From Octopus sinensis (Eukaryota): DNA of 24,112 nucleotides. The stretch spans positions 1 through 24,112 of the forward strand of contig NW_021836521.1 in assembly GCF_006345805.1 (NCBI RefSeq). Reading direction: 5' to 3'. The notes under the pieces are model-generated. The model did no database searches. It saw only the letters and a program-made list of their open reading frames with translations, and was not told the DNA's origin. Positions 1 through 24,112 of this stretch are shown here, piece after piece. Numbering within the stretch: the first letter of the stretch is position 1; each line of letters starts with the position of its first letter. The translations under genes and the position numbers were made by a program.

Positions 1-18
1 TATATATCTATATATATA

Positions 19-367
19 CAGGAGTAAACACATAAATGTGAAACAAGGTGGAAAAAAAAGAGTACTCAAATACAGAGGTAGAGTAATATGCTTTATTTAA
101 AAGCAGCAGAAATTTAACAAAAGCTGTTACTCGGAGTTTCATGTTCCCGTTCGTCGGACAGTTTTCCCTTCAATGTATAGGGTATCAATGTACAAGGTTT
201 CATTTATGCGCTTTGTTTTAATTTCAGTTAGTGATCGGTGACCATGCTGGAGCACTGTCGTTTATTAGATCAATCTCAGTATTTTTTTTTAACAAAACTG
301 TCCGACGAACGGGTACGTGAAACTCCGAGTAACAGCTTTTGTTAAATTTCTGCTGCTTTTAAATAAA

Positions 368-368
<1 letters not shown>
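19..368. mobile_element. Penelope-like (PLE) non-autonomous fold-back element 1: inverted pLTR-like arms 91-165 / 294-368 with hammerhead motif, one-sided tail 19-90, flanked by (TA)n
   Basis: The 75-bp arms are near-perfect reverse complements (ctttatttaaaagcagcag...cggacagtttt vs aaaactgtccg...ctgctgcttttaaataaag). Each arm has a hammerhead-like core followed by AATAAA. TA repeats lie on both sides. Confidence 0.7.
291..343 (+). ncRNA. Minimal type I hammerhead ribozyme motif (U4C core variant)
   Basis: Stem I aacaaaactgt/acag(c)ttttgtt; core CCGACGA 302-308; stem II acg-ggta-cgt; GAA; palindromic stem III actc-c-gagt; predicted cleavage after GUA (331). The antisense copy at about 116-165 has a stem II mismatch. 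Confidence 0.65.
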
Positions 369-408
<40 letters not shown>

Positions 409-410
<2 letters not shown>

Positions 411-858
411 GGTCCCGGGTTGATTCGGGGTTAACCACAGTAAATAAGGTACTCAATACATAGCAGAGTAAAATTAATTTATTATATAGAAGGAGCTTCT
501 ACAGGACTAGAACTGTTCATCAAGAGAAATCTTCAGGAAGCTAGTTAACAAGAATTGTATTGGCATTTATACATTTAGGCAGGTTTAAAGGGGTGTTGGT
601 GGGGGACTTTTTGGGGGTAGGATAGCGCAAAATATCATACTTGGGGAGTGGTCAAGCTTCTATCTAATTAACACTGACTCCTTGACCACTCCCCCAAGTA
701 TGATATTTTGCGCTATGCCTACCCCCAAAAAGTCCCCCACCAACACCCCTTTAAACCTGCCTAAATGTATAAATGCCAATACAATTCTTGTTAACTAGCT
801 TCCTGAAGATTTCTCTTGAATGAAACAGTTCTAGTCCTGTAGAAGCTCCTTCTATATA
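409..858. mobile_element. Penelope-like fold-back element 2: inverted arms 483-656 / 681-858, 24-bp spacer, one-sided tail 409-482, flanked by (TA)n
   Basis: The ~175-bp arms are reverse-complementary apart from a few homopolymer indels. They contain a canonical hammerhead. The minus-strand tail (aataaa...ttactct...tgtattgagtac) resembles the tail of element 1. Confidence 0.75.
797..847 (+). ncRNA. Type I hammerhead ribozyme motif with canonical core
   Basis: Stem I agcttc/gaagct; CUGAAGA 803-809; stem II (t)ttc-tctt-gaa(t); GAA; stem III acag-ttctagtc-ctgt; predicted cleavage after GUA (841). The antisense copy 494-542 reads GAAC instead of GAAAC. Confidence 0.8.
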
Positions 859-893
859 TAATATATATATATATAATATATATATATATATAA

Positions 894-1234
894 TCACAAA
901 TAAGGGCAAACGAAAACATTTCCAATGCCAAATATCCCGAAAAATTGGACATATTGTCCATTAACCATATTAATTTCTTTCACAATACGCACGCTACCCG
1001 AAAAAAGGTGGACCTTTTTTCGGGTTTAGCGTGCGTATTGTGAAAGAAATGATATGGTTAATGGACAATATGTCCAATTTTTCGGGATATTTGGCATTGG
1101 AAATTTTTTCGTTTGCCCTTATTTGTGAATTGTTTATAATTTTGACCTTTAGAGGTGTTTTTTAGTATGTTGGCCATTGATAAAATTTTTTTTTGGAAAA
1201 GAATTTTTTTCGAAAAAAAATTTATCTTACATTT
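894..1234. repeat. Long palindrome (894-1128, centre 1010-1011) with one-sided extension to 1234, flanked by (TA)n
   Basis: tcacaaataagggcaaacg...aaaaaaggt-gg-accttttttcggg...cgtttgcccttatttgtga; arms about 116 bp with few mismatches. No hammerhead core found. Confidence 0.85.
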
Positions 1235-1246
1235 ATATATATATAT

Positions 1247-1477
1247 TCTTTTACTTGTTTCAGTCATTTGACTGCGCCAATGCTGGAGCACCATCTTTAG
1301 TCGAACGAATCGACCCCCAAATCGGGCTTCTTTCAATTTCCGTCTACTAAATCAACTCACACAGCTTTGGTCGGCCCGAGGCTATAGCAGAAGCCACTTG
1401 CCCATGATGTCACGCAGTAGGACTGAATCATGTGGTTGGGAAGCAAGCTTCTTACCACACAGCCACCCCTGCGCCTA
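1247..1477 (-). mobile_element. SINE family A copy, internally deleted
   Basis: Reverse complement of both the head (taggcgcagg..ggctgtgtggtaag) and the tail (ctccagcat..cagtcaaatgactgaaacaagtaaaaga) of the full copy at 10257-10658. Confidence 0.85.
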
Positions 1478-1640
1478 TATATATAATATATATATATATA
1501 ATATATATATATATATAATATATATATACATATATACATATACATCCGTACATACAAAAATGCACATATATATGTATGAGTGTGTGAATGTATATATACA
1601 TATATTCACACTCTCATGTATGTATGTATAAATATGTGTT

Positions 1641-1706
<66 letters not shown>

Positions 1707-1847
1707 TGTTTGTATGTATATATGTGTGCATGTATTGAGAATACTTTGTGTCAATCAGTACATCACCGTTTATCTTGGTCTTCTTGTCCTTCTGCGTTAT
1801 CCCTTTTACATAGAGGCGTGGTCTGTTTATCAGAGAAGGAATGTGTG

Positions 1848-1879
<32 letters not shown>

Positions 1880-2164
1880 GGAGAGAAAGATAGATAAGAG
1901 AAGGAGAGCGAGAGAAAGAAAGAGAGAGAGAATATGTTTATGCGTATGAAAACGGTGTATGCATGCAAGCGTGTGTTTTGTGTTGTGAATATAAAAATGT
2001 GTTTAGAGATAAAGGTAACGCTGGTGTGAGTGCAGTGTACTCCAAAGAATGTGTCACCTCAATAGTCACCCGACGAGAGCCCCATATATGGGCAAGGGTC
2101 TCGGCTTCAGTCTTCCTTGCCTGCCATTCATTGTATGTTGACTCAGATAGGTTTTGGGTACAGT

Positions 2165-2283
2165 ACTTGATTGGCATTTTAATATATCAACGTCAGGGGA
2201 ATAAAATGCAAATTGGGCCACGTTGGGATTCGAACTCAGAGCGTAAAGTGCGAGAGCAAATGCTTCAGTGGTTTTTGTCTCGA
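2165..2283 (-). mobile_element. SINE family B fragment (degenerate)
   Basis: gattcgaactcagagcgtaaag is the reverse complement of the family B B-box region (ctttacgttctgagttcaaat). Confidence 0.55.
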
Positions 2284-2639
2284 CGACCTGACCTGATTTT
2301 AGAAGTCTATGTCATTGTCCTACTTGAGTTATTTCCCTTCAATGTATAGGGTTTCAATGTACAAGGTTTCCTTTATGCTCTTTGTTTTAATTTTAGTTTC
2401 AGTAAGTGATCGGTGACCATTCTGGAGCACTGTCGTTATTTATCTTCATATCATCCATGATCCAATAGATTTAAGGTCAATTGGTTTAAAACCCTAATCA
2501 TCATTTCCTTCCCTTATTCATTGCGCAACCAATGGTGCGTACTTTCTGTTTTGGAGATGGAGCGTGCAATTTAAAACAGATTTGGCTGGTAACTCTAGCA
2601 ATCCCAACAACCATGCAAAGGCTCTCACATGGTCAAATC

Positions 2640-2778
2640 CAATTTTTTGACGAAGAGCTCCGTTCGAAACGTTAAATCCTCCTTTCTTTCTTTTCCTGAG
2701 CGTCCAAAAAACTATACTTGTTCCACGTCCTCACGTTGTTGTGTTTTTTCTTTGTTCTTGTTCATGTTTGGATTAACT
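2640..2778 (+). mobile_element. Solo Penelope-like pLTR remnant with degenerate minimal hammerhead (2644-2676)
   Basis: ttt-TTGACGA-a-gagc-tcc-gttc-GAA-AC-GT-T-aaa: C3U core change and a loopless palindromic stem III (ACGT). It is followed by a pyrimidine-rich tail running into (TATG)n. Confidence 0.5.
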
Positions 2779-2874
2779 ATGTATGTATGTATGTATGTAT
2801 ATTTACTATATATATATATGTATGTTTGTAGGTATGTATGTACGTATGTATGTATATTTACTATATATATACAT

Positions 2875-3087
2875 ATGTTTGTATCTGTGTTTGTCCCTTC
2901 ACCATTGCTTCACAACCGATGTTGGTGTGCTTAATCCCCGTAACTTAGCGCTCTGGTAAAAGTGACTGATAATATAAGTAAGTACTAGGCTTACAAAGAA
3001 TAAGTCCCGGAGTCGATTTGTTCGACGAAAGGTGATGCTCCAGCATGGCCGCACGCAGTCTAATGTACTCAAGTAAAAGATAAAAGA
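2875..3087 (+). mobile_element. SINE family A, 3' half
   Basis: Matches 10455-10658 (tgtttgtccc..aaccgatg..cgtaacttagc..agtactaggcttacaaagaataag..ctccagcatggcc). Confidence 0.85.
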
Positions 3088-3285
3088 TTGGCAGATCCAA
3101 AATACTATCAGCAGTGATTATAGCAAACGCATAGACATAAAAAAAGAGAGAAGCGAAAGGACATGATGCTCAGACTAACACTGATGATAAAACGAAGTCA
3201 TTGTATTAAAAATATAATAGTAATTTCGCCATAAATATATCTTATATTATATTACAAATGTCAGTAAGTGTATTTCTAGTATTAT

Positions 3286-3665
3286 TTTTACCTCCACCTT
3301 CGCTAAGGGGGAGATATTGTTTTCAGTTGTGCTTGTTTGTTTTTTTGGTTTGAACGTGAACAAGATATCTCAAAAAACACTAGATGGATTCGGATGAAAC
3401 TTCCAAGGATGTCTGGCCTCGTGACTGGCACGAACTGATTAGATTTTGGGATTGATCCGGTACCGGACAAGGATTCTGGATTATTTTTACTGCTTTCTTA
3501 CATAATATTTGAGAGCGATCGGGTTCATTTTTAGTATTCTCGTTTGTGAGAGCAGTCGAGTTTATTTCAGATATTCTCGTTTTAAAAAATCATCTCTGGT
3601 TAATCGTTGAGAGGATGTTGGTGATGCCTTGGCAGAGGTTTGCACTCTCTGGGGGTGCTGTTGTT
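3286..3665 (+). mobile_element. Helentron-associated non-autonomous element (HINE/DINE-1-like), copy 1
   Basis: 5' subTIR ttacctccacc with an adjacent short inverted repeat, a gttt-rich tract, 3' subTIR ggcagaggt, terminal hairpin gcactc..gggtgc, T-rich flanks. Confidence 0.65.
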
Positions 3666-3775
3666 TTATTCTTTATTTCATTGTTTAGTCTGTTTAGAAT
3701 TGTCTTCTTTATAATCTGATCATTAAGAGAGAATAGTAATTTATAGAGGGAAAGTAATTTCTTTCCCTTTGACTA

Positions 3776-4152
3776 TTCTTGCCTCCGCCTTACCGAAGGC
3801 AGAGGTATTGTTTACAGTCGTATTTGTTTGTTTGATTTGACCGAAGACAAGATATCTCAAGAAACACTGGATGGATTCGGATGAAACTTTCAGGGATGTT
3901 TGGCCTCGTGACTGACACATACCAATTAGATTATGGGATCGATCCGGTACCGAACAAAGATTCTGGATTATTTTTACTGCTTTCTTATTTAATTTTTGAG
4001 AGCGATCGGGTTCATTTTTAGTATTCTCGTTTGTGAAAGCAGTCGAGTTTATTTCAGACATTTTCATTTTAAAAATCATCCCTGGCTAATCGTTGACAGG
4101 ACGTCAGTGTTGCCTTGGCGAAGGTTTGCACTCTCTGGGGGTGCTCTTGTTT
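3776..4152 (+). mobile_element. Helentron-associated non-autonomous element (HINE/DINE-1-like), copy 2
   Basis: Direct repeat of 3286-3665 over its whole length; gcctccgcctt-accg-aaggcagagg at the 5' end, ggcgaaggt plus gcactc..gggtgc hairpin at the 3' end. Confidence 0.65.
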
Positions 4153-4199
4153 TTATGTGTTTGTGCGTGCGTTTGTGTGCACATCCTGTATATAGGAGT

Positions 4200-4412
4200 A
4201 ATTTTTTTTACTTGTCTCAGTCGCTGAAGTGCGGCCATTTTGGGACACCATCTTGAAAGGTTCTTGTCGAACAACCCGATCGCCTGTACTTATTTTTTTA
4301 AAATCCTAACCGCTGAGTTATGGTAACGTAAATAAAATAACATCGGTTGTCAAGCGGTGTTGGAGGACAAATGCACACACGCACACATACGCATATGAAT
4401 ATATATATATAT

Positions 4413-4452
<40 letters not shown>

Positions 4453-4890
4453 ATGTGTGTGTGTAAAAATATATATATAGATATATATATATAAATATAT
4501 ATACATAAGTACCAGGTTTTAGAAAATATTAAAAAAATTACTGAGGTCGAATCATTCGACAAAAGTTCATCACTATATCTATACTTCTCTCTCAATCTCA
4601 CATCTCGCTCTCTCTCTTTCTGTGTGTATATATATATATATATATATAATATATATATATATTTATTTATATAGACATACATACATGCATATACATATAT
4701 ACATACATATGCACACACACACACACACACAGACATATATATATGGGCTTTTTAAAAAAAAATTCCGTCTGTCAAATATACACAAGTCTTTGTCAGAGTA
4801 GAAAATACTTGCCCAAGGTGCCAGGCAATGGGACTGAATTAGAAATACGTGTTTAGGAAGCAAGCTTTAAACCGCACACCCACGCCTGTA
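4200..4890 (-). mobile_element. Degenerate SINE family A pieces (tail about 4200-4400, head about 4740-4890) separated by microsatellites
   Basis: tacttgtctcagtc..gcggccat and acttgcccaaggtgcca..gggactgaa..cacgcctg match the reverse complement of family A. Confidence 0.6.
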
Positions 4891-5189
4891 CATATTATGC
4901 AAATCTTATGTACATTTTTATGTACATGTGTGTGTGTAAGTGCGCGCGCGCGTGCGCGTGCGTGTTGACAATATTGGCTCTGTGGCTTCAGGTTTTGCAA
5001 GACGAGATGAATAAGCTGTTACATGCCTAACTTGAATTACCACTCAGTAATTTCTTTGCTCTACTAAATGTATAGAGTTACACCATCAGTAAATGTTGTG
5101 TCTTTTTCTACAAGTTAATTAACAATACCAAATACAGACCCCCCACACACATATATACACACATACCCACCCACATTGTATGCTTATTC

Positions 5190-5346
5190 TATTCTTTTAT
5201 TTTTTTTAGTCATTTGACTGCAGCCATGCTGGGGCACCACAGGGATGAAATTTAATCGAATGATTCGACCTCAGTAATTTTTTTAATACTTTCTAAAACC
5301 TGGTACTTATGCTGTCAATAGTGGGGGACAAACACAGTCATCCCCC

Positions 5347-5386
<40 letters not shown>

Positions 5387-5515
5387 CGAGGGACTTCTTT
5401 CTGTTTCCGTCTATCAGATCTACTCACAAGGCATTGGTCGGCCCGTGGCTATAATAGAAGACACTTGCTCAAGTTCTCACGCAGTGGGACTGAACCCAGT
5501 GGTTGGGAAGCAAGT
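5190..5515 (-). mobile_element. SINE family A copy (degenerate)
   Basis: agtcatttgactgcagccatgctggggcacc ... ttggtcggcccgtggctataatagaagacacttgc..gggactgaaccc. Confidence 0.8.
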
Positions 5516-5529
5516 TAATTTTATATGTT

Positions 5530-5557
5530 TTATTTATTATTATTATTATTATTTATA

Positions 5558-5588
<31 letters not shown>

Positions 5589-5662
5589 TATTATTATTAT
5601 TATTATTATATTATTATTATTATTATATATATTATTATTATTATTATCATTATTATTATTAT

Positions 5663-5718
<56 letters not shown>

Positions 5719-5735
5719 TTATTATTATTATTATT
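5530..5735. repeat. (TTA)n/(CTA)n microsatellite; reads as the (TAA)n tail or target of the adjacent LINE
   Basis: Direct reading. Confidence 0.9.
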
Positions 5736-6010
5736 TATTGTTTTTGCACAGTTTCTAACGCTGGAGATGTACTACGGTGTCAGTTTTTCACTACCTGTGA
5801 ACTAAGGTAACACTCCTCAATTTTCGAGCACCACCCGGAGTTTTCGAGCGGTTCCAAGCAGTGCTGTATTCTGCAATTACTATACCCTTATTGCAGCCCC
5901 TATTTGTTTCATGTACTTCTCAAATATTTTTACTCACTGTTCCCAGGGCTCCGACAATTATTGGTACTACTACCACCTTTTTCATCGACCACAACTGCTT
6001 AACTTCCGAG
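5736..6010 (-). pseudogene. 3' remnant of an R4/Dong-like restriction-like-endonuclease (RLE) non-LTR retrotransposon
   Basis: Manual minus-strand translation 6006->5817 with one frameshift and two stops: EVKQLWSMKKVVVVPIIVGALGTVSKN/FEKYMKQIGAAIRV**LQNTALLGTARKLRVVLEN*. The VPIIVGALG and LQKxALLGTARxLR motifs are typical of this clade's C-terminus. A short 3'UTR and (TAA)n follow. Confidence 0.85.
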
Positions 6011-6522
6011 AACTGCTTAACCCCCTATCGGCTATTGTTGTTGTTGTTGTTGTTATTATTATTCTTTATCAACCTTTATTTCCACACTTGTCTTCGCGGC
6101 ACGTAGACTAACTCATTGTGCCACCCCGTCTCTCCTATCTACTAAATAGCACCATTGCCTGGATCCTTTAGCTTCCTACAACTGGGATGTGCGTTTTTTT
6201 TTCCTTCTTTCGCCATCTTCTGGAGTAATGGTTCTCAACGGGGTCCATATGGCTGCCGCACGGGGGGTGGGAACCATTTGAAGCTCGAAGAGTGCTTTTG
6301 GAGCAAAGGCGCTCTCTAGTATCAAAGAGCACTCTTTCGATAGACAACACGTGGATCTCATAAGTGTCGCGTGGTGGAAATAAACGTAATTACCAAACTT
6401 TCAATTCATTATTTCATTTTTTTGCATTTCAATTTGTACACCTGTACTCCCGACTGCGTACAAGCGCATATGTAAACTACGTCCTTTATTTTTTAATCAT
6501 TAACTTCTGATATCAAAATAAG

Positions 6523-6708
6523 TAGGAGCAGGAATGGCTGTGTGGTAATTAGCTTGCTTACCAACCATATGGTTCCGGGTTCACAAGGCTTTGGTCGGCC
6601 CGAGGCTATAGTAAAAGTTACTTGCCCAAGGTGCCATGTAGTGAGACTGAACCCGGAACCACGTGGTCGGTAATCAAACTACGTACCACACAGCCACTCC
6701 TGCGCCTA
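6523..6708. mobile_element. Two SINE family A heads fused in inverted orientation
   Basis: Forward head 6523-6583 (taggagcagg..ccgggttca) is joined at tca to a reverse head ending cctgcgccta (6708). Confidence 0.8.
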
Positions 6709-6844
6709 AATTTTATTTTAAAATTAATTCACCTGAAGCAAACAGTTTTTTTTTTTGTTTTATTTTTACATGATATCATTGATTTGTTCATCAATAAAAA
6801 AAAAACCGCCTGAAACAGCTGTAGTGAACCTCAGCTCATTTATG

Positions 6845-7080
6845 TTGTTATTATCTAAGACGTCGCACAATATCCAATATCGTGATGTTGTTCATTGAAG
6901 ATATTGTATCTACCGGGGTTTTGAACTGTCTGTCAAATCACAACAAAGACACCAGACTGACACTGCTTTATGCAATAAGCTTTATGCAATAAGCGTGCAG
7001 TTCCAAGTAATACCGATTTTTGCAATACACCTAGATTGTAGGGTATTCCTAAAGTTTCTAGATGTTTCTCTAGTTTCGGT
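6845..7080 (-). pseudogene. Second R4/Dong-like RLE LINE 3' remnant (different subfamily)
   Basis: The minus strand translates as LEKHLETLGIPYNLGVLQKSVLLGTARLLHKA, followed by a 3'UTR ending ataataacaac. There is a small internal tandem duplication (gctttatgcaataa x2). Confidence 0.75.
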
Positions 7081-7112
7081 TATCATCATCATCATCATCA
7101 TCATCATCATTC

Positions 7113-7320
7113 GAGCTGTCAGAATCTTTAGAGTGCTGGACGAAATGCTTAGCGGTATTTCGCCTGTGGCTACGTTCTGAGTTCGAATTCCGCTGAGGTC
7201 GACTTTGCCTTCCATCCTTTCGAAGTTGATAGATAAAGTACCAGTGAAACACTGCGGTCAATATAATCGACTAGTCCCCCACCCCAAAAGTTGCAGGCCT
7301 TGCGCCTATAGTAGAAAGGA

Positions 7321-7322
<2 letters not shown>
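7113..7322 (+). mobile_element. SINE family B (tRNA-like head), followed by (TTA)n
   Basis: gagctgtcagaatc..cgaaatgcttagcggtatttcg..gttctgagttcgaattccgctgaggtcgactttgccttccatcctttcg..agtaccag; matches 11481-11697. Confidence 0.85.
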
Positions 7323-7383
<61 letters not shown>

Positions 7384-7502
7384 GTTCGCCTTTACGTTCT
7401 GAGTTCAAAGTCCGTGCTCGCGCACACACACAAACACACACACACACACACGCACACACACACACACACGCGCGCACACACACACTCACACACACACATG
7501 CA

Positions 7503-7551
<49 letters not shown>

Positions 7552-7719
7552 ACACGAGATATCATGATGTACAAATAATTTAAAATATGGCCTTCACCAC
7601 CGGGATAAAGCCACAAAAACCATTTATTTTATCACTTATGTTTGTTTGAAATATATTTATTATGTATGGTTTGAAACAATGTAACATGATTCCATATCTA
7701 TATGTATAAATAAATAAAG

Positions 7720-7798
<79 letters not shown>

Positions 7799-7889
7799 GT
7801 AGATAGATAGATAGATAGAAGATAGATAGATAGATAGATAGATAGGTAGGTAGGTAGTAGGTAGGTAGGTAGGTAGGTAGATAGATAGG

Positions 7890-7921
<32 letters not shown>

Positions 7922-7948
7922 AGATAGATAGATTAGATAGATAGATAG

Positions 7949-7982
<34 letters not shown>

Positions 7983-8071
7983 GTAGGTAGGTAGGTAGGT
8001 AGGTAGGTCTTAGTAGGTAGATAGATAGGTAGATAGATAGATAATATAGATAGATAGATAGATAGATTAGA

Positions 8072-8112
<41 letters not shown>
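7720..8112. repeat. (GATA)n/(GGTA)n microsatellite
   Basis: Direct reading. Confidence 0.95.
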
Positions 8113-8413
8113 AGGATGAATAAATAAATAGGGAAAAACGGCAGGAAGGAGCATAGCATCTGCCACTACTCTTGGGGAAAACACTAATTTCTTTGAAGAA
8201 AAACCGAGACCTTTTTTTTTTCTCTCTCGCTCTCTTTTTTTACTTTTCGGAATAAATGAAAACAAGACGATCGGGTCTTGGCAACAAGCCATCAAAATGT
8301 AACATCAATGGCGGCAGGAAAAAAAAAGTGTTAAATATATCAAACAAACATTGAAGTAGAGAAATAATGAAACGGTTAGTAAACAGTACAAGATGAAGAG
8401 GAATACAGGTAGA

Positions 8414-8633
8414 TCGTCGTCTTCTTCTTCTTTTTCTTCTTCTTCTTCTTCGTCTTCTTCTTCTTCTTCTTCTTCTTCTTCTTCTTCTTCTTCTTCTTCT
8501 TCTTCTTCTTCTCTCCTCCTCCTCCCCCCTTTTTCTTCTTCTTCTTCTCCTCCCCCTCCCTCCTCCTTCCCCATCTCTTCTTCTTCTTCTTCTTCTTCTC
8601 CTCCTCCTCCTCTCCTCCTTCTTCTTCTTCTTC
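8414..8633. repeat. (TTC)n/(TCC)n polypyrimidine microsatellite
   Basis: Direct reading. Confidence 0.9.
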
Positions 8634-8828
8634 CGTTGTGGTGCTCGTCGTCGCCGTTGGAAAACATTATATATGACTAAATACTCGTATACCTAGTGCA
8701 CACGTGTGTTTGCAAACACATGGCCACGCAGACGCACTCACACCGCGCACACATGCAGACAAACTCAAACACATATACACACACACACACACACATACGC
8801 AAAGTACAAATTCACACGTAAACACAGT

Positions 8829-9772
<944 letters not shown>

Positions 9773-10055
9773 AGTAATGTATAACTAAGGGAAATTTTTC
9801 CAAACTATAAAACCCAATACATAACTCTAAAACTTATTTACTTGACACAACTTCACAAATAATTTTGAAGATAATTCTCCGAGTTGTGCCAAATACGATA
9901 ACGCGATCATGTGAGTCTAGAAACGATAAGAAAATGAGCAACACGACAACTCTCCATACCTTCACTATTAAATCCTACAGTCTATGATCTCTATTGATGG
10001 TTAATACAAACATTGGGAAATAAATTGTCCTGTTTATTAGCGAAGCATCGCACAA

Positions 10056-10165
10056 GGCGGTGAGCTGGCGGAGTTGTTATCGTGTCGGGCAAATATTGTT
10101 AGCAGTCATTTTTTTTTTCTGGTCTTTTACGTTCGGAGCTAAAAGCCCGCCGAAGTCAACATTTT
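10056..10165 (+). mobile_element. SINE family B 5' fragment
   Basis: ggcggtgagctggcggagttgttatcgtgtcgggcaaat..ttacgttcggagctaaa..cgccgaagtcaac. Confidence 0.65.
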
Positions 10166-10256
10166 TTTTTTATTGATAAGAAGGTAATATTTCGTACGCA
10201 GTACAGCTGTGAAAGCAGCAGAGAGATTGGGTATTATTACCCTTATAGAGTAATAA

Positions 10257-10658
10257 TAGGCGTAGGAGTGTCTGTGTAGTAAGTAGCTTGCTTACGAACC
10301 ACATGGTTCCGGGTTCAGTACCACTGTGTGGCACCTTGGGCAAGTGTCTTCTACTATTGCCTCGGGCCGACCAAAGCTTTGTGCGTGGATTTGATAGAAG
10401 GAAACTGAAAGAAGCCTGTCGTATATATGTATGTATATATATGTGTGTGTATGTTTGTGTGTCTGTGTTTGTCCCCTCAACTTCGCTTGAGAACCGATGC
10501 TGGTGTGTATACGTCATCGTAACTTAGCAGTTCAGCAAAGAGACTGATAGAATAAGTACTAGGCTTACAAAGAATAAATGCTGGAGCCGATTTGCTCGGC
10601 TAAAGGCGGTGCTCCAGCATGGCCACAGTCAAATGACTGAAACAAGTAAAAGAATAAA
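10257..10658 (+). mobile_element. SINE family A, full-length copy (tRNA-like head, internal TG/TA microsatellite, A-rich tail)
   Basis: A-box-like tgtctgtgtagt, B-box-like gggttcagtacc, caccttgggcaagtgtcttct core and tail aacaagtaaaaga; at least eight related pieces occur in this window. Confidence 0.9.
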
Positions 10659-10814
10659 GGAGTTATAAAACGGAAAAACGTTGTCAGCGGAGAGCCACGG
10701 GGCCTTTTTTTTTTACCCCCGTCTTATAAGGGTAGTAACATCCCATCTGTCTGCTGTTTTTACAGCTATACTATGTTCGAAATATTACGTTCTTGTCTGT
10801 ATAATACAATATAC

Positions 10815-11201
10815 GTGGAGGCGCAATGGCCCAGTGGTTAGGGCAGCGGACTCGCGGTCATAGGATCGCGGTTTCGATTCCCAGACCGGGCATTGTGTGT
10901 GTTTATTGAGCGAAAACACCTAAAGCTCCAACTAGGCTCTGGCAGGGGATGGTGGTGATCCCTGCTGTACTCTTTCACCACAACTTTCTCTCACTCTTAC
11001 TTCCTGTTTCTGTTGTACCTGTATTTCAAAGGGCCGGCATTGTCACTGTCTGTGTCACGCTGATTATCCCCGAGAACTACGTTAAGGGTACACGTGTCTG
11101 TGAAGTGCTCAGCCACTTACACGTTAATTTCACGAGCAGGCTGTTCCGTTGATTCGGATCAACCGGAACCCTCATCGTCGTAACCGACGGAGTGCTTCCA
11201 C
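10815..11201 (+). mobile_element. SINE family C, full length, with 12-bp TSD
   Basis: A box TGGCCCAGTGG, B box GGTTTCGATTCC; TSD aatacaatatac at 10803-10814 and 11202-11213; homologous to 18667-19056. Confidence 0.92.
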
Positions 11202-11354
11202 AATACAATATACTTTCGACACTTCTGAAAACAAAGTAAAGTTTTGTCTACATATGTTGTTATTGCATCTCTTTTTATCGTTTCGCAGTCATAAAATAAA
11301 GAAACCGTCAGGTGCTGGTTTCGATTCAATGGAATTGGCTAACCGCTTCCCTTC

Positions 11355-12335
11355 AAAAATGCTGGCCTTGTGCCAAAATTAGTTACAATGTGGTGAACTA
11401 GCAGAAGCGTTAGAGGGCCGGTGAAAATGCTTTGCATTATTTCTTCCGTTTTTTTGCCTAGAGTAGAGAAGAAAATAAAGGGCGGCGAGCTGGCAGAATC
11501 GTTAGCACACCGGGCGAAATATTTAGCGGTATTTCGTCTGTCTTCGCGTTCTGAGTTCAAATTCCGCCGAGGTCGACTTTGCCTTTCATCTTTTCGGGGT
11601 CGATAAATTAAGTACCAGTTGTGTACTGGGGTCGATCTAATTGACTGGTCCCCTCCCGCCAAAATTTCGGGCCTTGTGCTTAGAGCAGTAAAGAATATTT
11701 CTTACAGTTAATGTGGCGAACTGGCAGACTCGTTAGCACGCCGGGCGAAATGCTTAGCGGTATTTCGTCTACCGCTACGTTCTGAGTTCAAATTCCTCCG
11801 AGGTCGACTTTGCTTTTCATCCTTTCGGAGTCGATTAAATAAATACCAGTTACGCACTGGGTCGATGTAATCGACTTAGTCCCTTTGTCTGTCCTTGTTC
11901 GTCCCCTCCAGGTTTAGCCCCTCTGTGGACAATAACGAAATATATATTTTGATTATATTTTAAGACAGTTATTGATAGAGTAGCGATCTGGCCGAATCGT
12001 TAGAGAGTCAAAAATATTTTGTGTCTTTTTTTTTCTGGTTTTTTAAATTTCGATTTCAAATCCTGCCTAGTTCTTTCATCCTTTTCGTGTCGATGAAACA
12101 AATACCATATTTGAGCACTGGCATTGAAGTAATCGCCTGACCCTAAAATTGCTGGCCTTGTACCAATATTTGAAACCATTGTTACAATGTACATGGCTGC
12201 GAGATGACAGCATTCTTAGAGAGCCGGGAAAAACCTTTGCAGTATTTCCTTTGGCACTTTTCGTTCTGAGTCTAAATACTGCGGACGTCAACTTTGCTTT
12301 TCGTCTTTACAGAATCGATAAAAATAAATGACCGT
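11355..12335 (+). mobile_element. Head-to-tail cluster of SINE family B copies (about 11388-11450, 11481-11697, 11714-11940, 11983-12185, 12195-12330)
   Basis: Repeated ggcga(g/a)ctggcaga.tcgttag heads, gttctgagttcaaattcc B box and ctttcatcctttcgg.gtcgat core, all on the + strand. Confidence 0.85.
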
Positions 12336-12960
12336 TTTGGCTGTTAATCGGAGCAGTGGATTAGCAAAGGTTCTTAGCATATTGGAAGAAAGAGATTTTT
12401 TTTTTACCTCTTACTTCAATTAACAGCCATGATAAAACAAATAAAATGTTATATCTCTTCACACCTGGTAATAAACTGAAGGAAGTCTACAACATGCGGT
12501 TAGGGGTTTCAAATATTTGAATTGACAGATATCAAAGTCAAGCTCGTATTCTGTAGGAATGCGAAGGTGAGATAGAGTTTATTGCAGGATACAGCTGTTC
12601 TGAAGAAAAATAATTTCTGCGAGAAATTTGAAACGTGTCTGTGAAATTTGAAAGAAGTGTGGACGAGATTTACTAAATTTAGTAAATTCTCAGGTTTCTA
12701 ATGGTAAACTCCCGGACTGGTGGGGCCAATGAATGAAGCTGAATGGAACAACGTTCATAGAAAAAACAGTTGAAATGGGTCAAATTTACAACATTCCATC
12801 AATAACAAAGAGGTTTGAGTAACAAAGAGAGACCATCTCCACATAGATTGCGTATTCAATTCTGTATTCTATCAAGACGAAACAGAACATTGGAATAAAT
12901 CCATCCAAAATATGCGAACTTTTATGCGGTATTGGAAAATAAAGCGGTATAAGATTAAAA

Positions 12961-13018
12961 TAGTCATCTATGTATCATACTTAATGTATATACATTAAGT
13001 ATGATACATAGGTGGCTA
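12961..13018. repeat. Perfect 44-bp palindrome (12968-13011), extended by wobble pairs to 58 nt
   Basis: ctatgtatcatacttaatgtat|atacattaagtatgatacatag; the flanks tagtcat/gtggcta pair with two T.G wobbles. Confidence 0.9.
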
Positions 13019-13360
13019 GTTTTGTGAGAGCATTGTTCTGTTTTGGTTCTTGTAGAGATACAGTAAAGCTTCAAGTTTTAGAAACTTTTCTTTTTTGAAC
13101 GATGAAACGAGTCCATTATTTTTAGCTCTTAGGTAGTAGTCGATTTGTAAGAGTTCCATTTCAAATTAGGCATAAATTTAAGACCCAAGCGTCTATGCAA
13201 GCAAGGAGTATCTTCTTCAAAGTAGTCCCATCAATCAAAACAGGTGAGAGCAAGAATTTCACGATGGTAGAGGGAAAATGCAGAGCTGATTCTAGAAGCA
13301 TGAAACGTACCGTGCCGTATGTTTCGCATTGCACGATTCCAAGAACTGAAAATATATACT

Positions 13361-13993
13361 ACTAGGTCCACTTTTAATGTTCTTAGAAAAGAGTGATGTC
13401 ATCAGAAAATATGCCAATACGCTATTATTATTGTTATATTTCGGGGCGGTCATTTTTTCTTGCCAAATAAACACACGCACTATATAATCGTTCTTCACTG
13501 CAGATTTATTATTGTTCTTATTTATGTCCATTGTCTGGAAATCTTTCGTCACACGTCCTGTGACCTCTTCAGCGACTCTCCATCCCACGTGCCTCCTCCT
13601 GTTCTGTTTAGTCCATGGACGAACGTGGGATGTGTGTCGAAAGATTTTCAGACAAAGGACATAAAATAAGAACAATAATAAATCTGAAGCGAAAAACGAA
13701 TATATAGTGCGTGTGTTTATTTGGCAAAAAAATGACCGTCCCGAAATATAACAAAAAAGTAATAAAGTCCTTTATTGTCATATTTTCTGATGACATGACG
13801 CTTTTCTAAGAACATTAACAGTGGATCTAGTTACACGTAGAATGGAGAGTCGCTGAAGAGGTCACAGGACGTGCGTCGAAAGACTTCCAGATGAAGGACA
13901 TAAAATAAGAACAATGATGAAATAAATCTGAAGTGCCTGTGTTTATTTAGCAAAAAAGAATTTTAAAAAAGGCCATCATGAAATATAACAATA
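13361..13993. mobile_element. Tripartite Penelope-like fold-back: inverted arms 13361-13590 / 13623-13831 plus a third partial copy at about 13835-13993
   Basis: actaggtccac...cccacgt vs acgtggg...gtggatctagt. The third copy (atggagagtcgctgaagaggtcacaggacg..aataaatctgaag) is direct to the right arm. A hammerhead-like motif is followed by AATAAA. Confidence 0.7.
13533..13576 (-). ncRNA. Hammerhead ribozyme-like motif (probably degenerate)
   Basis: Minus strand: gtcg-CTGAAGA-g-gtcaca-ggacg-tgtgac-GAA-agattt-C-cagac; 6-bp stem II, near-palindromic short stem III, bulged stem I. Confidence 0.5.
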
Positions 13994-14912
13994 CCTGTTT
14001 CAATACGCGATTTCACATCAATAATCTTGCATAACAAATTCATAAACTTAACGACTTGACTATTTTGTCAGGAAAATCGCCGATAAAGAGCAGGAAGAGC
14101 GTAGGTCTTAGGACAGATACTCCTGGTCTATCCTCCTCATATATTTCATGAATATATATCTGAGTTGCCACTGGTGGCAGCTTTCAAACGTTTTTCTCCG
14201 TTGGGAACACTCAGATGGCGAGTGGGAAAAGATTCTACCAGATAAACCACGACTGGTTTGTTTATGAAGCAGGCCACAAGCACCATACCTTCTCAAATTC
14301 TTTGGAGATGTCGAAGGCCAAAAAGATAAGCATAAACGCTGCTTTCTGGTATGCTGCTGCTGCTGTTGCTTCTGTGAGTGGTGCTGTATCGTATGAGGGG
14401 TGAATCTGGAAGACTGAAAACCGCAACGCTTGTCACTAAAGAACTTGACTCTCTTCAAGTGGTTAATGACGTGCTTCTAAAAGATGGAATCAAACGGCTA
14501 ACTTTGCATACTTAATAGGCTAATTGTTCTATATTAAGGAAGAGAGAAGGGACAGAGAGAGAGGGGGGAAAGAGAGCGGGTGAGAGAGAGGATTATTGAG
14601 AAGGAGGGCGTGCGAGTGTGAGAGGGAGAGAGGGAGGAAGACAAAGAGAGAAAGAGAAAGAGAGGGAAAGAAAGAGAAAAAAATGGCTGAAAAGGTTATC
14701 AAACAACCAGGATCACTCAAAATTTGAAAATGGAGTTAAATTCTTTTCTAATCACTGAGTGGAACCTGCCAAATGTATGAAGTCTGAGTTTTAGGTGAAA
14801 TCCAGCGAATATTCGTATTCAACAACAACAAATCTCTACTGACATGGTATTTCCGAACCCGTTAGACATACCTGGATCCCACCTCAACAGCTTCAGAGGT
14901 TGTAGCAATGTA

Positions 14913-15060
14913 AGTTCAAATCAAATTCCGCAGAGGGTGACTTTGCCCTTCATCCTTTCGGGATCGATAAATCAAATACCAGTTGCGTACTGGGGTCAAT
15001 ATAATCAACTGGTCCCCTCCCCAAAGATTTCAGGCCTTGTGCCAAGAGTAGAAAAAGAAA
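14913..15060 (+). mobile_element. SINE family B, 5'-truncated
   Basis: caaattccgcagagggtgactttgcccttcatcctttcgggatcgataaatcaaataccagttgcgtactggggtc..ggccttgtgccaagagtagaaaa. Confidence 0.85.
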
Positions 15061-15142
15061 TGTAAGTTCAATGATAGTTGAGGTTTGATCCGATGCGATA
15101 CGAGTTTTCGCTCAGAATATTTTTCCTGACTTCATACTGTTT

Positions 15143-15143
15143 A

Positions 15144-15235
<92 letters not shown>

Positions 15236-15301
15236 AATCTATTTATCTATCTATCTATCTGTCGATTTAACTAGATAGATAGATAGATAGATAGATAGAT
15301 T

Positions 15302-15374
<73 letters not shown>
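15143..15374. repeat. Inverted microsatellite pair (TATC)n / (GATA)n
   Basis: (TATC)n at about 15143-15260, spacer gtcgatttaac, (GATA)n at about 15272-15374. Confidence 0.9.
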
Positions 15375-15488
15375 TTTTTGTAGTTTTTATAATAATAAAC
15401 ATTTGTATATTTATTTATATAATGTATACATATTTATTATATATCTTCGTATATAATATATATATACGTGTGTGTGTGTGTGTGTGTG

Positions 15489-15840
15489 TACTTTGATACT
15501 TTGATAGATTTCTGCCAGTATTGGCCCAGGCCATGTCTAACATAATAGCACCACCTGGCGAAGTCATTTAAATCAGGAATCGGGCAACATGGCCCACTCA
15601 AGTAGAGAATTATTATTTTAGGGAGACATATCCGGGTGTAGGAGGTTTATCCGAGATTTTTTGAAGGAATTTGTCCAAAGACTTCTTGAACTTTATGGGG
15701 TCTGTTTCTGCTTTATTGTGTTTTGTTGTAACGTTAAAGAGGGCGGGGTCAAATGATGTGAAATAATTGCGCCGTATTGTTGTTAGGAAATGCAAGTGTG
15801 ATTTACGTTGTGGGGCGGATAGCACGAGGCCCAAGTCTGG
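15489..15840 (-). pseudogene. 3' remnant of a CR1-clade LINE (ORF2 C-terminus, 3'UTR, tandem tail)
   Basis: Minus strand: ..TIRRNYFTSFDPALFNVTTKHNKAETDPIKFKKSLDKFLQKISDKPPTPGY..NSLLEW, the FKxxLDxFLxxIPDxP..GY..NSL pattern. The 3'UTR contains ggtggtgc, and the 8-nt tail repeat (tatcaaag)2 follows. Flanked by (TG)n and (TA)n. Confidence 0.8.
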
Positions 15841-15844
15841 TATA

Positions 15845-15890
<46 letters not shown>

Positions 15891-16280
15891 AAAGCATATA
15901 TTCATATATATGTATCTACCTATGCACACATTTATATGCGTGTGTGTATGTGTATATGTATGCATGTATGCGAAGTAGATTTTGAAAAAGGATATATGAA
16001 CAAGGAGCACGTAGTTTGAGCGCCTCGTGTTTATATGTTTAACCCTAGGTGTTCCTGCTGAGGACGATTTCACTTAGCGAGTGTATATGTTATTCATTCA
16101 CTTGCTAAACTAAAATCAGAAACCAATTGGTCCAGGAAACTAGATGGTAGAATGTTTTTATTTTTCCTTTCGTTCTTGTCGAATTTTATCCCTAATTTTG
16201 TGGTTATAGAACCTAGCTGTTCTTTCTAGCGTGTTGAATCCTATGAGTGGATTCTTCATGTGTTTAAATGCACACTGTAT

Positions 16281-16329
<49 letters not shown>

Positions 16330-16362
16330 TGCATAGAGAGAGAGGGAGAGGGATAGGCAAAC

Positions 16363-16397
<35 letters not shown>

Positions 16398-16458
16398 TAG
16401 ACAGACAGAAAGATAGACAGACACACAGACAGACAGATAGACAGACAGACAAACAGAC

Positions 16459-16522
<64 letters not shown>

Positions 16523-16607
16523 TTGCTTTTGTATATCTACGGGGTTTTATATACGTATAGAAATGTCTCTACCTAGCTAGGGCACATCTGTGTGTGTTCA
16601 TTTATAC

Positions 16608-16640
<33 letters not shown>

Positions 16641-16904
16641 TACACCACCACCACCACCACCACCATTGCCATTACCATTCAGACATGAACACGCGCCAGT
16701 TTCATGTATATATATATATACATAAATGTTATTAAATTTTTAACGAGAAAAATATGTGGCACATCCGGTACACCGGGAACTCACCAAGGTGTACTAGCTT
16801 CTGCATTGATATAGGATGGCAGAGAGAGACCTTTTTTTTTTGGACTGTTTGTGATGGTGAGGGAGATAGTAGTACGTAGTGGTAGTGTTGCTAGTTGAGG
16901 TGGC

Positions 16905-17252
16905 GGTGGCTGCGGCGGCGGCGGTGGTGGTGATGTTCGGTGGTGGTGGTGGTGGTGGTGATGGTGGTGGTGGTGGTGGTGTGGTGGTGGTGGTGGTGGT
17001 GGTGGTGGTGGTGGTGGTGGTGAGTGTGGAGATGGTTTGATAATGTTGAAGATTATGGCGGTGATGGTGCTGGTGTTGCTGGTAGTTAATTCTCTTTGGT
17101 GGTGATGGTCGTGGCGGTGGTGGTTGCAGTGGTGGTGGTGGTGGTGGTGGTGGTGATGGTGGTGGTGATAGCAATACGGTTGTAGCCGTTGTTGTTGATG
17201 ACGCTGCTGGTGGTGGTGGTGGTGGTGGTGGTGGTGGTGGTGGTGGTGGTGG
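16905..17252. repeat. (GGT)n trinucleotide-rich tract
   Basis: Direct reading. Confidence 0.9.
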
Positions 17253-17296
17253 TGTATAAGCGTGCCGGAGTATTGATACGTGGAAGAGGAAGAGAA

Positions 17297-18150
17297 GTGT
17301 GTGTGTGTGAATATGTGTGTGTGTGTGTGTGTGCGTGTGTGTGTGTGTATGTGTGTATGTGTGTGTGTGTGTGTGTGTGTATGTGTGTGTGTGTGTGAGT
17401 GAGTGTTATGTTCGAGTGAACGTTTCAGAGTAAAACGGAGAAGAGGTGATGGAGATATGTTCTGGAGGCGAACCAATCGGGTTTCATGTTTCGTAAGAGG
17501 TGCCGAATACTCATCTGTGTGTGTATATGTGTGTGTGTATGTGTGTGTGCATGCGTGCGTGTGTGTAAGGGTATGTGTGTGTGCATATCTGTGGGTGCAT
17601 ACGTGTGCGTGTGGGTGTGGGTGTGTGTGTGTGCATGTTTGTGTGTGCGTGTGCGTAAGGGTGTGTGTGTGTGAATGTGTGTGTATGCGTGTGCGTGAGG
17701 GTGTGTATGTGTGCATGTGCGTGTCTATATGCACGTACGTGAGGGTGTGTGTGTATATGTGTGTATATTTGTGTGTGTAAGGGTGTGTATGCGTGCATGT
17801 GTGTGTGTGTGTATGCGTGTACTTCAGATTGTGCGTATGTGCGCATGTGTGTGTATGCGTGTGCGTGAGGGTGCGTATGTGTGCATAACTGTGTGTGCGT
17901 GCGTGAAGGGGGGTGCATATCTGTGTGTGTGTGTGCGTGTGCCTGAGGGCGAGTGTGTGCGTATATGTGTGTGTATGCGCGTGCGAGAGAGTGTTTGTGT
18001 GCATATGTGCGTATGCATGTGCGTGAGGATGTGTGCATATGTGTGTGTGAATGCGTGAGCGTGTGTGTGCGCGCATGTGTGTAAGCGTGTGCGTGAGATT
18101 GTGTGTGTGTGTGCATATGTGTGAGTATGTTTGTGTGTGTGTGTGTGTGT
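17297..18150. repeat. Degenerate (TG)n / alternating purine-pyrimidine tract with the recurring unit gtgtgtatgcgtgtgcgtgaggg
   Basis: Direct reading; source of the His/Thr-rich 431-aa and 223-aa pseudo-ORFs. Confidence 0.85.
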
Positions 18151-18363
18151 TCGAAGATTTGATGAGGCTGATGAAGAGACAATGTACAGAGGACTGGGCG
18201 GTTGTATCATAGTAATAGTTGTTGTTGTTGTTGTTATTGTTGTTGCTGTGGTGGTGGTGGTGGTGGTGGTGGCTGTAGTAGTGGTGGCGGCAGCGATGGT
18301 GGTGCTATTGGAGGTGAAGTTGGATGCGCGAGTGCATAAGATGTTTTTTTCTTTTGTTTGTGT

Positions 18364-18413
<50 letters not shown>

Positions 18414-18666
18414 GTGCGAAGGTGGGTGATGAAATATCTGGAAATTAAGGGCTGGAGATTGTGTGCACATGTGATGTGCATATATGTGCGTGTGTATGTA
18501 CGCAGCATAAGATATGCGAGTATGAGTGCGCGCGCACGCGTGTGTGAGTTTATATTCTGTAGAAAGAACGAGGGATGAACAGGGAAGGGATACTTTTAGC
18601 TGTAGAGGAAGGATGTGGTATTTGTATATTTGTTGCTATTGTTGCTGTTGTTGTTGTTGTTATCGT

Positions 18667-19056
18667 GTGGAGGCGCAATGGCCCAGTGGTTAGAGCAGCG
18701 GGCTCGCGGTTATAGGATCACGGTTTCGATTCCCAGACCGGGCGTTGCGAGTGTTTATTAAGCGAAAACACCTAAAGCTCCACGAGGCCTCCGGCAGCGG
18801 GTGGTGGTGAACCCTGCTGTATTCTTTCACCACAACTGTCTCTCACTCTTTCTTCCTGTTTCTGTTGTAGCTGTATTTCAAAGGGGCCAGCCTTTTCACA
18901 CTCTCTGTCACGCTGAATCTCCCCGAGAACTACGTTAAGGTTACGCGCGTCCGTGGAATGCTCAGCCACTTGCACGTTAATTTCACGAGCAAACTGTTCC
19001 ATTGATCGGATCAACTGGAACCCTCGTCGTCGTAACTGACGGAGTGCCACGAAAAA
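18667..19056 (+). mobile_element. SINE family C, full length, with 12-13-bp TSD
   Basis: Same A and B boxes as 10815-11201; TSD tgttgttatcgt(g) at 18655-18667 and 19057-19069. Confidence 0.92.
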
Positions 19057-19364
19057 TGTTGTTATCGTGGTGGTGGTGGTGGTGGTGGTGGTGGTGGTGT
19101 GTGGTAGTGGAGTGAGCATGTTGCTATTGTTGTTGTTATTGTTGTTGGTGGTAGTAGTGGTGGTGGAGCCAGTTGATACGTCTCTATTGTCTTCTTCTTC
19201 TTCTTCTTCTTCTTCTTCTTCTTCTTCTTCTTCTTCTTCTTCTCCTTCTTCTTCTTCTTCTTCCAATCAGGACTCACGCCATTAGCCACAAAGAATAATC
19301 TCTAATTCGAGCCTACTCTAAGCTGCTAAGAATGCGTGTGGCAACATGAAGATCCACCCACCAC

Positions 19365-19497
19365 ACGTGGCTATAGTAAAAGACACTTGCCCAAGGTGCC
19401 ACGCAGTAGGCCTGAACCCGGAATCATGTGGTTGGTAAGCAAGCTACTTACATATGCATATGTAAGTATGTATGCATATATATGTACAGCCACTCCC
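19365..19497 (-). mobile_element. SINE family A head fragment
   Basis: ggctatagtaaaagacacttgcccaaggtgccacgcagt..tgaacccggaatcatgtggttggtaagcaagctactta..cagccactcc. Confidence 0.8.
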
Positions 19498-19748
19498 ATT
19501 TTTTTTAATACGTTTATTTTTGGATAGGACCTTATGTTTGTTTACCATTTTTTCTTCTTTTTCTTTTGTCAAATTTAACCTGAACACCTTAAAGTCCAAA
19601 AGCCATACATTGCAGGTTATTGTTGAGCAGATGTCTTCAAACACAGCAATCGGTCTACTGTGTCTTGAAGCTGAAGCCACCGTTACCTTTTGGCAAAGAA
19701 AAGAAGTCTAACTTCTCTCGCCGAGTGATAACAGCGAAGAAGCTGTAC

Positions 19749-20032
19749 AGGCGCAGGAGTGGCTGTGTGCTAAGTAGCTTGCTTACCAGCCACATGATTC
19801 CGGTTTCGTTCCCACTGCGTGGCACCTTGGGCAAGTGTCTTCTACTATAGCCTCGGGCCGACCAAAGCCTTGTGAGTGGATTTGATAGACGGAAACTGAA
19901 AGAAGCCCGTCGTATATACTAGGCTTACAAAGAATAAGTCCTGGGGCCGATTTGCTCGACTAAAGGCGGTACTCCAGCATGGCCGCAGTCACATGACTGA
20001 AACAAGTAAAAGAGTAAAGAGAGTAAAGAGAG
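19749..20032 (+). mobile_element. SINE family A copy with internal deletion
   Basis: Head and tail match 10257-10658, but cgtcgtata is joined directly to tactaggcttac, so the middle is missing. Confidence 0.9.
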
Positions 20033-20349
20033 TTGAAGACGTGGTAACTTTGGAGGACACAGTTCTTCCTCCAATGTCTTAACCATTTCTATACTAAGTG
20101 AATTACTTATAATTACTTAGAATAATATGTATTTTTTCCTTTGTTTCTTCCTTGCTTTCATTCTTTTTTTCTTTCGTTCTATTTTTCTTTCTTCTTTTTT
20201 TTTTGATGTATTTATTTTGAATATCAGCATCATAATTAATGTGATCTAATTGGCTATTATGCAAACATATGTTAATAATTATGTAATTAGGAAATGACAT
20301 AACAATTGATATCCATCTTTGTTGGTGTATATGTAACTGTGTGTTTGTA

Positions 20350-21009
20350 GACGTGTGTATAAATATATATATATATACACATGCACACAACATACAACAC
20401 ACACACACACATACACATGTATATACACATACAAATTTAGCGATATATATGTGAATTTGGTATGCAAACATATATATATATATATGCGTGTGTGTGTGTG
20501 TGTGTGTATGCATATGTAAGTACGTATGCATATATATGTACATACATGCATATATTTCAATAGATGTACATATATACGCGTATGTGTCTGCATGTGTGTA
20601 TGTATGTATTATGCATGTATGTGTGTGTAGTGCATCTTCCATACATGCCTATATGTGTGTGTGCATGTATGAATGCATGCATGTATGTATGTGTGTGTGT
20701 ATGTAGTGCATCTTCCATATATGTGTATGTATATGTGTGTGTGTGTGTGTTTACGGATGTGTGTATGAATGTGTATTATACTGTGATACATTTATATGTT
20801 ATTGAATGTTGTTATTGCATGGTGTGTGCATATGTATTGTGTGCGGAAGCACATCGTACAAACACATCCTCGACACAATCACACACACACACACTCCAAC
20901 CTTTATATTAAATTTCGCCACTATCTGCGTTTTAGGGTGGGGTTCTTTGTACTTGGGTATTACTGTTACAACAGCATAACAAGTGTGTTCTTTCGCAGCT
21001 AAGGTTGTA

Positions 21010-21045
<36 letters not shown>

Positions 21046-21141
21046 AAGAGAGAGAGAGAGGAGAGAGAAAGAGAGAGAGAGCGAGAGAGAGAGAGATACT
21101 ACTTACATATATATATAATATATATACATACATCACACATA

Positions 21142-21197
<56 letters not shown>

Positions 21198-21256
21198 ATA
21201 ATATATATACATACATACACATATATATACTATATAACATATATATATATAAATAT

Positions 21257-21300
<44 letters not shown>

Positions 21301-21389
21301 ATATATTATATATATACATACATATATATATACATATATATATGCAGATGACCACAGCTGCAAAAGAAACACTTGTTATGCTGTTATAT

Positions 21390-21441
<52 letters not shown>

Positions 21442-21545
21442 TCTATATATACACATATATACCTATATATATATGTATATATATATACTATATATATATA
21501 ATATATATATATACATACATACATACATATATATATATAGATTAT
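20350..21545. repeat. Compound (TA)n/(TG)n/(GA)n low-complexity region
   Basis: Direct reading. Confidence 0.85.
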
Positions 21546-21844
21546 ATAATATAACATGCATACACACTCACATGCAAAGTAAACTTTACCCATTCCCCAC
21601 ATCAACTCCTGCACAGTCGCATATACATGTGAGTGGCGTATATATAAATATGGTAGTGTTGTCGGATGTCAGATGAATATGTTTACACAGTATTATCAGG
21701 ATATTATAGTTGCCAAATGTATTTCTTATTAGGATGTGGGACAAGGGAAAAATTTCGTTGTGCCGTTGTCTGAACTGGAATGAAGTAAACGTTTCCTGAA
21801 GAGCGCCCATATCTTCTCTGAAACGTTATCACGCTAATAGACAT

Positions 21845-21846
<2 letters not shown>

Positions 21847-21935
<89 letters not shown>

Positions 21936-21988
21936 GAAGAGGAAGAAGAAGAAGAGGAAGAAGAAGAAGAACAAAACGAAGAATAGTA

Positions 21989-22033
<45 letters not shown>

Positions 22034-22041
22034 TAATAATG

Positions 22042-22075
<34 letters not shown>
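21847..22075. repeat. (AAT)n-(AAG)n-(AAT)n microsatellite
   Basis: Direct reading. Confidence 0.95.
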
Positions 22076-22077
<2 letters not shown>

Positions 22078-22271
22078 GGTTATCATATCAAAGATTGACT
22101 ATCAAACCAACGAAGGATCCTCTATATGGTTGTTAATTCTGTTAGAAATCGCAGCAAAATCTCTTCCAATTTGCACCAAATATAGGACGTATTTTTAAGT
22201 GAATATGATTTCAAAAATGTAAGTTGTTTGTACAGAAAGTATTTATATTTTAGCTTTCTTTAAATAAACAA

Positions 22272-23540
22272 TACACGAACCGCAAAAGAAACGCAATTTT
22301 TTCAAATTTAATTTTTATATGGTAAATTCTGAAAATTTATTTCGGAGATGTATGTGTAAATATTCCAAGACATGCTGGTTTACGGCTGAGACCCAAATTG
22401 CAGGTAATCTTTTAATTTTCTCTGAAACGAGACGCCAAAACGCAGCTGCGTTAGATGCCGTGGGAAGCAGTCGCAAACGGTTGCCATGGAAACCCGAAAT
22501 GCACGTGCATCTCGTGGAGGTTATGGGTATAAAGATCAACTTGAACCGCGTTCCTGGCATTCATAATTCGGACGCATCAGGTATGACCCGATTGTCAGCA
22601 TCGCAGAGAGGACAAGCTTTCGGCCGATTGCAAACAGGGCAGCGCGCCCTGGTTGTTGCGAAAGCTTACGATATCCATGTCAACACTATCTATCGCCTGC
22701 AACAGCGATACAGCAACACTAAAAGCATTGCAGAACGTACCCACAGAGGGCGCTCCGGGTGACCACGCCCAGGTAGGACCGCTTCATCCATCGGCAACAC
22801 CTCCGTGATCACTTCAGACCGGCCAGTGTGACAGCTCGCGAGACCACTGGTACTGGAGAGCGACCCGTCAGCGACGACACGGTACGACGTCGACTGACCG
22901 CCAACAACCTGCGTTGTCGTCGTCCTTCTCGAGGACCTGTCCTCACCATCCGCCACCATCAGGCACGACTACAGTGGGCTACACAGCACCGACATTGGCA
23001 GCATCAACAATAACTCGATAGTATTCTCTGAGGTGATCCGGGACTGCGGTTCCACCTCGGATGGCAGAGTGAGGTTGTGGCGTAGGAGGGGGTGAACGCT
23101 ACAGACGCGCATGTGTCATGGAGAGAGACGCATAGGGTGACCAAAACCATCATGGTTTGGGGTGCTGTAGGCCTGAATCAGAGAATTGGGTCCCATGGGT
23201 TCCAAAATGTTGGTGCAGGCAGAAGGAATGACATCAAAGCGCAGCGCTACGTTGACCAGATCCTAAGACCTCACATAGTACCCTTCTTTGCGCATCACCA
23301 TAGCCACTTGTTCAAGCAGGACAATACTCCCTCCCAAACGACCAGGGTCACCATGGACTTCCTGCGTCAGCACAACATCAGAAGCATGCCATGGTCGGCT
23401 CTCAGCTCAGATTTGAACCCAATTGAACACCTGTGGGATGAAATCCAGAGACTGCTGAACCAGGTGGTCCCAAGGCCGGTAACTCGTGTGGAACTGGATG
23501 CAGTTTCCTCAGGGTGTAAGAACAGGTGCCAATGGCATAT
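22272..23540 (+). mobile_element. Tc1/mariner DNA transposon, 3'-truncated
   Basis: TA + cacgaaccgcaaaagaaacgcaa resembles a Tc1 left TIR, and a transposase remnant follows. No right TIR is visible in the window. Confidence 0.8.
22583..23540 (+). pseudogene. Tc1-family DD34E transposase pseudogene (frameshifts and stops)
   Basis: MTRLSASQRGQAFGRLQTG..TIYRLQQRY (HTH), RGR/VTTPR*DRFI, VSDDTVRRRL..RRPSRGPVLT..RLQWA, IMVWGAV, QRYVDQILRPHIVPF, FKQDNTP, WSALSSDLNPIEHLWDE. The reading is split across at least three frames. Confidence 0.92.
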
Positions 23541-23580
23541 TTATAAAATATTTCTAAGTAAAAAATACTTTAAAAATACA

Positions 23581-24064
23581 GTAAATATTTTGTAAACGAG
23601 CCATTTCACAACTCAGTGTGAAATAATTTTTTCCATAGGTTTTTTTTTTTCGGATGCATTCAACGTATCGCACCTCCAAAGATTTGGCTTCTATTTCTAG
23701 CACGTCCTGCTATCACATAACAGCTATTTGTGATAACCAATCCGAAACAGCTGTTTCGTGGTAGCAGAGCGTGCAAGAAATAGCTGCCAAATCTTTCCTT
23801 TTCTGGGGAACGAGCCGTTTATGCGTGATTCCGATGTCACATTCGTTGAAAGCATCAGAAATAACCCGGAAAAGAAAAAAGACCCACGATACAAAACTCC
23901 GTTGGTGGGAAACTCCGAGGTCCCCATCACCCATCCCCATTCTTTGCTGGAAGAAAGTGGCTTTTGATCGGTGTGGAGGTGAGATACGTTGAATGCACAC
24001 GAAAAAACCTGTGGAAAAATTATTTCACACTGGAGAACGAACGAGTGCTTTACGTAATATTTAC
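23581..24064. repeat. Nested inverted-repeat (fold-back/MITE-like) structure
   Basis: Outer arms 23614-23678 / 23974-24032 (plus gtaaatatt 23581 / aatatttac 24064); inner arms 23678-23725 / 23749-23796; palindrome cgaaacagctgtttcg 23743-23758. Confidence 0.75.
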
Positions 24065-24112
24065 CCAAGACCGGAACAGGCATGCGTATAGAAGGATCGA
24101 TGAAACTGATAA

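What the first reader, a model, noticed from the sequence alone, without database searches (positions are those of the whole stretch)
163..293. Loop of fold-back element 1 is a copy of sequence 2.2 kb downstream
Seen: 163-262 aligns in direct orientation with 2332-2437 (tttcccttcaatgtatagggt.tcaatgtacaaggtttc..gtgatcggtgaccat.ctggagcactgtcgtt), with a few substitutions and one ~6-bp indel. The match includes non-repeat-looking sequence and shared divergences in an old SINE tail. The left junction overlaps the arm by ttt. Inference: local host DNA or RNA was captured between the inverted pLTRs by template switching during integration, so these elements may duplicate nearby sequence.
Basis: partly seen in the sequence, partly recalled or inferred. 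Interest (0 to 1): 0.7.

Follow-up and report, generated by a model that had tools for sequence, protein, structure and literature searches.

The report
Penelope insertion copied nearby host DNA
A hairpin-shaped stub of a Penelope-like jumping gene encloses a 100-base copy of otherwise single-copy DNA lying 2.2 kb away, likely a repair scar left when the two halves of the insertion were joined; it is rare in this family and of a kind already described for other retrotransposons.

Summary
Window 163-262 is a direct copy of 2332-2437 (5 substitutions, one 6-nt indel), and a genome-wide search finds only these two places. The arms (about 19-165 and 294-368) are the 3' pLTR, with and without its 71-nt tail, of a young, high-copy, Hydra-like Penelope-like element that targets (TA)n. 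The copy meets the arms at 3-nt and (tentatively) 5-8-nt overlaps. At the two differences that an old SINE fragment can polarise, the loop has G (SINE 66 of 69) and T (11 of 33) where the donor has rarer letters. This suggests an aged, real duplication. It is not a family habit: 0 of 150 other fold-backs hold a filler with a separate local donor, and 2 of 150 hold host-like loops of other kinds. Best reading (0.58): a templated insertion bridging two cDNA ends during integration. Repair of the hairpin tip after insertion cannot be excluded. Host capture by Penelope pLTRs and L1 templated insertions are in print, and this scan reported the same kind of capture in other genomes. New member of a known kind.

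The parts
1..18 (.). (TA)n target tract left of the insertion, cut off by the start of the contig (window = whole contig G000:C12992)
   Evidence: sequence; place in genome
19..165 (-). Left arm: 5'-truncated copy of the element's 3' pLTR plus its 71-nt tail, inverted
   Evidence: aligns to pLTR+tail of real copy L120; 97.3% to the best full-length copy; same end in autonomous copy L203
163..165 (+). 3-nt overlap shared by the left arm and the donor (left junction)
163..262 (+). Captured copy of host DNA at 2332-2437; 166-221 is single-copy sequence
222..255 (+). Old SINE fragment inside the copy; loop letters at 246 and 229 are closer to other SINE copies than the donor's
   Evidence: 246: G in 66 of 69 SINE hits, donor letter T in 1 of 29; 229: C 20, T 11, A 2 of 33
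258..265 (+). Right junction: 5 nt (8 with one gap) shared by the donor end and the element body about 45 nt upstream of the pLTR (tentative)
263..293 (+). Patchy remnant, likely of the element body, plus T run and AAC leading into the pLTR; not donor-derived
   Evidence: shuffle p 0.006-0.07; longest exact match elsewhere in the window 9 nt
294..368 (+). Right arm: 3' pLTR ending at the short (tail-less) end
   Evidence: 876 candidates, best 97-99%; 1440 exact hits of its first 20 nt
294..340 (+). Minimal type I hammerhead-like motif read by eye, core CCGACGA (canonical CTGATGA in autonomous copy L203)
   Evidence: sequence; no hammerhead family in Rfam; MFE fold did not give the hammerhead
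369..407 (.). (TA)n tract right of the insertion
2332..2437 (+). Donor: single-copy host DNA running into an old SINE fragment, with no element sequence at its edges; 1,964 bp from the right end of the insertion
   Evidence: a donor-type contig of 775-822 nt was laid in 4 of 8 public runs, 3 samples

Best explanation
Two outward-facing, 5'-truncated ends of a Penelope-like element enclose a 100-bp direct copy of host DNA from 2.2 kb downstream, likely a templated insertion made while the insertion was being sealed. Inferred steps: the element's GIY-YIG endonuclease cut both strands of a (TA)n tract, and each host 3' end primed reverse transcription, the left one at the tail end of the RNA and the right one at the short end. 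Both cDNAs stopped early. The left cDNA's free 3' end (top strand) likely annealed through TTT to the bottom strand of the downstream flank, exposed by resection or in a D-loop. About 100 nt were copied (host repair polymerase or the RT; not distinguishable here). The new end then likely released and annealed through the 5-8 nt overlap to the right cDNA's end. Priming across the break in this way predicts the direct orientation seen. In most sister insertions the two ends joined with little or no filler.
For: Shown: direct copy and single other place in the genome. Both edges of the copy fall at element junctions with 3-nt and 5-8-nt overlaps. The arms are pLTR ends of elements with an RT-like and C-terminal GIY-YIG-like ORF (L202, L203). 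119 of 150 other fold-backs have one tail arm and one short arm, 0 have two short arms and 2 have two tails. The left arm's tail cannot be a fold-back copy of the tail-less right arm, which fits two priming events. Loop-donor divergence (5 of 100) is compatible with arm divergence (2 of 75 between arms, Fisher p=0.70; about 1.4% per lineage, Poisson p=0.14). The donor carries the rarer letter at 2 of 2 polarisable sites. From papers: a purified PLE cuts and extends both strands and has two RT start sites that define the tail (PMC11167929, passages). PLE 5' junctions by microhomology and host DNA captured between pLTRs are reported (PMC3846280, passages). L1 templated insertions under 250 bp are attributed to cDNA pairing with nearby DNA (10.1101/2024.08.27.596794, passages).
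Against: This is a single, ascertained case. 0 of 150 sister fold-backs show the same thing, and short fillers show no excess match to their own flanks (3 of 47 at p<=0.05, 2.4 expected). The left overlap is only 3 nt in AT-rich DNA. The right overlap depends on a patchy alignment to the element body (p=0.07 without the junction bases). The donor is about 2 kb away, whereas the L1 templates are typically within 15 bp. All 5 substitutions are transversions, which is unusual for neutral ageing. Age cannot separate capture at insertion from capture soon after. The left flank and any target duplication lie beyond the contig start.
Confidence: 0.58

Rival explanations
1. The fold-back inserted first with a short loop. 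Its 75-bp palindrome later broke at the hairpin or cruciform tip, and end-joining repair filled the break with a templated copy of the downstream DNA. The element only supplied the fragile site.
For: It gives the same end structure and microhomologies. The loops of sister copies are heterogeneous and often eroded to A/T runs, and 263-293 looks reworked. Loop-donor divergence does not exceed what either timing allows. Palindrome-centre revision by repair is recalled, not looked up.
Against: A later capture should make loop and donor more alike than the arms are to each other, but they are not (5 of 100 vs 2 of 75, small numbers). With about 150 palindromes of similar build sampled, such fills are rare.
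Confidence: 0.2
2. The element's RT jumped from its own RNA onto a nascent host transcript of the 2332-2437 region and back, so the capture was RNA-templated.
For: Template jumps onto read-through transcripts have been proposed for Penelope elements (PMC3846280, passages). Direct orientation is possible if the right cDNA used a + strand transcript.
Against: No ORF or gene overlaps the donor. The copy has no poly(A), splice junction or RNA end, and it stops at short overlaps. A donor 2 kb away on the same contig is what DNA-end invasion predicts, whereas an RNA could come from anywhere.
Confidence: 0.1
3. The loop is an assembly or library chimera at the end of a small unplaced contig.
For: It lies in the first 370 bp of a 24-kb unplaced contig that starts with stacked palindromes. 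Neighbouring palindrome arms show single-base indels of the kind left by long-read consensus. All 5 differences are transversions.
Against: The differences are substitutions and a 6-nt indel between T runs rather than homopolymer slips. At both polarisable sites the loop is closer to the SINE family than the donor is, which a fresh chimera of the donor would rarely give (weak, 2 sites). Both outer ends are the family's exact biological ends on (TA)n, in the family's usual tail/short arrangement. Two separate template switches would be needed.
Confidence: 0.07
4. The 100-mer is a dispersed repeat, or part of an older segmental duplication that two elements happen to flank.
For: 35 nt of it (222-255) is a SINE fragment.
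Against: Only 2 places in 2.7 Gb. The match ends exactly at the element junctions, with no shared flanks. No (TA)n lies between the arms' 5' ends and the copy, as independent insertions would leave.
Confidence: 0.02

Closest known systems
Insertion units of endonuclease-bearing Penelope-like elements: pLTR, adjacent inverted 5'-truncated copy, optional tail (PMC8557442, passages and section 11 read; PMC11167929, passages)
   Same: Inverted 5'-truncated pLTR pair, tail on one arm only, (TA)n target, linked autonomous copies with RT-like then GIY-YIG-like domains and the Hydra-clade motifs (RWK, DKT, CxCX5C, no CCHH).
   Different: The tail is 71 nt rather than 30-40 nt. The passages seen describe no host-derived filler with an identified local donor between the inverted arms.
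Host DNA captured by Penelope pLTRs in Adineta vaga (Arkhipova et al. 2013, PMC3846280, passages)
   Same: Unrelated host sequence framed by pLTRs; 5' junctions by microhomology; template jumps proposed.
   Different: There the captured DNA lies mainly between direct pLTRs, is 0.9 kb or longer (up to a whole gene), and is read as mobilisation in trans. Here it is 100 bp between inverted stubs, with the donor 2 kb away in cis.
L1 templated insertions (10.1101/2024.08.27.596794, passages) and local sequence remodelling at L1-made breaks (10.1101/2024.12.14.628481, passages)
   Same: [quoted passage not shown]
   Different: The element class differs (PLE). The template bridges two oppositely primed cDNAs. 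The donor is about 2 kb away rather than typically within 15 bp. This is a copy in a genome assembly, not a somatic tumour event.

Membership tests
EN+ Penelope-like element | Single ORF with RT and a GIY-YIG endonuclease, linked to the same terminal repeat | tested here: met
   L202 (723 aa) and L203 (727 aa) carry a YRDD motif and a C-terminal GVVY...TYTG motif read by eye, with the arm sequence downstream and inverted upstream at 84-90% identity. Pfam and PDB sequence searches gave no hit, so the domain names rest on motifs.
EN+ Penelope-like element | pLTR with optional 3' tail; inverted 5'-truncated copy next to it | tested here: met
   Two 3' ends 71 nt apart; 119 of 150 fold-backs pair a tail arm with a short arm; same in the window.
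EN+ Penelope-like element | Hammerhead ribozyme motif in the pLTR | tested here: inconclusive
   Motif read by eye, canonical core in L203 and a variant core in the window. Rfam listed no hammerhead family; the MFE fold did not give it.
EN+ Penelope-like element | Target-site duplication | not testable with these tools
   Target is (TA)n and the left flank lies beyond the contig start.
Hydra clade of PLEs (PMC8557442 section 11) | RWK motif, DKT motif, CxCX5C linker, CxxC and CxH at the EN end, no CCHH | tested here: met
   All present in L202; L203 has single-residue variants of the DKT and linker motifs. The paper's supplementary alignment was not seen.
Hydra clade of PLEs (PMC8557442 section 11) | Insertion into (TA)n | tested here: met
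   Copies printed end on TA (occasionally TG) tracts; the window likewise.
Hydra clade of PLEs (PMC8557442 section 11) | Generally short, under 3 kb | tested here: inconclusive
   L203 spans about 3.3 kb from ORF start to pLTR end; the paper says 'generally'.
Hydra clade of PLEs (PMC8557442 section 11) | Placement in the clade by RT phylogeny | not tested
   No reference Hydra proteins were fetched; the family is called Hydra-like.
Templated insertion at a retrotransposon junction (L1 type) | Non-element template under 250 bp inside the insertion that duplicates a genomic segment | tested here: met
   100 bp, donor intact at 2332-2437, two places in the genome.
Templated insertion at a retrotransposon junction (L1 type) | Template typically within 15 bp of the insertion site (typical, not required) | tested here: not met
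   1,964 bp away today; younger insertions in between (408-852, about 893-1230) may have lengthened this. It works like the L1 case but is a longer-range example.
Templated insertion at a retrotransposon junction (L1 type) | Formed during integration | not testable with these tools
   No empty or short-loop allele is available; divergence is compatible with either timing.

The most novel reading that the evidence does not exclude
Hydra-type Penelope fold-backs are built at the target site from two cDNAs primed at a double-strand cut and then sealed by host end-joining after kilobase-scale resection. The orientation of a captured filler records which end primed: direct means across the break, inverted means snap-back. 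Rare captures like this one would then map the reach and polarity of the still undefined PLE integration intermediate in an invertebrate germ line.
Probability: 0.35. Interest if true: 0.5.

Novelty: new member of a known kind. Interest (0 to 1): 0.3.

Why it matters
How Penelope-like elements form their inverted ends is still open (PMC8557442, passages). A filler copied from the insertion's own neighbourhood is a trace that, if made at insertion, places the joining of the two halves at the target site and points to host repair. That argues against the hairpin being made beforehand by self-priming, as proposed in PMC3846280. As a source of genome change it is minor here: about 100 bp of non-coding DNA, in at most about 2% of sampled fold-backs.

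Tried and rejected
Read support for the loop: 8 public runs (6 samples, Logan contigs) were laid on 130-330. A donor-type contig covered 163-262 in 4 of 8 runs; 4 had no cover over 172-213; no contig of the loop type or spanning a loop junction was listed. A hole in contigs proves nothing, so this neither confirms nor refutes the loop. No RNA holder was listed, which says nothing on expression. L052 looked like a second local capture, but its filler is a repeat (254 candidates). L043 and L082 were false fold-back calls on low-complexity matches in the first, looser screen. L121 was a false call in the second screen and was dropped, and 7 loci that repeated a site were dropped before counting. 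13 arm pairs from the list, whose coordinates showed loops of about 30 nt or less, were not fetched and are not counted. Unique self-duplications near the element in 80 ten-kb loci: 9 of 80 had one, none was a loop filler. Five were looked at: mostly neighbouring fold-backs or duplications apart from the junction; the L082 pair was shown only on one side. Short fillers against own flanks: no excess, 3 of 47. No donor was found for the L286 filler genome-wide or within about 23 kb each side. Rfam, Pfam and PDB gave no hammerhead, RT or GIY-YIG hit. PMC9977147 and 10.64898/2026.07.22.740005 (passages) had nothing on this point. Paper searches listed no paper whose title or opening abstract describes a local-donor filler between inverted PLE pLTRs; most listed papers were not opened, and most subscription journals are not in the library. 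Supplements of PMC8557442 (Hydra alignments) were not opened, and those of the L1 preprint (donor distances) are closed; both may bear on the comparisons.

Full report
Observation. The window is the whole of an unplaced contig, G000:C12992, in a 2.72-Gb genome. Positions 163-262 align in direct orientation with 2332-2437 over 106 columns at 89.6% identity: substitutions at 184, 202, 210, 229 and 246, all transversions, and 6 nt missing from the loop. A DNA search of the genome with 163-293 gave 2 candidates and 2 matches, the loop and the donor. Only 222-255 is repetitive (an old SINE fragment); 166-221 matched none of 162 other family loci. The match ends at the arm junctions and has no shared flanks, and nearby 1730-1845 is single-copy. 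A donor-type contig of 775-822 nt lay over 163-262 in 4 of 8 public runs from 3 samples, with the same number of differences from the loop as the window's own donor. Positions 263-293 are not from the donor and look like a patchy remnant of the element body (shuffle p=0.006 with the junction bases, 0.07 without).

What the arms are. The right arm 294-368 has 876 candidates in the genome, the best at 97-99%; its first 20 nt occur 1440 times exactly. Copies sit in (TA)n and have two 3' ends 71 nt apart. The left arm, about 19-165, is the inverted pLTR with the tail. One copy (L120) carries broken ORF pieces upstream of the arm. Searching with its endonuclease-like piece led to copies L202 and L203, with open frames of 723 and 727 aa, a YRDD motif, a C-terminal GIY-YIG-like motif, the arm downstream and an inverted copy upstream. 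L202 shows the RWK, DKT, CxCX5C, CxxC and CxH motifs and lacks CCHH, as listed for the Hydra clade (PMC8557442, section 11 read). Pfam and PDB gave no hit and no tree was built, so the family is called Hydra-like. A minimal hammerhead-like motif is visible by eye at 294-340; Rfam did not call it.

Junctions and age. The left junction shares 3 nt between arm and donor. The right shares 5 nt, or 8 with one gap, between the donor and the element body about 45 nt upstream of the pLTR. The arms differ from each other at 2 of 75 sites and from the common family letters at about 3 of 221, which is compatible with 5 of 100 between loop and donor (Fisher p=0.70, Poisson p=0.14). In the SINE fragment, the loop has G at 246 like 66 of 69 SINE hits, while the donor's T occurs in 1 of 29. 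At 229 the loop's T occurs in 11 of 33 hits and the donor's A in 2 of 33. The donor therefore seems to have changed after the copy was made. This is weak evidence (2 sites) for an aged, real event. Direction is donor to loop, because the donor runs on into unique DNA on both sides with no element sequence.

Is it a habit of the family? I screened 242 other loci (162, 80; flanks of 1.5, 3.5 or 5 kb) and found 150 fold-backs after dropping one false call. Most loops are under 20 nt or element-derived. None of the 150 had a filler with a separate surviving local donor (one-sided 95% upper bound 2.0%). One, L286, has a host-like filler of about 100 nt with no donor found genome-wide or within about 23 kb. 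One, L266, encloses an inverted duplication of about 300 bp of host DNA that, in an element-free paralogue 112 kb away, lies directly before the microsatellite tract. One has a microsatellite filler (L022), and two are nested copies (L052, L215). Short fillers show no excess match to their own flanks (3 of 47). In 119 of 150 fold-backs one arm has the tail and the other the short end; none has two short ends.

Mechanism. Shown: architecture, copy, donor, overlaps, rarity. Inferred: both host ends at a cut (TA)n tract primed reverse transcription at the two start sites, as a purified PLE does in vitro (PMC11167929, passages). The left cDNA end then primed on the exposed bottom strand of the downstream flank, about 100 nt were copied, and the end annealed to the right cDNA. 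This cross-break route predicts the direct orientation; a snap-back of the right end would give an inverted copy. I put this at 0.58, repair of the hairpin tip after insertion at 0.2, an RT jump onto host RNA at 0.1, an assembly chimera at 0.07 and a repeat or segmental duplication at 0.02.

Comparison with what is known. Inverted 5'-truncated copies, tails and (TA)n targeting are standard for PLEs (PMC8557442, passages). Microhomology 5' junctions and host DNA captured between pLTRs were reported in Adineta vaga (PMC3846280, passages). L1 templated insertions, under 250 bp and typically within 15 bp of the site, are described in tumours (10.1101/2024.08.27.596794, passages). Six paper searches listed nothing by title or opening abstract on a local-donor filler between inverted pLTRs. 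However, earlier unreviewed notes of this scan report that arrangement in other genomes, some with rates of 3-10%; I did not check them. Here the rate is lower and the donor is direct and relatively far.

Verdict. A confirmed, single, probably real repair scar in a Hydra-like Penelope stub. New member of a known kind; interest 0.3.

Noticed in passing
L266:3431-4310 (G000:C11:49383047-49383926); paralogue L296:4555-4872: A fold-back of the same family whose two arms share a private deletion and enclose an inverted duplication of about 300 bp of host DNA plus (TA)n. In an element-free paralogue 112 kb away (and on C9891) that DNA lies directly 5' of the microsatellite tract. This looks like an older copy re-copied together with its upstream flank; the left flank has no match in the paralogue.
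   Followed up: partly
L286:3521-3647 (G000:C18:39373066-39373192): A fold-back of the same family with about 100 nt of host-like filler (repeat fragment plus unique sequence); no full-length donor was found genome-wide or within about 23 kb on either side.
   Followed up: yes
window 408-852: A second fold-back of another repeat family, 180-bp arms in (TA)n, with a hammerhead-like motif by eye and an extra 70-80 nt on the left side like a tail; 96-98% copies in L089 and L090.
   Followed up: partly
window 893-1230: A third fold-back of another family (about 120-bp arms, with the right side running on for about 100 nt), also found in several fetched loci; class not determined.
   Followed up: partly
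window 294-340; L203:5098-5140: The arm's hammerhead-like core is a variant (CCGACGA) in this high-copy subfamily but canonical (CTGATGA) in the autonomous copy L203.
   Followed up: no
window 22268-24110: Broken open frames resembling a Tc1/mariner transposase (label recalled from the translation, not searched), with a short inverted match between 23614-23678 and 23974-24032.
   Followed up: no
window 3283-3667 / 3774-4153 and 10815-11195 / 18667-19047: Two pairs of about 380-bp direct repeats at 86% and 89% identity; probably dispersed repeats.
   Followed up: no
G000:C16:40726255-40727040 (L204): An endonuclease-like frame ends only about 460 bp before the pLTR, against about 1.3 kb in L120, suggesting internally deleted derivatives.
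   Followed up: no

What the first reader, a model, noticed from the sequence alone, without database searches (positions are those of the whole stretch)
797..847. Apparently intact canonical hammerhead ribozyme
All core nucleotides are present (CUGAAGA, GAAA, GUA), with a 6-bp stem I, a 3-bp stem II (U.U at its base) and a 4-bp stem III with an 8-nt loop. It is the best candidate in the window for monomeric self-cleavage, after nt 841. The upstream antisense arm could sequester it in a long hairpin, making cleavage dependent on where transcription starts (inference).
Basis: partly seen in the sequence, partly recalled or inferred. Interest (0 to 1): 0.75.

Follow-up and report, generated by a model that had tools for sequence, protein, structure and literature searches.

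The report
Hammerhead at Penelope retrotransposon RNA start
This self-cutting-RNA motif is one of over 1,500 identical copies in the end repeat of a young Penelope-type jumping gene; hundreds of short copies begin exactly at the motif's first base, likely the capped start of the element's RNA, so that RNA is likely copied mostly uncut and the ribozyme is likely a conditional switch rather than a ready cutter.

Summary
The hammerhead at 797-847 is real as described, but it is not a lone canonical ribozyme. It lies in the pseudo-LTR of a young Hydra-clade Penelope-like element (1,531 exact copies; full-length RT + GIY-YIG copies found). The 'antisense arm' is the usual 5'-truncated inverted second copy of such insertions. 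The U·U pair is common in Hydra-clade hammerheads; the 8-nt loop III is centred on a palindrome that favours a dimer, and a conserved hairpin competes for the cut site. Family census: of 100 copies, 21 start exactly at A797 and 1 at the cut site; genome-wide 687 start at A797, 29 nt behind a TATA box, 282 with a non-template G in front (cap-like). A sister subfamily repeats this, and its sequence conservation begins at A797. So A797 is likely the transcription start and these stubs were copied from uncut RNA. Cleavage is untested; re-ligated circles remain possible for long copies. The scan noted the same start-at-ribozyme-edge pattern earlier in other genomes. New family with a testable arrangement, within a known kind.

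The parts
797..847 (+). Type I hammerhead motif; predicted cleavage between A841 and G842
   Evidence: Sequence and motif scan; 1,531 exact genomic copies
797..797 (+). Likely transcription start (+1 A after T796) = first base of stem I
   Evidence: 21 of 100 sampled copies and 687 genome-wide begin here; subfamily conservation starts here; inferred, no RNA data
768..775 (+). TATA-box match (TATAWAWR consensus recalled), first T at -29 from A797
   Evidence: Sequence; same 29-nt spacing without indel in the sister subfamily, where it reads as a CATA variant
829..836 (+). 8-nt loop III with centred 4-nt palindrome (831-834); allows 12 of 16 intermolecular pairs, 14 of 16 in a variant
839..855 (+). 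7-bp hairpin that covers the cleavage triplet and the 3' strand of stem I, exclusive with the hammerhead fold
   Evidence: sequence kept in the sister subfamily
657..860 (+). Right arm: 5'-truncated pseudo-LTR copy with the short 3' end, running into (TA)n
   Evidence: 99% to the element in L031
408..656 (-). Left arm: inverted 5'-truncated pseudo-LTR copy with the long 3' end (tail), running into (TA)n
   Evidence: 98% to L031
494..542 (-). Second hammerhead copy in the left arm, lacking two single A's (one in the GAAA box); possibly sequencing errors
   Evidence: four single-base deletions in this arm; contigs of the laid runs mostly carry the extra letters, but they are not locus-specific

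Best explanation
The motif is the hammerhead in the end repeat (pseudo-LTR) of a young Hydra-clade Penelope-like retrotransposon, and its first base is likely the capped start of the element's RNA, which is likely copied into DNA mostly uncut. Shown: the element is repeat-ORF-long microsatellite-rich 3' region-repeat, with hammerheads 5.4-5.8 kb apart and the ATG 183 nt after A797; insertions sit in (TA)n as head-to-head arms that end at two fixed sites about 20 and about 92 nt past the cut site; about half of the long arms stop at or just inside A797. Inferred: RNA polymerase II starts at A797 from the upstream TATA box, so the RNA carries the segment A797 to +92 at both ends. The reverse transcriptase primes at the two fixed sites. 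Primed in the 5' copy it runs off the capped end after about 65 or 137 nt and leaves stubs; primed in the 3' copy it gives longer copies such as the one in this window. By default the 839-855 hairpin holds the ribozyme off. Cutting would need a dimer through the loop III palindrome (two RNAs, or the two ends of one RNA) or protein help, and at the 5' copy it would remove a 45-nt capped leader, so the ribozyme would act as a conditional self-decapping switch and not as an obligatory processing step.
For: Element: tblastn and ORFs, full-length L062 and L067; Hydra motifs RWR, DKT, CxCx5C, CxxC, CxH, no DKG (PMC8557442 section 11). 3' ends of 98 copies anchored upstream: 42 short, 55 long, 1 inside the motif, 0 at the cut. 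5' ends of 100 copies anchored downstream: 21 at A797, 48 within 796-821, 4 in the 104 nt upstream, 47 at 220 nt or more upstream, 1 at the cut. Genome-wide: 687 begin at A797 with a non-template base before it, 282 with G, 1,519 read through. A second AGCT palindrome at 844-847 is no such wall. Sister subfamily (template C before the A): 96 begin at the same A, preceded by A 59, G 33, T 4; young family first 100 rows A 56, G 35, C 9, with 40 of the A's from 20 pairs that share the palindrome. Untemplated 5' G is attributed to cap copying for L1/SVA (PMC3287187 passages). No shared upstream exon in 30 G-class copies. Folding. PMC11167929: an Anolis PLE inserts from unprocessed RNA, starts at two internal sites, and its hammerhead cuts only with protein.
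Against: No RNA end and no cleavage assay. In 23 of 30 G-class copies the G can also be read as the last base of the opposite arm, so the cap signal is suggestive only. Long copies cannot be told from copies of a cut and re-ligated circle. Of 20 ORF-bearing copies, 14 extend upstream past A797 and none starts there, so promoter-retaining copies need a template jump, a circle or a read-through RNA. A small excess of 5' ends around the cut (20 rows over positions -2 to +1 against 4 rows over four control positions; about 10 against 4 after removing duplicates and stem I homology joins) may mean some cutting. Folding energies ignore tertiary structure and kinetics; stem I has 0.98-0.99 probability in RNAs ending at 847-852, which leaves a short co-transcriptional window. 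A centred 4-nt palindrome in an 8-nt loop has a 1 in 16 chance alone.
Confidence: 0.58

Rival explanations
1. Both hammerheads of a full-length RNA cut as an intramolecular dimer and the unit is ligated to a circle, which templates the long and more-than-unit copies and so restores the promoter; only the stubs come from uncut RNA.
For: Model proposed in PMC4209133 (discussion read). Two hammerheads per full-length RNA with a palindromic loop III. 14 of 20 ORF-bearing copies extend upstream of A797. Ligation would recreate the junction, so read-through of the cut site in 97 of 98 copies does not exclude it. Weak excess of 5' ends near the cut.
Against: About half of long arms show that uncut capped RNA is a ready template. 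A template jump through the repeated segment explains the same copies; many junctions show jumps by short homology. Hammerhead mutants did not affect insertion in vitro in PMC11167929.
Confidence: 0.22
2. The fold is kept as a protein-binding or priming structure and does not cut in the cell.
For: At most about 1-2% of 5' ends at the cut; the region downstream of the cut is as conserved as the motif (5 of 87 changes); predicted population of the full three-stem fold is 2% or less.
Against: All core nucleotides kept in both subfamilies, and only the free position 7 and loops vary; the core is kept across Hydra families (PMC8557442 supplementary file S2).
Confidence: 0.1
3. One reading: an efficient monomeric ribozyme whose activity at this locus is set by the upstream antisense arm.
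For: Intact core, 6-bp stem I, a real 4-bp stem III; fungal PLE hammerheads with a large helix III cut as monomers (PMC4209133); the 480-860 RNA folds into a hairpin of -320 kcal/mol that abolishes the fold.
Against: Inverted arms with varying junctions are the standard PLE insertion form (PMC8557442). Weak stem III, competing hairpin, dimer palindrome. Copies are not bounded by the cut site.
Confidence: 0.06
4. The pile-up at A797 is not a transcription start but a fold-back hotspot at the AGCT palindrome or a splice acceptor at 797-798.
For: 20 of the first 100 rows form pairs that share the palindrome; AG at 797-798 follows a pyrimidine-rich stretch, and in D. virilis an intron ends at helix I (PMC4209133).
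Against: The same palindrome at 844-847 and a 6-bp palindrome at 790-795 collect no ends; ends fall off only downstream of A797; no shared upstream exon; fixed 29-nt spacing to a TATA box and a conservation step at A797; no joints in four laid contig sets.
Confidence: 0.05

Closest known systems
Hydra clade of C-terminal EN+ Penelope-like elements (Craig et al. 2021, PMC8557442; read: passages, section 11, part 2 of the supplementary file with File S1 Hydra sheet and File S2)
   Same: RWR (RWK-like), DKT, CxCx5C linker, no CCHH, CxxC and CxH, (TA)n targets, inverted 5'-truncated copy. Hammerhead with U after A9 and U before G12 in 14 of 26 Hydra rows of File S2; stem III 'acag...ctgt' in 4 rows.
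   Different: Loop III is 8 nt with a centred palindrome (1-3 nt in all 26 rows); unit is 5.4-5.8 kb because of a microsatellite-rich 3' region (listed families 1.1-3.0 kb). The listed octopus family Hydra-1_Obim has another hammerhead sequence. No start-site mapping for Hydra elements in the parts read.
PAc, Poseidon element of Anolis (Frangieh et al. 2024, PMC11167929; parts 1-2 of 4 read)
   Same: Two fixed reverse-transcription starts that give a tail; AT-rich targets; unprocessed RNA as the main substrate; hammerhead near the ORF start.
   Different: Different clade; PAc's ORF starts inside the hammerhead, here 183 nt after its first base; tail about 70 nt against 30-40; no start site at the ribozyme edge reported in the parts read.
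Minimal and variant hammerheads of metazoan PLEs (Cervera and de la Pena 2014, PMC4209133; parts 1-2 of 4 read)
   Same: Type I, in the pseudo-LTR, palindromic stem III region, no clear tertiary contacts, many solo or opposite-strand copies.
   Different: Has a real 4-bp stem III and 6-bp stem I, a short stem II, and no G10.1-C11.1.
Penelope of Drosophila virilis promoter (Schostak et al. 2008, PMC2377424; passages read)
   Same: Start site lies in the pseudo-LTR and drives the downstream copy.
   Different: Internal, TATA-less promoter with an intron 46 nt after the start; here an upstream TATA box and a start at the ribozyme's first base are inferred.

Membership tests
Type I hammerhead ribozyme | Core CUGANGA, GAAA, NUH around three stems, open at stem I | tested here: met
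Type I hammerhead ribozyme | Self-cleavage after H17 | not testable with these tools
   No assay; genomic 5' ends near the cut are few and only weakly above controls
Canonical (extended) type I hammerhead | G10.1-C11.1 pair | tested here: not met
   U810·U821 in both subfamilies
Canonical (extended) type I hammerhead | Loop 1/loop II tertiary contact on an extended stem I | tested here: not met
   Stem I stops at 6 bp, and the RNA likely has nothing 5' of it; no Rfam hammerhead match
Dimer-type PLE hammerheads | Palindromic stem III/loop III allowing a double hammerhead | tested here: met
   12 of 16 intermolecular pairs, 14 in a variant; cofold -27.0 against -8.5 per monomer. Dimer cleavage itself untested
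EN+ Penelope-like elements | Single ORF with RT and C-terminal GIY-YIG endonuclease | tested here: met
   YRDDG and LVYTC...YIG motifs in 540-690-aa frames, read by motif; Pfam gave no RT or GIY-YIG hit
EN+ Penelope-like elements | Pseudo-LTRs with hammerhead, 5' truncation, inverted 5' copy, tail at one end | tested here: met
Hydra clade | RWK, DKT, CxCx5C, no CCHH, CxxC and CxH | tested here: met
   (RWR in place of RWK; one cysteine only between the two halves of the GIY-YIG motif)
Hydra clade | (TA)n insertion preference | tested here: met
   3' flanks of the 98 copies are TA-rich repeats in nearly all rows
Hydra clade | Phylogenetic placement by RT tree | not tested
   No reference proteins were put into a tree
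Hydra clade | Generally short (<3 kb) | tested here: not met
   5,837 and 5,388 nt between hammerheads in L062 and L067; the paper gives this as a tendency
Non-LTR retrozymes | Non-coding tandem repeats with a hammerhead in each unit | tested here: not met
   Copies are dispersed ends of a coding element

The most novel reading that the evidence does not exclude
In this Penelope family transcription starts on the ribozyme's first base, so the hammerhead is a self-decapping switch at the cap: off by default through a hairpin that also marks a reverse-transcription start, on when two copies pair through loop III. The hundreds of stubs are integrated strong-stop-like cDNAs, and the promoter is restored by a retrovirus-like strand transfer between the repeated RNA ends. 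The cut RNA could be degraded or translated without a cap, as reported for 5'-UTR hammerheads of some RNA viruses (PMC13725137, abstract only).
Probability: 0.3. Interest if true: 0.75.

Novelty: new variant of a known kind. Interest (0 to 1): 0.48.

Why it matters
[quoted passage not shown] This young, high-copy family leaves a base-exact record of where its RNA likely begins and shows that a large share of insertions came from RNA whose ribozyme had not cut. That defines the natural substrate (A797 onward) for a cleavage assay, gives three separable elements to mutate (core, loop palindrome, competing hairpin), and sets circle against template-jump models for how the element keeps an upstream promoter. 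The single locus itself is an ordinary stub.

Tried and rejected
Rfam scan of the whole window: only microsatellite-driven miRNA noise, no hammerhead. Pfam on two ORFs: two sub-threshold spurious families, no RT. Sequencing runs: no RNA holder listed; runs laid were contigs only, which cannot show ends, strand or level; no joints; no listed contig bridged the window's own junction, so the two missing A's in the left arm stay unresolved. Retrozyme or satellite reading rejected: dispersed ends of a coding element. Spliced-leader or short-exon reading of the A797 wall rejected: no shared upstream sequence in 30 copies. Regulatory antisense arm rejected as an evolved feature. A peak of 5' ends at the cut site was sought at positions -6, -4, -3, -2, -1, 0, +1, +3 (true truncations 1 of 14, 2 of 7, 0 of 9, 6 of 13, 2 of 6, 9 of 14, 3 of 11, 1 of 2; the other rows are point changes or ends elsewhere): inconclusive. 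The earlier-findings look-ups by sequence and by nearby place returned nothing. Lunse et al. 2017 on dimer cleavage was not held; seen only through the review PMC6765202 (passages). Paper searches for a start site at a PLE hammerhead found no such report. One search gave no rate data for the 10.1-11.1 pair, passages of PMC2837043 and PMC544870 only confirm that the pair is conserved. Supplements of PMC4209133 and PMC11167929 were not read and may bear on novelty. bioRxiv 10.64898/2026.07.22.740005: part 1 of 5 read; PMC6155905: passages.

Full report
Observation. It folds no better than shuffles (z 0.17) and Rfam does not report it, so the case rests on context. The window is one whole small contig of a 2.7-Gb, microsatellite-rich animal genome; earlier scan notes call it octopus, which I did not test.

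What it belongs to. The 51-mer has 1,531 exact copies. Flanks of 30 top copies extend upstream for variable lengths, often with an inverted second copy, and end in (TA)n. L031 links the repeat to a frame with YRDDG and a GIY-YIG-like end; a protein search found many 91-99% identical frames. L062 and L067 are full length: repeat, ORF, long microsatellite-rich 3' region, repeat, with hammerheads 5,837 and 5,388 nt apart and the ATG 183 nt after the hammerhead's first base. The protein has RWR, DKT, CxCx5C, CxxC and CxH and lacks DKG, the Hydra-clade signature in PMC8557442 section 11. No tree was built. The window holds a stub: a right arm 657-860 with the short end and an inverted left arm 408-656 with the long end. 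The left arm's hammerhead lacks two single A's among four single-base deletions, possibly read errors.

Is it canonical and monomeric? U·U stands where G10.1-C11.1 is usual (PMC4209133), but 14 of 26 Hydra rows in File S2 of PMC8557442 have the same U·U, so it is a clade trait. The unusual part is the 8-nt loop III (1-3 nt in those rows). It is centred on a palindrome: stem III is worth -1.4 kcal/mol as a hairpin and -12.8 as a duplex between two copies, -15.2 in a variant seen 14 times among stored loci. A 7-bp hairpin at 839-855 covers the cleavage triplet; the predicted probability of stem I falls from 0.99 (RNA ending at 847) to 0.29 (ending at 860) and to 0.01 when the RNA starts at 657. 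These are secondary-structure estimates only. Between the young family (one representative) and 30 copies of a sister subfamily, the motif differs at 3 of 51 positions, all in loop II; the 21 nt just upstream differ at 10 with no indel; the 87 nt downstream differ at 5.

Where copies end. Of 98 copies picked by an upstream anchor (98 of the first 100 listed of 1,076), 42 end about 20 nt and 55 about 92 nt past the cut, one ends inside the motif, none at the cut (alignments overrun a few bases into TA). This matches the two-start tail signature of PMC11167929. Of the first 100 of 1,640 copies picked by a downstream anchor, 21 begin exactly at A797, 48 within 796-821, 4 in the 104 nt upstream, 47 at 220 nt or more upstream, and 1 at the cut (three rows are one local duplication, two more look like another). 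Genome-wide, 687 copies have a base other than the template T before A797, 282 of them G, and 1,519 read through. The sister subfamily, whose template base is C, has 96 copies starting at the same A: A 59, G 33, T 4. A TATA-box match lies 29 nt upstream in both. An extra 5' G is attributed to cap copying in L1/SVA (PMC3287187), but in 23 of 30 inspected cases the G can also belong to the opposite arm, so this is suggestive. A second hammerhead family in the window shows a looser form of the pattern: 22 of 30 copies start within -11 to +15 of stem I. Ends near the cut site number at most 20 rows over four positions against 4 over four control positions, about 10 against 4 after removing duplicates and joins explained by stem I homology: inconclusive, and at most 1-2% of long arms.

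Mechanism. Shown: structure, copy numbers, end distributions. Inferred: A797 is the capped start; the RNA repeats the segment A797 to +92 at both ends; priming in the 5' repeat yields stubs, priming in the 3' repeat yields longer copies like this one. Stubs contain the intact motif at their very front, so their template was uncut. Cutting at the 5' copy would remove a 45-nt capped leader and likely needs a dimer or protein. An upstream promoter would be lost by plain copying, yet 14 of 20 ORF-bearing copies (of 30 inspected, 40 listed) extend past A797 and none starts at it. A template jump, a read-through RNA or a ribozyme-made circle must supply this; the genome cannot separate them, so the circle model stays the main rival.

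The motif and predicted cut are right. The antisense arm would block the fold in a read-through RNA but is an insertion by-product, and the likely start lies inside the right arm.

Novelty. Hammerheads in PLE ends, and in Hydra elements, are published. This family was not among the Hydra hammerheads in the part of the supplement read. A start site on the ribozyme's first base behind a TATA box was not found in paper searches and differs from the internal TATA-less promoter of D. virilis Penelope (PMC2377424). Verdict: a real feature, ordinary at the locus, informative at family level.

Noticed in passing
window 91-165 (-) and 294-368 (+): Two arms of a second hammerhead-bearing family (C in place of U at core position 4, 1-nt loop III), similar in design to Hydra-2_aMil in File S2 of PMC8557442; 129 exact matches to a 38-nt piece; a related copy flanks a 35-55% identical PLE frame in L031.
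   Followed up: partly
window 885-1138: Separate 254-nt palindrome, 93%, directly after the (TA)n flank; no type I hammerhead by my scan; possibly another head-to-head stub.
   Followed up: no
window 13361-13831: 470-nt imperfect palindrome, 81%, with a CUGAUGA box in each arm but no standard GAAA partner; could be a split-core hammerhead stub as in earlier scan notes.
   Followed up: no
window about 2645-2675: Degenerate copy of a further minimal hammerhead family (intact relatives in L252 and L257), lacking core C3 here.
   Followed up: no
L031 4500-7620; L062; L067: The element's 3' region is about 3 kb of (TA)/(TG)/(TATG) repeats copied along with it, so the element likely spreads microsatellite-rich DNA.
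   Followed up: partly
G000:C9:87420451-87422335 (L391, L393, L399, L411, L415): Cluster of five copies in both orientations that all end about 247 nt past the cut, a third 3' end inside the ORF start.
   Followed up: no
L034 1572-4516: A LINE-type AP-endonuclease/RT frame interrupts a copy of the element's 3' region.
   Followed up: no
window 408-444 (-), family position +36: A three-codon upstream ATG-stop lies in the 5' leader between the ribozyme and the main ATG.
   Followed up: no
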